From assembly GCA_026395435.1 (NCBI GenBank), contig JAPLYT010000006.1, forward strand, positions 31,587-95,586: a stretch of DNA of 64,000 nt, given 5' to 3'. The position numbers and the translations under genes are program-made. Numbering within the stretch: the stretch's first letter is position 1; every line of letters starts with the position of its first letter. This document shows positions 1 through 64,000 of this stretch, in pieces. Below the pieces are notes generated by a model. That model saw only the letters and a program-made list of their open reading frames with translations. It was not told the DNA's origin and ran no database searches. The stretch comes from Candidatus Saccharimonadota bacterium. Lineage in GTDB: Bacteria > Patescibacteriota > Saccharimonadia > Saccharimonadales > AWTP1-31.

Positions 1-469
1 CTTTTTCAGTTTCCTGGTCAGTCTCCGTAGTATTAGGACTACAAAGTTCAGACAATCTGGTGTCGAAAAGCTTGTCTCGTCCTGAACTGTCGGCGAGTAT
101 TCCACCAGCAATTGTTGAGATATTTTCGGTAAATCCAGCTGATATTTTGGATGGAATAGGCGTCCAAGCTATCATATCATCTTGATCAATTGTTGCAATA
201 CTGCTTCTTTTTGAGGCATTTTCATGTTTGCTGATTGCGATTTTGCTTGTTTTTACCGATTCTACTTCTAATTGTTCCTTGATACCAGTAAAAAACGCTT
301 CCTGATCAACCTCTACTTTGCTTAATTGCTCTAAGCTTTCAGGAAGCGTCGTAATGGATTCGTGAGGAAAAATAAATCGTTCACCAAGAGTGCCGACGAA
401 CGCTCTGGCGGTATCGTCGTATATCGGTAATTCTACAATATGCAGGTTCTTCGGTAAGGATAAGCTCAT
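1..469 (-). CDS. hypothetical protein, 3' end cut by window edge
   Basis: Hand translation of the minus strand from ATG (469..467) runs 156 codons to the window edge with no stop (MSLSLPKNLHIVELPIYDDTARAF...). It is missing from the ORF track only because it is open-ended. No recognisable motif. Confidence 0.4.
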   Translation of the reverse strand, partial: MSLSLPKNLHIVELPIYDDTARAFVGTLGERFIFPHESITTLPESLEQLSKVEVDQEAFFTGIKEQLEVESVKTSKIAISKHENASKRSSIATIDQDDMIAWTPIPSKISAGFTENISTIAGGILADSSGRDKLFDTRLSELCSPNTTETDQETEK

Positions 470-565
470 AAACGGCTATTATATAACAAATAAATTAAAT
501 TAGCAACATATTGTATTGCATGTGTATAACTAGTATTCAGTGGCTTTTCTTTTTTTGCCTATTTG

Positions 566-3310
566 TTACGACCCGACACCCATTAGACTCAACGTATGAC
601 CGGATGCGTCTTTGAATATGACCAATTGAGCTGATGCCGTGCGAGATGTTGTCCACGTAAATGTGGTTGTTTGCGAGCCTGTAGATGAAAGCGGCAATCC
701 GAATGATCGACCACCAGTATTCGCGACAAGTTGTAATCGTTCTTCTTGGTAGTTATTAGTAATAGACACTAGAGTACTAAGCGTGCTGTTACCAGAGAAA
801 TAGGCGTAGGCAAAAGCAGGCTGGGCAGTGTTCGATACACCCGAACCCGTAGACAGCGTAGTGACGCTTGATGCTCCAGAGTTGTTTTTGTCTTTAACAT
901 CGAGCGTTGGCGTTCCTACCCAGCCGGCGATCTCAGTTAATCGACAAGAAACGTTAGTAATGCCATTTGTCCATGAAATAGAAGCGGTTGTCTCACCGCC
1001 AGCCGCTATTTTGTAATATATATAGGTATAGGCTGCGCCCGTAGCACTGTTGTTATCTACTTGGGTATAGCCGGTAGGGGCTGATGTTATTGCCCCCGGG
1101 TTAGCCGAACCAAGAGTAACCGCAAATATCAGTAAGGTACCGGCGGTGGCCGTATGCCCATATGATGGTGTCACCGACATCGTGGTATTGCCAGCAGTAT
1201 TTATCTGGGCAATATCAGATGACCACGTGACATATAGCTGCGTAACTGGTGCGGTAAATATGACGTTTGTGTTGCCCGATACGTTGGTAGAGTTTGCTCC
1301 TGCGTAGAACTTATATGGCAATGATGAGTTTATATCTTGAACTGAAAGAAAATCAACAGTATCTACTGGCCCATATAAGGCTAGCTGCGCCTGCGTTCCT
1401 CCTGTCGTTGAGTTTACCGTCATCAATTTACCGGAAGTACCAATAACGTTAAAGTTTTTTACTGTTTGCACCACTAATGCGGTTAAGGATAAGGTTCGAG
1501 CGTTAGTTGCATCAGAAAAGTTAAGCGTATCAAAATAGTTAGATCCTGAGATTACTAGCGAACCCGTAGACCCCGCAACCGTATAGGTGAGAGTTCCGTA
1601 AGTTAAACCACCACCTGCCCACGTACGTGAACTTACACTGGCGTTTGATATGGTCGTAGCGCCACTATCGGTAAAAGTTAAGCCAGTTGTGGTTGTAGCG
1701 TTCCAGATTGTAGCGGCAGCAGTTGTAATGATAAACCAGTTACCTGTTTTGGTAAGTGTTCGAGTCGCTGTTCCGGTAATACTCACTGATGTAAAAGTAT
1801 GCGAATAACCACCATCTACAAATGTACCATTGTTTAATGTTAATATCCCTGAAGGAGAGGAAGTGGTGGAGCTTGAGAGAATCAGGGCATCTTGTGCGGT
1901 ATAAGTTCCGCCGGGGGCTGTAATTGCGAGACCACTATTATTAGATACCGACCAAGTTTTTCCTGCACCTGTAACGGTGTACGAACCTCTACCTCTCAAT
2001 GTCATTGTTTGGGTATTATTCATACTCCAAGTCATACCCGATGCAAGCGTAAATGAACCATAGACATTCGCTGCTGTGTTATTAGTTGCTGTTTTGTTGA
2101 AGCCGGTAAAGTTTACGTTCTTACCCATTCTTGGCATATCAATAGTCAAAGTGGTAGCAGTCGTGGTATTTACTACTACATCATCTTGAGGCAAGGGCAC
2201 ACGGCTTGTCCAAACGGTAACGTCACTCCAAGATTTTGTACCAGAGGTAAATGTCTGGGTGGCAGCGGTTGTAAATGTAATTCCCGTGTTGCCCTGACAA
2301 TCTCCCGAGTTTCCCGTTATTGCAGAGAGGTTCCAGTTTGCCGCACCGGCAGCAGTGATGTCCATCCAATCCGAATTGGAAGTGGACACCGTTGCAGCCG
2401 TTATAGTGACTGCTGTTCCAACCGTAAGTGATTGCACTAATACTCGGTTAATGGATGAGTTGCCGTTTACAGTACAAGTCCCTGTGACGGTTAGGTTGCA
2501 CCCAAGGGTAAGTGAATCTGTTTTGGCTGCAGTACCTGTTCGGTTGTAGGTCCCGACCGTTATCGTTGGAGTACTCGTAGTTCCTACTTGAGCGTTACCT
2601 GAACCAGACTGGAACAGCGTCAATCCTCCATAATTATTACCAGACGTGGCGCTTACATCAAATTGGGGTGTAGTGCTAGATTGTGTAATTGTTGCGCTAT
2701 TGGCAGTAATAGTTGTCCCCGTAGTTCTCATCGACCATGAGTTACAACTAATTGATGAGCTTCCAAGTGTAAGTGTTTTAGTCCCGGTACCGCTTGTAAA
2801 TGATGTTGGAGTCATGGCAAAACTTCCCGTATTGAACGTGCCGTTATTGAACGTAAATGTAGTACACGTTAAGGTGCTGGCCATCAGATATGACGACCCG
2901 ACACCGTCTACCGTTACACCTGGAAGCGTTTTACCGCCAGTATTTATGGATTGTTGCGTTGTGGAGGTCGATTTGAATGTAATCACGCCTTGGGCGGTGT
3001 TGGTTATGGTCGCCGTAGATCCAATCGACATAGCTATATTACCGAGCCCTACTGTTGCGTCACCAATATTTAGTAAAGAAGTGGTAGCTGCAAATGTGAG
3101 TCCGCCACCATTACTTACGGTAAATGAGCGCGCCAAGGCGGTATAGGCAGCCGGTATGGTCACCGTAAAAGGACTTGGGATAACGACATCATCGGCAGCA
3201 GTGGGAACACTCGCAAAAGCAGTTGCCCAGTTATTTGTGCTTGTTGCTGTAATGGTAGCCACTAAAGCAGTTGCCCAGTTATTTGTGCTTGTTGCTGTAA
3301 TGGTAGCCAC
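566..3310 (-). CDS. 914-aa Thr/Ser/Gly/Asn-rich fibre-like protein, no signal peptide
   Basis: Long uninterrupted ORF. The GTG start shares a base with the stop of the upstream ORF (TAGTG at 3308..3312). Strong T/S/G/N bias with a short beta-strand periodicity. The last ~170 aa are less biased and could be a binding module. The N-terminal 16 aa are duplicated (ATITATSTNNWATA x2). Confidence 0.6.
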   Translation of the reverse strand: MATITATSTNNWATALVATITATSTNNWATAFASVPTAADDVVIPSPFTVTIPAAYTALARSFTVSNGGGLTFAATTSLLNIGDATVGLGNIAMSIGSTATITNTAQGVITFKSTSTTQQSINTGGKTLPGVTVDGVGSSYLMASTLTCTTFTFNNGTFNTGSFAMTPTSFTSGTGTKTLTLGSSSISCNSWSMRTTGTTITANSATITQSSTTPQFDVSATSGNNYGGLTLFQSGSGNAQVGTTSTPTITVGTYNRTGTAAKTDSLTLGCNLTVTGTCTVNGNSSINRVLVQSLTVGTAVTITAATVSTSNSDWMDITAAGAANWNLSAITGNSGDCQGNTGITFTTAATQTFTSGTKSWSDVTVWTSRVPLPQDDVVVNTTTATTLTIDMPRMGKNVNFTGFNKTATNNTAANVYGSFTLASGMTWSMNNTQTMTLRGRGSYTVTGAGKTWSVSNNSGLAITAPGGTYTAQDALILSSSTTSSPSGILTLNNGTFVDGGYSHTFTSVSITGTATRTLTKTGNWFIITTAAATIWNATTTTGLTFTDSGATTISNASVSSRTWAGGGLTYGTLTYTVAGSTGSLVISGSNYFDTLNFSDATNARTLSLTALVVQTVKNFNVIGTSGKLMTVNSTTGGTQAQLALYGPVDTVDFLSVQDINSSLPYKFYAGANSTNVSGNTNVIFTAPVTQLYVTWSSDIAQINTAGNTTMSVTPSYGHTATAGTLLIFAVTLGSANPGAITSAPTGYTQVDNNSATGAAYTYIYYKIAAGGETTASISWTNGITNVSCRLTEIAGWVGTPTLDVKDKNNSGASSVTTLSTGSGVSNTAQPAFAYAYFSGNSTLSTLVSITNNYQEERLQLVANTGGRSFGLPLSSTGSQTTTFTWTTSRTASAQLVIFKDASGHTLSLMGVGS

Positions 3311-3311
3311 T
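3216..3311. repeat. perfect 48-bp tandem duplication (2 copies) spanning the 3310 start/stop junction
   Basis: aaagcagttgcccagttatttgtgcttgttgctgtaatggtagccact occurs at 3216..3263 and again at 3264..3311 with no mismatch. Confidence 0.9.
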
Positions 3312-3540
3312 ACAACCCGCCTAGCGCATCGGTTACGTCAGAGGCGATCTGGCTGGCAATGGGTGGCTCTATAGGTAGCAGTGGAGGCTCGGTGATTAAG
3401 GCAAGCCAGGTATTAAACCTGGCTTGAGCATCAGACTGTATCTGGCTGGCGCTCGGCACCGACCCTTGCTCATAATAGAGCGCATCACTATATTCCCAGC
3501 CACCTTGACTTACCGTAAATGGAACTTTGACTAATGCCAC
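3310..3540 (-). CDS. 76-aa hypothetical protein, coupled to the fibre-like gene
   Basis: ORF-track ORF. Stop/start overlap with 566..3310 and 4-nt spacing from the upstream ORF. No known motif. Confidence 0.45.
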   Translation of the reverse strand: MALVKVPFTVSQGGWEYSDALYYEQGSVPSASQIQSDAQARFNTWLALITEPPLLPIEPPIASQIASDVTDALGGL

Positions 3541-3543
3541 CTT

Positions 3544-3984
3544 TTAGACCTCTACGTACGTTAGGTGCCCACCAACCGCTACGGCTGCGGATAAGTTGAT
3601 ATTGAGTGCTTCACCAGAAGCTGTTTCGAAGTGTCCGGTTGGTGCGTAGGCGCCAGATACACCACCGTTAGCAGACAAGTACAACAGACCTGTTTTGTCG
3701 GTAGTGTTGCTCTGAAACTTGATGTTAACAGTGGCGTTCGTCACTACCACGTAGCTTATGACTCGAATCTTTTTGGCCGCCACGAGTGCAACTACGCTTG
3801 TATTTCCCGATGCCGATGCGGTTATGACCGCAAACTTTGGCGTAAGTGAAGATGTACCATTGTAAATTGCCGATGTCTCTTGGCTGGCCGCTGCTGGCAC
3901 TGCCGTCTGGTTCGAGGCAATAACTACAGGTGCAGAGCTGGCCATAGCAGCTTGGCCGTTGGGGTTTTGCGGGTTGTAACTCAT
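3544..3984 (-). CDS. 146-aa beta-rich hypothetical protein, no signal peptide
   Basis: ORF-track ORF, same strand and tightly packed downstream of tatC. The C-terminal half alternates hydrophobic and polar residues as in a beta-sandwich (KIRVISYVVVTNATVNIKFQ...GGHLTYVEV). Confidence 0.5.
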   Translation of the reverse strand: MSYNPQNPNGQAAMASSAPVVIASNQTAVPAAASQETSAIYNGTSSLTPKFAVITASASGNTSVVALVAAKKIRVISYVVVTNATVNIKFQSNTTDKTGLLYLSANGGVSGAYAPTGHFETASGEALNINLSAAVAVGGHLTYVEV

Positions 3985-4022
3985 ATGGATTGATTATATA
4001 TGATTTTTACCCATGCGGGAAT

Positions 4023-4937
4023 CTAACCATGAACAGTTTTGGTTGCCGATACATTCATGATGTCCATAAACATACGTGGACGGGAAGCGACAGGCTGTTC
4101 AGTAGCTAATGATTGTGGCATTACACGCGATGCAGGTCGGATAGTCTTGGCGACTTGGACTGGAGCGACTGGCTGAAGTGTAAGGGGAGGTGCCTCATAG
4201 AGCGTGAGTGTAGCGGGCATTTTGATCTCAAAGGTCGCAGCCGGTTTGTGCTTTTTATTGGTGATCAAAACAGCTATTGCACCGATTTCAAACAATACGA
4301 TGATCGGCATGGCCACAAGCATCTGATTGATCGGATCTACGGTAGGCGTGATGACGCCAGCAAAAATGATCGATCCAACGATTGCCGGTCGCTGATATTT
4401 AAGAATCGTCCCCGGAGGAAAGCGCCGGATTTTGTTAGCGAAGAACAAAATGAGTGGCAGCTGAAATGCGATAACGGTACCCGCGACATAGGCAAACAAG
4501 AATTTTACATAATCACTGACGCTTATGAGCGCCTTGACGTTGCTACTATTGAAGGTAGTCAGGAATTGGAGCGCAGCAGGAAGGCTCACTACGTAGGCAT
4601 AAATGATTGCAAGGACAACCAGCACTAATGACGATATCAAAATAACTAAAATAGACCGAGTTTTGAGGGGTTTGATGGCAGGCCGAGCGAATTGGACCAG
4701 TTGGAAAAGCAAAAGTGGCAAGGTGAATAGTACGCCGATACAGAGTGAAATCTGCATCACAAAACTAAGGCCGCCAGCAGGGTTGGAGTAGTACAAGGTC
4801 TGCCCTAGCGGCTTCTGTAGAAAACCTTCGATGGGTTTATGGATCATAAATCCGATGCCACTGCCTACGGCAAGCACTAAAAGACACGCTATCAGGCGAA
4901 TCTTGAGTTCATGCAGGTGTTCCGCAAACGTTTTCAT
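4023..4937 (-). CDS. tatC: twin-arginine translocase subunit TatC
   Basis: 304 aa with about six hydrophobic segments. It follows the TatC pattern (HLHELKIRL..., LPLLLFQLVQFARPAI, VITPTVDPINQ, LFEIG) and has an extra Pro/Ala-rich C-terminal tail. Confidence 0.85.
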   Translation of the reverse strand: MKTFAEHLHELKIRLIACLLVLAVGSGIGFMIHKPIEGFLQKPLGQTLYYSNPAGGLSFVMQISLCIGVLFTLPLLLFQLVQFARPAIKPLKTRSILVILISSLVLVVLAIIYAYVVSLPAALQFLTTFNSSNVKALISVSDYVKFLFAYVAGTVIAFQLPLILFFANKIRRFPPGTILKYQRPAIVGSIIFAGVITPTVDPINQMLVAMPIIVLFEIGAIAVLITNKKHKPAATFEIKMPATLTLYEAPPLTLQPVAPVQVAKTIRPASRVMPQSLATEQPVASRPRMFMDIMNVSATKTVHG

Positions 4938-5009
4938 TGATTTTTATCTTTATTTTATAGTTTTGATTTTAGCTATTAGCTACAGGGGGTAGTATACAAC
5001 ACGCTTACG

Positions 5010-5195
5010 CTAGTTGTCACTCTTTTTTTCAACTTTTTTAGAAGAGTCATCTTCGCCATTCATACCTTTTTTGATTTCACGTCCAAATCCACCCAAACTT
5101 CGTCCGAGTTCTGGTAGTTTTGCTGCTCCGAAAAGGAGCATCAGCACAAGTGCGATAAGTAGTAGTTCTGGCAAGCCAAGTCCGAATATTTCCAT
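5010..5195 (-). CDS. tatA: twin-arginine translocase subunit TatA/E
   Basis: 61 aa: N-terminal TM helix, FG hinge and amphipathic helix (GLPELLLIALVLMLLFGAAKLPELGRSLG), then an acidic/basic tail. Confidence 0.85.
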   Translation of the reverse strand: MEIFGLGLPELLLIALVLMLLFGAAKLPELGRSLGGFGREIKKGMNGEDDSSKKVEKKSDN

Positions 5196-5309
5196 AGTTG
5201 TTCCCTCTAATATTAGTAGCTATATGATACCACATTTTAGCAACTCGTATGCACGCTTAGTAAAGCGTAAGCATGCTATAATTGGGCCATAGATCAAGAG
5301 GTTAGACGC

Positions 5310-5513
5310 ATGCTGGGTAGTGAAAAGCTAAAAAATCTGATGGAAACACCGATGAGTCGCAAAGAATTTTTGCGCTATATGGGCATTATGTTGCTGTCAG
5401 TTATTGGTGTCGGCAATGCTATCTCTGCCCTCAGTGACAGTCACAAAAAAGCCCTCGGCCCAAGCAGCCCGCTCAAGAGAAACGGATTTGGCGGCGGAAA
5501 GTACGGGAGCTAA
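5310..5513 (+). CDS. 67-aa protein with an RK-type twin-arginine-like signal peptide and a ~27-aa Gly/Lys-rich mature part
   Basis: SD AAGAGG (5296..5301) lies 8 nt before the ATG. SRKEFLR aligns in register with the Tat consensus S-R-R-x-F-L-K, followed by the h-region YMGIMLLSVIGVG and AISA. Divergent from tatA. Confidence 0.55.
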   Translation: MLGSEKLKNLMETPMSRKEFLRYMGIMLLSVIGVGNAISALSDSHKKALGPSSPLKRNGFGGGKYGS

Positions 5514-5516
5514 GTA

Positions 5517-6221
5517 GTGCCAACTCCACAACGACTTCCATCAGTGAACGGCGATGACGGGGTATGGGGTGATATCCTCAATCAGTTTATTGGCAAAGAG
5601 CATTATGATTCCGGATCTGATAGCGCAACCAACGGAGGACACCAAAAGATAACCATCCGGGCAGGATCGGCTACAGCCGGAACAGCTCCACTTAAATTTA
5701 CTTCTGGCACTATCCTTTCCACTCCAGAGGCAGGTGCCGTCGAATTTAATACCGATCGACTTTATTTCACCCAGACAACAAGCACTACACGAAAGGTGAT
5801 TGCTGCGTTCGATGACACCAGCGGTGCAACCGGTGATTTGTATTATCGCGATGCATCAGGTAACTTCACTCGGCTTGGCGTGGGCAGTGGCGTACAAGTC
5901 TTACGTACCGTTTCAGGTTTGCCATCTTGGGGTCAAGTGATCATGGCAACCGCCAGCAAAACCTCGAGCTACACCATTACTGCCAACGACACCGTAATTT
6001 TGGGCGATGCAACAAGTGGTAACGTCACCATTACCCTCCCGCTTGCCTCAATTGCGAGTGGCTACCGATTCTTCATCAAAAAATCCGACAGTTCCGCCAA
6101 TAGTGTCATCATTACACGCTCTGGAAGTGATACTATCGACGGCTCAACGTCGGCAACTGTCACGGTCCAATATGTTTCGTTAACCGTTGTTTCCGACGGT
6201 TCTAACTGGTATATCATCTAA
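5517..6221 (+). CDS. 234-aa tail-fibre-like / surface-fibre-like protein
   Basis: GTG start 4 nt after the previous stop. An N-terminal GDDGVWGDILNQF-type motif and a C-terminal beta-rich module (ITLPLASIASGYRFFIKKSD...SDGSNWYII) recall phage minor-tail or fibre proteins. This comes from memory and is not verified. Confidence 0.5.
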   Translation: MPTPQRLPSVNGDDGVWGDILNQFIGKEHYDSGSDSATNGGHQKITIRAGSATAGTAPLKFTSGTILSTPEAGAVEFNTDRLYFTQTTSTTRKVIAAFDDTSGATGDLYYRDASGNFTRLGVGSGVQVLRTVSGLPSWGQVIMATASKTSSYTITANDTVILGDATSGNVTITLPLASIASGYRFFIKKSDSSANSVIITRSGSDTIDGSTSATVTVQYVSLTVVSDGSNWYII

Positions 6222-6225
6222 ATAT

Positions 6226-7116
6226 ATGCGAAAAATTCTTGTCGTTTTGCTCCTTATCGTGAGTATCTGTATTCCTGCGCATGCCTATGCAGAAACCAAA
6301 CTTAAGGGGCTCCAAGTATCTCCACTTCGGAGTCGCCCCGCGTTACGGCCAGGAGACACCAGCACCGGCCAGCTGTCGCTTTCTAACAATACCGATTCAG
6401 CATCTCTCGTAACGCTCTATGTAGAACGATTCCGGGTGACCGACGAAGACTACCACTATGATTTTGCACCTGGCGAACATACCGACTGGGTGCGTCTGGC
6501 CGATACCAAAATCCAGCTTAATAAAAATGAGAACAAAAAAGTAGCCTATAGTCTTGCGATCCCAAGTGATGCGCCTCCCGGTGGCTACTATTTTGCTGTA
6601 TTTGCCAGCACTGAGAGTTCCGGCTCTGGTAGCTCTTTTAAAGAAGTGAAGCGGGTAGCTTCGCTCATCTATTTAGAAGTGGGTGGCGTACTCAGCAAAA
6701 AAGTAAACCTACTGGGAACCGACGCACCTTGGTTCACCAAATCACGACAATTACGCATTGATAGTCGCCTTGCCAATCAGGGAAATACGCATGTCGAGGC
6801 CCGGCTTAAGCAATCCATCCGCCCATTCGTTGGGCCAGTGCCAGAATCGGTTCAAAAAGAAGGGCTGATCCTTCCAGGAAGTATTCGCAAACTACGTTCA
6901 ACCGTCAAAATCCCCTGGTGGCCCGGCATCTACAAACTGTCAGTAGATTATTCACCGCCGCAGGGAGGTCCCACGCAGTCCATCCGCCAAATTCTGATCT
7001 ACTTCCCTGTCTGGGCCTGGATGACGAGCCTTTTAATCTTGATACTTTTGGTTTGGCGTATTATTGGTCGAAAATTTAATCCGTCTGGGGCGCAGCGGTA
7101 TACACGACCGAGGTGA
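6226..7116 (+). CDS. DUF916/DUF3324-like cell-surface protein (signal peptide, Ig-like domain, C-terminal TM anchor), paralog 1
   Basis: I moved the start to the ATG at 6226, which gives the signal peptide MRKILVVLLLIVSICIPAHAYA. GGYYFAVF motif; C-terminal TM plus basic tail; clear paralog of 8750..9727. Confidence 0.6.
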   Translation: MRKILVVLLLIVSICIPAHAYAETKLKGLQVSPLRSRPALRPGDTSTGQLSLSNNTDSASLVTLYVERFRVTDEDYHYDFAPGEHTDWVRLADTKIQLNKNENKKVAYSLAIPSDAPPGGYYFAVFASTESSGSGSSFKEVKRVASLIYLEVGGVLSKKVNLLGTDAPWFTKSRQLRIDSRLANQGNTHVEARLKQSIRPFVGPVPESVQKEGLILPGSIRKLRSTVKIPWWPGIYKLSVDYSPPQGGPTQSIRQILIYFPVWAWMTSLLILILLVWRIIGRKFNPSGAQRYTRPR

Positions 7117-7645
7117 CATAATTTCCGGCAGGTTTTTGATTATCCAATTTAACGCCGTATGTAAAGGTTGTTGGGTCGCCGGAACTAAACGGCCCGCTTG
7201 CTGATTTAACGAGTACATTGCTGGCTGTCATTCCGATAAAGTTAGTACCCGAACCACTAGTATTGTAGCCCCATGTATTGACCGCCAAAGGCAATGAAGT
7301 TATGTTTGCGCTTGCAGGTAGTACTGCCGGGCCGTTAGTCATATCACTTGACGTCAAAGACCGTATATATAAAGTGTAGCCAACCACATCAGTTGACGTG
7401 ACAGTGACGATATTATTGCCGGTTCCTATAACGCCATTATCGTCTGGGGTAATCTGAATTGAAACATCAGCGCCCGTCGCAATCGATAAGCTTGTCTGAG
7501 AGCCGTAAGGGACGTTGGCGCCATATGTTCCTTTACCATATGGCTGTGCATATACAGCACTGTTGAACGAAAATCCGATTATACACAGAGCCATACTCAA
7601 AAATGTAATTTTGTGTACGATTTTGTGGCGAATAATGTAAATCAT
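7076..7645 (-). CDS. secreted beta-rich subunit, WxL-like or SCPU-like C-terminal strand
   Basis: ORF-track ORF 7076..7663. An internal Met start is assumed because codon 1 abuts the divergent gene. Has a signal peptide ending AVYA and ends ...AGNYVTSVVYTAAPQTD (G-x-Y then an alternating strand). Confidence 0.5.
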   Translation of the reverse strand: MIYIIRHKIVHKITFLSMALCIIGFSFNSAVYAQPYGKGTYGANVPYGSQTSLSIATGADVSIQITPDDNGVIGTGNNIVTVTSTDVVGYTLYIRSLTSSDMTNGPAVLPASANITSLPLAVNTWGYNTSGSGTNFIGMTASNVLVKSASGPFSSGDPTTFTYGVKLDNQKPAGNYVTSVVYTAAPQTD

Positions 7646-7661
7646 TGCTATCATTATAACC

Positions 7662-8681
7662 ATGTACAGTTTGAGAGTGAAAGCAAAGCGTCTTTCTTTA
7701 TGGGGATCAGCGTTCGTACTTACCGGAGTAAGTTTCTTCAGTATGGTCGTATCTGCTTCTGCAGCTCAGCTCACGACTCGTAGTTTCACCCTTGGAAGCA
7801 CTCTAGCATCGGCAGCTACTTCTTATACGCTGAACTTCACAACCGGAACTACTGCTACATTCCAATCTTTCCAGGCACAAATGTGTACGACTGCATCTGG
7901 AACATGTACGACCCCAACCGGTTTTAGTGTCAGCTCACCAGGTTCTACATTCACTTCTACGACCTTGTCTGGCTCATGGACTGTTAGCAACGCTACTGCT
8001 GGCAGCTTGCGTGCTTCGGCAACCGGTGCGTCAAGCACTACTAGTGGCGCGGCTAAGCAAATAATTTTTGGAAGTGTCACCAACCCAAGTGCTACCAACA
8101 GTACATTCTATGCCCGAATAACACTTTACTCTGACGCTGCCTGGACAACAGCTGTAGACACTGGAACAGTAGCCTCTTCAACAGCAGGTCAAATTACGGT
8201 TACAGCAAGTGTCGATGAAACACTAACCTTTACGCTCGCCAGTGCTACTGTAGCGCTTGGTACGCTCAGCACCAGTAGCACCGGTTCAGGGACTTCCACG
8301 ATGACTGCATCCACGAATGCATCAGGAGGTTATGCTATTACCGTCAACGGGACTACGCTTACCTCAGGAGCAAATACCATAGCAGCCATGGCTGCTAACG
8401 CTGCTTCTTCCCAAGGAACTGGTCAGTTTGGCATCAACTTGAAGGCAAACACGACACCAAGTGTCGGATCGAATGCAAGTGGTGCAGGTTCAGGTGTTGC
8501 TGCAACCAACTACAACACCGCTGATTCATTCCGTTTTGTCACCGGTGAAACTGTGGCATCTGCTTCTGCCGCAACCAATAGCAATACGTTCACCACTAGC
8601 TACATTGCCAACATTGGCGGAGTGCAGGCACCAGGGTCATATAGCACTACGCTGACCTATATTGCTACTGCAACCTTCTAG
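7662..8681 (+). CDS. 339-aa secreted Thr/Ser/Ala-rich WxL-like surface protein
   Basis: Signal peptide ...MVVSASAAQ. The second half follows the WxL-domain layout (VDETLTFTLASATVALGTL...GGYAITVNG...FGINL...APGSYSTTLTYIATATF) but lacks the Trp residues. Confidence 0.5.
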   Translation: MYSLRVKAKRLSLWGSAFVLTGVSFFSMVVSASAAQLTTRSFTLGSTLASAATSYTLNFTTGTTATFQSFQAQMCTTASGTCTTPTGFSVSSPGSTFTSTTLSGSWTVSNATAGSLRASATGASSTTSGAAKQIIFGSVTNPSATNSTFYARITLYSDAAWTTAVDTGTVASSTAGQITVTASVDETLTFTLASATVALGTLSTSSTGSGTSTMTASTNASGGYAITVNGTTLTSGANTIAAMAANAASSQGTGQFGINLKANTTPSVGSNASGAGSGVAATNYNTADSFRFVTGETVASASAATNSNTFTTSYIANIGGVQAPGSYSTTLTYIATATF

Positions 8682-8749
8682 AGGATAAATGCTAAATAAC
8701 TCTAGGCTACAGTGGTACAATAGGTAAGATACGTTTGAGAGGTAAATGA

Positions 8750-9727
8750 GTGTCTAAGAGGTTACGACTGTTCGGAGTATGGGGAGCGTTATGCCTGATC
8801 GCTGTTGCGAGCATTGGTTTAGAGCGCGTTCACGCGGCCGATCCGCCTCCAACACAAGGCATTCAGATTTCGCCTGTCCTTATCGACCTCAATACTGAAA
8901 AAAGCAATTCCTATAGTCTCAAAATTACGGTTACCAACGTCACAGCTGGTGATCTTGCTCTCAAGCAAGTCGTGAATGATTTCCGAGCCAAAGATGACAG
9001 TGGAAACCCCGAAGTCATCCTGGATAATTCTGAGCCATCGAACGGATTTTCTTTTAAAAACTGGGTTAGCTTACCTCCGAGTATTGTGCTCAAGTCGAAA
9101 GAAAGTCGTGTTATCAATGCGACGGTCAATGTCCCCAATGATGCCGAGGCGGGTGGTCACTATGGCGTGATTCGTTTTAGTGGTGTAGCACCAGGCGAAG
9201 AGAATGCCAACGTCTCGATTGCCGCCAGCGTAGGTGTGCTTGTGCTCGCCAGAGTGAATGGCACCATATCTGAAAGTCTTAAGCTTAAAGATTTCTATGC
9301 AGAACATAACGGCAAAAAAACAAGCCTCCTTCAGAATGGGCCACTTCAAATTGTTGAGCGCGTCGAAAACAACGGCAATGTCCACGTCAAGCCAAAAGGA
9401 ACAATCACGGTAAAAAATATGTTTGGTAGCACCGTCTTGACGACGCCCATAAGTGACCCCGCCAAAAATATCCTCCCCAATAGTAATCGGAAATTTAGCC
9501 AAGAAATCAAACAAAAATGGATGTTCGGGCGCTACACTGCCCGCCTCGATGCCACCTACGGCTATGGCAACAAAGTACTCAGCGGATCGTTTTCATACTG
9601 GGTCATACCGTACAAATTGATTCTCATCGTACTGCTTGTGCTCGCCGTATGTATCGTCGGACTGCGGTTCGGCCTCAAACGATACAACGAGAAAATCATC
9701 AACAAAGCGATGAATCGAAGACGGTAG
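8750..9727 (+). CDS. DUF916/DUF3324-like cell-surface protein, paralog 2
   Basis: GTG start with SD GAGAGG 7 nt upstream, then a signal peptide. IQISPVLIDL...ITVTNVT...NWVSLPPSIVLKSKESRVINATVNVPNDAEAGGHYGVIRF matches the DUF916 pattern. C-terminal TM plus basic tail. Confidence 0.6.
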   Translation: MSKRLRLFGVWGALCLIAVASIGLERVHAADPPPTQGIQISPVLIDLNTEKSNSYSLKITVTNVTAGDLALKQVVNDFRAKDDSGNPEVILDNSEPSNGFSFKNWVSLPPSIVLKSKESRVINATVNVPNDAEAGGHYGVIRFSGVAPGEENANVSIAASVGVLVLARVNGTISESLKLKDFYAEHNGKKTSLLQNGPLQIVERVENNGNVHVKPKGTITVKNMFGSTVLTTPISDPAKNILPNSNRKFSQEIKQKWMFGRYTARLDATYGYGNKVLSGSFSYWVIPYKLILIVLLVLAVCIVGLRFGLKRYNEKIINKAMNRRR

Positions 9728-9733
9728 CAATCC

Positions 9734-10420
9734 GTGAAAAACATACGAACTTTTCTGGGCAGTATCCGTGACGTGTCAATCATTGTACTCTTAATTTTCG
9801 CCGTAACTCCTTTAGTTGCGTATGCAGCAACACAGACAGTCACACGTTCGGTCACGGTCACGGCCACGGTGCCTGGGCCGCCACCAACCACCCCGGCAGT
9901 CATTACTTCACCTTCCGGTAACATTACGGTGGGTGTGACACCGATCGTGGTATCGGGAACTTGTGGCCCTGGGCTAGAAGTTCGACTGACCAATAATGGT
10001 GCCCTCATTGGTACCACCACCTGCGCACTGGATGGAACATTCACGATCAATATCTCTCTCGCTGAGGGTACCAATAATCTTGCGGTTCTCAACTTTGACA
10101 CACTTAATCAGGCCGGACCGGCATCAGCAGTAATTGCGGTTTTTGTACAATTTTCGACTCCTGCCAGCCCCGCAAACAGCACCCGCCCTGTCGGATCAAG
10201 CCCGACACCGATTCCACCTGATCAAGTACCCATACCTCCAAAGCCTGTTACCGCTGGACCAACTAATCCAATCGTGCGTAAAATCGATGCGATAGGATCA
10301 CTCGTGCATCCAGAATTACTATTATTTTTCATTGATATTCTACTGTATCTTTTGTTGGCTGATGTATTGTTCAATCGACAGAGAATCATCCAAGCCATAA
10401 GCCGCAAAAAACGCCCCTAG
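9734..10420 (+). CDS. 228-aa surface protein (signal peptide, Ig-like domain, Pro-rich stalk, C-terminal TM)
   Basis: ORF-track ORF with GTG start, last gene of the same-strand surface cluster. The antisense ORF 9562..10101 is judged spurious. Confidence 0.5.
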   Translation: MKNIRTFLGSIRDVSIIVLLIFAVTPLVAYAATQTVTRSVTVTATVPGPPPTTPAVITSPSGNITVGVTPIVVSGTCGPGLEVRLTNNGALIGTTTCALDGTFTINISLAEGTNNLAVLNFDTLNQAGPASAVIAVFVQFSTPASPANSTRPVGSSPTPIPPDQVPIPPKPVTAGPTNPIVRKIDAIGSLVHPELLLFFIDILLYLLLADVLFNRQRIIQAISRKKRP

Positions 10421-10501
10421 CACAATATAAGTAGACCTATCTTGCTGTACAATAGCGTCTCCCAAAGTTAGTTTTGTAGCCAGGCTTTGCTATACTAGTG
10501 A

Positions 10502-12392
<1,891 letters not shown>

Positions 12393-12444
12393 ACACTACG
12401 TATAGTAGCAATCATAATTACACTACACTGTGATTAAAGTCACA

Positions 12445-12960
12445 TTATTTCCAGCGAAGCAAAGCGGCGTTATCGATCTTTTCCTCAAAATCTGCATCGG
12501 GGTCAACATGGCTGCGGAGTGCTCGGCCAATAGCGCCATGAGCTACAACTACAATGTGATCGGAGGCGTGGTTTTGGATTTGCGTATATGCGTCCAATGC
12601 TCGAGCAATAAGTTGCTCATCATGCTCCATGCCCACAGGATTCAATGCCAGTAACTTCGCCTTGTCAGGGACATGAGGTTGCCCTTCGAGTTCTCCGAAT
12701 TCACGTTCTCTAAGTTCAGGGATAATAATAATCTTTTCTTCTGGGTAGCCAACTTCTTGGGCAAACAGTTTAGCGGTGTGATGCGCTCGTAATTGAGGAG
12801 AACTGAAAATTACATCGATTGGTGTGCCTTTGGCCTTTCTACCAGCCTGTTTTGCCTGTTCGATGCCCTCTGGAGCAAGCGGTGTCTCGAGTGAGCCGGC
12901 AAATACGCCTTTTTTGTTGGCTTCACTCAATCCATGTCGTAAATAATGTAAACTTTTCAT
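12445..12960 (-). CDS. histidine phosphatase family protein (phosphoglycerate-mutase-like)
   Basis: The N-terminal LRHGLSEAN (RHG motif) and the internal HGAIGRAL motif are typical of the family. Confidence 0.75.
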   Translation of the reverse strand: MKSLHYLRHGLSEANKKGVFAGSLETPLAPEGIEQAKQAGRKAKGTPIDVIFSSPQLRAHHTAKLFAQEVGYPEEKIIIIPELREREFGELEGQPHVPDKAKLLALNPVGMEHDEQLIARALDAYTQIQNHASDHIVVVAHGAIGRALRSHVDPDADFEEKIDNAALLRWK

Positions 12961-13520
12961 TATTGTTGGTCTTCAAGCTGGTTTAATATCCGCCGTTCTC
13001 GCATGCGAGTAAAAAGGATTTTGTCGTACCAATAGTCGGCACCTTTGGGCTTGACCATCACGGTAAACATTCCGGCCACATTTCCACCATACACATCGCC
13101 TCGTAATTTGTCGCCGATCATAACGGTTTCTGATGCTTTGGCGCCGAGAGTCGTTAGTATTCGTCCGTAAAATCGTTCACTTGGTTTCCGGATCAGATGC
13201 AGGCCTACCCAGAACGGTTGGAATAGATTCGCGTCGAGCGGCTTGCTGTACGCTCTAAGATTGAGCATATTATTGCTTGCTATGCTGAGGCTCAAAAATC
13301 CGTGTTTTTTGAATTGAGTGGTCAAAAACGTTTTGATTTCAGGCTCAAGACGCCTGGTCATTTTTTTACGAATGGTTAGATCGAGATCGACCAGTACATG
13401 TTTGATGCCCATGTCTTTGATTGTTTTGAAATCAACATCAAAAATATTTTTGGCGGTAAAATCAGGCATAAATAAAGGTCGTTTTGATTTCGGGAGGCTA
13501 AGGCTACGGCTTTTTTGCAT
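12960..13520 (-). CDS. HAD-IIIA phosphatase, YqeG-like
   Basis: DLDLT motif I, SNN, GDKLRGDVYGG, and a C-terminal ...RERRILNQL as in YqeG-type proteins. Start/stop overlap with 12445..12960. Confidence 0.7.
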   Translation of the reverse strand: MQKSRSLSLPKSKRPLFMPDFTAKNIFDVDFKTIKDMGIKHVLVDLDLTIRKKMTRRLEPEIKTFLTTQFKKHGFLSLSIASNNMLNLRAYSKPLDANLFQPFWVGLHLIRKPSERFYGRILTTLGAKASETVMIGDKLRGDVYGGNVAGMFTVMVKPKGADYWYDKILFTRMRERRILNQLEDQQ

Positions 13521-13612
13521 TAGCTATTAGTATAGAGGTATAGGCCAAAAGTATAAAGAAATTTAACTGATGCCGAGAATATGTGACTCAGAGCCTGTGA
13601 TAGAATACGTAT

Positions 13613-14215
13613 ATGGTTAAAAAATCCTATACGTTAGAAAAAACATTCGCTTACATTTTAGTCGTCGGCGGAATTATCGGATTCATCGCAGCGTTTATTC
13701 TGACGGTTGATAAATTCAATCTTCTCAAAGACCCCTCAATCGACTTAAACTGCAATATCAACCCGATTCTCAGTTGTGGTTCAGTCATGAAAACTGCTGA
13801 GGCATCGACCTTTGGGTTCGCTAATTCCCTGCTTGGGATTATGGGTTTTGCGGTCGTTACAACTATCGGCATGGCGATGCTCGCCGGCGCCACTTTTAAA
13901 CGATGGTTCTGGCGTGGCCTCCAGGTAGGAACGATTTTTGGAATCGGATTCGTCCACTATCTTATTTTCAAAAGCATCTTCCATATAGGTGCGCTGTGTC
14001 CATATTGCATGGTCGTCTGGACAGTCATGATTCCGATATTTATCTACACCACCATTTATAACATCCGGATGGGGCACATCCCCGTGCATGCACGTTTGAA
14101 AAAGGTGATGGCATTTGTTGAGCGACATCATGGTGATGTTATCGTCTTCTGGTACGCCATAATAATCGCAATAATAATCAATCAGTTCTGGTACTACTGG
14201 AAAACACTTTTTTAA
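13613..14215 (+). CDS. vitamin K epoxide reductase (VKOR) family membrane protein
   Basis: Four to five TM segments, a loop Cys pair (CNINPILSC) and the CPYC redox motif. Confidence 0.7.
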   Translation: MVKKSYTLEKTFAYILVVGGIIGFIAAFILTVDKFNLLKDPSIDLNCNINPILSCGSVMKTAEASTFGFANSLLGIMGFAVVTTIGMAMLAGATFKRWFWRGLQVGTIFGIGFVHYLIFKSIFHIGALCPYCMVVWTVMIPIFIYTTIYNIRMGHIPVHARLKKVMAFVERHHGDVIVFWYAIIIAIIINQFWYYWKTLF

Positions 14216-14360
14216 AACCGCGTTGACTGAAAATTTTGAGCTTATTGTCGCAATTCGCACTCGCCGTACCTTTAGTACGACTCGCTGACAAATTACGCCA
14301 CTTCACCCAAACTTTCCTAACCAACCCGATTTTAGTTTTTTAATTTAGACTCTTGCAGTG

Positions 14361-14431
14361 GTGTTTGTTGTGGGGTTCGAGGCAATCCGCAGGCGAAGCC
14401 GAGGACACGCGGAGAAGCTTACAACAAACAC
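14361..14431 (+). repeat. intergenic element A, copy 1: 11-bp perfect outer stem enclosing a conserved ~49-nt core
   Basis: GTGTTTGTTGT (14361..14371) pairs with ACAACAAACAC (14421..14431). The core ggggttcgaggcaatccgcaggcgaagccgaggacacgcggagaagc is ~85% identical to copy 2. Confidence 0.8.
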
Positions 14432-14512
14432 TTGCCAGTAACTATTAAGGAAAATGTAATTTGAAAAAAGATTGTGCTAATGCATATGTTTAGGATATAA
14501 TTAAATTCTAGA

Positions 14513-15304
14513 ATGATTACACATAATCGCGCTAGCGTCTTAGAAACCCAACCACCGCAAGGTGGTATTTTTTTAGGTCTTGAAGCGTATGAATGGTCTA
14601 GAGTGCCTGCTGCTTTAAAGGCTTTGTCAATGCGGTTTTATGATTATCATGATGATCTCATGCCCCATGGAACAGTGATCTTGGACCAAGTTAGATATGA
14701 TACTGAACAGCAATGTGAACAAATTCGAACGCTTGGTAGGACTGGTGTGAGGACGGTTTGTTTTTCTGCAGAAAAGCATATTGAAGACGAAGAACTGAGG
14801 ACGGACGGGAATAATGACAAGTTCCATGGGACCGGTATTTTCGGTTGGCAAGTTGTGGACGCTGGGGAATCAGAACGAACGGTATTGCAAATAGAGACCA
14901 GAGGATCGGCCTTGCATTCTGTGCGGAAGGCACGGTTTGGTTTTGGTGGTCAGCTGTTGGGCTACGAGAATGTCGATGAGCTTGAAATTTATGAAGCGTC
15001 AATTTTTTTTGATGGTCTGATACAAAGTCAACCATTTTTAGAAAAGGTTGCAGCTCTCAGGGAGAAAAGGGCAAGTGCTATCGATAATTGGTGTACGCTC
15101 ATTAAAAATCAGCACACAATGCCTCGCCACACTTTTATGATAGAGGAAGAAAAAGCCCGCTTGCTCGTCAGCAAACAGGCGTTGCCAGAAACCGGCTTTT
15201 ACAATTTTAAAACTGTGCAACAACCAATTAGTTATGAACAGCAACTTGCATTAATCCAAGAAAGGATTGATCGCCACGCTGCGCGGTTAGCATCCAAAGA
15301 TTAA
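14513..15304 (+). CDS. hypothetical protein (263 aa) flanked by element A copies
   Basis: ORF-track ORF with no motif I recognise. Bounded upstream and downstream by A1 and A2. Confidence 0.5.
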   Translation: MITHNRASVLETQPPQGGIFLGLEAYEWSRVPAALKALSMRFYDYHDDLMPHGTVILDQVRYDTEQQCEQIRTLGRTGVRTVCFSAEKHIEDEELRTDGNNDKFHGTGIFGWQVVDAGESERTVLQIETRGSALHSVRKARFGFGGQLLGYENVDELEIYEASIFFDGLIQSQPFLEKVAALREKRASAIDNWCTLIKNQHTMPRHTFMIEEEKARLLVSKQALPETGFYNFKTVQQPISYEQQLALIQERIDRHAARLASKD

Positions 15305-15349
15305 ACCGGTGTCATTTTTAATGAGACTAGCAACTGGAATAACGATCGT

Positions 15350-15422
15350 AGGGTCAATTGTGGAGTTCGAGGCACTCCGCAGGCGTAGCCGAGGACCAGC
15401 CGAGAAGGCAACGATTAACCCT
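15350..15422 (+). repeat. intergenic element A, copy 2: different 12-bp outer stem, same core
   Basis: AGGGTCAATTGT (15350..15361) pairs with ACGATTAACCCT (15411..15422): 10 WC pairs, 1 GU, 1 mismatch. Core ggagttcgaggcactccgcaggcgtagccgaggaccagccgagaaggc. Confidence 0.8.
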
Positions 15423-15434
15423 TACATAAACGAG

Positions 15435-15472
15435 AGGTTTCTCCTCTAACGGATGAGGAAAATGTGAATTAG
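15435..15472 (+). repeat. 38-nt 'tail' motif, copy 1 (aggtttctcctctaacggatgaggaaaatgtgaattag)
   Basis: 32/38 identical to 29069..29106. A weaker relative lies after A1 (14441..14463). Confidence 0.7.
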
Positions 15473-15497
15473 TTATTTTGGCCATAATGGCGAGTCG

Positions 15498-16433
15498 ATG
15501 GGTGGTATCATAAGAGGCATGAAGGTGGATGTACGACCAGGTAAATATGTAGTGGCTGTTTCGGGCGGCGTGGATTCGGTCGCGCTCCTACACCTACTGG
15601 TGAATCAGCCGCACACTGAAAAAGATCAAAAACGTAGCTTTGTGGTGGCACATTTTGATCACGGCATTCGCGATGATTCAGCCTATGATCGACAATTAGT
15701 CCAGTCACTCGCAAAACAATACAAACTACCTTTCGTCTATGAGCAAGGAAATTTAGGCATTGGCGCGAGTGAAAATACGGCACGGATCGCTCGGTATAAT
15801 TTCTTGGAAAAAGTGAAGCAGGCTAGTAATGCCGATGCCATCGTCACCGCTCATCACGAAGACGACCTACTGGAGACGGCCATCCTCAATTTGCTCAGAG
15901 GCACGGGTAGGAAAGGGATGAGCTCACTCGGCGACCATCCGCATTTGCGTCGTCCGCTATTGCATGTCTCTAAAGCAGATATCCAAGCCTACGCTAAAGA
16001 ACAAGGATTGGTCTGGCACGAAGATTCCACCAATGCAGACACCAACTTGAAACGTAATTACGTTCGCAAAGTCTTGGTGCCGGGTTTGGGTGTGAATGGT
16101 CGCAAGACACTCCTCGATATCGTCCGTCACCTAAAGGTCGTGAATGCGTCGCTCGACGAAAACATCGCGCTGTATTTACATACCCAACCGTCCCGCCAGT
16201 CATTGAATAGGCATGCGTTTATTCAGCTTCCGCATGCTGTCGCACTTGAGGTCATGGCCAGCTGGCTCAGATCGCATGGGATAACTGAATTTGACAGCAA
16301 ACTTCTTGAGTCGCTGGTGGTTAAAGTGAAGACACTCCAACCCGGTAAATCGGTGGATGTTGACGCCAAGCATCGTATGCATATGGGTCAGGACAGCGTA
16401 GTTCTGGTTCATAAAGCCGTAATATCGAAGTAA
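15498..16433 (+). CDS. tilS: tRNA(Ile)-lysidine synthase
   Basis: PP-loop motif VAVSGGVDSVALLHLL, and HFDHGIR, TAHHEDD. The alternative start at 15519 cannot be excluded. Confidence 0.85.
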   Translation: MGGIIRGMKVDVRPGKYVVAVSGGVDSVALLHLLVNQPHTEKDQKRSFVVAHFDHGIRDDSAYDRQLVQSLAKQYKLPFVYEQGNLGIGASENTARIARYNFLEKVKQASNADAIVTAHHEDDLLETAILNLLRGTGRKGMSSLGDHPHLRRPLLHVSKADIQAYAKEQGLVWHEDSTNADTNLKRNYVRKVLVPGLGVNGRKTLLDIVRHLKVVNASLDENIALYLHTQPSRQSLNRHAFIQLPHAVALEVMASWLRSHGITEFDSKLLESLVVKVKTLQPGKSVDVDAKHRMHMGQDSVVLVHKAVISK

Positions 16434-16487
16434 AATTGACTTTTATACCTGAAAAAAGCACGAATCTACCGTATAATAGGGAGACGT

Positions 16488-18347
16488 ATGGATAATAAAC
16501 CTTTCAAATCAAGTCAGAAACCCGGTGGAAATAAACGTGCAGGAATGAAGAACGCGGGATTCATCGCTCTTTTAGTGTTGTTTGGCCTTGTCATTTTTGC
16601 CTCAGTTCGGCAGCCCGATTCACTCAAAAGTGTTCCGTTCTCAGATGTCATAACTCGAGCCAATAAAGGTGAAATCAAAAAGATAACCATCAAAGGCAAC
16701 AACCTTACGGTTACGCCAAAAGATGCAGACAAACCGACCGAAAAATCGTATAAAGAAGCTGGCTCCAGCATCTATGAGCAAGGTCTTACCAATCGAACGG
16801 TCGAAGTCGACCCGCAGGCAGAATCAAATGGCAGTAGTTTTTGGTTGAGCCTCGCAAGCGGCGTTATACCCGTCATTCTCATTAGTGCCGTTTTGTTCTT
16901 CATGCTTCGCAGCGCCCAAGGTCAGGGCAACCAAGCAATGAGCTTCGGTAAGAGCAAGGCTCGTTTGTACGGCAACGAGAAAGACAAAGTCACCTTCAAA
17001 GATATTGCTGGAAGCGAAGAAGCCAAAGTCGACCTCCAGGAAGTCGTTGAATTCTTGAAATTCCCTAAGAAGTTTGAATCTGTTGGTGCCAAAATTCCTA
17101 AGGGAGTTTTGCTCGTCGGTCCTCCGGGAACCGGTAAAACTATGTTGGCCCGTGCGGTAGCCGGAGAAGCCGACACTCCGTTCTTCAGTATTTCGGGTTC
17201 TGAATTCGTCGAAATGTTCGTGGGTGTTGGTGCCAGCCGTGTCCGTGATCTTTTCGCCAAAGCTAAAAAGAATGCACCATGCATCATCTTTATCGATGAA
17301 ATTGATGCTGTCGGTCGCAAGCGTGGAAGTGGCATGGGTGGTGGCCACGACGAACGAGAGCAAACGCTCAACCAAATCTTGGTCGAAATGGATGGATTTG
17401 AACAAGGTACAAACGTGATTGTCCTGGCTGCTACCAACCGTTCAGACGTGCTCGACTCTGCACTTCTCCGACCAGGACGTTTCGACCGTCGTGTTAATAT
17501 CGACCTTCCTGACCGTAAAGATCGAGAAGCAATCCTCAAGATTCATTTCAAAAAGAAACCACTCGCCAAAGGTGTTGACCTTGATGCTCTGGCTGCAAAA
17601 TCAGCCGGATCTTCTGGTGCAGACCTAGCTAACATTGCCAACGAGTCGGCCATCATTGCTGCCCGCAACAGTCGTAAAGAAATTACGTCTGGCGATGTTA
17701 CATCGGCCTTCGAAAAAGTTGCCATTGGCCCAGAGCGAAAAACCAAAGTGATGAGCGAGCACGACAAAGAAATGACTGCCTACCACGAAGCCGGTCATGC
17801 CATTGTCGGCCATGTCATGCCTCATAGTGATATGGTCCACAAAGTCACTATCATCCCTCGTGGTGGTACTGGTGGTGTAACGTGGTTCATTCCACCAGAA
17901 GATAAGAGCTACCACTCGATTGTTGAATACAAAGATATCCTGGCTCGTATGCTTGGTGGTCGTATTGCCGAAGAAGTCGTCTATGGTCGTGATCATGTCA
18001 CAACTGGTGCAGGATCTGATCTCCAAAAGGCAGCAGAATTGGCACGTGATATGATCATCAATCAAGGAATGGGCAACAAACTCCAAGACCAAGTCTTCCA
18101 TATCGACGAAGGTATGATGATGGAGCGGATGATGCACGAGAAACAATATTCTGATGAAACAGCTAAGGTTATCGACGACGAGGTCGAAGCACTCATCACT
18201 GAAGCCGCTACCCGGGCACGTGCTGTCATCAAAGCCAATAAAAAATCACTCGATGCACTCAAAGATCTTTTGATCGAAAAAGAAACCGTTGAGGCCGATG
18301 AAGTCCTCAAGGTCCTCAAAGACGCAACGTTGCCTACTACCGTTTAG
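16488..18347 (+). CDS. ftsH: ATP-dependent zinc metalloprotease FtsH
   Basis: Two TM segments, Walker [17 protein letters not shown] region, HEAGH zinc motif. Confidence 0.95.
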
Positions 18348-18413
18348 ACAGTCTCAATAAAGTGAAGATTCTACTGGCTACTGGGGCCCAGTCTGACTAT
18401 ACTAGTAAGCAGT

Positions 18414-20015
18414 ATGAATCGAATATTACGTCGCACCAATAAGCGTATTTCTGTCAGCGGCGCTGCCATACTCTTAGTGGTGACCTCCTTGATTGGCCAA
18501 GTCTTGGGTATTCTGCGAGTTAAGCTCATAAATGGTAACTTTAGCGCGCTTGGCCCGGGCAGTACTGACGCATTTTTTGCGGCATCCAAGATCCCTGATT
18601 TCTTTTTCTTCACCATAGCTGCCGGAGCTTTGGGCGTCGCCTTTATGCCGATTCTGGCCGATCACGTCCATAATCATGACAAAAAAGGAGTGTGGGAGCT
18701 TTCATCGAGCCTTCTCAACTTCTTGGCGATAATTATGTTCTTCGTGGGGGCTATTATCTTCGTTTTTGCAGAACCACTCATTCATTATGTGGTAGCCCCA
18801 AAGCTCGAACCGGCGCAATTACATAATGCCGTACTCATCATGCGATTTATCGCGTTCAACCCGCTATTGTTCACTATCTCTGGTATCCTCACCTCGGTGC
18901 AACAAACTTTCGGACGGTTCTTCTTCTATGCCATAGCACCGCTGGTTTATAACATTTCCATCATTGTCAGTATTTTTGTATTTCGTGGGAATCTCGGTTT
19001 GATTGGTCTGGGCGTTGGGGCACTTATTGGTGCCGTACTGCAACTGGTTATCGCATTTATTGGCAGTGGTGGGCTCAACTTCAAATACCACCGAACCATT
19101 GATTTCTCTACGCCAGACTTCAGGAAGATACTCAGGCAATTACCACCTCGTTCCATCGACCAAGGTATCATGTCTATCAACAGTATTGTCGATACCAATT
19201 TTGCCAGGCGGCTTGGCACAGGGAACATCAGCTTTTATGAAAACGCCTATACACTTCATACAGCTCCAACGTTACTCATTGGAACGGCAATTAGCTCGGC
19301 GGTTTTCCCAAGGTTTAACGAGAATGTCGCTAAGGGAAATATGGATGAGTTCCGAACTGATTTCTTACAGATACTACGAATCATAATCTGGATTGCAACG
19401 CCGGTGGTGGTGGTTTGCTTCTTCGGCCGTGGCTATTTGGCGCGTATGATATTCAGTCGTAATTCACCAGAGATTGCAGCCATATTTGGCTTTCTCACAG
19501 GCGCAATTTTCTTCCGTACTGTCTATACGATTGTATCGCGATATTTCTATGCCCAGAAAGATACCTGGACTCCACTCATCGATTCACTCTTTGCTATCGT
19601 GCTTAACATCTTCTTGGTATCTATGCTGGCAAGACCATCAAGCTATGGAATCACCGGCATTGCTTTGGCCGAATCTATTGTGGCAGGTTGCCAGTTATTT
19701 ATCCTAACCACCATTATGTTCTTTCGTGATCCGAGATTATTCAATCTCAAGTTTTTTGGCGGTTTGGGTCGTATATTGTCGATCACCGGATTTAGCATGA
19801 TGGCGGCTTTCATCATGGTGACTATTTTCCCACTCGGTATCAATGATACTGGTTTTATCACCTTAGGCTTCAAACTAGCCATTATTGCACTGGTCACGTT
19901 CGCCGTTCATCTGACCTTGTCGTCTCTCTTCGGGCTTGAAGAGGCAGAACCAATCGTCCGGAAACTCAAGTCAATCCGCGACGCATTGTTGCGCCCCGTC
20001 AGAATCGACATCTAG
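18414..20015 (+). CDS. murJ: lipid II flippase MurJ (MviN family)
   Basis: 533 aa and polytopic (~14 TM). The N-terminus (AAILLVVTSLIGQVLGILR...) and overall pattern fit MurJ. Confidence 0.8.
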   Translation: MNRILRRTNKRISVSGAAILLVVTSLIGQVLGILRVKLINGNFSALGPGSTDAFFAASKIPDFFFFTIAAGALGVAFMPILADHVHNHDKKGVWELSSSLLNFLAIIMFFVGAIIFVFAEPLIHYVVAPKLEPAQLHNAVLIMRFIAFNPLLFTISGILTSVQQTFGRFFFYAIAPLVYNISIIVSIFVFRGNLGLIGLGVGALIGAVLQLVIAFIGSGGLNFKYHRTIDFSTPDFRKILRQLPPRSIDQGIMSINSIVDTNFARRLGTGNISFYENAYTLHTAPTLLIGTAISSAVFPRFNENVAKGNMDEFRTDFLQILRIIIWIATPVVVVCFFGRGYLARMIFSRNSPEIAAIFGFLTGAIFFRTVYTIVSRYFYAQKDTWTPLIDSLFAIVLNIFLVSMLARPSSYGITGIALAESIVAGCQLFILTTIMFFRDPRLFNLKFFGGLGRILSITGFSMMAAFIMVTIFPLGINDTGFITLGFKLAIIALVTFAVHLTLSSLFGLEEAEPIVRKLKSIRDALLRPVRIDI

Positions 20016-20058
20016 CTCTCGGCTACCTGAAACCGCTCACCTCTGTTATAATAGGGTG

Positions 20059-21837
20059 ATGCAATCCAAAATTCGTAATTTCTGCATTATTGCGCATATA
20101 GATCATGGTAAATCGACGCTTGCCGATCGTCTACTCGAACTTACCGGTACCGTCCAGAAACGCGATATGAAATCGCAGATGCTCGATAAGATGGATTTAG
20201 AGCGTGAACGCGGAATCACAATCAAATTAGCGCCAGTCCGCATGAAATATCAGGACTATGAGTTGAACCTGATTGATACACCGGGGCACGTCGACTTCAG
20301 CTATGAAGTATCACGGAGTTTAGAGGCGTGTGAAGGAGCGATACTAGTGGTTGACGCCAGCCAGGGAATTCAAGCCCAAACGCTGGCTAACGTCTATCTG
20401 GCTATGGCTGCCGATCTCGTCATTATCCCAGTTCTCAACAAAATAGACCTTCCGGCGGCAGATGTAGAGCGGGTGAGTGCTGAAGTTATTGCCCTCCTTG
20501 GTTGTGCCAAAGAAGACATTTTGCACATTAGCGCCAAGACCGGCATGGGTGTTGAGGCAGTTCTTGATAAAATCGTTGCTGAAGTCCCGGCCCCAACTGG
20601 TGGTGACGAATCAGCCACTCGAGCACTTATCTTCGACAGTTATTATGATGATTACCGCGGTGTTGTATTGTACGTGCGAGTGGTCGATGGTGAAATCAAA
20701 AAGGGAAGTGACATCCGCATGATGGCCACCAGTGCCAATGGTTTGGCGCTTGAGGTTGGATCGCTTGCCCCTGCCCTGTCTCCGGCACCAGTTTTGAAGA
20801 CGGGTGAGATCGGCTATATCGTCACCAACCTTCGTAGTACCCGGGAGGCAAAAGTGGGCGATACCGTCACACTATCGAATGCCCCCGCAGTCTCTGCCCT
20901 CCCCGGCTATAAAGATGTCAAGCCATTCGTCTACGCAGGGTTTTTCCCGGACAGTAACGAAAACTACCAGCTGCTGAAAGACGCTATCGAAAAACTGAGC
21001 CTCAGCGATTCCGCCTTGCAATACACTCCAGAAAATTCATCCGTGCTGGGCTTCGGTGTCCGCATTGGCTTCCTCGGATTACTCCACATGGATATTGTTC
21101 GTGAGCGGCTGGAGCGAGAGTATGACCTCGATCTCGTTATTACCAATCCATCCACGGATTATCAGCTGACACTCGTCAAAGATGAGGAAATGACCATTCG
21201 CAGTGCCAGTGAGCTGCCTGATCCATCTAAGATTATTGAAATACGAGAACCATGGATCAAGGGTGAAGTCGTGGTCCCTAAAGATTACGTCGGGGCTGTT
21301 ATCCAGCTTATTTCCGGCAAACGAGGCATCCAGAAAAACCTCAGTTATGTCGATGCCCAACTGGCGCTGGTTTCATTCGAGGCACCACTTGCCAACTTAC
21401 TTACAGACTTTTATGATCAACTCAAAAGCGTCACCAGCGGCTATGGAAGTTTCAACTACGAACTTGATGATTATCGAGCTGAAGACCTTGTGAAGGTAGA
21501 CTTCTACGTAGCCGGTGAGCCGGTCGAAGCACTCAGTGTGATGGTCCACCGCAGCGAATCACAACGGCTCGGACGAGAAGTAGTCGACAAACTCAAAGAT
21601 GTAATCCCGCGCCAAAACTTCCAAGTTGCCTTGCAAGCTGGAATTGGCGGCAAGTTTATCGCTCGGGCCGATCTCAGCGCCTACCGCAAAGACGTCACCA
21701 CCGGACTCTACGGTGGCGACGTATCTCGAAAGAAAAAGGTACTCGCTAAGCAAGCCAAAGGTAAAAAGCGCATGAAACGATTCGGTAAGGTCGACATTCC
21801 AGCCGAGGCGTTCACTGTCATGCTCAAGCGTGACTAG
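20059..21837 (+). CDS. lepA: elongation factor 4 (LepA)
   Basis: I moved the start to ATG 20059 (MQSKIRNFCIIAHIDHGKSTLADRL). G motifs DTPGH and NKID are present, as is the LepA C-terminal domain. The first 41 codons of the track ORF overlap murJ and look spurious. Confidence 0.95.
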   Translation: MQSKIRNFCIIAHIDHGKSTLADRLLELTGTVQKRDMKSQMLDKMDLERERGITIKLAPVRMKYQDYELNLIDTPGHVDFSYEVSRSLEACEGAILVVDASQGIQAQTLANVYLAMAADLVIIPVLNKIDLPAADVERVSAEVIALLGCAKEDILHISAKTGMGVEAVLDKIVAEVPAPTGGDESATRALIFDSYYDDYRGVVLYVRVVDGEIKKGSDIRMMATSANGLALEVGSLAPALSPAPVLKTGEIGYIVTNLRSTREAKVGDTVTLSNAPAVSALPGYKDVKPFVYAGFFPDSNENYQLLKDAIEKLSLSDSALQYTPENSSVLGFGVRIGFLGLLHMDIVRERLEREYDLDLVITNPSTDYQLTLVKDEEMTIRSASELPDPSKIIEIREPWIKGEVVVPKDYVGAVIQLISGKRGIQKNLSYVDAQLALVSFEAPLANLLTDFYDQLKSVTSGYGSFNYELDDYRAEDLVKVDFYVAGEPVEALSVMVHRSESQRLGREVVDKLKDVIPRQNFQVALQAGIGGKFIARADLSAYRKDVTTGLYGGDVSRKKKVLAKQAKGKKRMKRFGKVDIPAEAFTVMLKRD

Positions 21838-21847
21838 TAAAATATTT

Positions 21848-22333
21848 TTACGATCGAACAATAATGCGCGATGCAACAAGATCTTTTTTGTTGGTTGTTT
21901 TGGCGGTAAATACCGTTACATTAGCATCTTTTTTGAGTTCAGAAGGTTTGAGGGTTTTGGTTTGCTGGGTAATGAGCGTTTTGTCGCTCACTTGGATTGT
22001 TTCGATTTTCCCATTGATAAGTTTTACGGTAATTGATTTTGGATTGACGGTGCTCACTTTACCGATTACTGAATTTGGAAAAAGTGGATTGGATGAAAGG
22101 GCATTCAGAGGATTCAAGAACTGACCAATCTTGGTGTTAATTTGTTTGGCAGCCTCTTTTTTACCGATTTGGATACCCGAATAAAATGCAATACCGCTAC
22201 TTGCTATAAGAGCGATAACAACAGATACGCTGACGATGATTTGTTTTTTATGACGAACAATCGTATTCCTTTTTACTGCAGGTGCAGCTTGATCATTTGG
22301 CTGTTCTCTCACTCGGATCTCCTGTCGCAACAT
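21848..22333 (-). CDS. membrane-anchored hypothetical protein (161 aa)
   Basis: ORF-track ORF with a single N-terminal TM and a small beta-rich ectodomain. Confidence 0.5.
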   Translation of the reverse strand: MLRQEIRVREQPNDQAAPAVKRNTIVRHKKQIIVSVSVVIALIASSGIAFYSGIQIGKKEAAKQINTKIGQFLNPLNALSSNPLFPNSVIGKVSTVNPKSITVKLINGKIETIQVSDKTLITQQTKTLKPSELKKDANVTVFTAKTTNKKDLVASRIIVRS

Positions 22334-22400
22334 TAATACAAACTTAATTTTAGCATAACCGATATTTTTGCTACTGTATATAGGTAATAGATCTTATTTT

Positions 22401-25400
22401 ATGAAATCGCAGGCGTTAAAAAAATTTTTCGGGGGTTCTACTAAAAAGATTAGAATTTTAGGCGCTTCTTTGGCGCTTCTTTTTGCTGTTTTTGGAGGAG
22501 TTTATTACATTTCGGTTGTCAGCCCTAATACTGCACGTGCCTTTAGCGGTGGTGGATCAGGAACAGCAGACGATCCTTACCAGATTGCAACCTGCCAGCA
22601 ACTTCAAGATATGTCGCTTTCACCTTCTAGCAGCTACGTTTTGACCCAAGACATCGACTGTAACGAAACTATCGGTTGGAATGGGGGAGCAGGATTCCAA
22701 ATGGTGAACGTAGAAGGAGGCTTGGACGGTCGTAATTTTAGCGTCACCGGGCTCTATATAAATCGACCCAACGACTACTGCGTAGGAATAGTCTGCGAGC
22801 TCCATACTGGCTTTATCAAAAACATCCGTTTTTTGAATGGTCCGGCCACGGTAGGAACTATCGCAATAAATGGAGGTTCAAATGTTGGGGTGGTCGGCGG
22901 GAGTGCATACGAAGGCACCGAAATCAGTAATGTATACAGTGAATTGAATGTTCAGGCAAATGGTGTAGCAGGGGGTAATGTTAATCTCGGAGGTATTGTC
23001 GGGATCAATAGAGGGACGATATCTCATGCAGCAGTTACTGGCTCCGTTACATTAGCAACAACAAATCCCAGTGCGGACGGTAGGAGTGTCACTATTGGTG
23101 GGATAGTGGGTAGTATGGATGCCCTCACCGGTGCACCAAGCTTTCTGACAGACAGTTTCAGTACCGGCAATGTATCTATTGGTGCAAATGATCCAAATAG
23201 TTTTGCTGGTGAATTAGAGTGTGGAGGTATTCTTGGCCAAGCCTCTACAAGAGCATCCATAGCCAGAACGTACGCCACTGGTCGGATCGATTGCGACGCT
23301 AATAATACGGCCCGAGGAGGCTTGATCGGTAATTTATATAATGGACGAAATGTCGCTAACAATTCAACCGTCACCGACAGCTTTGCTACTGGTCGAATTG
23401 AGGGCACCAAAGGTAAAAAAGGTGGATTAATTGGTGGTTTAGATCGTAATAATGCTGAAGGCTATGACTTTAGTACAGACTATTTTGATGTAACCACTTC
23501 TACTCAAGCCGAATGCGTCGGCATTGTTACTAGTTTGTGTACAGGGGTCAATAGTGATGGTTCTGCGCCTGGCTACTTTACCGATAATAATGCACCGGTA
23601 TATACCAGGTGGGATCAACAAGCCGTCTGGCAATTCGATGGCGGTCTCCCAACGCTAAAGATCTTGCCGGTCCCCGCGAATCCACCTACAAACGTAGCGG
23701 TTATAAAAGATGGAAGAACGTTGAAAGTATCCTGGACAGAACCGATCATAGAGCCAGGAAGCCCCAATGTGATCTCTGATTATCAAATTTATTATCGCAA
23801 ACATGATCAATCTACCGACTGGCTACAATATGATGACGGCATTAGTACGACCACTCATGCTGATCTCGTAGGGCTAAACTTACCCGATACGTATGACTTT
23901 AGAGTGAAGGCCATTAACAACGCTTTGAGTGGTCTTTATTCTAGCGTCTTGACATTCTCAACAGGTGGTCCAGAAATCGCCCCCCAAAATATTCAAAATA
24001 CACGAGGCTCAAAAAGCCTAACCTTCACATGGTCAGCTGTCGATACTGCCGATAGTTATCAAATACGCTATCGTAAGACTGGAACGCAAGATTGGATCGA
24101 AAACGGCATTATTGAATATTCCAACCTTACCGCCAATATTCGTAGCCTGCAAGACACTACCGCCTATGAGGTCCAAATTCGGGCTATTAACACCCTAGGC
24201 GAAGGCCCATGGTCGACCACCATTGCCACTGCAACGGACAGTATCGTAGTCCGTACGATAACAAATTGCCAAGAACTGCAGAATATGAAAAACGATTTAG
24301 ACGGATCATATGTTTTGGCCAACAATATTGATTGTACTAATTTTAATGAGAATGGTAATCCAGCTGGTTTTCAGCCGGTGGGCAATGGCAAACTATTTTT
24401 TGATGGTTCGCTCGATGGTAAAAACTTTACGATCTCAAATTTGACTATCAACGACACAGTCAGCAACGATGGTACAGAATATCAAGGGGCAGGGATCTTT
24501 GGCGTGGTCGCCGGAGCATCAATCAAAGACATTACTATCAGTAATAGCTCAGTCACTGGGTACGCTACTCTAGCGCCTTCAGTCGATACAGACGGCAATG
24601 GACTACCCGATGCTCCTCAAGTACCTATTGATGTCAACAACATTACCCTGCCAACAATGGAAAATATTACTACCGGTGGTCAAAAGTTATTGGATGGCAC
24701 GCAGACGATCTCACGCTGGGCAGTGGGATCGGTTGCAGGGGTGATCGGTGGTACGGGAACTTATTCCAATATCCGCGTCAATAACAGTGTCGTGAGTGGG
24801 GCAGTGAGCGGTGGAGTGTTTGGTACCGTTATACCGCTTGCTACTTTTATCGAACTGAATGGATCTACGAATACTCTTGGCGATGAAGCCGCATCGCTGA
24901 CCCTAGATTCGATCACATCGAATGGGGCCATCTATGGGTTTATTTCTGGCGGACTGATTGGAATAGCGGCTACAAAGCCAAATCTAGCATCGGTTGATCC
25001 AGGGATATTGAAAATACAAAATAGTTCATCTTCGGCAAGCGTAGACGCGAACATTGGCGGTGGACTTGTCGGCTTTGGGTCTTCTCTAGGGGCCTTGTCT
25101 TTACTGAGCTCCCTTGGTAACGGTACGACCCCTTCCGGCGGCTATGATTCTCTCAATTACAAAAGTGTTATCATCAAAAATTCTTTTGCTACGGGTAATG
25201 TCAGTGCCTGTCAGGCGCCAAGTGAAATTCGGGTTGCAGCACTCGGCGGACTGATTGGTGTAGGCTCCGGTATCAAGATAGAATCTTCTTCTGCCTCAGG
25301 TAACGTCAGTGCCTGTTCGGCAAATAACCTACAGGATCAATTTTTCGGTAATGTTTACGGAGGAGCCATGGGCGGTCTGAGCGGTGCACTGATATTCTCT

Positions 25401-28400
25401 AAGATATCCGATAGTCACGCCTCGGGTAGTGTCACTGCTATTGATGACGCCCCATCCGATACAGACAAATATCAAACCTACGTTGGTATCAGTGGAGGCC
25501 TTTCGGGCATTTTGCTTAACTCTGTCAATAATACCGATGCAGAGACTGTCAGTAATAGCTACGCTACCGGAGATGTGTCGTCTGAAAGTGCTACCGGGCT
25601 ATTGTCTATCAATGCTGGCCTCGTTGGACTATACCTTGGCAATGGAGTAATACAATCATCCTATGCGACCGGTAATGTACGAAATACCATGCAGAGTGGG
25701 TCCGTCCTGGGGGCGTCAATTTCTGGCGGCCTAGTCGGAACCGGTATTGGAATCGATGGAACCTATATAACTAATATTGTTACCAACAACTATCAAAATC
25801 AATCTTCGCCATATACGTTTGCTCGCACATCTGGGCTGGTTATCAATAACTCCTATGCAAAAGGGGAGGTCCGTAATACAAAAGTTGGTTCAGGGAGTCT
25901 CGTAACTATTGCGGGAGGGGCTACGGGATTACTGGCAGGGCAAGTGACCTTGGCTAATTCACATGCATTAGGAAATGTCGTGAACATAAACAGTAGTACA
26001 TTGAACTTGGATACGGGCGCTACGAATGATACGATTGTCGATATTCTTCGAAAAAACAACATTGATCTTTCCATAGCGGGTGGTCTGAGCGGCGTGACGA
26101 TTGGCATAGACCCCACCGTAATTATTAGTGGTTCTCCCGCTGGTGGCTCAGGTCTTCCTGATATCATTGATGTCTCAAAATTACCGCCAGCTATACGTAT
26201 CGAAAGCGCCTATGCCACTGGGTCGGTAAATGGCAATATTGCTGGCGGCTTAGTAGGATCGGGTTTGCTTTCGCTGAGTATCAATAAATCATACGCTACT
26301 GGTGACGTGCAGGGTGCGTTTGCAGGAGGTATCGCAGGATCGGTAGATAGTGCCACGGTTGCACTAGCCACCAAAGTAATACCCTATTTGGTCGGTGTTT
26401 TTAATTTTAATAATCCAGGTTCTCCGTTTACTGATTATGTATGGCTATTGTCTAGTCCAACAGTAATCTATCCATTTACCTCAGGCATAACGACAACCAT
26501 TTCTAATACCTATTCCACGGGTAATATCACCGGTGTTCGTAAGCTAGCCGAAATTAATCGACTGAAGACCACACCCACGCTACCAGTCATTAATGGCACT
26601 GATGTCAATACGCCGAGTGTGATCGGTGGTATTGTAGGTGTATTCTCGGCTGCTGGCGGAAGCATTGAAAATTCTTATTCAGCCGGCAAGATGACCATGC
26701 CTGCCATCGACTCGCCATCAAAAGATCGTCAACCAGGAACAATTAAGTTGCCAGAACTGCCTGCCATCGCCGGTGGTATCGTAGGGCTGGACGTAGCCTT
26801 ACCACAGACAATGACCAATGTAGAGTATGAAATACTCATAGAAAAAACTTGTGGTCCATTAGACTCAAATGTTATTGATCCGCAATGCATATTGAATATC
26901 AATGCTAATAATTTGGTCAAAAAAGCACAAACAATTCGTAACGTCTTTTCGGCATCGCAATTGATCGTCTCAGACGATACCGTAAGTGCAGGCTATTCGG
27001 GATTGACACTATCACCACTGGGGACGCTAGCGGGCGACAGTATCAAGGATACTGATATTTTGAAGACACCAAACAATTATTTCGATCGATCAAAGATCTC
27101 CCTTGACCGCTGTTCAGGGCCAAATGGTGGCGCCTATGATCTTGCAAACACGGTCTTGAAATCGACGTATATTCCAGATGGTCAAGACCAGAACACGCTA
27201 CCAAGTACAATACCGAATGAGTGGAAAAGTACCTACATTGACCCTGTGCTCAAAAAACCGGAATGCACGGCGGTTAACAAAAACAATTCCCAGCCAAATT
27301 ACTTCATAAACAATAAGGCTAATGCGCCACTTAATAGCTGGAACTTTACTAATCTTTGGTATACCCAAGCCAAGGATTATCCTAAATTCGTCGCTGGTGC
27401 CGTGACAGTCACCCCAAACACTCCTGCACCTGTGGTGCCGCCAGTTCCCTCGCCTCCAGCTGAAGATGTTCCGACACCAACACCGACACCAACAACGACC
27501 GCCAAGCCAAGTCCAATACTTACTTCGATCATTCGTAATATCGCCATCAAGCAGAACCCGGTAAAATCTGATATCAAACAAGTTCGTGGCCTCAAGACGC
27601 TACTGGCCAATGTGCCAATATTTATTGCCCGCAGCATTCCGTACACGCTCATCTTGGCGTTACTTATCCTAGCTTCATTATATTCATGGCAAGCACTACA
27701 GGCATATAGTGAGCTCCGAACGTTCCATAAAAATATCATGCGGGTGCTCGACACCAAAGAAGCAGTCGAGAATTATCTGGCTATTACTACTCACTATCTC
27801 AACACTCCTGCAGCCATTATGGGTGGGGCGGTGGAATTGCTCGAGTCACTCAAAAAGATATCAGCCGCCCAGGCCAAGTCACTCAAGCAAAGCATTAAGA
27901 AATTTGCCGATGATGCTGCTCAACTGCTGGTTGCTAATCAGGTTTCCGGAGCCCAGGCAAACAATGACGAGCTGAAACTTAAGCAGCACCAAAAGAATCC
28001 ACTCCAGGCGCCAGGCGTTTGGGTGCCTGCACTGATCGCCTTTGGATTGATTGCCCTTGCGAACGCTCTCTTCATCTATGCAGATGTATTTAACACTTCA
28101 CCGTATCGTTTTGCAGTCGAATTTGGACTGTTCGCCCTCAGTGTTGGCCTGGTTGCCCTTGCCTATCGGTATCGCAACTTCCTGGAAGCATCAAAAGAGT
28201 TGGCCCGAAACCAACTGAAATTAGAAGCCCAGCTGTACAACAAGCGAACTGCTTTCTTGCCACAAGCGACCAAAGTAACTACAGAAAATTCTCGCGCATT
28301 ACAGCTTGCCAGTGCTCCGCTAAAATCAGCCCCAGAAGCCAAACTATTCTTTAACGGTCTTGCGATGCTCACAGGAATTAGCACAGGGCTCGCAAACCTC

Positions 28401-28937
28401 GAAAAATTTGCAGACTTCAACGCTAAGCCTCCGTTGTTTGATATCAGCAGTTTTGCTAAGAAGGCAGTCGCCAATGTGTCCGTACAAGCAAAAGCCAAGA
28501 ATTTGACTATAAACACCGAAGTAGACGCCGGACTTGTATCACGAATCCAGCCAGAAGAAATCCGTCAACTCGTAGAGTCGCTCCTTGATAACGCCGTTAA
28601 ATTTAGCAATGACAATGGCGTCGTTGGCCTCAATATCTACCGTAAATTCAACAAACTGGTGATTAGCGTGAGCGACACTGGTTCAGGAATCTCAGAACAT
28701 AAACTTCCGAGCCTACTAAAACCGTTTACTCGGGGCACCGATTCTATGCAGTACAATCACGAAGGATTGGGCCTCGGTCTATACTCAAACAAGGTTATTG
28801 TTGATAAGCTTGGTGGAACCATCCGGATTGATAGCAAAGTGGGCAAGGGTACGACTGTGACAGTCACGGTGCCAAGCCGCCACGATGCGGTAGCATTTGC
28901 CCCGGTATTTATAAATCCGGATACTACACCAGCTTAG
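22401..28937 (+). CDS. giant (~2178 aa) surface GLUG-repeat/FN3 protein fused to a membrane-embedded histidine-kinase core
   Basis: ATG 22401 is preferred over the TTG at 22368. Signal peptide ...SPNTARA/FSGGG. There are two head modules (GTADDPYQIATCQQLQDM..., VRTITNCQELQNMKND...). Dozens of GG[IL][IVLS]G GLUG-like repeats. Two FN3 domains (~23700..24225). Pro-rich stalk (~27405..27500). Three TM helices. HATPase_c motifs are N box LLDNAVKFS, G1 DTGSGI and G2 GLGLGL (28560..28900). Confidence 0.8.
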   Translation: MKSQALKKFFGGSTKKIRILGASLALLFAVFGGVYYISVVSPNTARAFSGGGSGTADDPYQIATCQQLQDMSLSPSSSYVLTQDIDCNETIGWNGGAGFQMVNVEGGLDGRNFSVTGLYINRPNDYCVGIVCELHTGFIKNIRFLNGPATVGTIAINGGSNVGVVGGSAYEGTEISNVYSELNVQANGVAGGNVNLGGIVGINRGTISHAAVTGSVTLATTNPSADGRSVTIGGIVGSMDALTGAPSFLTDSFSTGNVSIGANDPNSFAGELECGGILGQASTRASIARTYATGRIDCDANNTARGGLIGNLYNGRNVANNSTVTDSFATGRIEGTKGKKGGLIGGLDRNNAEGYDFSTDYFDVTTSTQAECVGIVTSLCTGVNSDGSAPGYFTDNNAPVYTRWDQQAVWQFDGGLPTLKILPVPANPPTNVAVIKDGRTLKVSWTEPIIEPGSPNVISDYQIYYRKHDQSTDWLQYDDGISTTTHADLVGLNLPDTYDFRVKAINNALSGLYSSVLTFSTGGPEIAPQNIQNTRGSKSLTFTWSAVDTADSYQIRYRKTGTQDWIENGIIEYSNLTANIRSLQDTTAYEVQIRAINTLGEGPWSTTIATATDSIVVRTITNCQELQNMKNDLDGSYVLANNIDCTNFNENGNPAGFQPVGNGKLFFDGSLDGKNFTISNLTINDTVSNDGTEYQGAGIFGVVAGASIKDITISNSSVTGYATLAPSVDTDGNGLPDAPQVPIDVNNITLPTMENITTGGQKLLDGTQTISRWAVGSVAGVIGGTGTYSNIRVNNSVVSGAVSGGVFGTVIPLATFIELNGSTNTLGDEAASLTLDSITSNGAIYGFISGGLIGIAATKPNLASVDPGILKIQNSSSSASVDANIGGGLVGFGSSLGALSLLSSLGNGTTPSGGYDSLNYKSVIIKNSFATGNVSACQAPSEIRVAALGGLIGVGSGIKIESSSASGNVSACSANNLQDQFFGNVYGGAMGGLSGALIFSKISDSHASGSVTAIDDAPSDTDKYQTYVGISGGLSGILLNSVNNTDAETVSNSYATGDVSSESATGLLSINAGLVGLYLGNGVIQSSYATGNVRNTMQSGSVLGASISGGLVGTGIGIDGTYITNIVTNNYQNQSSPYTFARTSGLVINNSYAKGEVRNTKVGSGSLVTIAGGATGLLAGQVTLANSHALGNVVNINSSTLNLDTGATNDTIVDILRKNNIDLSIAGGLSGVTIGIDPTVIISGSPAGGSGLPDIIDVSKLPPAIRIESAYATGSVNGNIAGGLVGSGLLSLSINKSYATGDVQGAFAGGIAGSVDSATVALATKVIPYLVGVFNFNNPGSPFTDYVWLLSSPTVIYPFTSGITTTISNTYSTGNITGVRKLAEINRLKTTPTLPVINGTDVNTPSVIGGIVGVFSAAGGSIENSYSAGKMTMPAIDSPSKDRQPGTIKLPELPAIAGGIVGLDVALPQTMTNVEYEILIEKTCGPLDSNVIDPQCILNINANNLVKKAQTIRNVFSASQLIVSDDTVSAGYSGLTLSPLGTLAGDSIKDTDILKTPNNYFDRSKISLDRCSGPNGGAYDLANTVLKSTYIPDGQDQNTLPSTIPNEWKSTYIDPVLKKPECTAVNKNNSQPNYFINNKANAPLNSWNFTNLWYTQAKDYPKFVAGAVTVTPNTPAPVVPPVPSPPAEDVPTPTPTPTTTAKPSPILTSIIRNIAIKQNPVKSDIKQVRGLKTLLANVPIFIARSIPYTLILALLILASLYSWQALQAYSELRTFHKNIMRVLDTKEAVENYLAITTHYLNTPAAIMGGAVELLESLKKISAAQAKSLKQSIKKFADDAAQLLVANQVSGAQANNDELKLKQHQKNPLQAPGVWVPALIAFGLIALANALFIYADVFNTSPYRFAVEFGLFALSVGLVALAYRYRNFLEASKELARNQLKLEAQLYNKRTAFLPQATKVTTENSRALQLASAPLKSAPEAKLFFNGLAMLTGISTGLANLEKFADFNAKPPLFDISSFAKKAVANVSVQAKAKNLTINTEVDAGLVSRIQPEEIRQLVESLLDNAVKFSNDNGVVGLNIYRKFNKLVISVSDTGSGISEHKLPSLLKPFTRGTDSMQYNHEGLGLGLYSNKVIVDKLGGTIRIDSKVGKGTTVTVTVPSRHDAVAFAPVFINPDTTPA

Positions 28938-29068
28938 TCTTACGCCTCTCGACTGCATCGGCACATTTGTATGAACAGACACTACGTGGGCTAACTTGGT
29001 ACGCCCGTCTACCGTTCGCTGATGCTGTTCATTACAAATGACCTATGAGTCACGACGTTAATACCTAT

Positions 29069-29106
29069 AGGTTTCTCCTCTAACAGATGGGAGAAATGTG
29101 GGTTAG
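29069..29106 (+). repeat. 38-nt 'tail' motif, copy 2 (aggtttctcctctaacagatgggagaaatgtgggttag)
   Basis: 32/38 identical to 15435..15472. Contains the stem TTTCTCC/GGAGAAA. Its last bases overlap the bcp stop codon. No A-core lies upstream. Confidence 0.65.
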
Positions 29107-29561
29107 GCTTTTTGGAGTTCTTGGAGGTCGGTGATGATCTGCGCAGCATGGGTGACCGGGTTTACTCCCAGATATTCGCGGACGATCTCTCCGGCAGGGC
29201 TGATGATGAATGTATTGCGCAGAATTCCTTGATATGTTTTGCCCATGAACTTTTTTTGGCCCCATGATTTGTAGGCAGTAATCATGTCGCCACTTTCGTC
29301 ACTGAGCAACGTAAAGTTGAGGTTGTGTTTCTCGATAAACTTTAAGTGGCTCGAAGGGGTGTCTTTGCTGACTCCTACCACAACGGAATTGCCGAGACTG
29401 GCGATTTGATCGCGCGCATCACGGAAGTTACAGGCTTCTTTGGTACAGCCAGGTGTATTATCCTTAGGGTAAAAATAGAGTACTAGCCATTGTCCTTTGT
29501 AGTCGGCTAAGGAGCGGATAGTTCCATTTTGATCTGGTAGTGAAAATTCTAATGCTTTCAT
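29103..29561 (-). CDS. bcp: thiol peroxidase / peroxiredoxin, Bcp type
   Basis: FYPKDNTPGCTKEAC peroxidatic-Cys motif; 152 aa. Confidence 0.85.
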   Translation of the reverse strand: MKALEFSLPDQNGTIRSLADYKGQWLVLYFYPKDNTPGCTKEACNFRDARDQIASLGNSVVVGVSKDTPSSHLKFIEKHNLNFTLLSDESGDMITAYKSWGQKKFMGKTYQGILRNTFIISPAGEIVREYLGVNPVTHAAQIITDLQELQKA

Positions 29562-29590
29562 AGGGTCCTCGTTTCTGCTATAACTGTACC

Positions 29591-30304
29591 ATGGAAATAC
29601 AGCTCAAAAATAAACAAGAATTCATTTCAGTTCTAAAAAACTATACGATCTCTGATGATCATCGCACGTCTCTTGGTGACATCACACTCGTCTTGCTGGT
29701 CGGCATCACTGGTTCAGGCAAGAACGCCATTATGCATCGCCTGAGCGAGAGCGGGGAGTTCCACGTGGTCGTATCAGATACTACCCGCCCCCCACGAGCT
29801 GGTGAGCAGAACGGTCGTGAATACTGGTTTAGGAGCGAAGCCGATGTACTTGCAGACCTCCGGAATGGGAGGTTTGTGGAGGCCGCTCTCATCCATAATC
29901 AGCAAGTTTCAGGCACGAACACGCGCGAGTTTGAAGAGGCATTAAGCCAGCACAAAATCGCCCTCAACGAGGTGGATGTGATGGGTATCGAAAATTTTTT
30001 GAAAGCCAAGCCAGACATTATCCCCATTTTCCTCATCCCTCCATCGATAGAAATATGGCAAGAACGGCTTCATAAAAGAGGTGAAATGTCGCCTGAGGAT
30101 CTTAAAAATCGGCTCAAGAGTTCCCTCGTTGAGATCAAGACCGCTCTCGAAAAACCGTACTATCATTTTCTGATCAACGACAACCTTGAAGATGCTATAC
30201 ATGGAGTTCGGAAAATATCGAAGGGAATCATCAATGCAGAACACGATGCCCATGGCCGACAAGTCGCTCAAGAGTTATTGAAAAAAATAGAAACAATGGT
30301 ATAA
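29591..30304 (+). CDS. guanylate-kinase-like protein
   Basis: P-loop GITGSGKN, then SDTTRPPRAGEQNGREYWF and VEAALIHNQQVSGT, as in Gmk. It is longer than the canonical enzyme, so substrate is uncertain. Confidence 0.6.
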   Translation: MEIQLKNKQEFISVLKNYTISDDHRTSLGDITLVLLVGITGSGKNAIMHRLSESGEFHVVVSDTTRPPRAGEQNGREYWFRSEADVLADLRNGRFVEAALIHNQQVSGTNTREFEEALSQHKIALNEVDVMGIENFLKAKPDIIPIFLIPPSIEIWQERLHKRGEMSPEDLKNRLKSSLVEIKTALEKPYYHFLINDNLEDAIHGVRKISKGIINAEHDAHGRQVAQELLKKIETMV

Positions 30305-30335
30305 TAAAAAAATTCATGTATGTTAAAGGGATGCA

Positions 30336-30833
30336 ATGATCCAAAAAAGTAATTCACGTCGACAACAAGCTTCAGAAAATACCGTCTTACGACATGTATC
30401 ATTCATAGAAACAGTTTCAGACTATCAGCAGGATAAAACCGAAAAATTAGTCGATACGCTTATTGCGGTATCCGATTCGATTCGCTACGTACTTTCACCT
30501 CGCATGCGTTTAGAAGTCGCAAAAATAGATCTTATGGCTACGATTGACGCCTGTGCCGAGATGGGAGAAATGCCAACTGACGGAAATATACAGTTCTTTA
30601 CTGGCTATAACAACGATGGCAATTCATATACCGCGTGCAGTGTGGTGCACATGCCTCACTATGAAAATAATCCAAGTATGATATTTATGCTCAACAACGA
30701 TACGGGTGATTATATATTAGGAGTCAACAGTAAAGTACATGAAACTACCGACCTGCAACTTACCGCTATTCTCAGAGACATGAACCAGCTGGCAATTGAA
30801 GCACTGAGTGGTAGGCAAGACTCTAGCACTTGA
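30336..30833 (+). CDS. hypothetical protein (165 aa)
   Basis: ORF-track ORF with no motif. Its stop lies inside the hrcA CIRCE element. Confidence 0.45.
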   Translation: MIQKSNSRRQQASENTVLRHVSFIETVSDYQQDKTEKLVDTLIAVSDSIRYVLSPRMRLEVAKIDLMATIDACAEMGEMPTDGNIQFFTGYNNDGNSYTACSVVHMPHYENNPSMIFMLNNDTGDYILGVNSKVHETTDLQLTAILRDMNQLAIEALSGRQDSST

Positions 30834-30849
30834 ACACTGAGAGTGCTAA
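30823..30849 (+). promoter_or_regulatory. CIRCE operator upstream of hrcA
   Basis: CTAGCACTT-N9-GAGTGCTAA versus consensus TTAGCACTC-N9-GAGTGCTAA. It ends 10 nt before the hrcA ATG. Confidence 0.8.
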
Positions 30850-30858
30850 AATAGAATC

Positions 30859-31569
30859 ATGTTACGTGACCGGCAACAACGAATTCTCCAGGCAATTGTC
30901 GAACAATACGCCGAAGTAGCCAGCCCTGTGGGGTCTAGTTTGCTTGCCAAAGTATTCGGCGTGTCATCTGCCACCATTCGATCAGAGATGGCCGATCTTG
31001 AGCGGCTTGGATATATTGCCCAGCCCCACACCAGTGCTGGCCGTATTCCCACCGACAAAGGGTATCGCTTTTATGTTAATAATCTAGCTGATAACGAACC
31101 AGAAACAGCGGCAGAACGTCGTGCTGAAAAAGCCCTTGCAACCCGTGTTTCGACTGGCGGCGTGACTGATCATGTCATCAAAAACGCCGTAGATACATTG
31201 GTGGAATTGACGCACAATCTCGGACTCGCTACCATCGGTGATCAGCTCTACATGAGTGGCTTATCAAACCTATTTGGTCAGCCCGAATTTATCAACAACG
31301 AACAAGTCCGCGAAGTCGCCAGCCTACTCGATAATCTTGAGCCATGGCTCTACGAAGCTGCCCCCAATGAACCACTCAGCGTCTATATCGGTCAAGAAAA
31401 CCCCATCGGAAGAAGTGCAGGCTGTACCTTGATCGTCAGTAGATTCAGAAGTCCTCACAGCGACCGTAGTTATATCGGTGTGTTGGGGCCTACCCGTCAA
31501 AGTTATCGAGATGTAATGATGCTTGTCCGTAGGACCGGTGAAGCACTAGAGGAGGTGTTATATGTCTAA
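30859..31569 (+). CDS. hrcA: heat-inducible transcription repressor HrcA (short form, 236 aa)
   Basis: N-terminal winged helix RQQRILQAIVEQYAEVASPVGSSLLAK...SSATIRSEMADLERLGYIAQPHTSAGRIPTDKGYRFYV. Directly followed by grpE. Confidence 0.85.
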   Translation: MLRDRQQRILQAIVEQYAEVASPVGSSLLAKVFGVSSATIRSEMADLERLGYIAQPHTSAGRIPTDKGYRFYVNNLADNEPETAAERRAEKALATRVSTGGVTDHVIKNAVDTLVELTHNLGLATIGDQLYMSGLSNLFGQPEFINNEQVREVASLLDNLEPWLYEAAPNEPLSVYIGQENPIGRSAGCTLIVSRFRSPHSDRSYIGVLGPTRQSYRDVMMLVRRTGEALEEVLYV

Positions 31570-32035
31570 AGTCAAAAAACAAAATCATGATGAACTACAC
31601 GAGGAACTCGCTCGGGAAGTTGCGACGCTTACCGAAGCACTACAACGCGAACGAGCCGATGCCACCAACATCCGCCGCCGGCACGACGAGCAAATCGCCC
31701 AACTCCGGACGACCATAAAAGCGAGTGTCATCGAAGAGATGTTGCCCGCACTTGATAATTTTGAGCGGGCACTCAAACATGTCCCGGCTGATCTCGAAGG
31801 AAACGATTATATCAAGGGTGTGCAAGGTGTCGTAAAGCAATTTGAATCAACCCTCAAAGACCTTGGTGTCGAGCGCATTAAGACCATTGGCGAAACTTTT
31901 AACCCCAATATTCATGAAGCGGTTAGTGCTGATGGCGACGGGGATACCGAAACAGTTAGTGAAGAACTTCAAGCAGGCTATGTTGTGGGCGACAGAGTCA
32001 TTCGGCATGCTATGGTTCGTGTCGTTCGCGGTTAG
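31562..32035 (+). CDS. grpE: nucleotide exchange factor GrpE
   Basis: Coiled-coil N-terminus, then ...LPALDNFERAL... and FNPNIHEAV...GYVVGDRVIRHAMVRV. Overlaps the hrcA end by 8 nt. Confidence 0.9.
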   Translation: MSKVKKQNHDELHEELAREVATLTEALQRERADATNIRRRHDEQIAQLRTTIKASVIEEMLPALDNFERALKHVPADLEGNDYIKGVQGVVKQFESTLKDLGVERIKTIGETFNPNIHEAVSADGDGDTETVSEELQAGYVVGDRVIRHAMVRVVRG

Positions 32036-32150
32036 TCAATTTGCTTTGTAGCGTTGTGAAAATGATGTCTGAACGCTTTTGTTAATGGGCACGTGCTTTC
32101 CGTGCAGTATACTATTCACAAATCAATAAAACAGTATAGAATATAACCAT

Positions 32151-33095
32151 ATGCGTTTAGCAAAAAATAACATAGTTCATATTCTCGCCTTGTCTGGATT
32201 TGTGGCGCTGGCCATCATCGTACGATCTCCCCGAGCAGAAGCGGCAGCCTGTGCTGCGCCGACAACAGACTATGGGTCGGTTACATCAACGATTAATGTC
32301 ACATCTGCCGGGAACTACCGGGTGTGGAGCCGAATTCAACAACCATCTACAACCGCCAACTCCTATTCATTGGAAGTTGATGGCGCTACTGCCGGTGCAA
32401 TTTGTCATAACTCTATCGGCGGCAACGCCGGATTGGCAATCAATACCTGGAACTGGGTAGATTATAAAGCAGGGAACAGCGCTACTAAAGTGGATGTTAC
32501 TTTGTCTGCTGGTAGTCATACGATCAAAATGATAGGTGATAGCGATGGATTGCTACTCGACCGAGTAATTTTAACCTCAATCAACACCGACGGAACAACG
32601 TGCACACCAACATCTACCGGGGATAACTGCGTGACTGTTGCAAATGTGGCGCCAACGGTTTCGGTATCGGCTTCACCGACTTCTGGTACTGCGCCACTCA
32701 ACACGACGCTTACTGCAACTCCTGCTGACAGTGATGGCACCATTACAAGTGTCGAATTCTTCAGAGGGACAACATCTCTTGGAACAAAAACAGCAGCACC
32801 ATGGACGTGGCCTATTACAGGGCTTGCAGCCGGCTCCTACACCTATACAGCCAAAGCTACCGATAATGACGGCGCAGCCACATCATCTAGTAACGTCACC
32901 GTCACTGCAAATGCCCCACCGACCAACAAGCCAGGTGATGCCAATGGCGATGGTGTCATCAATATCTATGATGCCTCGATCCTGAGCCTCAACTGGAACC
33001 TGACGGGTAGAACTTTTGCTCAAGGCGACTTTGATGGCAATGGTACGGTAAATATATATGACGCATCAATCTTAAGCATAAACTGGGGTAAATAA
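32151..33095 (+). CDS. secreted CBM-like beta-sandwich + Ig-like + C-terminal dockerin protein ('cargo')
   Basis: Signal peptide ...SPRAEAAA. The CBM-like module reads AGNYRVWSRI...SYSLEVDG...NTWNWVDY...LSAGSHTIKMIGDSDGLLLDRVILT. The Ig-like module reads ...DSDGTITSVEFF...YTYTAKATDNDGA. The dockerin reads GDANGDGVINIYDASILSLNW...GDFDGNGTVNIYDASILSINWGK. Confidence 0.75.
   Translation: MRLAKNNIVHILALSGFVALAIIVRSPRAEAAACAAPTTDYGSVTSTINVTSAGNYRVWSRIQQPSTTANSYSLEVDGATAGAICHNSIGGNAGLAINTWNWVDYKAGNSATKVDVTLSAGSHTIKMIGDSDGLLLDRVILTSINTDGTTCTPTSTGDNCVTVANVAPTVSVSASPTSGTAPLNTTLTATPADSDGTITSVEFFRGTTSLGTKTAAPWTWPITGLAAGSYTYTAKATDNDGAATSSSNVTVTANAPPTNKPGDANGDGVINIYDASILSLNWNLTGRTFAQGDFDGNGTVNIYDASILSINWGK
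32934..33095 (+). repeat. dockerin-coding repeat, copy 1
   Basis: 162 nt, near-identical to 34247..34408. The central ~75 nt (atctatgatgcctcgatcctgagcctcaactggaacctgacgggtagaacttttgctcaaggcgactttga) are identical; the flanks differ mostly at third codon positions. Confidence 0.9.
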
Positions 33096-34408
33096 TGAAG
33101 AAAACGTTAAAATCAGTTCAGAACAAAAAGGCAAAAGCATTTATTTTCGTCGTCGGGTTTGCAATTATAGGTGCAATTATACTCATTTTTGCGAGTGCAG
33201 CCTCTGGTACGGCTACTCTCAGTCTCAGCCCCGCCAGCGGTAGTTACGACATATCAACTAATTTCACTGTCGGTGTTTTTGAAAATAGCGGGACGGACCA
33301 AGCCGCCGGTGTTGATGCAAAAATTACCTACGATGCCACAAAACTAGATGTAGTCTCGGTTGATACAACCGGTGCTGCTTTCACTGACTGTCCTGTTGCT
33401 CCCGCTGGAGCTAACGGAATCGTCACGATCAGTTGTATCAAATTCGGATCAACGTTTACGGGCAGTCAAAAAATTGGAAACATCACCTTTAAAACAAAAG
33501 TTGGTACTGGTACCACTTCGCTCGCATTTGGTTCGAATTCAGTCATTGTAAAGAACGATGGTTCAACGAATATCTGGAATGGGATAGTTACAGGTGGAAC
33601 GTATTCGCTTACAACTCCTGATACAACGCCACCGACGGTCAATATTACCGCACCTACTGCAAATGCTGTCGTCGAAGGCAGTGCCGTCGCGCTAAATGCG
33701 ACTGCAACTGATGATAGTGGGAATGTTAGCAAGGTTGAATTTTATGTCAATGGGGTCCTTAAGAGCACCGACACGGCAAGCCCCTACAGTTATTCTTGGG
33801 ATTCAAAAACCGTATCTGATGGGACGTACCCCGTCGTCGTGAAGGCATATGATAATGCACCTACCCCTAATGTCGGTTCAGCCACGGTCAATATTCAAGT
33901 AAAGAATAACAAGCCAAATCTTGTGGTATCCTCAATTTCACTTTCGCCAACCAACCCCAAGCCTGGCGATATCGTAACGTTTAGTGCAGTCATTACCAAT
34001 AATGGAACTGCCAATACCGTTGACGGAACATCATACGCAACAGGATTTACTGTCGACACTACAGAAATATCCGCTCCGGCCGATACGGTCGCAATAGCGG
34101 TAGGCGCAAGTAGGACAATTACCACTACCTGGACGGCGACATTAGGTGCTCACTCGGTGATTGTAAATGTAGATAAAAACAATACAATTGGCGAATTAAA
34201 CGAAACTGATAATTCCAAGACTCAAGCCTTTGACGTCAAGAAACCGGGTGATGCCAACGCTGATGGAGTTATCAACATCTATGATGCCTCGATCCTGAGC
34301 CTCAACTGGAACCTGACGGGTAGAACTTTTGCTCAAGGCGACTTTGACGGTAACGGTACGGTGAACATCTACGACGCAGCAATATTAAGCATTAATTGGG
34401 GTAAATAA
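33095..34408 (+). CDS. cohesin + Ig-like + CARDB-like + dockerin protein ('adaptor')
   Basis: The ATG overlaps the previous stop (TAATGA). Signal/anchor, then a cohesin-like module at ~33206..33604 (TLSLSPASGSYDISTNFTVGVFENSGTDQAAGVDAKITYDATKLDVVSVD...KIGNITFKTKVGTGTTSLAFG). An Ig-like module follows (DDSGNVSKVEFYVNG). The CARDB-like module reads KPNLVVSSISLSPTNPKPGDIVTFSAVITNNG. Ends in a C-terminal dockerin. Confidence 0.75.
   Translation: MKKTLKSVQNKKAKAFIFVVGFAIIGAIILIFASAASGTATLSLSPASGSYDISTNFTVGVFENSGTDQAAGVDAKITYDATKLDVVSVDTTGAAFTDCPVAPAGANGIVTISCIKFGSTFTGSQKIGNITFKTKVGTGTTSLAFGSNSVIVKNDGSTNIWNGIVTGGTYSLTTPDTTPPTVNITAPTANAVVEGSAVALNATATDDSGNVSKVEFYVNGVLKSTDTASPYSYSWDSKTVSDGTYPVVVKAYDNAPTPNVGSATVNIQVKNNKPNLVVSSISLSPTNPKPGDIVTFSAVITNNGTANTVDGTSYATGFTVDTTEISAPADTVAIAVGASRTITTTWTATLGAHSVIVNVDKNNTIGELNETDNSKTQAFDVKKPGDANADGVINIYDASILSLNWNLTGRTFAQGDFDGNGTVNIYDAAILSINWGK
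34247..34408 (+). repeat. dockerin-coding repeat, copy 2
   Basis: See 32934..33095. Confidence 0.9.
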
Positions 34409-35982
34409 TGATAATTTCACGGAACAAACACAGTAAAGGAACTACTATAGTACGAGCTATGATGGCAGTATTCATGGTCATTGGAGTGATTTCCGCTCTT
34501 CCTTTTGGTACTGCAAGCGCTGCAGGATCAGCCTCCTTGAGCCTCACCCCGGCAAGTGGAAGCTACCCCATATCAACTAATTTCACTGTCGGCGTATTCG
34601 AAAATAGTGGCACAGATACAGCTGTCGGTGTTGATGCAAAAATAACCTACGATGCCACAAAACTTGATTTTGTATCAGTTGATACAACTGGTGGAGTATT
34701 TACCGACTGCCCTTCTGCTCCTGTTGGAGGAGGCGGAAATGTCACAATTACTTGCGTTAAATTCGGATTTTCGTTTACGGGCAGCCAAAAAATAGGAAAT
34801 GTCACATTTAAGACTAAGGCTGGCACTGGCACCACTTCACTCGGTTTTGGATCTAGTTCTGCAATTGTTAAGAATGACGGATCTACGAACCTATGGAACG
34901 GCTCAACTGCTGGGGGCACCTACACGCTAACAACCCCTACACCTCCACCATCAGGTGGCGGTGGCGGTACTACAACACCTCCACCATCAGGTGGCGGTGG
35001 CGGTACTACGAAACCTCCAGCTGGCGGAAGTACTTCACCTAACACAACTGCACCAGCAAATACGGCGCCAAATACCAACCCAGGTACAACCAAACCAAAC
35101 AACTCGTCATCGACAAATACCGTCACAACATCGCCTGCAAATGAACTTGTTCCAGTTGCACCTCCTAACGCTACGGGTAAATCAGTGTCGGTCTTTGTAT
35201 CGGATGCGAACAGCAGAGCAGTTGCTGGCGCAAAAGTATCGCTTGGTAGCAAGACATATCTCACTGATGCCAACGGCATTGCCAGTTTTGGGGATGTCAA
35301 GCCTGGTACCTATACGGTAAAAATTGTCGCTGCTACTGGATCTGCTTCGAAATCATTCACCGTTACTCCCGTATCTCAAGATGGCACCGCTCAAAAGGTT
35401 GAAGTGGTCGTGAAGAAATCGAGCAATTTAGTAATGCTTGGCGCTCTCGGCCTCGGTGCAATTTTTGTCTTGACTGGTGCATATATGATCTTCAGAAAAT
35501 GGCAGATGAACCGAATGATGAGTCTACCATCTGGCGCTGAGTCTGCAGTTGTGGTCAACAAACCTCCAGAAGCAATTCCCTTTGAACCGATACCTGTCAG
35601 TCCTCCGGTCGAATCCGCCAAAACTGATGAACCTACTCCAGCGGAAGCCCCAAAAGCCGACCCAAAGCCAGAACCTACTCCATTGGTCGAAGAAAAAGAG
35701 CCTGAAATTGATGAAGGCGCTGCGGCTGAATTACTTAAAAAAGCGCATGTAACCGAATCAGCGGAAGCCCCAAAAGAAGAGGCTCCCGCCAAAACTGATG
35801 AACCTACTCCAGCGGAAGCCCCAAAAGCCAAACCCGCTGAAACGTCAGCGGAAGCCCCAAAGACACCAAAACCAAAGCCGGTCGTATCTGCCGAAACATC
35901 ACCTATCGATGCGCCTAAGCCGGCCGGAAAAGTTGATACTGTCATGGTCACACCTGCGGAGCCAAAACCAAAGCCAGAGTAG
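34408..35982 (+). CDS. cohesin + Pro/Gly/Thr linker + Ig-like + single TM + Pro/Glu/Lys/Ala-rich tail ('membrane anchor scaffold')
   Basis: The ATG overlaps the previous stop. The cohesin-like module at ~34525..34923 is a paralog of the adaptor cohesin. A CarboxypepD_reg-like strand pattern follows (KVSLGSKTYLTDANGIASFGDVKPGTYTVKIVA). The TM helix LVMLGALGLGAIFVLTGAYMIF is followed by RKWQMNR. The tail carries KTDEPTPAEAPKA repeats. Confidence 0.75.
   Translation: MIISRNKHSKGTTIVRAMMAVFMVIGVISALPFGTASAAGSASLSLTPASGSYPISTNFTVGVFENSGTDTAVGVDAKITYDATKLDFVSVDTTGGVFTDCPSAPVGGGGNVTITCVKFGFSFTGSQKIGNVTFKTKAGTGTTSLGFGSSSAIVKNDGSTNLWNGSTAGGTYTLTTPTPPPSGGGGGTTTPPPSGGGGGTTKPPAGGSTSPNTTAPANTAPNTNPGTTKPNNSSSTNTVTTSPANELVPVAPPNATGKSVSVFVSDANSRAVAGAKVSLGSKTYLTDANGIASFGDVKPGTYTVKIVAATGSASKSFTVTPVSQDGTAQKVEVVVKKSSNLVMLGALGLGAIFVLTGAYMIFRKWQMNRMMSLPSGAESAVVVNKPPEAIPFEPIPVSPPVESAKTDEPTPAEAPKADPKPEPTPLVEEKEPEIDEGAAAELLKKAHVTESAEAPKEEAPAKTDEPTPAEAPKAKPAETSAEAPKTPKPKPVVSAETSPIDAPKPAGKVDTVMVTPAEPKPKPE
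34939..35009 (+). repeat. 36-bp-period tandem repeat (2 copies) in the linker
   Basis: acacctccaccatcaggtggcggtggcggtactac occurs at 34939..34973 and 34975..35009, encoding TPPPSGGGGGTT twice. Confidence 0.85.
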
Positions 35983-36020
35983 AAGAAAATCATTATTGTA
36001 TCTGATCTTCATGATGAAAC

Positions 36021-37301
36021 ATGAAATGTTATAAACAGAGAGTTTTTACAATGAAACGATCAGAAAAGCATATAAAATCTAGCAAGAAATCATTTATCAC
36101 CAAAAGGAATAGCATTCTTTTGGCGAGCTTTTGCTTAGTTGGGATTATGGCATTGGTGATTTCTCATGCGTCGGTTCCTTCTATCGCTATTGAGCCTGAA
36201 AATGAACTGGTTAGTCTGCCTGCGCTAAAACAAAGTAGTCAACCGGGGGCTAGTAATAGTAGCTATATCAAGTTCACAAAGTCTTCCGCTGCGTGGTGGA
36301 AGCCGGCTCGCAACGCACGCTGGAATTGGATATTGGAAGGTGGAGTGACTACTACTAACAGCGTCGAGACGGCTCGCTATGATATGTATGATGTCGATAT
36401 GCAGAGCATGATACCTGCTGCTACACAGCAAACTATTACCTGGCCTGCCTCGACGTTAGTACCTGGCGGTCATGCAACCACCATCACGTGGCCAAAAGGC
36501 AGTAATGCCGGGTTGATTAGTACGCTGCATAACCAAGGAAAGAAGGTTATTTGTTATATCGACTCCGGTGCCTTTGAGGATTATCGACCTGACGCATCGG
36601 CTTTTCCAGGTACATGGGGGTCTGGCAACAATCGAAGTACGAGCGATAACAGTAGTGCCGCACAACTGTTTGGAAGTTCCGTCCCCTATGTTGGTCCGTC
36701 TCAGTTGGCCGCTCAGGATCCTATCGGTGGTGGATCGGATGGAACGGTCGGCGGGTCGTTTAGCGGTGAATACTGGCTTGATCAACGGATTAGTTCCTGG
36801 AAGGATGTTTGGGGGCCAATCATTTGGGCTCGTATGGATTTAGCCAAAAAAATTGGATGTGACGGCATGGAAGGTGATCAAAACAATGCCTATGGTAACG
36901 ATACGACCTATGGTGTCACCCAAAACGACAGCTTGCGTTTGTATCGTGAGTTTTATTATCAATTACACATTCGTGGGCTGACCGCTATTAGTAAGAACGG
37001 CATCGAATTGACCGCCGGACAAGTATCCGACCCAACAGATATAAGTTATTGTACCCCCGGTCTTTGTCAAGCAGACGGTATCCTTAACGAAGAATGTTCT
37101 TATTTTAGTGAATGCGCTTCACTACAACCGGCTGCAGATAAGCAGCTCTGGATTGGCCAAGCAGAATATAAGGATGAAGGAGCCGCAGTTTCGGTGGCCA
37201 ATGTCTGCCCTTCGGCCAATAGTCAGGGCCGTATGGCGATGATCAAGCCAAACGTGCAGCCAGTACTAGAAGCGAACTTTGCTCTTTGCTGGGAGCAGTA
37301 A
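36021..37301 (+). CDS. GH114-like glycoside hydrolase (endo-alpha-1,4-polygalactosaminidase family), secreted, no dockerin
   Basis: RWNWILEGG, YDMYDVDM, KKVICYIDSGAFEDYRPDASAFP, GEYWLDQR, GCDGMEGDQNNAY and LTAISKNG follow the GH114 TIM-barrel motif order. N-terminal signal anchor. Alternative start at 36051. Confidence 0.7.
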   Translation: MKCYKQRVFTMKRSEKHIKSSKKSFITKRNSILLASFCLVGIMALVISHASVPSIAIEPENELVSLPALKQSSQPGASNSSYIKFTKSSAAWWKPARNARWNWILEGGVTTTNSVETARYDMYDVDMQSMIPAATQQTITWPASTLVPGGHATTITWPKGSNAGLISTLHNQGKKVICYIDSGAFEDYRPDASAFPGTWGSGNNRSTSDNSSAAQLFGSSVPYVGPSQLAAQDPIGGGSDGTVGGSFSGEYWLDQRISSWKDVWGPIIWARMDLAKKIGCDGMEGDQNNAYGNDTTYGVTQNDSLRLYREFYYQLHIRGLTAISKNGIELTAGQVSDPTDISYCTPGLCQADGILNEECSYFSECASLQPAADKQLWIGQAEYKDEGAAVSVANVCPSANSQGRMAMIKPNVQPVLEANFALCWEQ

Positions 37302-37313
37302 AATTCTGAAAAA

Positions 37314-37338
37314 TTGGCACTCTAAGTTGTAGTGCCAA
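37314..37338 (+). promoter_or_regulatory. CIRCE-related palindrome with N7 spacer (TTGGCACTC-N7-TAGTGCCAA)
   Basis: Read directly, starting 13 nt after the GH114 stop. It lies in the first copy of the 20-bp direct repeat attctgaaaaattggcactc (37303..37322 and 37484..37503). The non-canonical spacing makes HrcA binding doubtful. Confidence 0.35.
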
Positions 37339-37494
37339 GAGTATCAATAATTTCCATGTATTGCACATATCTTTGGACCCACTCTTGATTTTATTCTGCG
37401 ATCCACTATTACGTACCGCAGGGGTACGAAATAGTAACGTTCTCGAATAGAAATCCAGACTAAGTCTCAAATATATGCACAATATTCTGAAAAA

Positions 37495-37521
37495 TTGGCA
37501 CTCACAGCACTAGACTGCCAA
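37495..37521 (+). promoter_or_regulatory. CIRCE-like operator (TTGGCACTC-N9-GACTGCCAA)
   Basis: N9 spacing. The half-sites are 8/9 complementary and differ from consensus at A3G. Confidence 0.5.
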
Positions 37522-37543
37522 TTCTATTTTTGTTACAATTGTT

Positions 37544-37570
37544 CTAGCACTCTAATTGGGCAACTGCTAA
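37544..37570 (+). promoter_or_regulatory. CIRCE operator upstream of dnaK (CTAGCACTC-N9-AACTGCTAA)
   Basis: 36 nt upstream of the dnaK ATG. Same half-sites as the dnaJ copy. Confidence 0.7.
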
Positions 37571-37605
37571 TTACGCGGTGCATTAATCACTAAGGAGATC
37601 ACTTT

Positions 37606-39528
37606 ATGGGTAAAATTATAGGCATTGACCTCGGAACAACTAACTCGGCCATGGCCGTCATGCAATCTGGCAAGCCAGAAATCATTGCAAACTCAGAAGG
37701 TGCACGTACAACACCATCTGTTGTTGCGCTCAACAAAAACGATGAACGACTTGTCGGTCAGGTCGCTCGTAGGCAAATGGTGACTAATCCATCGAACACT
37801 ATTTATGAAGTAAAACGACTTATCGGTCGTAGTTTTGAAGACAAAGAAGTCCAGCGCGATCTCAAACTAATGGGCTATGAAATCGTCAAGAGTGGCAAAG
37901 CCGTCAAAGTGAAGATGGGCGACAAAGAATATAGTCCTGAAGAAGTCAGTGCGATGATCTTGGGTAAGCTCAAGGCAGATGCCGAAGCATTTACTGGTGG
38001 GGCAGTCACCGAAGCAGTCATCACTGTACCGGCTTATTTCGACGACTCTCAGCGTCAGGCCACCAAAGATGCTGGTAAAATTGCCGGCCTTGAGGTTAAG
38101 CGTATTATCAACGAGCCGACTGCTGCTGCACTTGCCTACGGTCTTGATAAAGGAAGCAAAAAAGACGAGAAGATCGCCGTATTCGACCTTGGTGGTGGAA
38201 CATTCGACGTATCCATCTTAGAGCTAGGTGATGGCGTTTTCGAAGTAAAGAGTACCAACGGTGATACGCACCTTGGTGGTGCCGACTTCGACCGCGTCAT
38301 CGTCAACTATCTCGTTGATGCATTCAAAAAAGACAGTGGTGTCAGCGTCATCGACGACAAAGCAGCCATGCAACGGCTCCGTGATGAAGCCGAGAAGGCC
38401 AAGATTGAACTGTCTACAACTAACGAGGTAGATATCAACCTGCCATTCCTTACTGCCGATGCCGATGGTCCTAAGCACTTCGAGCACAAACTATCTCGTG
38501 CCAAGCTCGAAAGTCTCGTCGGTGAACTCATCGACAAAACTGCTGTCCCATGCGAAAAAGCCCTCAAAGACGCCAAGCTCAAAGCCAGCGATATTGATGC
38601 GGTTGTGTTGGTTGGTGGTATGACTCGTATGCCTGCTGTCATCGAAAAAGTGAAGAAGATTTTTGGCAAAGATCCAATGCAGGGTGTTAACCCCGACGAA
38701 GTCGTTGCCATTGGTGCCGCTATCCAAGGTGGTGTTTTGCAAGGTGACGTCAAAGACGTATTACTCCTCGATGTCACTCCGCTTTCTCTCGGTATCGAAA
38801 CCCTCGGTGGTGTCGCAACCAAACTTATTGAGCGGAACACAACTATCCCTTCAAGCAAGAGCGAAGTATTTAGTACTGCTGCCGATAACCAGAATCAAGT
38901 TGAAATTCATGTGGTGCAAGGAGAACGTGAATTCGTCGCCGACAACAAATCTCTCGGTCGATTCGTGCTCGATGGTATCCCACCAGCGCCACGTGGCGTC
39001 CCTCAGGTAGAAGTTACCTTCAACCTTGATGCTAACGGTATCTTGAACGTTTCTGCCAAGGATAAGGGCTCAGGTAAGGAACAGAGCATTACCATCCAGG
39101 GTAGTAGCGGTCTGAGCAAAGAAGAAGTTGAGAAAATGGCCAAAGAAGCCGAAGCTCACGCCGAAGAAGATAAGAAAAAGCGTGAAGGTATCGAATCCAA
39201 GAACCAGCTCGATAGCGCCATCTATCAGGCTGAGAAAATGAAGACTGACAACAAAGAGAAAATCTCTGAGGACGACGTTAAAGTCATCGACGAAGCTGTC
39301 GAGACGGCTAAGAAAGTTTTGGCTGACGAAAAAGCCGATGGTGAAACCTACGAGGCTGCAGCCAAAGCCCTCACCGAGGCGATCATGCCAATCGGCGCCA
39401 AGATGTACGAAGAAGCTGCCAAAGCTGAATCTGCCGAAGGCGACGAAGACACAAAAGACGCCAAAGACGAAGCCGTCGAAGGTGAAGTAGTCGAAGACGA
39501 CACAAAAGATAAGAAAGACAAAAAATAA
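37606..39528 (+). CDS. dnaK: molecular chaperone DnaK (Hsp70)
   Basis: [27 protein letters not shown] and the EEVD-less acidic tail. 640 aa. Confidence 0.97.
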
Positions 39529-39577
39529 TCAGCAACTGAACTGACGGCTGCACTAGATCGTCTTGCCCGATAGGGGC

Positions 39578-39604
39578 CTAGCACTCCCATGCCCTAACTG
39601 CTAA
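39578..39604 (+). promoter_or_regulatory. CIRCE operator upstream of dnaJ (CTAGCACTC-N9-AACTGCTAA)
   Basis: Read directly in the dnaK-dnaJ spacer, ending 5 nt before the ATG at 39610. Confidence 0.7.
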
Positions 39605-39609
39605 AATGA

Positions 39610-40722
39610 ATGGATACTATGAGCAAACGTGACTATTACGAAGTACTCGGTATTGGCAAATCAGCCAGTGATGACGAGATCAAAAAAGCTTTTCGCAAGA
39701 AAGCCGTCGAGCATCACCCCGATAAGCAGGGCGGCGATGAGGCCAAATTCAAGGAAATAAATGAAGCGTACGAGGTCTTAAAAGACGAACGCAAGCGGCA
39801 ACGATACGACCAGTTTGGCCATGCTGGCGTCGGCAGTAGTGCGGCCAGTGATGGACCTGCTGGTAATCCGTATGCTGGATTTGGCGGCCAGACAGGAAAC
39901 TTCGACTTTGGTGACTTGGGCCTCGGCGATATCTTCAGTAGTTTCTTTGGCGGTGGCCAGCCAGGGCAGCAGCAAAGTGCCCGGGGTCGTGATGTCGAGA
40001 CATCAGTAGACCTAAGCTTTGAACAGGGAATATTCGGTGTCGAGCATGACCTTCGGGTCACACTTGAAGATACCTGTGAGCACTGCAAGGGCACAACAGC
40101 CGAACCAGGCTACGAGCTCAAAACCTGTGATACCTGTAAGGGAAGTGGCCAAACCATGCGAGTCACGCGGACGGTATTTGGCGATATTCAGCAAGCGACC
40201 ATCTGCCATACCTGTAAGGGTACCGGAAAAGTACCAGAGAAAATGTGTACCGTCTGTCATGGCAAAGGTACTAAGCAAAAGTCACAGAACATCAAGATCA
40301 AGATCCCAGCTGGCATCGATGATGGCGCCACGATTCGACTGCGAGAGCAGGGTGAAGCTGTTGCTAATGGCCCGAAGGGTGATCTGTATGTTCATATTCG
40401 GGTTAAACCTCATAAGCATTTCACGCGAGAGGGCGACCTTATATTGAGCGAAGAACGAGTAGGCATGGTAGATGCAGCCCTTGGTACTGAGATTGACGTC
40501 GATACCGTTGATGGCAAAATCCGGATGAAAGTGCCTGCTGGGTCGCAAAGCGGCACCGATTTCAAGCTATCCGGCCATGGCGTGCCACACATGCGTGGGT
40601 CTGGCCGCGGTGCTCATATCGTGACACTCATCGTCGAAACGCCAACCAAACTCAACAAGAAACAGCAAGAATTATTACAAGAACTTCGCGACAGCAGCGG
40701 CAAGCACGGCTTCTTCCGATAG
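39610..40722 (+). CDS. dnaJ: co-chaperone DnaJ
   Basis: J domain (KRDYYEVLG...HPDK), G/F region, four CxxCxGxG zinc-finger repeats. Alternative start at 39619. Confidence 0.95.
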   Translation: MDTMSKRDYYEVLGIGKSASDDEIKKAFRKKAVEHHPDKQGGDEAKFKEINEAYEVLKDERKRQRYDQFGHAGVGSSAASDGPAGNPYAGFGGQTGNFDFGDLGLGDIFSSFFGGGQPGQQQSARGRDVETSVDLSFEQGIFGVEHDLRVTLEDTCEHCKGTTAEPGYELKTCDTCKGSGQTMRVTRTVFGDIQQATICHTCKGTGKVPEKMCTVCHGKGTKQKSQNIKIKIPAGIDDGATIRLREQGEAVANGPKGDLYVHIRVKPHKHFTREGDLILSEERVGMVDAALGTEIDVDTVDGKIRMKVPAGSQSGTDFKLSGHGVPHMRGSGRGAHIVTLIVETPTKLNKKQQELLQELRDSSGKHGFFR

Positions 40723-40749
40723 CTATAGCCACCCCAAACAATGGGATGT

Positions 40750-42633
40750 CTATCGTACGAGTCTATTCAGGCCGTTTCGAGCCAAGCCGCCCCATTCAAC
40801 AACGGTAAAGCCATTTCGTTTCGGCGTTTTGAGCGTTTGAGCTGGCATGTTAACAGGTTTCTGAAGCCCTTCGAAGTCGAGGAATACGCGGATGGTGGTG
40901 TCGGGTTTTGGAAGGACGGTCAGCGGTGCAAGCTCATTGAGCTGGCGAGTGCTGAGCCACGATAGACGGACAAAAGGCGTGTTCGGGAGGTTTGGTTTCC
41001 AGAAACTAATGAACTCAGTTATTTCACGCCCCTGCAGCCCTTGTTGCTTGAGTTGTTCGGTGATTGTAGCAATTGCTTTACTTCGAGCCACCACAGTGCC
41101 GCTGGTGATGTCAGGATAGGCACCGTTGCCTTGTCCCTCCCAGAAGAGCGATCCAAACGATTTTCCTTGGTAGGTGAGAGCGCCATTTGGCTGAGCCAAA
41201 ACATTCGTCCATCCGCCTGTAGGATACAAAGGATCAGAAATGGTCACATTTGCTCCTACACTAACTGATACATTAGTTGCTTTTTGCGGGTAGAGATACA
41301 CAACTGGCTTGGCGCAACCACCTTTTGGTGCAGCTTTATCGCTTATGTACACCATGAAGTCGCCGAGGCCGTTTTCGATCAAGAAATATGAATGCTTATC
41401 GACGAACTGTTGAAGCGAGAGATTCTTGTAGTCATCCAGGGCATTTTCTTTGGCGTAGTCTTTTTCGAACAGCTCAGTCACAATTGGCTGGTTATTTGCG
41501 AGTTGGTAGACGGTCTGACCGCCCGGAGTCTTCCCGACTTCACTGAGGTCAGACTTACTGACTTTACCTGCCACAAATGAAGCACCCGTACCACACCCTT
41601 GGCCACCCGTGTAATAGGTCGAAGTCGATTGATCGCCTTTACTCCACTTGATGGTTTCTGCGGCTTTTGAACCTGATTTGCTGAGTTCCCCATCGAGCGA
41701 ATAATTGTAACTAAACAGATCTCCGAAGTAGGCGTTCACGCTTTTGATTGAATAGGCACCTTTGTCTTTCTCGCCGACATAGTAATCAATGTTGTTTTTG
41801 GTAATAAGTTTGGTGCCTTTTTCTGGAGACTGTACTTCCAAAATATTTGTACCTTCCTTATATCGCAGAAAGGCAAACGTTAGAACGCCGCTCGTTTTTA
41901 GCGGTTGTTCTTTGATGGTGATCGTTGGGTCAGCCGTCAATTCACTCAGACTAGTCGATGAGCTCGTCTTGATATTAGGTTTTGCTTCGAAGTATGAATA
42001 GTCTTTAGCAAAGTTCGCGGGAAATGCCACTTCGTACTCTGAACCATTTTTTATGACAATAATATCGGCAGCATCAATACCTCCCGAGGCACGGTAGGCA
42101 ATAATGTCTTTTCCATCTTTTGTTTTGCCCACCAGGAAGCTCTTTGTGAAATTATTTCTTCCATTTGTGCACCCTTCTGTTCCGGTGCATTCATCTTGAT
42201 TGAATAGGATAAGGTCTTTAATCTCCGTAGGTTTGGCATAATAGGTGTTGCCATTAACGGTAATATCATCTGAAGAAGGCTTCGTCTTGACGGTATCTGC
42301 TGTGGCAGTATCTTTTTTGGAATTTGAAACAGATGCTGGCGTATCTTTTTTACCACCTAAGACAACAATACCAACCACTGCTGCGATAATCGCAACAACA
42401 AGTATGCCTATGCCTATTTTTTGACTCTTAGAAAATCTTGATAGAAATGATTTCTTCTTGGTTACTTCTTTAGCCGGTTCCGCGCTTGGTGCTGTAGGAG
42501 TTTCTTCGACTGGTTCTTCTGGCGCGGTCTCGTCAATTATAACCTCAGGTTCTGTATCGTGAACCGGTGGTTCATTTTCTGTCTTAGTCTCGTCGATTAC
42601 TTCGTCGACAGCTGGTTTTTTGTCGTTGTCCAT
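40750..42633 (-). CDS. membrane-anchored extracellular protein of unknown function (627 aa)
   Basis: Acidic N-terminal cytoplasmic region, one TM, and a large ectodomain. The C-terminal module carries GCAKPVVYLYPQ...GGWTNVLAQPNG...LFWEG. No family assigned. Confidence 0.55.
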   Translation of the reverse strand: MDNDKKPAVDEVIDETKTENEPPVHDTEPEVIIDETAPEEPVEETPTAPSAEPAKEVTKKKSFLSRFSKSQKIGIGILVVAIIAAVVGIVVLGGKKDTPASVSNSKKDTATADTVKTKPSSDDITVNGNTYYAKPTEIKDLILFNQDECTGTEGCTNGRNNFTKSFLVGKTKDGKDIIAYRASGGIDAADIIVIKNGSEYEVAFPANFAKDYSYFEAKPNIKTSSSTSLSELTADPTITIKEQPLKTSGVLTFAFLRYKEGTNILEVQSPEKGTKLITKNNIDYYVGEKDKGAYSIKSVNAYFGDLFSYNYSLDGELSKSGSKAAETIKWSKGDQSTSTYYTGGQGCGTGASFVAGKVSKSDLSEVGKTPGGQTVYQLANNQPIVTELFEKDYAKENALDDYKNLSLQQFVDKHSYFLIENGLGDFMVYISDKAAPKGGCAKPVVYLYPQKATNVSVSVGANVTISDPLYPTGGWTNVLAQPNGALTYQGKSFGSLFWEGQGNGAYPDITSGTVVARSKAIATITEQLKQQGLQGREITEFISFWKPNLPNTPFVRLSWLSTRQLNELAPLTVLPKPDTTIRVFLDFEGLQKPVNMPAQTLKTPKRNGFTVVEWGGLARNGLNRLVR

Positions 42634-42746
42634 AGGAAGGGCCTTTCTTATGCTATATATGCATTAAGCATAACCCTTATTAGATTAGACGGCAAACACT
42701 GCTTCTTTTGCTCGATTATCAAGTTTTGCGGTTGACTATAAACTTC

Positions 42747-43766
42747 TTAGTTTTGGGGAGCTTTATTGCGTCGGAAGTAGGCCTGTAGATCGAGTAATTT
42801 TAAGAGCGCCGAAAGTCTCCTGCCAGCAATTCTCTCATTAGGGATACTCTTGGGGGCTAACATTGGTCGGTGTGTATAGCCCAGTCTCTGGTGATTAGAC
42901 TCTTTTTGTTTAAACATATGCATATCAGCAGCATGCACGATATCTTCCGGTTTGGCGTGTATCTCAGGATCGTACGTAGCCCAACCAACGCTGAGGCCGA
43001 GACTCAAATTTCCATCATATTGTGCGTCAACGTGATCATCATAACGAGAAACTAGGTTATTGACTATCATTTCTCGAGCCGTTTCCAGGTCTATTCCATC
43101 GATATCGTCAATGACAGCTATATATTCATCGCCAGATGTTCGGGTAGCATCGTCACGAGCATTTTTTCTAGGGTAAACTCCCGCTTCGGCGTCTTCTGAC
43201 CGAGCCATTTTCAGCGAACGGACGATATGCTCTGCAACTGATTGCAGCTCAACATCTCCGCCTCTATGACCAAGAACGTCATTGAGCTGTTTGAAATTAT
43301 CAATATCAATCATGAGGATTGCAAACTTTTTATTCTCCCCAATCCTATCCCTAAGAGTCGTCATGAATGCTTCGCGTTTGAGCAGCCCAGTCAGTGGGTC
43401 GATAGAGTTTTTGGCTTGTTCTTCCTCAAGTTTTAGTGTGGTACCAATGAAGCGAGCTGTGATGCCAATTTTCCCGATATCTACGGGGTTCAGATCTTGA
43501 TCAATTTCATGTGGAGACGGTTCATAAGAGATAGCTGCCAGTGCCCCATAGCCGATGCCATCATCAACACCGCCATCTTCGTTGCGTGTATACATACCTT
43601 CATAAACATCCTGCAATCGTTCATAGGGAAGAGGTGACAAGGTATTTTCATCGAGATCATGGAAGACGATCTGTTCAATAGCCTGTACTTTTTGCGCGGT
43701 GATTTCTGCTTCTAACATAAAAATTCCTCGGTGCGAACCGAGGGATATTGGAGAAGACTCTAACAT
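42747..43766 (-). CDS. GGDEF-domain protein (diguanylate-cyclase-like), signature SGDEY
   Basis: LTGLLKREAF...FAILMIDIDNFKQLNDVLGHRGGDVELQ...TRTSGDEYIAVI. The N-terminal ~120 aa are uncharacterised. A later Met (43718) is a possible start. Confidence 0.7.
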   Translation of the reverse strand: MLESSPISLGSHRGIFMLEAEITAQKVQAIEQIVFHDLDENTLSPLPYERLQDVYEGMYTRNEDGGVDDGIGYGALAAISYEPSPHEIDQDLNPVDIGKIGITARFIGTTLKLEEEQAKNSIDPLTGLLKREAFMTTLRDRIGENKKFAILMIDIDNFKQLNDVLGHRGGDVELQSVAEHIVRSLKMARSEDAEAGVYPRKNARDDATRTSGDEYIAVIDDIDGIDLETAREMIVNNLVSRYDDHVDAQYDGNLSLGLSVGWATYDPEIHAKPEDIVHAADMHMFKQKESNHQRLGYTHRPMLAPKSIPNERIAGRRLSALLKLLDLQAYFRRNKAPQN

Positions 43767-43892
43767 GCCGTGGGTTCGCTACTTGCTCCGTGTATTCCAA
43801 GCGACCATATTGCGAAATACACTTCATTGCTGACTTATTATTAACTACCGTATTGTATCACTAAATATAGCTTATGTCAATAACTATACTAT

Positions 43893-45653
43893 TTAGTTAG
43901 CGGTCCATGTGGCATTATCGAAGTAAGCTGCCACACCCGAGTTGGCGGTGACGATGACTTGCAGACGAGCTTTTTTAACGTTAATGCTTGAAGGAATGTA
44001 ATTAAAAGAGACAGATGATACACCTACGCTTGTTACGGATTTTTTGAATTGACCACTAATCCAGACTCCGTTGGCGTCATATTCATCGATATAATAGCCA
44101 ATTTCTCCACTTACGTTCTGCGTAATATTCAAGTAGCTACCGAGACTATATGTTTTACCTGCTTCAATTACGACTGAATTGGAGAACAAATGTCCATTGG
44201 TCGTCGATGCAGCGAGACTGACAGAGATGACGATATTCTCAGGGCTTCCATGAGAGGCAGTGTCAAGCAAGATTGCTGACGGTTTATCGGTCGACCAACC
44301 TGTTAGGCCAGAGTCAAAAGAACTATTTGTCAGCAAATTGGTCGGACTCACTGGAGGAACGACGCTTGTGACTGTAAACCATTGAGCAGTATCAATATAT
44401 GCCGAAATACCACTGTTGGCTGCTACGCCAATTTGTAGTCGAGCCGAAGTCACCCGGGACGAGGTGGGGCTGTAGGCAAAGTTTATCGCGTCTACAAATA
44501 CGCTTCGCTGAGATGCCTTGAATTGACCACTAATCCAGACTCCGTTGGCGTCATATTCATCGATATAATAGCCAATTTCTCCACTGGCAAGGGCAGTCAT
44601 ATTAGAATAATTTTTTATCAAATAGTTTGAGCTATAGGTAACAGGAACTTTTGCAGAAAAGAGGTGTCCTTTTGCCGACCCAGCCGTCACTTTGATCGAA
44701 TTTGTTGGTTCAGGATAGCTGCCGTTATTTAGATTGTTGGGAGCAAAGACGGTCGTTGAGTCAGATGACCAGTTTGTAAGGCCGCTTGCGAAATTACCAT
44801 TTGCCAGAAGATTTACGTCTCCTTTTACTAAGGCATTACTCACCGTGGGTGCTGCAACACCTTTTAGTTTTGCATAGGCAGCAATTTGATCAAGTTTAGC
44901 GGTCGAATATTCATAATCATCATTATTGTTGCTGGCTTTCGTTTTGATATCGTGGAATACCAAGATGAGCCACTGTTTGTTCGCAACAGCGCTGTCTATG
45001 TAAGATTTTACGGTAGCGACAGATACAGTCCCTTGCACTTGTTGAACCCGGAGGAGATATTCACTGTAGGGCCAGGTGTTATAGCCAAGATCTGCAAAGC
45101 CACGTTGTGATTCGTAGTATTTAGCAATGTGAGCTAACGTGCTGGCGTTATAGTCACCATAGGGGCTGGCATACGATTTGGCGTCGATACCATGGCTAGC
45201 GAGTGCAGCTTTGCTGGTCACAAGTTCACTAACGACTTGGTCTTGGGTAAGGGCGATGGGTTGATCGACAGGATCGGTGGAAGCCATATATGGATGAGTA
45301 TTAGTATGTGAGCCAAGTTCCCAACCATAGGTAGCTTTGAGGGTAGTAATTTGATCCCACGTAAGATACGAGGCATCGGTATTCGCTTTACACGTATTAG
45401 GTATCGTCGCCATGCCGACACAATTGGTGATGACATAGTTGGTGCCACTATAGCCATATTTTGCCAGAGTCGGAGCTGCTTGGGTGAGGCTGCTGGCCAG
45501 GCCATCATCAAATGTGAAAGACACTTTAGCTGCCGCCGTCGGGTTCGTTACTGCTGCCTGAGCGTGGCCGACTATACCGACAATCGGCAAGCTACATAGT
45601 AGGCAGGAAATAAGAACTTGGAAAGTTGTTTGTAATTTTTGAGTAAATTTCAT
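43893..45653 (-). CDS. secreted polysaccharide deacetylase (CE4/NodB) with two tandem CBM4_9-like modules
   Basis: Signal peptide, then the NodB motifs VSFTFDDG and WELGSHTNTHP. Two repeats begin NLLANGNFASGLTNWS and NLLTNSSFDSGLTGWS, and each contains GEIGYYIDEYDANGVWISGQFK. Confidence 0.8.
   Translation of the reverse strand: MKFTQKLQTTFQVLISCLLCSLPIVGIVGHAQAAVTNPTAAAKVSFTFDDGLASSLTQAAPTLAKYGYSGTNYVITNCVGMATIPNTCKANTDASYLTWDQITTLKATYGWELGSHTNTHPYMASTDPVDQPIALTQDQVVSELVTSKAALASHGIDAKSYASPYGDYNASTLAHIAKYYESQRGFADLGYNTWPYSEYLLRVQQVQGTVSVATVKSYIDSAVANKQWLILVFHDIKTKASNNNDDYEYSTAKLDQIAAYAKLKGVAAPTVSNALVKGDVNLLANGNFASGLTNWSSDSTTVFAPNNLNNGSYPEPTNSIKVTAGSAKGHLFSAKVPVTYSSNYLIKNYSNMTALASGEIGYYIDEYDANGVWISGQFKASQRSVFVDAINFAYSPTSSRVTSARLQIGVAANSGISAYIDTAQWFTVTSVVPPVSPTNLLTNSSFDSGLTGWSTDKPSAILLDTASHGSPENIVISVSLAASTTNGHLFSNSVVIEAGKTYSLGSYLNITQNVSGEIGYYIDEYDANGVWISGQFKKSVTSVGVSSVSFNYIPSSINVKKARLQVIVTANSGVAAYFDNATWTAN
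44046..44584. repeat. 66-nt exact intragenic repeat (44046..44111 and 44519..44584)
   Basis: gaattgaccactaatccagactccgttggcgtcatattcatcgatataatagccaatttctccact is present twice, once in each CBM-like module. Confidence 0.9.
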
Positions 45654-45772
45654 GATTGGACACCTGCTTTTAGTTAATCCACCATGGATATAACGGTAAT
45701 ATACAATAGAAATGATATAGTAGCAATATTATTTGTAAATTAGCAAAAAAGCAGCTCAATATACTTATAAGC

Positions 45773-47452
45773 GTGATTGTAATCATGCTTGGCTTCGTAT
45801 GTATTATTACTGCAGTTGGCCATTACAGAAGTACTCCGCAGTCTGAGCAACGTGCTACTACATCATCGAAAAAAGATCGCTATATGGACCTTTCGTCTTG
45901 GAAGTATGTCCCCGGAGCTCGAGTTGCATCAGATGGTATTTTGATCACTCCTCAAGATCTAAAAATCGTTAATCAAGACGGTAGTGGCGGTCAGCCAAAT
46001 CCAGCGATCAATAGTGGTGGTCAATTCATTGCATATTCCGACGAAGTATCAATCAGCGCCACCATGACCGCTGCCGCGCAACATGCCGAACAGTCACTAC
46101 GACTTTACAGCCAGCCACCTGGCATCTATGACGAATGGCGATGGGAGCCACCAAGCCTCGACATTGTGTTACGCGGAAACGAACTAACACTCAAAAACTA
46201 TGATGGCACCAAAGAGACTCCCGATACAACAAAGTACCCTATCATGCAGGCGTCGCTATATCAGTTAGAAATGAAGAAAAACAGGACGATGCTCGATCTG
46301 TATCTGAACAACAAGCGGGTTGCTTCGGTGGATGGGAGCAGCCTCTATGTGACAAAAAAAATATGGTTTGGTGCATCGGCTGTTTCGCCGTGGAAACTGA
46401 TCGCTATTTCAATTCCCAATACTTCTAAGGCACGATTCCAAGATTCGTTGCCCTCGCCCAAGATGCAATCGAGTAGTCAGAGCTTAGGAACACTAATGGC
46501 TACTAAAAATAAAAAATTCGGAACGGCAATCAGCCTCAACCCTCTCATTGCCGATGTCGAGTATCAAAAATTGGCACTAACTGAGTTTAGTCAGTTTACT
46601 CCTGAAAATGAGCTCAAAGCGCAGTTTGTTCATCCAGCTCCACATAGTTACGAATTTGGACCAAGTGATCTACTCGTCAACATTGCCGAGCATCATGCCA
46701 TCTCAATCCATGGTCATGCGTTGGTTTTTGGTGAGGCGAACCCTGCTTGGATGCAATCAGCAAAGCCAGAACTACGCGAACAAATAATGGTCGACCATAT
46801 TACTTCCATCATGAAGCATTATAAAAAATCAATTTTAGAGTGGGATGTCATCAACGAACCGCTTTCGGATAATGATGCCGACTATGCTGATGGCGGCAAT
46901 GGGCTGCGGCATCATATCTGGTATCAAGCAATGGGCGAGAGTTATATCGCTAAGGCACTCCGCGCTGCTCGATTAGCTAACCCACAAGCTAAGTTGTATA
47001 TCAACGACTATGGCTTGGAAGCCGATGGTGATCGCTGGGAGGCGATGATTTCGCTCATTACGCGGTTGCAAGCAGACAATGTGCCTTTAGACGGCATTGG
47101 GTTTCAGTCGCATGTCTATCAGCCCGCTGACCATCAGGAATATGCAGTTATTGCTCGCCACATGAAGCAACTTGAAAGCCTCGGATTATCAACTAGAATT
47201 TCAGAAATTGATGTGCATGGCGAGGATCAAACGGTCCAGGCCCAGCAGTACACGTTCGCCCTTCAGGCCTGTTTAGTGAGCGTTAATTGCACGAGTTATT
47301 CTATGTGGGGTATGAGTGATGCGCATGGCTCAACGACGTCAGACCATACATATCCTCTCGAATATGGTGATGATTTACCCTGGGATGAAGCGTATAAGCC
47401 CAAACTAGCAGTGGCTAAAATCCGCGAAATGTTACAAGCCAAAAATAGGTAA
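45773..47452 (+). CDS. membrane-anchored GH10-like glycoside hydrolase with ~230-aa unknown N-terminal domain
   Basis: N-terminal TM. The catalytic half carries TPENELK, HGHALVF, WDVINEP (acid/base), LYINDYGLE, GIGFQSH and ISEIDVH (nucleophile). Confidence 0.75.
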   Translation: MIVIMLGFVCIITAVGHYRSTPQSEQRATTSSKKDRYMDLSSWKYVPGARVASDGILITPQDLKIVNQDGSGGQPNPAINSGGQFIAYSDEVSISATMTAAAQHAEQSLRLYSQPPGIYDEWRWEPPSLDIVLRGNELTLKNYDGTKETPDTTKYPIMQASLYQLEMKKNRTMLDLYLNNKRVASVDGSSLYVTKKIWFGASAVSPWKLIAISIPNTSKARFQDSLPSPKMQSSSQSLGTLMATKNKKFGTAISLNPLIADVEYQKLALTEFSQFTPENELKAQFVHPAPHSYEFGPSDLLVNIAEHHAISIHGHALVFGEANPAWMQSAKPELREQIMVDHITSIMKHYKKSILEWDVINEPLSDNDADYADGGNGLRHHIWYQAMGESYIAKALRAARLANPQAKLYINDYGLEADGDRWEAMISLITRLQADNVPLDGIGFQSHVYQPADHQEYAVIARHMKQLESLGLSTRISEIDVHGEDQTVQAQQYTFALQACLVSVNCTSYSMWGMSDAHGSTTSDHTYPLEYGDDLPWDEAYKPKLAVAKIREMLQAKNR

Positions 47453-47578
47453 GCATAAGCATTCATATAATATATTTTACAATTAGTCATTTAAGATATA
47501 TAATCCACGATATTGGTATGAGTTGATAAGGTGAGGCTTACATCTTGTATCGACACCTATTAAACAAGGAGAGATGGT

Positions 47579-47749
47579 ATGTACGGAAAAGTACTTTCAG
47601 CTGCAGTATTATCTGCAGCAGTCATCCTACCTAACACTGGCTCTAGCCGAACCATGTCGATCGTTAGTATCGTCGTCGTTACGGTTGGTGCAGTAGCAAT
47701 CGCTACTACAGTAGGTAGTGCTATCGCTAAACGAGTCTTCAAGGCTTAA
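47579..47749 (+). CDS. 56-aa mini-protein made almost entirely of an N-terminal hydrophobic segment plus an LPNTG sorting signal
   Basis: Below the track's size cut-off. SD AAGGAGAG (47566..47573) precedes the ATG at 47579. Sequence: MYGKVLSAAVLSAAVI-LPNTG-SSRTMSIVSIVVVTVGAVAIATTVGSAIA-KRVFKA. LPNTG lies at 47627..47641, followed by a TM helix and a basic tail, directly upstream of a sortase. Confidence 0.6.
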   Translation: MYGKVLSAAVLSAAVILPNTGSSRTMSIVSIVVVTVGAVAIATTVGSAIAKRVFKA

Positions 47750-47765
47750 GCGGTGCAATAAGGGA

Positions 47766-47794
47766 CTGGTCATTCAGGTAATCTGGATGACCAG
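47766..47794 (+). terminator. strong hairpin between the mini-LPXTG gene and the sortase (possible terminator/attenuator)
   Basis: CTGGTCAT...ATGACCAG forms an 8-bp stem, extended by an inner CAG/CTG pair, and is followed by TTTCACATTTT. Confidence 0.4.
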
Positions 47795-47819
47795 TTTCAC
47801 ATTTTAGAATTGAAACATC

Positions 47820-48413
47820 ATGCACAGACATATAAAACTTGTTATTGGATTAGTAATAATTATTACAGGATCAGCCGTATTGATCCATGCGCGGCAGAAC
47901 ATTGTTGCGACCAAGACACCGACGTTGGTTCAAGATCAGCCAATTATCACAAAAACAGTAGTTGCTCAGCCGAGCGCGACTCGCCCAACCCCTTCACCTC
48001 TATCAGGAAATGCACGCCGACTTATTATCCCTAGTGTTAATATCGATATAGCGGTTGTTGATGGTTATTACAATCAAGATTCTCAGACATGGACACTAAC
48101 GAGCGACAAAGCTCAATTTGCGACACCGACTCGTAAACCAAATAATGAATCTGGCGGAACATTCATTTACGGCCACAATAATCGAAAAGTATTTAGCCGG
48201 CTACCTGATATCAAGATTGGGGCAATGGCGAGTATTCAGACCGATAACGGCCATACATTTACCTACCGCTATGAAAAAGTTGATGTGGTAAATCCTTCTG
48301 ATAGTGGAATTCTGGCATATACTGGGCCGCCCATTTTGACTGTCCAAACCTGCACTGGATTTTGGTATCAAAATAGATCATTGTTTACGTTTGTTCTGGT
48401 AGAGGCATCATGA
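47820..48413 (+). CDS. sortase family transpeptidase
   Basis: N-terminal TM, catalytic His in FIYGHNN, and the TLxTC-type motif LTVQTCTG. 197 aa. Confidence 0.85.
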   Translation: MHRHIKLVIGLVIIITGSAVLIHARQNIVATKTPTLVQDQPIITKTVVAQPSATRPTPSPLSGNARRLIIPSVNIDIAVVDGYYNQDSQTWTLTSDKAQFATPTRKPNNESGGTFIYGHNNRKVFSRLPDIKIGAMASIQTDNGHTFTYRYEKVDVVNPSDSGILAYTGPPILTVQTCTGFWYQNRSLFTFVLVEAS

Positions 48414-49687
48414 ATTTCATCCAGACGTTTTTGATTTATGTATTTTTGATTGTCGGTACAATTAATTTTCTGCATCTAGGTATATTTATAATCGGTGCTA
48501 ACGTTTACGATATTCAACATCTTCGAAAACGTAAGATTTTGAAAGCACGCCGCATTGGCAAAAGCCCTCTGTTGAGTTTGGTAATTCCTGCCTACAACGA
48601 AGAGGCTAGTATTATTCGTTGCTTAGAATCAATTCGGAAAAATACGTATCGTAAAGTAGAAGTTTTCGTACACAACGATCGCAGTACGGATAACACAGCA
48701 GCTTTAATTCGGAAGTACATAGAACAACACCCTCATATGAACATCCGTTTGGTGAGTCGAAGAAAGCAAGTCGGCAAGGCTTTGGGCGTCAACTATTGTA
48801 TTAAGAAATATGCACAAGGCGAGCTGGTGATGACCTTAGACGCCGACTGTACTTTGGATCGATATGCCATCAAAAACGCAGTCGATTATTTCAAGAATCC
48901 TGATGTGATCGGTGTTGCTGCAAACGTGAAGATCACTAATGAACCTACTGTCATCGGTCTCCTTCAACAGTTTGAACATCTCATTGGCTATCGATCAAAG
49001 AAATTTTTTACTGTTACGAACTGCGAAATCATTGTTGGAGGTGTAGCCTCGACCTATCGGACCGAAGTGCTCAAAAAAGTTAAATTGTATGACACCGACA
49101 CACAAACTGAAGACATTGGCTTGAGTATGAAAATCGTTGCAAATTCCAATAAGCAGCAAAGAATTGTCTATGGTGCAGATGTGCTGGCTCTGACCGACCC
49201 CGTGCATAGCTTTAAGGCGCTGCAGATCCAGCGGTATCGTTGGAAACTAGGCATGATTCAAAACCTCATAAAATACCGATACTTGGTTGGAAATATGAAT
49301 TCGAATTATAGTAAAAGCCTGACCTTGTATCGCTTGCCGATGGCCTTTTTCTCAGAGCTAACACTTTTGTTTGAGCCATTTATTTTGGGCTATGTACTGT
49401 ATCTTTCAATAATTCATGATACGGCCATCTTGTTTGTTGGGGCCTATTTTACCGTTTGCTTGTATATCCTAATGGGTATTTGGCCTGATGAGCATTTGAG
49501 CGTTTCGGATAAGATTGCAAAAAGTTTTTACGTACCAATTTTGTATTTTACGTTTCATATCATGGACCTTATACAGGTGCTCGCAATTATCCAAGTGCTT
49601 CGTAATCCCAAAAAAGCACTACGTATTGGCTACCATGATTCGCATTGGACGCCACCTGCTCGTGTGCCGGTTTCGAACGTGAGTTAG
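48410..49687 (+). CDS. processive family-2 glycosyltransferase (PgaC/IcaA/NodC-like membrane synthase)
   Basis: ATGA overlap with the sortase stop. Motifs are VIPAYNEE, TLDADC, TEDIGLS and Q-x-x-RW as LQIQRYRWKLG. TM helices lie at both ends. Confidence 0.8.
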   Translation: MNFIQTFLIYVFLIVGTINFLHLGIFIIGANVYDIQHLRKRKILKARRIGKSPLLSLVIPAYNEEASIIRCLESIRKNTYRKVEVFVHNDRSTDNTAALIRKYIEQHPHMNIRLVSRRKQVGKALGVNYCIKKYAQGELVMTLDADCTLDRYAIKNAVDYFKNPDVIGVAANVKITNEPTVIGLLQQFEHLIGYRSKKFFTVTNCEIIVGGVASTYRTEVLKKVKLYDTDTQTEDIGLSMKIVANSNKQQRIVYGADVLALTDPVHSFKALQIQRYRWKLGMIQNLIKYRYLVGNMNSNYSKSLTLYRLPMAFFSELTLLFEPFILGYVLYLSIIHDTAILFVGAYFTVCLYILMGIWPDEHLSVSDKIAKSFYVPILYFTFHIMDLIQVLAIIQVLRNPKKALRIGYHDSHWTPPARVPVSNVS

Positions 49688-51207
49688 AAATCGTTGAGGA
49701 CGGTAATATGAGCTCCGATGGCGTTGAGGCGCTCGGCGATATCTTCATAACCTCTGTTGATAGTATAGACATTGCGCAAGATTGAGGTGCCTGGTGCAGC
49801 CAACATCCCAATAAGCAGTAAACTGGCTGGGCGAAGGGCAGGTGGACAGACTACATCGGCTTTGGTGAACTTAGTCGGTCCAGTTACGTATATACGATGC
49901 GGGTCGGCAAGTTCGACGTTGGCTCCAATCTTGGTAAGTTCTGTGTAGTAGATCGCTCGATTTTCAAACATCCAGTCGTGGATCAGGGTGCGGCCTACGG
50001 CGATTGCTACAATTGGCACAAAATATGGGATATTATCGGGGTTAATGCCGGGCCACAGGGCAGGGTGGAGTTTGTCTTTGAGTGCGTGAAGCGACCCGTT
50101 GTGTTTCTGGATTTCGAGGTCAACTAGATCGATCTCGCCGTTAAGGGCCTTATACCGCTCAGTCATCGTAAACTGGAGTCCCATAACTTTAAGCTTGAAA
50201 AGTTCTAGTGCAATCCAATCCACTGGTACTCGCTTGATCGTAATATGTGAGTTCGTGGTCACGGCTGCGGAGATGAAGAACATGGCTTCGATTGGATCTT
50301 CAGTCGGCGCGAAAGTAATATTCTTTTTAATGACCGGTACACCGCGAACCGTCAGTACTGACGATCCGATTCCAGATATCTTGACGCCAATTTTTTGCAA
50401 GAAGTAACACAAATCCTGGACCATATAATCCGCACTCGCATTTTGAATGATTGTGGTACCTTCGAACCGGGCCGCGGCCATCAGCGCGTTGTTAGTAACG
50501 GTATTTCCAGCCTCATAGAGTACAACTCTTTGAGTAGGGAGATGCTTCTTGATCGAAACCTTATAATGTCCGGTAACAGCTTTGATATCCACTCCAAAAC
50601 TCTCGAGCGCCAAAAGATGAGGCTCTACCGAACGAGTTCCGAGCTTACAGCCGCCTGCATACGGAATCTCGAACGATGTGTAATCATGAAGCAGTGGGCC
50701 AAGTAACATCAGAACACTACGTGTTTTTCGGGCAGAAACAGCGTTGATTGCCTTAAGGTTCAACTTCTCAGGCCGGCGGAGCTCAATATCGTTCCCGGTA
50801 AGCCATTTGACCTTGACGCCAATACTTTCTAGTACTTCAATAATCCGGTTTACTTCCTCAATTCGCGGGAAGGACTTAAACCGAGTGACTCCATAGTTGA
50901 GCAAACTGGCACAGAGTAGGGCGACGGCTGCGTTTTTACTCGTTTTAAGCGTGATATCACCACGTAGTTCGTGACCGCCTTCGATCCGGAGGTTCACGCC
51001 ACCTTCACCGATTTGGATTAATGGCTTGTTGAGCACATCGCTGATCCGACCAAGGGTCTCGAGGCTTAAGTTTTGTTTGCCGTGTTCAATGCGATTTACT
51101 GCCGATTGACTGGTGCCAAGCCGTTTTGCGAACGCTGCTTGGGTAAGGCCCCTTTCTTGTCGTATCTGGTAAATAAGGTTGCCGATTTTTTCATTGGTTG
51201 TTGTCAT
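49684..51207 (-). CDS. murA: XRE-type HTH domain fused to UDP-N-acetylglucosamine 1-carboxyvinyltransferase
   Basis: The first ~65 aa are IRQERGLTQAAFAKRLGTSQSAVNRIEHGKQNLSLETL (HTH_XRE). The remainder aligns along its length with MurA, including KNAAVALLCASLL, the active-site loop YAGGCKLGTRSVEPH (Cys retained) and a C-terminal NRGYEDIAERLNAIGA. Confidence 0.8.
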   Translation of the reverse strand: MTTTNEKIGNLIYQIRQERGLTQAAFAKRLGTSQSAVNRIEHGKQNLSLETLGRISDVLNKPLIQIGEGGVNLRIEGGHELRGDITLKTSKNAAVALLCASLLNYGVTRFKSFPRIEEVNRIIEVLESIGVKVKWLTGNDIELRRPEKLNLKAINAVSARKTRSVLMLLGPLLHDYTSFEIPYAGGCKLGTRSVEPHLLALESFGVDIKAVTGHYKVSIKKHLPTQRVVLYEAGNTVTNNALMAAARFEGTTIIQNASADYMVQDLCYFLQKIGVKISGIGSSVLTVRGVPVIKKNITFAPTEDPIEAMFFISAAVTTNSHITIKRVPVDWIALELFKLKVMGLQFTMTERYKALNGEIDLVDLEIQKHNGSLHALKDKLHPALWPGINPDNIPYFVPIVAIAVGRTLIHDWMFENRAIYYTELTKIGANVELADPHRIYVTGPTKFTKADVVCPPALRPASLLLIGMLAAPGTSILRNVYTINRGYEDIAERLNAIGAHITVLNDF

Positions 51208-51402
51208 AGATACACAATATATACCCTAAAAGGTATCGTTACAAGGGTTATTTCGGATACGGTTACTGTATATTTTGCGTATAGCACTCTGTACAAACAA
51301 CTCACCAGTCGGTACGCTATAGGTATGATTTAGTTACTTTTCCCTATTCGCACGTGACCAACCATTGTCAAACTAATTATGACCTATCATGAGGGACCTA
51401 CT

Positions 51403-52683
51403 ATGAACGATACAATCATTGCCGACCTAATCGCTGCTGAAGAAAAAAGGCAACGTGAAGGGCTGGAACTTATACCGAGCGAAAACTACGTCAGTCGTGA
51501 CGTACTAACTGCTCTAGGGAGCGTTTTTACCAATAAATATTCCGAAGGCTATCCTGGAAAGCGCTATTACGGAGGTCAGATAAATACTGATCAGCTTGAA
51601 ACAATTGCAATCGATCGGGCTAAAGAGATCTTTGGAGCCGATCATGCCAATGTTCAATCTCACTCCGGTGCTCCAGCCAATATCGCCGTCTACCAGGCAT
51701 GGCTTGAGCCCGGCGATACTGTCATGGCAATGCGCCTTGACCATGGCGGGCATCTGACCCACGGCCACCCCGTTACCAGTAGTGCCAAACTGTACAACTT
51801 TGTTCGCTATGGCATTAAAGATGTCGAAACAGGCGAAATAGACTACGAAGCCATGCGAGCAACTGCCCTCAAAGAACGCCCCAAAATAATCATAGCTGGA
51901 TTTAGTGGATTCCCGCGGAGTCTTGATTATGCCAAGTTTGCTGCCATTGCTGACGAATGTGGCGCCATGCTGATGGCCGATATGGCTCATATTGCTGGCT
52001 TAATTGCCGGAAAAGTTCTGCCCAATCCCCTAGATTTTGGATTTCACGTCATGACTACCACAACGCATAAGACCCTTCGCGGTCCTCGAGGTGGTTTAAT
52101 TTTGAGCAAAGGCATCGCTGGTAATACGCTCAAAGCTCCAGAAAAAACCATTGAAAATCTGCCGACACTCATCGACCGAGAAATTTTCCCGGGCTTTCAG
52201 GGTGGTCCACATATGCATAGTATCGCTGCCAAAGCAGTAGCTTTCCGAGAAGCCCTACAGCCAGACTTCAAAGTGTACGCCCAAACAATCCTAGACAATG
52301 CGAGCACTTTGGCAGACTCGTTACAGAAAAAAGGCTTCAAGCTTGTGACCAATGGCACTGATAATCACATGATTATGATTGATATGCCGACAAGTTTCAG
52401 TGGTGTCACCGGTCGCGAAGCCCAAGATCTGTTAGACGAAGTCGGACTCAACGCCAATTGTAATTCTATTCCAAACGACACGCTTCCACCGTACCGGCCA
52501 AGTGGTTTGCGCCTCGGTACTCCAGCAATCACTACTCGAGGACTCAAACAGGAGCATATGGAGCAGGTCGCAACTTGGATGTTTGACACGATCAAACAGC
52601 GCAAAGATCCTAAAAAAATCAAAGTAATTGCCCAAGAAGTCAAAGAGTTCTCGCTTGGTTTCCCACTCCCTAGTGATGTCTAA
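51403..52683 (+). CDS. glyA: serine hydroxymethyltransferase
   Basis: I moved the start to ATG 51403 (SD GAGGGA 7 nt upstream). Motifs LELIPSENY, YPGKRYYGG and the PLP-Lys motif TTTTHKTLRGPRGG. Confidence 0.95.
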   Translation: MNDTIIADLIAAEEKRQREGLELIPSENYVSRDVLTALGSVFTNKYSEGYPGKRYYGGQINTDQLETIAIDRAKEIFGADHANVQSHSGAPANIAVYQAWLEPGDTVMAMRLDHGGHLTHGHPVTSSAKLYNFVRYGIKDVETGEIDYEAMRATALKERPKIIIAGFSGFPRSLDYAKFAAIADECGAMLMADMAHIAGLIAGKVLPNPLDFGFHVMTTTTHKTLRGPRGGLILSKGIAGNTLKAPEKTIENLPTLIDREIFPGFQGGPHMHSIAAKAVAFREALQPDFKVYAQTILDNASTLADSLQKKGFKLVTNGTDNHMIMIDMPTSFSGVTGREAQDLLDEVGLNANCNSIPNDTLPPYRPSGLRLGTPAITTRGLKQEHMEQVATWMFDTIKQRKDPKKIKVIAQEVKEFSLGFPLPSDV

Positions 52684-52694
52684 AGGCCGCTAGA

Positions 52695-53300
52695 CTAATT
52701 ACTGTTTTTACTCCTGCCGGCTACTCTTATTCCCAGCCAAACACCCAGAGAAACCTTGGCAATATCAGCCGCTGCTTTACCAACTTTGGGTATGGCCTCG
52801 GCTATTTTCCCGCGTTTTCCGTCTCTGACTACCGATACAAACTCATTGTAATCTCTGCCTCCGTAATCCATGAAAAGACTTTTGGCTGCTTCGACGTCTA
52901 ATGTATCTTCTGGTTCACAAGGTTCGAAATATACTACAAGTTCTTTTTTGGTCAATGGCCCTACCAAGAAGTTACCTTCTGGCAGTATCCGCTGTAGTGC
53001 TTCGACCCTGAATTCATCTTCTTCAATGCAACGTCCAGCAACTATTTCGGGGGCATTGGCTGCATACGTTTCGGCAAGATGGTCGACAAAATCGATCATG
53101 CTTTCTGCCCATTGATTGGTCGCACCTTGAAATTTATCGAAGTAATAAGCAATAGGCACATCTCTATATCGGACTGCCGAAGTAATAATATTTTCTCGAG
53201 AAGCTGTCAGATCATCTAATTTCTGGCACAGTAACAATTCATCATTTTGCAGAAAAAGCTCAGGTATTGGATAATCACCTTCATGTGAGCTAATAGTCAT
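52695..53300 (-). CDS. hypothetical protein (201 aa)
   Basis: ORF-track ORF with no motif and a C-terminal hydrophobic/basic tail. Confidence 0.45.
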   Translation of the reverse strand: MTISSHEGDYPIPELFLQNDELLLCQKLDDLTASRENIITSAVRYRDVPIAYYFDKFQGATNQWAESMIDFVDHLAETYAANAPEIVAGRCIEEDEFRVEALQRILPEGNFLVGPLTKKELVVYFEPCEPEDTLDVEAAKSLFMDYGGRDYNEFVSVVRDGKRGKIAEAIPKVGKAAADIAKVSLGVWLGIRVAGRSKNSN

Positions 53301-53371
53301 GCCCCATATTATCTATGATATTGATCTGCTGTCAAATATAGCCTGTACCAAAATGCCGGCAACGAAGATAG

Positions 53372-54397
53372 CTATATAAGCTCGGGCTCTTGCTGAAGGG
53401 TAATCTTAAATTTTGCTTGCACTTCGCCGATGATTCTATCGCGGAATAGTATTAGGTCTGCAGTACACTCGGCTTTTTCATTCACTAATACAAGCGGTTG
53501 TTTGTGCCAGGTGGCCATGCCGGTTTTTCGGTCATGGAAATTTTTGAATCCAGCGGCCTCTATCAGCCAGGCGGCAGATATTTTTACTCTGCCATCATTC
53601 GTTGGCCAGCCGGGGATGTGCGGGTATGCTTTTTGTAATTTTTTGAACGTGGTTTTTGCAATAATTGGATTACCGAAGAAAGAACCATTGTTGGCTATTT
53701 TAGCTGGATTTGGCAGTTTACTTGAGCGAATTGCAATCACTACTTCGCGTATCGTTTGAACGGATGGATCTTTAATATTCATATGGTCTAGATATGTTTG
53801 CAGGGCGGCATAGAACGGCGGGGAAGGCGCTTCTTTGGTGAGTAAGAATCGTAGCGATGTGATAAAAAACCGACCGTGATCAACTTCTTTGAACCGACTC
53901 GTACGATACCCGAATTGGCATGATTCTGCCGGGATGGTAACAATCTTTTTCGTTTTTGCATCATACGCCTCGATGCTATCAAGGGTGTCGGAAATCTCCT
54001 GGCCATAGGCTCCAACGTTTTGGACGGGTGTAGCTCCGGTGGTCCCCGGGATCAGCGACAATGCTTCGATACCGCTTAGTCCTTTTTTGACCGTTCGAGC
54101 AACGGCGCTATCCCAGTTTTCACCAGCTCCTATGTCAACGTAGCTGGTCGTCTCGTCGCATTCGCGGATCGTAAAGCCTTTGATTTTGTTTACCATCACA
54201 AGGCCTGAGTAGCCGGCATCGCTCCAGACGATATTACTACCGCTACCAATCATCATGGCAGGTATTTTTTGCTCTGCTGCCCAGGACAGCGCAAAAGGGA
54301 TATCGGTCTTGTCGGTAATGTTCACGAGGTACGCTGCTTTGCCACCAAGTCGCATGGTGGAGTGACGGGATAGATCGGCGTTTTTATAGAACTTCAT
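53372..54397 (-). CDS. murB: UDP-N-acetylenolpyruvoylglucosamine reductase
   Basis: HSTMRLGG, MMIGSGSNIV, GIEALSLIPGTTGATPVQNVGAYG and a MurB C-terminal domain. Confidence 0.9.
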   Translation of the reverse strand: MKFYKNADLSRHSTMRLGGKAAYLVNITDKTDIPFALSWAAEQKIPAMMIGSGSNIVWSDAGYSGLVMVNKIKGFTIRECDETTSYVDIGAGENWDSAVARTVKKGLSGIEALSLIPGTTGATPVQNVGAYGQEISDTLDSIEAYDAKTKKIVTIPAESCQFGYRTSRFKEVDHGRFFITSLRFLLTKEAPSPPFYAALQTYLDHMNIKDPSVQTIREVVIAIRSSKLPNPAKIANNGSFFGNPIIAKTTFKKLQKAYPHIPGWPTNDGRVKISAAWLIEAAGFKNFHDRKTGMATWHKQPLVLVNEKAECTADLILFRDRIIGEVQAKFKITLQQEPELI

Positions 54398-54500
54398 GCT
54401 CTAATCTTAATGGTTACGGCTAAAAAGCGAAAGAATTATAGAGCTAAGCGGGATGATTTCTTTTCTTGCCCGGATTTGCCGAACAGAGTAAAATATAGTA

Positions 54501-55091
54501 ATGAGTGAGAAAAAGCGGGCGGACCAACCATATCGATTGTTAGGCGAAAATCTCAAATCACGCCGTCAGAAACTCAATCAAACCGTGCCCGAAGTTTCAG
54601 GCGCTGTCGAGATTGACACAAATACCCTCGAGCAAATCGAATCTGGCGAGCAACGCCCAGCCGAGGAAATACTGGCCCTGCTTATTAGTTATTTCGACCT
54701 ACAAGAAGAAGACGCTGTCTCATTGTGGCACCTCGCTGGCTACGACGAACGCCGAACTTCTCAAACCTCTTCGACTACTTCTACATTTGAGCTTAATCAA
54801 CCAATCGCCATGATGATGCCCGTCGACCTCCGTGTGGTCTATACCGATATGGTCCATGTAACTATCAACAACTTTGGTGTTGTCATGAATTTTATGCAAA
54901 CAGCCGGCCAAGGATCACAACCTTTGGCAATTTCCCGCATCGGTATGAGCAAGGAACACGCCCGTTCGGTGCTCGACATATTGGAGCGATCTCTTAAGCA
55001 GTCTGATGATGCCAACAAACCAAAACTACTGCACAAGCCATCACCTCTCAAAAAAGCCGACCAATCCGACAAACCAAAAGAAGCAAAGTAA
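54501..55091 (+). CDS. HTH (XRE-like) + DUF3467-like protein
   Basis: N-terminal LGENLKSRRQKLNQTVPEVSGAVEIDTNTLEQIESGEQ. The C-terminal half (LRVVYTDMVHVTINNFGVVMNFMQ...ISRIGMSKEHARSVLDIL) resembles DUF3467. Confidence 0.55.
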   Translation: MSEKKRADQPYRLLGENLKSRRQKLNQTVPEVSGAVEIDTNTLEQIESGEQRPAEEILALLISYFDLQEEDAVSLWHLAGYDERRTSQTSSTTSTFELNQPIAMMMPVDLRVVYTDMVHVTINNFGVVMNFMQTAGQGSQPLAISRIGMSKEHARSVLDILERSLKQSDDANKPKLLHKPSPLKKADQSDKPKEAK

Positions 55092-55092
55092 A

Positions 55093-55524
55093 ATGAGTGA
55101 ACTCGGTCCACATGAAACTGAACCGATCATAGACAGAAAACTGCCACGCAGCGAAAGAAACCCTGTCAGATGGCATTATGAAAAATTGGGTACGGCAGTA
55201 GCGGCAGGTATATTGCTTGTGGGGCTCAGTGGCATAACCGCTCAACATATTATCGAAAGCGGTCGGCGGTCTATTGCCACCGAAATAGATGGCGCAACTG
55301 AGAAGGCGACTAAGTTTTACGATGGCACACAGACAAGTTTCGATCAGGCAAAAAAACGTTTCGATGACGCTAAGAAGCAATGTAAAGTAATCGATGATTT
55401 GGCTCCACAAATTGGTGCAATCGCCGAAGCGATTGGCGCAACTCCAGCAAGTGGCACCACTACTACGGTTCCTCTGCCACAAATCGCGGTGATAGCTCCT
55501 TCGCCATCGACTTCTAAGCCTTGA
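55093..55524 (+). CDS. membrane-anchored hypothetical protein (143 aa)
   Basis: I moved the start to ATG 55093 (MSELGPHE...), which removes the overlap with the upstream gene. One TM segment (AVAAGILLVGLSGI). Confidence 0.45.
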   Translation: MSELGPHETEPIIDRKLPRSERNPVRWHYEKLGTAVAAGILLVGLSGITAQHIIESGRRSIATEIDGATEKATKFYDGTQTSFDQAKKRFDDAKKQCKVIDDLAPQIGAIAEAIGATPASGTTTTVPLPQIAVIAPSPSTSKP

Positions 55525-55530
55525 GTATAA

Positions 55531-55743
55531 CTACAGATCGATATAATTCTTAAGTTGAAAATTGAGCCAAACGCCCACGAAGCACCCAACAATTCCACCA
55601 ATTATGCCCCAAGCCGACAAAAACCCGGCGTGCCACAAGCTCGGTATCCATGAACCAATACCCGAACAAATCGAAATCAAGCCGTATAGCACAAGTTTAT
55701 TCATACTCACAAGTATACTCCATAATAGAAAAGCCTCGAACAA
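55531..55743 (-). CDS. small membrane protein (possibly GlsB/YeaQ-like)
   Basis: 70-aa ORF, two hydrophobic helices, Gly-zipper GIIGGIVGCFVGVW. It explains why the first 68 codons of the overlapping plus-strand ORF look non-coding. Confidence 0.4.
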   Translation of the reverse strand: MFEAFLLWSILVSMNKLVLYGLISICSGIGSWIPSLWHAGFLSAWGIIGGIVGCFVGVWLNFQLKNYIDL

Positions 55744-55765
55744 ATATATTTGTTACAATGTCCGT

Positions 55766-56116
55766 ATGGCATACAAGAACAAAGCTGACCAAATTGCTGC
55801 AAGTAAGCGACATTATGATGCTAATAAAGAGTATTATTTGAATCGTAATCGACGTTATCGAAAAGAGTTGAGCACGTATGTTAATAAGATTAAAGAAGAA
55901 ACACCGTGCGCTGATTGTAAAAAACAATATCCATACTACGTCATGGACTTTGATCATCTAGAAGGCCACACAAAAGAAGGTCTAGTAAGTTTCTTCACGA
56001 AAACCGGTCGTATTGAACAAATGATGAAAGAAATCGAGAAATGCGAAGTAGTATGTTCGAATTGCCATCGTGCCAGAACCCATAACAGGTTACAGAAAGG
56101 AAAAAATATAGTATAA
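55766..56116 (+). CDS. small HNH endonuclease-like protein (116 aa)
   Basis: Start moved to ATG 55766. CADCKKQYPYYVMDFDHL...CSNCHRARTH gives two Cys pairs flanking the H-N-H core. Confidence 0.65.
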   Translation: MAYKNKADQIAASKRHYDANKEYYLNRNRRYRKELSTYVNKIKEETPCADCKKQYPYYVMDFDHLEGHTKEGLVSFFTKTGRIEQMMKEIEKCEVVCSNCHRARTHNRLQKGKNIV

Positions 56117-56133
56117 TCAAGATTCATTGTTAC

Positions 56134-56209
56134 GCACCCGTAGCTCAGTGGATAGAGCGTCGCGCTTCGGACGCGAAAGTCGGCGGTTCGAATCCGTCCG
56201 GGTGTACCA
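56134..56209 (+). tRNA. tRNA-Arg (anticodon UCG), CCA encoded
   Basis: Cloverleaf read by hand: GCACCCG/TA/GCTC-AGTGGATA-GAGC/G/TCGCG-CTTCGGA-CGCGA/AAGTC/GGCGG-TTCGAAT-CCGTC/CGGGTGT/ACCA. Confidence 0.9.
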
Positions 56210-56217
56210 ACAAAAGC

Positions 56218-56242
56218 GCCAGTCCAAAGGACTGGCTTTTTT
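56218..56242 (+). terminator. rho-independent terminator after tRNA-Arg
   Basis: GCCAGTCC-AAA-GGACTGGC followed by TTTTTT. Confidence 0.8.
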
Positions 56243-56249
56243 GTTGGCA

Positions 56250-56450
56250 GGCTCCAGAATGGAGCCGAGAACCGCCGAAGGCGGTGCGGTCGGCAAAGCC
56301 ACGCGCAGGAATGTATTCCGAGCATGGCTGCTGTCGTGCTCTTTCCGTCCGGGTGATAGCCGTAGGTTCGATCACAAGCTGCTCTCGCAGGAGCTTGCTC
56401 CGAGAAAGGGGCGCAGGGAGACGCGAAGCGTTCATCCGTCCGGGCGTACA
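56250..56450 (+). repeat. element B, copy 1 (composite): hairpin + two units, each ending in a tRNA-Arg 3'-half-like sequence
   Basis: The hairpin is GGCTCCA-GAA-TGGAGCC. Unit u1 contains CGCAG-GGAAT-GT-ATTCC-GAG and ends TCCGTCCGGGTG (56344..56355). Unit u2 (core 56360..56450) contains CGCAG-GGAGC-TT-GCTCC-GAG and ends GACGCGAAGCGTTCATCCGTCCGGGCGTACA. Compare the tRNA 3' half GACGCGAAAGTCGGCGGTTCGAATCCGTCCGGGTGTACCA. Confidence 0.8.
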
Positions 56451-56509
56451 AAAACCCTTATGCTTAAACTATTTTTATTAGAGGAGTTTTTATTTGGTAT
56501 AGTTTACCT

Positions 56510-57145
56510 ATGATTAAAGCCATTCATTATCAGAATAAATCAACTGAAGTGCCTCTTGAGGCGCTCATTTCTGAGTGTTATGACGAGGTACGTAAACTAT
56601 TACCCCAATTACCTGAAACAATACAAATATACTTCAGTGATTACGGAATACTTGCAGAGAGTGGAGTTGGGGGTTACGCATATGCACATGACATCATTAC
56701 TGTTTCAATTGACCCAGATTTTGCAGACAAAAAGAAACAGCTTAAAGATATCCGTTCAACAATTTTTCATGAGTCATTTCATATTCTTCAGAACTATACG
56801 GGTGAAAGTGGTCCGTTTTCGGCAATTGAGAATGCAATTTATGAAGGAATGGCAACGATTTTTGAGCGAGAATACTGCAACTTTTGGCAACCATATGGTG
56901 ACTATCGTGCGACTCCCGAAAAGAAACTAAAGCAATGGTTTAAAGATTTACAAAATTTAAGTCTTAAAGATTTTGAAGAGAACTATAGCAATTGGAAGTT
57001 TTTCCATACAGAGCTGAAAGAACGTTGGATAGTATATAAAGTTGGCACATGGATTATTGACGTAGTTTTACAAAAGCATAAACTTACGATTCTTGACCTA
57101 AGCACTAAAACTGCAGTAGAAGTACTAGACTTGTACAACCAATAA
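56510..57145 (+). CDS. putative Zn-metalloprotease (HExxH; DUF2268-like)
   Basis: FHESFH (HExxH) plus a downstream EGMA. 211 aa with no signal peptide. Bounded by B1 and B2. Confidence 0.55.
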   Translation: MIKAIHYQNKSTEVPLEALISECYDEVRKLLPQLPETIQIYFSDYGILAESGVGGYAYAHDIITVSIDPDFADKKKQLKDIRSTIFHESFHILQNYTGESGPFSAIENAIYEGMATIFEREYCNFWQPYGDYRATPEKKLKQWFKDLQNLSLKDFEENYSNWKFFHTELKERWIVYKVGTWIIDVVLQKHKLTILDLSTKTAVEVLDLYNQ

Positions 57146-57183
57146 AGTTATAACCTGAACTAGAATGCCGTACCAATGCATGG

Positions 57184-57206
57184 GCCCCACTTTACGTGGG
57201 GCTTTT
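57184..57206 (+). terminator. rho-independent terminator
   Basis: GCCCCAC-TTTAC-GTGGGGC followed by TTTTG. Confidence 0.7.
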
Positions 57207-57215
57207 GCATTGGTT

Positions 57216-57325
57216 GATTCCTGAATGGAATCCGAACCGTAGGTTCGATCACAAGCCGCTCTCGCAGAAGCTTGCTCCGAGAAAGGGGCGCAGGGAGACG
57301 CGAAGCGTTCATCCGTCCAGGTGTC
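57216..57325 (+). repeat. element B, copy 2
   Basis: The hairpin GATTCC-TGAAT-GGAATC has a compensated sequence relative to B1. The core at 57237..57324 is ~95% identical to 56360..56447 and ends GTTCATCCGTCCAGGTGT. Confidence 0.85.
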
Positions 57326-57441
57326 TGACTCGTACCCATTGTCATTCTGACAAGAAGGCTAGGTAGGACGTACAGTGGTGTACATTAGAGTCAATTCTAA
57401 AAAGCTCCTAGCTGGAGATTATTTATTGCTACAATAAAACT

Positions 57442-57738
57442 ATGAATCTTGACCAGACAAAACCTATTTCAACAAATGATGCGCAAACTAAAGATGCTGA
57501 AGCGCCCAGGCAACAGAAAAAACAACCATCAATTTTAACTTTGTTTTGGATTGTGTCTTGGGCTATTACTTTAGGCGGTGGACTCTACATTAAGCTTTTT
57601 GAGCCTTCGGATAGTGTCGCAGCTTTAGGATTAATCCCGTTTGGGCTGGCGGCAATAGGAAGTACTCCCTTAGTATTAATTCGGTGCGGATGGTCATTGT
57701 ATAAACGCCGTAAGCTTAGCACTGTAAAACCAGAATAG
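57442..57738 (+). CDS. small membrane protein (98 aa)
   Basis: ORF-track ORF with two hydrophobic helices. Confidence 0.45.
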   Translation: MNLDQTKPISTNDAQTKDAEAPRQQKKQPSILTLFWIVSWAITLGGGLYIKLFEPSDSVAALGLIPFGLAAIGSTPLVLIRCGWSLYKRRKLSTVKPE

Positions 57739-57807
57739 TTCAAACCCTTTCGACAATGGTGAACTATCAAAAAACCTATCCTATGACTTGTCTGGTATCA
57801 TAGTGAT

Positions 57808-58713
57808 ATGCCATCAATAACGCTCTCTCAAGACAAACAAGCACGAATCCGCAAGGAACTCATCGCTGCAGGAATGAATGCGTATGGCTTACTTAAGGCA
57901 GAGGCTCGGCATTTGCCTGGTATTATTCATGATGACGAAACGATAGGTGCGGCGATCTATGGGCGGGCTGAAGCCGGCGGTAGCGGGATGCTTGTAGCTA
58001 CCTCAACCCGTCTGTTGTATCTCGACCATAAGTTATTTTTCCGTAAGACCGATGAAATTTCTTACGAAGTCATCAGTGGCGTCAGTACTAACAGGCAGGG
58101 GAGATACAATAGCGTCACCGTCCATACCAAGCTTGGCGATTTTAGCCTCCGATTTGTAAACGAGAAAAGCACTAAGCACTTCGTGCACTTTATTGAGAAG
58201 ATGCAGATCGAACGAACTCAGCCAGATGTTTTGCGGAAAAACAGTCCCAAGAATAGGCAAGCTACGGTAGTGCAGTCGCTCGAAAACACCGTCAACTACA
58301 CGCAGGCTGCAAAGTTATTTTTGTCGTCACATAATGCCGGAGTGATTTCTACGGTGGGATCAGATGGCGAAGTTCATGGCAGCGTGGTGTATTACACCCT
58401 CGGCGTCGACAGCACACTATTTTTTGCCACCAAAGATCACACAACTAAGAGTATGGATATCACTACTAATCCAAACGTCGCATTTACTATCTTCGATGCT
58501 AACGAAATGCAAACATTACAGATTAGCGGAACTGCACACATAGAACAAGACCCTACGCTCGCCAGTGAGATCAAGGAACAAATCTTGCGACCTCATTTTG
58601 CGGGGACACATGTCACCGTGCCACCAATTTTGCATATTTCAGCAGGTACTTTCACGGTGATTTGCATCAAGCCGACCACATATTCATTTCACGACTATAA
58701 AACCTGGAAATAG
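57808..58713 (+). CDS. bacterial PH (YokE-like) domain fused to a pyridoxamine-5'-phosphate-oxidase-like domain
   Basis: The N-half (DDETIGAAIYGR...GMLVATSTRLLYLD...ISYEVISGV) follows the bPH pattern. The C-half (GVISTVGSDGEVHGSVVYY...FFATKDHTTKSMDITTNPNVAFTIFD) follows the PNPOx-like split-barrel pattern. Confidence 0.55.
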   Translation: MPSITLSQDKQARIRKELIAAGMNAYGLLKAEARHLPGIIHDDETIGAAIYGRAEAGGSGMLVATSTRLLYLDHKLFFRKTDEISYEVISGVSTNRQGRYNSVTVHTKLGDFSLRFVNEKSTKHFVHFIEKMQIERTQPDVLRKNSPKNRQATVVQSLENTVNYTQAAKLFLSSHNAGVISTVGSDGEVHGSVVYYTLGVDSTLFFATKDHTTKSMDITTNPNVAFTIFDANEMQTLQISGTAHIEQDPTLASEIKEQILRPHFAGTHVTVPPILHISAGTFTVICIKPTTYSFHDYKTWK

Positions 58714-58764
58714 ACACAATTGAGTCCTTTGGGATACCAACCATAACCGGTATAATAATGGGGA

Positions 58765-60450
58765 ATGGTACAAGTAAGCTTATCTTCAAGCGACGATGTC
58801 TCATTATCGCCCAAACTTGTCACTCCAGCTGCACTAGGGGTGGTTATTTTGCTGCTCATAAATTTCTTCACAAAACAGACTTTCAACTCCAATCGAACCG
58901 TGGTTCTGAGTATTGCTGTGGCACTTACCCTGTTCGCTTTTAGCCACTTTATCCCTCACCTGAAATTCGGGAAAGCCCATGCCTTCTATTTGTACTCCTA
59001 CCATTGGATTCTGGCTGGATTGCTTATTTTCATCGTTCCAGTGTTGTCCTACTATCTATATCTCTGGGTAATGCTCATTTGTATGGCTGAGTTTTTCTAT
59101 CAGGCGAAGGGCACCATTATCAGCGGTACGGCCCTATTAGCTACGATGTTGCTCGGGACGCTTTATCAATATAATGGCATCACCAAAGATTTACTCTTCA
59201 AGATAATCCCTGAATTTTCCCTCATACTTGTCGTTAACCTCATCCTTACGAGGCTTGTGTTTGGCAATCGTCAATCTCGAAAAGTGTTATCCGAAAAAAT
59301 CGTCCGAGCTGAGTATGAGCACGGCAGGTTGCTCGCGCTCATCAACTCCATGAGTGATGCGGTGGTTGCTGTAAATGACGAAGGGAAGATCACTACCTAC
59401 AACGCGGCAGTGCTCGATCTGCTCGACACAAACAAAACGCTTTCCGATACCCTCATCGATGACGTTCTGCTGCTGCAAGATGCCAAAGGCGAGTCTGTGT
59501 TGCCGTTTGAGCTTGCTAAAAACACCAAGCATATTAAGAAAACGTCAGACTACCACATCCCGCTCGATCGTAACGACCATGTTGATCTCGATATCAATAT
59601 AAGTCGGATCGGAACTTCTGGTCTGCTCGCAAAACAGCAAGGGTACATCATTTTGCTCCGTGATATCACCAAAGAAAAATCCTTAGACGAAGAGAGGGAT
59701 CTGTTTATTTCTGAAGTTAGCCACGAACTTCGCACGCCTATCACGATTGCCGAAGGTGAATTATCGATGGCCGTTATGCTGGCAGAGAAACCAGAAACGG
59801 ATGCCAAAGCCATCAAAGAGTCAGTGGTGCGCGGTCATGATCAAATAGTATTCTTAGCTGATATGGTAAATGATCTCTCGGCGCTATCTCGAGCTCAGAG
59901 AGATGACATCCAGATAGATGTCGAAACTTTCAAGATAGAGGACGTCATGAATGAAATCCTGACCACCTACAAACCACAAGCCGAAAAACGAGGCCTATGG
60001 CTCAAACTCGAAATGGCCCCAACACTGCCCGAAATTGCCACATCTCGACTATACTTCCGTGAGATACTCCAGAACTTTGTAACCAATGCCATCAAATATA
60101 CCGATCACGGTGGGGTCATCATCAAATGCCAAGCAGTCGATCGAGATAATGTCATCATTGATGTCATCGATACTGGTGCCGGCATTGCCAAGACTGAGCA
60201 ATCAAAAGTGTACGACAAATTTTGGCGATCCGAAGATCCCTACACTCGCTCAACAAGCGGTACCGGGCTGGGATTGTTCATTACAGCCAAATTAGCACAT
60301 CGAATTGGCGGAACACTTCGCCTGACGTCTAAGCTCAAAGAAGGCTCCACGTTCTCTCTGCTGTTGCCCGTCAAAGCAAAGCGCTCAAAAGACAAAGTAA
60401 ACTTCGTGAAGAGCGAACTGGCGCTATTGCTCGACAAGAATGATAGCTGA
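58765..60450 (+). CDS. sensor histidine kinase (multi-TM, PAS-like, HisKA, HATPase_c)
   Basis: H box SEVSHELRTPITIAEGEL, N box NAIKYT, G1 DTGAGI, G2 GTGLGL. The His-to-Asn distance is ~120 aa. Confidence 0.85.
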   Translation: MVQVSLSSSDDVSLSPKLVTPAALGVVILLLINFFTKQTFNSNRTVVLSIAVALTLFAFSHFIPHLKFGKAHAFYLYSYHWILAGLLIFIVPVLSYYLYLWVMLICMAEFFYQAKGTIISGTALLATMLLGTLYQYNGITKDLLFKIIPEFSLILVVNLILTRLVFGNRQSRKVLSEKIVRAEYEHGRLLALINSMSDAVVAVNDEGKITTYNAAVLDLLDTNKTLSDTLIDDVLLLQDAKGESVLPFELAKNTKHIKKTSDYHIPLDRNDHVDLDINISRIGTSGLLAKQQGYIILLRDITKEKSLDEERDLFISEVSHELRTPITIAEGELSMAVMLAEKPETDAKAIKESVVRGHDQIVFLADMVNDLSALSRAQRDDIQIDVETFKIEDVMNEILTTYKPQAEKRGLWLKLEMAPTLPEIATSRLYFREILQNFVTNAIKYTDHGGVIIKCQAVDRDNVIIDVIDTGAGIAKTEQSKVYDKFWRSEDPYTRSTSGTGLGLFITAKLAHRIGGTLRLTSKLKEGSTFSLLLPVKAKRSKDKVNFVKSELALLLDKNDS

Positions 60451-60480
60451 TCAATCTTTAGATGTGGTACAGTTTGTTTC

Positions 60481-61746
60481 ATGACCAAACTGCGATCGTT
60501 TAATGACATAGATATCGTTCTCAAGGATTTCATCCCGCCTATGCGGTCATTCCGTTCAGTTTATACGCTTGATACTATGCGTGCACTTATGCTTGCTCTT
60601 GGTAATCCGCAAAACTCCTACAAGACCATTCACGTTGCAGGTACTTCCGGTAAAACGTCCACATCATATTACATCGCGGCGCTACTTGGGCAAACCGGCA
60701 AGAAGATCGGGCTGAGTGTTTCGCCACATGTAGACAACGTAAATGAGCGGGTGCAGATCGACCTCGTTCCCCTTGATGAGCACGAATATTGCCAGCAGTT
60801 TTCAACGTTCCTACAAATCATTAACAAGTTACGCATTAAGCCTACCTACTTTGAACTTCTCATTGCCTTTGCGTTTTGGCAATTTGCACAAGAGAAGGTA
60901 GATTATGCCGTCATCGAAGTTGGGCTTGGTGGCCTACTCGACGGCACGAATGTGATTGAACGATCCGACAAAGTGTGCGTCATCGCAGATATTGGCCTCG
61001 ACCATGTGGCGGTGCTCGGGAACTCACTGGCAGGTATCGCAGCCCAAAAAGCCGGCATCACCGGAGCAGAGAACCCAGTATTTTGTTTTTCCCAATCAAA
61101 AGAAATCGATCGTTCAATCAAAGAGATTGTTTTGGCACGAGGAGGTGAGCTCCATATGCAACAATATTCAGGGGGCTCGCAAAACAGTAGCGTATTGCCA
61201 CTCTTTCAGCAGCGAAACTTTTCGCTTGCCTATCTCGCTTTCCAGTATATATGCGTCCGCGACAATCTCACGGCTCTCACGGTAGATCAAGAAGTGAGCG
61301 CCATTAGAACCTATATACCGGGGCGGATTGAGGTTACGCAAGTCCACGGTAAAACGTTGGTGCTCGATGCTGCCCATAACGCACAGAAAATGGAAGCGCT
61401 CGTAACGAGCCTGGTACAAAAATATCCGGGGAAGAAATTTGCGGTGCTGTTTGCGCTGATGAAAAGCAATGATGCCAAAGTCCACGATGTCCTCTCACTA
61501 CTTCAGCCGATAACCAGGCACCTGATTATTACTGATTTTGTAGCCCGACAAGATTTACGTAAGCATTCTTCGTCTCCTGATTATCTTGCATTGGAGGCAA
61601 AAAGCCTCGGAATTCCTCATGTACAAATCATCTTTGATACCGATGCGGCCTACCAAACACTGATTAAGCTTCCAGAAGACCACATGCTTATTACCGGATC
61701 GTTCTATCTTCTTCACGATATTCACGCTAAAATTATAGCTAGATGA
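60481..61746 (+). CDS. folC: folylpolyglutamate synthase / dihydrofolate synthase
   Basis: Mur-ligase P-loop HVAGTSGKTST plus ...VIEVGLGG and DAAHN. Confidence 0.85.
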   Translation: MTKLRSFNDIDIVLKDFIPPMRSFRSVYTLDTMRALMLALGNPQNSYKTIHVAGTSGKTSTSYYIAALLGQTGKKIGLSVSPHVDNVNERVQIDLVPLDEHEYCQQFSTFLQIINKLRIKPTYFELLIAFAFWQFAQEKVDYAVIEVGLGGLLDGTNVIERSDKVCVIADIGLDHVAVLGNSLAGIAAQKAGITGAENPVFCFSQSKEIDRSIKEIVLARGGELHMQQYSGGSQNSSVLPLFQQRNFSLAYLAFQYICVRDNLTALTVDQEVSAIRTYIPGRIEVTQVHGKTLVLDAAHNAQKMEALVTSLVQKYPGKKFAVLFALMKSNDAKVHDVLSLLQPITRHLIITDFVARQDLRKHSSSPDYLALEAKSLGIPHVQIIFDTDAAYQTLIKLPEDHMLITGSFYLLHDIHAKIIAR

Positions 61747-62216
61747 TTCGATTTATTGCAGCCATTGATGCCGAACGCGGAATTGCCAATGACCATGGTA
61801 TTCCATGGAGGGGAAAAATCCCTGGCGACATTGCTCATTTCCGTGCATCCACATTGCATAGCACTATAATGATGGGCTATGGCTGGTACAACGAACAGAT
61901 CAAGCCACTTCCTGAGCGTAAAAATCTTGTTGCTACATCGCAACCCGTGTCACTTCGTCCTGGGTTTGAAAAAATCATTGACGCCCGCGAATTCCTCGAA
62001 CATGCTAAGGACGACATTTGGGTTGGTGGCGGAGCAGGACTTTTCGCCAGTACTCTAGACCTAGCCCACGAGCTTCACTTGACCATCCTCGAAACCAGCT
62101 TTCAATGCACCAAGTTTTTTCCCGAATACAGCGACGCTTTTATACAAACAAAAACCTCGGAGCCCATCACCGAGAACGGCATCACCTACCGCATCACCGT
62201 CTGGAAACGAAAGTAA
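61743..62216 (+). CDS. folA: dihydrofolate reductase
   Basis: IAAIDAERGIANDHGIPWR...GDIAHFR...IMMGYGWY and VGGGAGLF. ATGA overlap with folC. Confidence 0.8.
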   Translation: MIRFIAAIDAERGIANDHGIPWRGKIPGDIAHFRASTLHSTIMMGYGWYNEQIKPLPERKNLVATSQPVSLRPGFEKIIDAREFLEHAKDDIWVGGGAGLFASTLDLAHELHLTILETSFQCTKFFPEYSDAFIQTKTSEPITENGITYRITVWKRK

Positions 62217-62266
62217 AAATATTGTCAGAACAGGGGTAATGTGGTAAGATCTTTAGGTTACTTTTC

Positions 62267-62284
62267 GGGCCAGTAGCTCAGCTG
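62267..62284 (+). repeat. 18-nt exact copy of the 5' end of tRNA-Lys
   Basis: gggccagtagctcagctg is identical to 62386..62403. It is followed by the 12-bp palindrome GGCATATATGCC and then diverges. Confidence 0.9.
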
Positions 62285-62346
62285 CCCGAGGCATATATGC
62301 CGAGAAGAATAATAGCACCAGTGCTCTAAGCAAATTTACCACTAAG

Positions 62347-64000
62347 CTATATTTTGAGTAGTACCTTCCAATCTAAAACAATTAAGGGCCAGTAGCTCAG
62401 CTGGTTAGAGCACCTGCCTCTTAAGCAGGGTGTCCGGGGTTCGAGTCCCCGCTGGCCCTCCACGTTACCCAAAGGTAACATTTTGATTCTGAAGATTTCA
62501 CTCAACCCTGTTATTTGACCATTATTTTGGGTTCCAAAAATTAAATCATCATAGGTTGGCGCCTTGTTGAACAATACGCTAAGAAAGTTAGCTTGTTTAA
62601 GAGGGTCTATCTGTTTTAGGAGCAGATAATCTAGGTGTTCCAAAAAGTATCTAATGTACTTCATAACGACACCCATATCGGCTGGTTTTTCCTGAATCTC
62701 AGTCTGCTTTTGATGAGTTAGGGTCTTTATTTCTTCCTCGGTTTTCATGATCTCCTCCTCCATGTATTTAATGGTTGTTTCCGAACTTAGATACTTAATC
62801 TTGTCCATAGCCATAGAGGCTTCCATCTTTAATGCTTGTATACGTGTTTCGATAACATTTTGATCCCTTCTATCTATTAATTGTCTCTTCTCCCACTCTT
62901 TCAGTACTGCTTTCTCCAAGGCCTCTACGTACTCTGGCTGTACTTGTACTGCCTTCACAAAGCGTTCAACAGTGGCATCAAACTCTTTCTTGGGGATACG
63001 GCAGTAGTGACCAGGCCTCACACAGTGATAGGCCGGATAGTACTTGCCCAATTTCCCACGCGATGCACTGCCGGAGAGTGGCTTACTACAACCAGAGCAC
63101 ATAACTACCTTCTTATATGGGAAATCAGGGTTGATGACCCGCTTCTTCTTCTGAAATTCAGGAATGGCTCGCTTAAAGATAGTCAGCTCGCCGTCAACCT
63201 CGCTGATGGCGATTTTCCCTCGATTGGCCTTATTGAACGTCTCGATAGACACAAGCCCGTCGAATTTGCATTTTAACGGTTTATAATTCGTCCATTTCTC
63301 ACTGTTAACCCCAGCGTAAATGGGGTTTTCTAGAGTTCGGCACAGGCCTTTGATGTCTAATTTAATACCGCCTTTTCGGGCAATTACCTTTGTGCGATCA
63401 ACTTTATCTCGAATCACGTCTACTCTAGTGCGAAAACCCAGCTTATTAATATGATCGACGATCTGATGGTCGTTCAATAGCCCACTACACCTTAGCTCAA
63501 ACATCTTCAAGACGAACTCGCTTTCAGTGGTTAGCGGTCGAAGTACCATTCGTTTACCGTTCTGAGTGTCTAGTGGCTCGCTCATGAAGCCGTAAGGCGG
63601 TCTTCGCATCCAGTAACCCATTCGGGTATAACGGATCTCAGCGCCGATCATACGGCTCATAATGTCGCGCATCTCGTCTTTAGCACGTTCCGCCTCTAAC
63701 ATCTCAGTTTTCTTTGAAGGCGAGAACACACTCCACTTGTACTCAAAGCCGACATGTTCGAGTGTGTTTACCTTTTGGTCACTAATAACCCCGTATATAT
63801 CCACCAATCCAACACCACAGTTGTCCAGCTGCATTTTTAAAAAGTCATAGAAGTACGAGCCACCTCTAGTAAAACGATCTATAGACTTAATAATAAGCGT
63901 CTGGACATTATTCTTTGGATCTTTACAGTAATCTATCGCCTCCTGCATCGGTTGCTGATCTTTCGATGCCGACTCAAGAAAAACAAAATACTTTTTGATA
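62347..64000 (-). CDS. large serine recombinase (N-terminus beyond window edge)
   Basis: The frame stays open upstream of the track's Met to the edge (...IKKYFVFLESASKDQQPMQEAIDYC = resolvase-domain sequence). A recombinase domain follows, then the zinc ribbon CSGCSKPLSG...YHCVRPGHYC and a coiled coil. The last ~35 codons (GLEPRTPCLRGRCSNQLSYWP...) are the antisense of tRNA-Lys. Confidence 0.85.
   Translation of the reverse strand, partial: IKKYFVFLESASKDQQPMQEAIDYCKDPKNNVQTLIIKSIDRFTRGGSYFYDFLKMQLDNCGVGLVDIYGVISDQKVNTLEHVGFEYKWSVFSPSKKTEMLEAERAKDEMRDIMSRMIGAEIRYTRMGYWMRRPPYGFMSEPLDTQNGKRMVLRPLTTESEFVLKMFELRCSGLLNDHQIVDHINKLGFRTRVDVIRDKVDRTKVIARKGGIKLDIKGLCRTLENPIYAGVNSEKWTNYKPLKCKFDGLVSIETFNKANRGKIAISEVDGELTIFKRAIPEFQKKKRVINPDFPYKKVVMCSGCSKPLSGSASRGKLGKYYPAYHCVRPGHYCRIPKKEFDATVERFVKAVQVQPEYVEALEKAVLKEWEKRQLIDRRDQNVIETRIQALKMEASMAMDKIKYLSSETTIKYMEEEIMKTEEEIKTLTHQKQTEIQEKPADMGVVMKYIRYFLEHLDYLLLKQIDPLKQANFLSVLFNKAPTYDDLIFGTQNNGQITGLSEIFRIKMLPLGNVEGQRGLEPRTPCLRGRCSNQLSYWPLIVLDWKVLLKI
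62386..62462 (+). tRNA. tRNA-Lys (anticodon CUU), CCA encoded
   Basis: GGGCCAG/TA/GCTC-AGCTGGTTA-GAGC/A/CCTGC-CTCTTAA-GCAGG/GTGTC/CGGGG-TTCGAGT-CCCCG/CTGGCCC/T/CCA. Confidence 0.9.

Follow-up and report, generated by a model that had tools for sequence, protein, structure and literature searches.

A conserved LPXTG mini-protein beside a sortase and a synthase-type glycosyltransferase in Saccharibacteria: a putative minimal sortase substrate

Three parts usually define a sortase substrate: a signal peptide, a passenger domain for display, and a sorting signal. The locus described here raises the question of what a sortase might do with a protein of 56 residues that holds a sorting signal and little else, and what the polysaccharide genes next to it have to do with this protein. 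We investigated the locus in a 64-kb stretch of DNA (the window) and in related loci of Saccharibacteria, and the conserved gene module, as read from sequence, points to an undescribed route by which a short peptide would be attached to the cell envelope. The features discussed are the following.

43893..45653, minus strand: secreted CE4 polysaccharide deacetylase with a CBM_4_9 domain
45773..47452, plus strand: GH10-family glycoside hydrolase with an N-terminal transmembrane (TM) segment
47476..47504, plus strand: sigma-70-like promoter, TTTACA-17-TATAAT, 11/12 (consensus match only)
47566..47573, plus strand: Shine-Dalgarno sequence AAGGAGAG, 7 nt 5' of the mini-gene ATG at 47579
47579..47749, plus strand: mini-LPXTG gene, 56 aa (ORF and motif inspection, homologues, dN/dS)
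47762..47777 / 47783..47798, plus strand: 16-bp stem-loop between mini-gene and sortase gene (folding)
47820..48413, plus strand: membrane-anchored sortase, 197 aa (PF04203)
48410..49687, plus strand: synthase-type GT2, 425 aa (PF00535, PF13641, PF13632)
49684..51207, minus strand: XRE-HTH::MurA fusion, convergent with the GT2 gene

The mini-gene and its partners in the window

The mini-protein has the layout MYGKVLSAAVLSAAVI-LPNTG-SSRTMSIVSIVVVTVGAVAIATTVGSAIA-KRVFKA, in which an N-peptide of 16 residues (47579..47626) precedes the LPNTG motif (47627..47641), followed by the TM helix and the KRVFKA tail (47642..47746). The pentapeptide, the hydrophobic stretch of 26 residues behind it and the basic C-terminal tail are the three parts of a sorting signal, and the protein has neither a Sec signal peptide nor a passenger domain. 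In the LPXTG anchor model TIGR01167 it reaches 13.8 bits, below the cut-off of 15.9, which 2 of 10 family members pass (17.2 and 16.1 bits), and it does not match PF00746. Pfam and NCBIfam contain no family for it, yielding weak generic LPXTG-anchor matches and spurious hydrophobic ones (TraA, SepZ, DUF202). The mini-gene is the sole credible LPXTG-type ORF in the window and the sortase gene the sole one of its kind there; the sortase may have further substrates encoded outside these 64 kb.

A preliminary description had named a strong Shine-Dalgarno sequence, a 56-residue LPNTG ORF, a hairpin, a sortase gene and an ATGA overlap, all of which were found at or near the places it gave. Its view of the ORF as unannotated does not agree with the public record, where a 98%-identical protein on GCA_037131795.1 is labelled “hypothetical protein WCO19_02320” and the ENA and JGI gene callers also predict the ORF. 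Public databases label the whole family “hypothetical protein.”

The promoter-like site at 47476..47504 is the only one on the plus strand upstream of the operon, and a scan from the hairpin to the sortase start revealed no promoter-like site. The hairpin, placed at 47766..47794 in the preliminary description, is indeed strong and extends slightly further (47762..47798). The 81-nt segment that contains it folds with −28.1 kcal/mol (z = −5.1), and none of 200 shuffled sequences is as stable. Hairpins of −12 kcal/mol or lower follow the mini-gene stop codon in 71 of 77 loci, many with a U-tract. A strict terminator rule is satisfied by at least 29 of 74 relatives, a lower bound, as this rule works with segments of fixed length, under-counts and fails to pick up the hairpin of the window itself. 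A consensus scan calls no terminator at this hairpin because its U-tract is interrupted. The architecture suggests that the stem-loop is a candidate attenuator or leaky terminator, with the copy in the window lacking a canonical U-tract. Rfam gave nothing at E ≤ 1 over 47350..47900, hence no known riboswitch or leader lies there.

The sortase matches PF04203 with 64.9 bits (cut-off 26.6), and 37 homologues all share its residues H119, C178 and R186. The AF2 model (pLDDT 89) shows an N-terminal TM helix (residues 2 to 26), so that the HMM match, the predicted beta-barrel fold, the His-Cys-Arg triad and the membrane anchor all place the protein in the sortase superfamily. Its class is less distinct. 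The top class matches in NCBIfam are the class D models with 41 to 45 bits (cut-offs 140 to 165), followed by class GN with 28 (158), classes C and F with 21 each (160 and 166) and class E with 17 (160), leaving the sortase below the cut-off of every class model tested (A-F / GN). Foldseek aligns the model to class C, E and A sortases at 15 to 24% identity (E about 3e-9 to solved structures). The sequence SAAVILPNTGSSR can be given as a model substrate for the window sortase; the family consensus reads ...AAVVLPNTGGN.

The GT2 start overlaps the sortase stop by 4 nt (ATGA). The protein carries the motifs DAD144, TED233 and QRYRW274 and TM segments at residues 11 to 29, 317 to 335, 339 to 357 and 376 to 394 (1+3), and its GT-A domain, D,D,D and Q(Q/R)xRW motifs and flanking TM helices are those of processive membrane-embedded GT2 enzymes in general. 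The PgaC_IcaA model (TIGR03937) aligns end to end (residues 25 to 417 on model positions 15 to 405 of 407) with 132.8 bits against a cut-off of 422.3, and the second-best NCBIfam match is the XrtG-associated glycosyltransferase TIGR03111 (99.8 bits, E = 1.5e-28). With NodC at 41 bits (cut-off 550), every equivalog model is far below its cut-off, and the orthology to PgaC, IcaA or NodC implied by the preliminary description is not upheld. A PDB sequence search with the GT2 matched GT-A domains only, which does not indicate the polymer; the GT2s at related loci give weak or faint chitin-synthase Pfam matches.

Conservation of the mini-gene and its link to glycan genes

Conservation was assessed in 80 related loci for the neighbouring genes, in 77 assessable loci for the mini-ORF and in 73 unique mini-proteins. 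An ORF of 51 to 63 residues with the same design adjoins the sortase gene in 75 of the 77 assessable species-level relatives. The co-directional mini-ORFs listed from relatives have a GGAG-type Shine-Dalgarno sequence 5' of the start, with the exception of locus L079, where no such sequence precedes the listed start, which falls inside a longer gene. Profile searches retrieved 56 representative matches and 510 clusters (90% identity), small proteins of 50 to 139 aa throughout. The median dN/dS of the mini-gene is about 0.13; the N-part taken separately has 0.10, the C-part (TM helix and tail) 0.16.

These observations bear on two objections, that the ORF arose by chance or that it is what decay has left of the 3' part of a longer LPXTG gene; the second, like a lack of conservation, had been named in the preliminary description as a ground for refutation. 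The distant relatives L079 and L082 hold an LPXTG protein of 177 to 183 aa with a signal peptide at the same position, so the mini-gene may descend from such a longer gene. The intact ORF in nearly all assessable loci, the purifying selection and the retrieval of small proteins only argue against decay or chance, and on this sequence evidence we consider both refuted; relatives do not show the mini-ORF to be a remnant. It is very probably a real gene that encodes a sortase substrate.

Across the family, 11 to 23 residues precede the motif, which is LPNTG in 54 of 73 unique mini-proteins and LPxTG-like in the remainder. The proteins begin with “MY” in 64 of 73 cases. The hydrophobic N-segment noticed in the preliminary description is a feature of the window clade, the window protein ranking second of 73 in hydropathy; the family norm is a segment rich in Gly, Ala, Val and Thr. 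Taken over the most hydrophobic stretch of at most 15 residues, the hydropathy of the N-part has a median of 1.21 and reaches 1.6 in 16 of 73. A lipophilic peptide of 20 residues, as had been proposed, would likewise describe the window clade and not the rest of the family. The conserved form of the C-terminal tail is AR-x-[VI]-AKK-A-[YH]-KA.

The distance between sortase and GT2 genes is −11 to +8 nt in all 63 co-directional loci. Loci with an altered order keep a neighbouring GT2 of the Glyco_tranf_2_3 type, which is convergent in some and in others lies upstream, the mini-gene then being divergent. A homologue of the CE4 deacetylase is present in 64 of 80 loci, whereas the GH10 hydrolase is a variable neighbour (12 of 80). 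The HTH-murA fusion is found in 43 of 80 loci and in L092-L097, and murB lies near the cluster in 26 of 80. Using mini-proteins instead of sortases as queries recovered the context in 4 of 4 cases, with the CE4 deacetylase in all loci reached this way. At the comparative-genomic level, the tight junctions, the GT2 adjacency through rearrangement and the frequent CE4 gene bear out the sortase-polysaccharide coupling suggested in the preliminary description, and they make it probable that the mini-protein and sortase are functionally tied to the glycan handled by the GT2 and CE4 enzymes.

At the locus itself, the PgaB and IcaB models score far below cut-off, PgaD/IcaD and NodA are absent, and no exosortase was called in the cluster. 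Control by c-di-GMP via a neighbouring GGDEF gene was considered and discarded, the GGDEF gene not being conserved beyond the closest relatives. In Southlakia, the EPS genes SEML1_0081-0083 are of the Wzy/Wzx type and not a mini-LPXTG cluster, and the sortases SEML1_0327 (essential) and SEML1_0711 have other gene contexts (Southlakia Tn-seq paper). Because the EPS genes and sortases lie elsewhere there, the Tn-seq fitness data are not transferable to this locus.

A proposed route to the envelope and its rivals

We favour, with a probability of about 0.4 for the account as a whole, the reading that the 56-residue precursor is the minimal substrate of a dedicated sortase within an envelope-glycan module of Saccharibacteria, composed of CE4 deacetylase, mini-LPXTG protein, sortase and synthase-type GT2. 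The mini-gene would be transcribed from its own promoter, and the hairpin would end some transcripts before they reach the sortase and GT2 genes; such partial read-through would yield, as far as the architecture tells, more substrate than enzyme. In the family, the N side has a net charge of +0.2 and the C side one of +3.5. Together with the hydropathy of the TM core (2.46, KD scale), these charges suggest that insertion places the short N-tail of the precursor, which is almost free of charge, outside and its basic tail inside. Neither a Sec signal peptide nor a passenger would be involved. The Pf3 coat protein is comparable, a single-span protein of about 45 to 60 residues with a weakly charged N-tail of about 18 residues outside, a basic C-tail inside and no signal peptide, the likeness being an analogy of topology only.

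Sortases cleave between the T and G of LPXTG and link the Thr to the acceptor by an amide. By the same chemistry, the window sortase would cut LPNT|G, hold the MY...LPNT peptide of about 20 residues as a thioester and move it (about 11 to 23 residues across the family) to a primary amine in the envelope. The acceptor that we tentatively favour, by analogy, is a glycan amine, namely glucosamine exposed by the CE4 enzyme on the polymer which the coupled GT2 would extrude. The logic would be that of NodC/NodB/NodA with a peptidyl group replacing the fatty acyl group. The complete scheme, in which the sortase uses the mini-protein as peptidyl donor and N-acylates this glucosamine on the nascent polymer, is more doubtful, and so is its predicted product, a peptide-glycan conjugate (“peptido-chitooligosaccharide/PNAG”). 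To our knowledge, all housekeeping and dedicated sortases characterised so far attach their substrates to peptidoglycan or to another protein, and we know of no case in vivo in which a glycan amine was the acceptor or a sortase-peptide thioester served as acyl donor to a glycan.

The peptidoglycan cross-bridge (lipid II) is the conventional alternative acceptor. Here the sortase would decorate the wall with an abundant, Gly/Ala/Val/Thr-rich peptide of about 20 residues, and the GT2 and CE4 genes would be neighbours only through a common envelope regulon or a common use of UDP-GlcNAc. Peptidoglycan is the established acceptor of class A, B, D and E sortases, and an operon whose first gene is followed by a hairpin, as for an abundant subunit, would be apt for a structural part of the wall. 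The murA and murB genes near the cluster count in its favour and fit a peptidoglycan acceptor as well as shared UDP-GlcNAc use. Conventional anchoring leaves unexplained, however, why sortase and synthase are translationally coupled in every co-directional locus and why GT2 and CE4 genes stay adjacent through rearrangements, and we hold it to be possible and rather unlikely. The C-peptide, that is, the TM helix with its conserved tail, might instead be the active part, as a subunit or regulator of the GT2 comparable to PgaD/IcaD for PgaC/IcaA or as a processing signal comparable to the C-peps of streptococci, with sortase cleavage as an activating or monitoring step; this covers the regulator role raised in the preliminary description. 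The tail is conserved far beyond generic sorting-signal tails, the C-part is under constraint, and the AKK-type tail occurs in 45 of 46 mini-proteins with a PgaC-like GT2 directly downstream versus 1 of 13 without one, a correlation that is confounded by phylogeny and may merely mirror it. The stronger constraint on the N-peptide and its common “MY” start would be unexpected for a mere leaving group, making this function of the C-peptide quite improbable. A pure decoy, in which the sorting signal alone matters, is disfavoured because the N-peptide is at least as constrained as the C-part.

The order of subunit, hairpin and sortase also resembles pilin operons, and class C pilin sortases are among the closest structural and sequence matches of the sortase, suggesting that LPNT could be joined to a Lys or to the N-terminal amine of the next peptide to form a polymer or fibre. 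Many members have a Lys at positions 4 to 6 and Gly-rich N-termini. A Lys in the N-part is present in only 31 of 73 unique proteins, however, which led us to reject a Lys-dependent pilin model as a general mechanism. The substrate moreover lacks an Ig/CnaB domain and the YPKN pilin motif, sequence and AF2 model reveal neither the DP[WFY] lid motif nor the C-terminal TM helix of class C in the sortase, and the weak similarity to class C is equalled by classes E and A. Self-polymerisation is therefore very unlikely. Least probable among the functional alternatives, with hardly any weight, is a released peptide, MY...LPNT being freed by sortase hydrolysis or processing as a signal or antimicrobial. 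The order of precursor, hairpin and enzyme and the strong constraint on the N-peptide would fit such a RiPP-like operon. Against it, neither the related loci nor those reached from mini-proteins have conserved transporter, immunity or receptor genes near the cluster, and the conserved partners are glycan enzymes, with a GT2 that aligns end to end as a PgaC-like membrane synthase and is not a SunS-type peptide glycosyltransferase, which it matches in its GT-A part only (20 bits).

Relation to known systems and meaning for Saccharibacteria

The closest described architecture is the XrtG system of Firmicutes, in which a Firmicu-CTERM protein, XrtG and associated glycosyltransferases occur together (TIGR03111; PMC12854382). 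Each of the two systems brings together, in a monoderm, a sorting-signal protein, a GT2 resembling PgaC and the transpeptidase that acts on the signal. The window enzyme, however, is a Cys-His-Arg sortase (PF04203) and not an exosortase, its signal is LPXTG and not Firmicu-CTERM, which had no match in ten mini-proteins at E ≤ 10, and its substrate lacks a passenger. The window GT2 is not a TIGR03111 member because its score is far from the cut-off of 363.95 bits. PEP-CTERM/exosortase (EpsH) systems likewise go with EPS loci (Haft et al. 2006, PMC1569441): there, too, a protein with a C-terminal sorting signal and the enzyme that processes it are coupled in the genome to exopolysaccharide biosynthesis genes. 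They differ in that they belong to diderms, rely on an unrelated enzyme that is polytopic and serve many passenger-bearing substrates, and the attachment chemistry is unproven there too.

The NodC-NodB-NodA and PNAG (pgaABCD / icaADBC) pathways also combine a QxxRW synthase-type GT2 with a CE4 de-N-acetylase exposing GlcN amines, and the N-acylation of this amine in the Nod pathway is the chemical model for our favoured reading. Here, equivalog cut-offs are missed, counterparts of PgaD/IcaD and NodA are lacking, and the proposed acyl donor is a sortase-peptide thioester. Dedicated sortase-substrate pairs include SrtB with IsdC, the Bacillus class D sortase with the LPNTA proteins BasH and BasI, and the class GN “marine” sortase with its single target. 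As in these pairs, the sortase gene adjoins its cognate substrate gene, and the LPNT core is the class D motif. The known substrates have a Sec signal peptide and a folded passenger, whereas the mini-proteins have a short peptide before the motif, and the window sortase differs further in its class scores and in its translational coupling to a polysaccharide synthase. A precedent for transfer from an acyl-enzyme to an amine on a glycan, and not to peptidoglycan, is the sortase-like transpeptidase PorU of the T9SS, which joins cargo C-termini to the amine-bearing linking sugar of A-LPS (PMC7468200), although it belongs to an unrelated enzyme family and acts on large cargo at a diderm outer membrane. 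The “novel pilus system” of a CPR preprint, with Ig-fold Pam pilins and donor-strand exchange, is unrelated to the mini-protein.

Searches of Pfam, NCBIfam, Rfam and the literature found no description of the mini-protein family, and literature searches combining Saccharibacteria, Patescibacteria or TM7x with sortase or LPXTG found nothing on it. Consisting of a sorting signal and about 18 residues, the family would be the smallest natural class of sortase substrates, with a cargo that appears to be a peptide and not a folded protein. Its association with a polysaccharide synthase and a deacetylase suggests that peptides are linked covalently to glycan or wall by a chemistry undescribed in monoderms, which would parallel the unresolved connection between exosortases and EPS; a 20-mer peptide and a 197-residue sortase make a small and synthetically tractable system for this long-standing question. 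If the acceptor is indeed a glycan, sortases would for the first time be known to act on a polysaccharide in nature, and the peptide could be a substitute for lipid anchors or acyl decorations in bacteria unable to make fatty acids. For Saccharibacteria, whose life as epibionts builds on the biology of their surface, the mini-LPXTG cluster marks a conserved feature of the envelope.

The small LPXTG gene and its operon

The sole credible LPXTG-type ORF in the whole 64-kb window is a mini-gene that precedes the window's only sortase gene. The surrounding features, identified by domain search, consensus matching, folding and ORF reading, are as follows.

Features of the cluster in the window
40750..42633, -, 627-aa membrane protein upstream of the cluster, no Pfam match
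42747..43766, -, GGDEF protein (diguanylate cyclase)
43893..45653, -, secreted CE4 polysaccharide deacetylase with CBM_4_9
45773..47452, +, GH10-family protein
47476..47504, +, promoter-like site TTTACA-17-TATAAT (11/12)
47566..47573, +, Shine-Dalgarno site AAGGAGAG, 7 nt 5' of the ATG at 47579
47579..47749, +, mini-ORF encoding MYGKVLSAAVLSAAVI-LPNTG-SSRTMSIVSIVVVTVGAVAIATTVGSAIA-KRVFKA
47762..47798, +, 16-bp stem-loop behind the mini-gene stop codon
47820..48413, +, sortase (PF04203, 64.9 bits)
from 48410 (ATGA, overlapping the sortase stop), +, 425-aa GT2 with DAD144, TED233 and QRYRW274
49684..51207, -, 507-aa XRE-HTH::MurA fusion (PF01381 and PF00275; NF006873, 323.7 bits)

The sequence and ORF listing of 47300..49800 bear out the preliminary description, which had noted a Shine-Dalgarno site, a mini LPNTG ORF, a hairpin, a sortase and a GT2 gene overlapping it at ATGA. 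In the mini-protein, 16 residues lead into the sortase motif, which is followed by a TM helix and a basic tail; the ORF reading gives no passenger domain. Protein searches assign the window to Candidatus Saccharibacteria and yielded a 98%-identical mini-protein on GCA_037131795.1, annotated "hypothetical protein WCO19_02320", and the same nine-gene neighbourhood is found there and in ENA/JGI contigs. The public record thus contains the ORF, previously called unannotated, but gives it no function.

No second promoter-like site precedes the operon on the + strand. The 81-nt segment with the stem-loop folds at -28.1 kcal/mol (z = -5.1; 0 of 200 shuffles as stable), and a simple terminator scan rejects it because the U-tract is interrupted. 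Between the hairpin and the sortase ATG lie only 21 nt, with no promoter-like site, and transcripts that read through the hairpin are therefore the most likely source of sortase and GT2 expression. An abundant precursor ahead of the enzymes that process it would typically be encoded in this way.

Conservation of the mini-gene and its neighbourhood

Four directly found homologues of the mini-protein (48 to 98% identity) share its Met start and the MYGKVL...ILPNT sequence, and in each case a sortase gene and a GT2 gene overlapping it come next. Starting from an alignment of 37 homologous sortases, we fetched 80 loci (L-numbers) from distinct species-level genomes, nearly all labelled Saccharibacteria, Saccharimonadales or Saccharimonadia, with a few "bacterium" or Patescibacteria and one Limnocylindria. 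Three loci end at a contig edge and are outside the count. The mini-gene is present in 75 of the 77 assessable loci, as a co-directional 51- to 63-aa ORF directly 5' of the sortase in 73, each with a GGAG-type Shine-Dalgarno site, and divergently on the opposite strand in L042 and L075. In the distant loci L079 and L082, a 177- to 183-aa LPXTG protein with a signal peptide occupies its position. The post-stop hairpin recurs with z < -2 in 62/77 loci and at -12 kcal/mol or below in 71/77; a GC stem with a U-tract is common, at least 29 of 74 satisfying the strict rule.

The median pairwise dN/dS of the mini-gene is 0.13 (50 pairs), with 0.10 for the N-part before the motif and 0.16 for the TM/tail part, the N-part being at least as constrained. 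A five-sequence profile searched against 1.84 billion representatives matches 56 proteins at E <= 1e-3, all of 50 to 139 aa and most of 51 to 62 aa. A broader profile gives 510 clusters, of which the best 120 are 56 to 91 aa long and named, where a name is given, "hypothetical protein" or, in occasional cases, "LPXTG-motif cell wall-anchored protein". As the retrieved proteins are all small, the profile is not merely catching C-termini of ordinary LPXTG proteins, which rules out the decayed remnant of a longer gene that the preliminary description had considered; the reading as a chance ORF is likewise refuted. The small gene, with its complete LPXTG signal and an intact adjacent sortase, is conserved and under selection.

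A synthase-type GT2 gene and a CE4 deacetylase gene are tightly linked to it, and the linkage resists rearrangement. Wherever a PgaC-like GT2 runs in the same direction as the sortase (63 loci), the two are spaced by -11 to +8 nt (24 overlap), and a Glyco_tranf_2_3-type GT2 still adjoins in the others. The GT2 is convergent just downstream in L030, L045, L080 and others, precedes the sortase in L042, L053 and L075, where the mini-gene is divergent, and is matched within about 6 kb of the sortase in 77/80 loci. Homologues of the CE4 deacetylase are found in 64/80 loci, of SHMT in 41, of MurB in 26 and of the GH10 neighbour in only 12. The GGDEF gene and the 627-aa membrane protein are confined, among the fetched loci, to the nearest relatives, so the module as conserved does not include c-di-GMP control. 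As a control for ascertainment bias, neighbourhoods were re-derived from four mini-proteins on long contigs; all four show CE4, mini-gene, sortase and GT2 in this order with HTH-MurA nearby, some of the GT2s giving weak or faint chitin-synthase Pfam matches.

Several further genes accompany the cluster in relatives. The XRE-HTH::MurA fusion (505 to 510 aa), beside it in 43/80 loci and in the mini-protein-seeded L092 to L097, may couple a DNA-binding regulator to UDP-GlcNAc use. L079 and L082 are the two most divergent sortase loci, and their LPXTG proteins may resemble the ancestral state of the mini-gene. Beside the same sortase family there are also secreted proteins in which "APTG[AG]V..." is followed by a Gly/Ala/Ser-rich stretch, a TM helix and a terminal R/K tail; this ending may be a sorting signal of a non-LPXTG kind. 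In L015, L019 and L050 the mini-gene/sortase pair is flanked by two paralogous PgaC-like GT2 genes, with 48-49% and 56-57% identity to the window GT2, and some relatives have a Glycos_transf_4 gene (MraY/WecA-type polyprenyl-phosphate sugar-1-phosphate transferase) immediately 3' of the GT2.

Features in related loci
L079, 5354..5905, and L082, 5422..5955, LPXTG protein in the mini-gene position, Sec signal peptide, "TNTGPGSNN" motif
L042, 2019..2624, -, and L075, 6543..7355, +, secreted "APTG[AG]V" protein next to the sortase
L015, 4339..5598 and 6552..7811, paralogous PgaC-like GT2 genes
L094, 8191..9009, and L096 and L097, 7206..8228, Glycos_transf_4 gene 3' of the GT2

Anatomy of the mini-protein and its partner enzymes

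Across 73 unique mini-proteins of 51 to 63 aa, the N-part has 11 to 23 residues (median, 18), is composed mainly of G (23%), A (19%), V (15%) and T (11%), and starts with Met-Tyr in 64. The motif reads LPNTG in 54/73 and otherwise LPATG, LPKTG, LPSTG, MPKTG, LPHTG, LPNTH, LPDTG, LPTTG or LPTTS. The C-tail follows the consensus AR-x-[VI]-AKK-A-[YH]-KA, unusually conserved for a sorting signal. The net charge is +0.2 before and +3.5 behind the TM core, which has a median hydropathy of 2.46. By the positive-inside rule the precursor would lie N-out/C-in, placing LPNTG at the outer face of the membrane without a Sec signal peptide, in the manner of Pf3 coat-type proteins. The impression of a lipophilic peptide applies to the clade of the window, whose N-part is the second most hydrophobic, but not to the family, where the N-part is only moderately hydrophobic: hydropathy over its best stretch of up to 15 residues has a median of 1.21, and 16/73 reach 1.6.

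In the sortase, His119, Cys178 and Arg186 are invariant among the 37 homologues, and the AF2 model (pLDDT 89) shows a sortase barrel joined through a low-confidence linker to an N-terminal TM helix (2-26). In Foldseek and PDB sequence searches, the matches to classes C, E, A and D are weak and of about the same strength (15-24% identity, E about 1e-9). All NCBIfam class models score far under cut-off, the top one being class D; Bacillus class D sortases recognise LPNTA. The enzyme has neither the lid motif nor the C-terminal TM helix and is therefore not a typical pilin-polymerising class C sortase.

The GT2 has a single TM segment at its N-terminus and three at its C-terminus. Its best match, over the full length of the protein, is the PgaC_IcaA model (132.8 bits; cut-off, 422), followed by TIGR03111, the XrtG-associated glycosyltransferase family (99.8 bits; cut-off, 364). 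It is therefore of the synthase type, but not an orthologue of any named enzyme.

Possible acceptors and related systems

Sortases cleave after Thr, forming a thioester intermediate that a primary amine resolves, and the mini-protein would be processed in this way. We favour as acceptor the GlcN residues that the extracellular CE4 enzyme would expose on a polymer extruded by the GT2, which would explain why all four genes travel together. A chemical precedent is the NodC/NodB/NodA pathway, where a GT2 builds a GlcNAc chain, a CE4 enzyme frees an amine and the amine is then acylated; a second is PorU, which attaches T9SS cargo to an amine-bearing sugar (PMC7468200). Lipid II/peptidoglycan would be the conventional alternative, with which the neighbouring murA and murB are compatible.

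The membrane-retained C-peptide may instead be the functional product, as a small GT2 subunit or a signal. The conserved C-tail supports this, as does the distribution of the AKK-type tail, present in 45/46 proteins whose gene precedes a PgaC-like GT2 gene and in 1/13 of those without one, a correlation that is, however, confounded by phylogeny. Self-polymerisation of the mini-peptide is weakened by the presence of any Lys before the motif in only 31 of the 73 N-parts, and release of a free peptide is not backed by any conserved gene for a transporter or receptor.

Pfam, NCBIfam (release 20) and Rfam hold no model for the mini-protein or its leader, and literature searches returned nothing on the family. 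The cultured oral Saccharibacterium Southlakia epibionticum ML1 has two sortases, SEML1_0327 (1347 bp), scored essential, and SEML1_0711 (600 bp, "class E sortase"), where insertions confer a growth advantage (PMC10633639 supplement); the mini-LPXTG/GT2 context is absent around both, and the cluster lacks a counterpart in this Tn-seq data set. Among described architectures, the Firmicute XrtG system comes closest, in which a Firmicu-CTERM protein occurs with exosortase G and two glycosyltransferases (PMC12854382); there is a broader resemblance to PEP-CTERM/exosortase-EPS systems (PMC1569441). The corresponding roles are filled here by a classical sortase and an LPXTG signal. Unlike in known dedicated sortase-substrate pairs, the substrate has neither signal peptide nor passenger, and the sortase is coupled to a polysaccharide synthase. 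As a conserved gene cluster, the mini-LPXTG module is real and widespread in Saccharibacteria.
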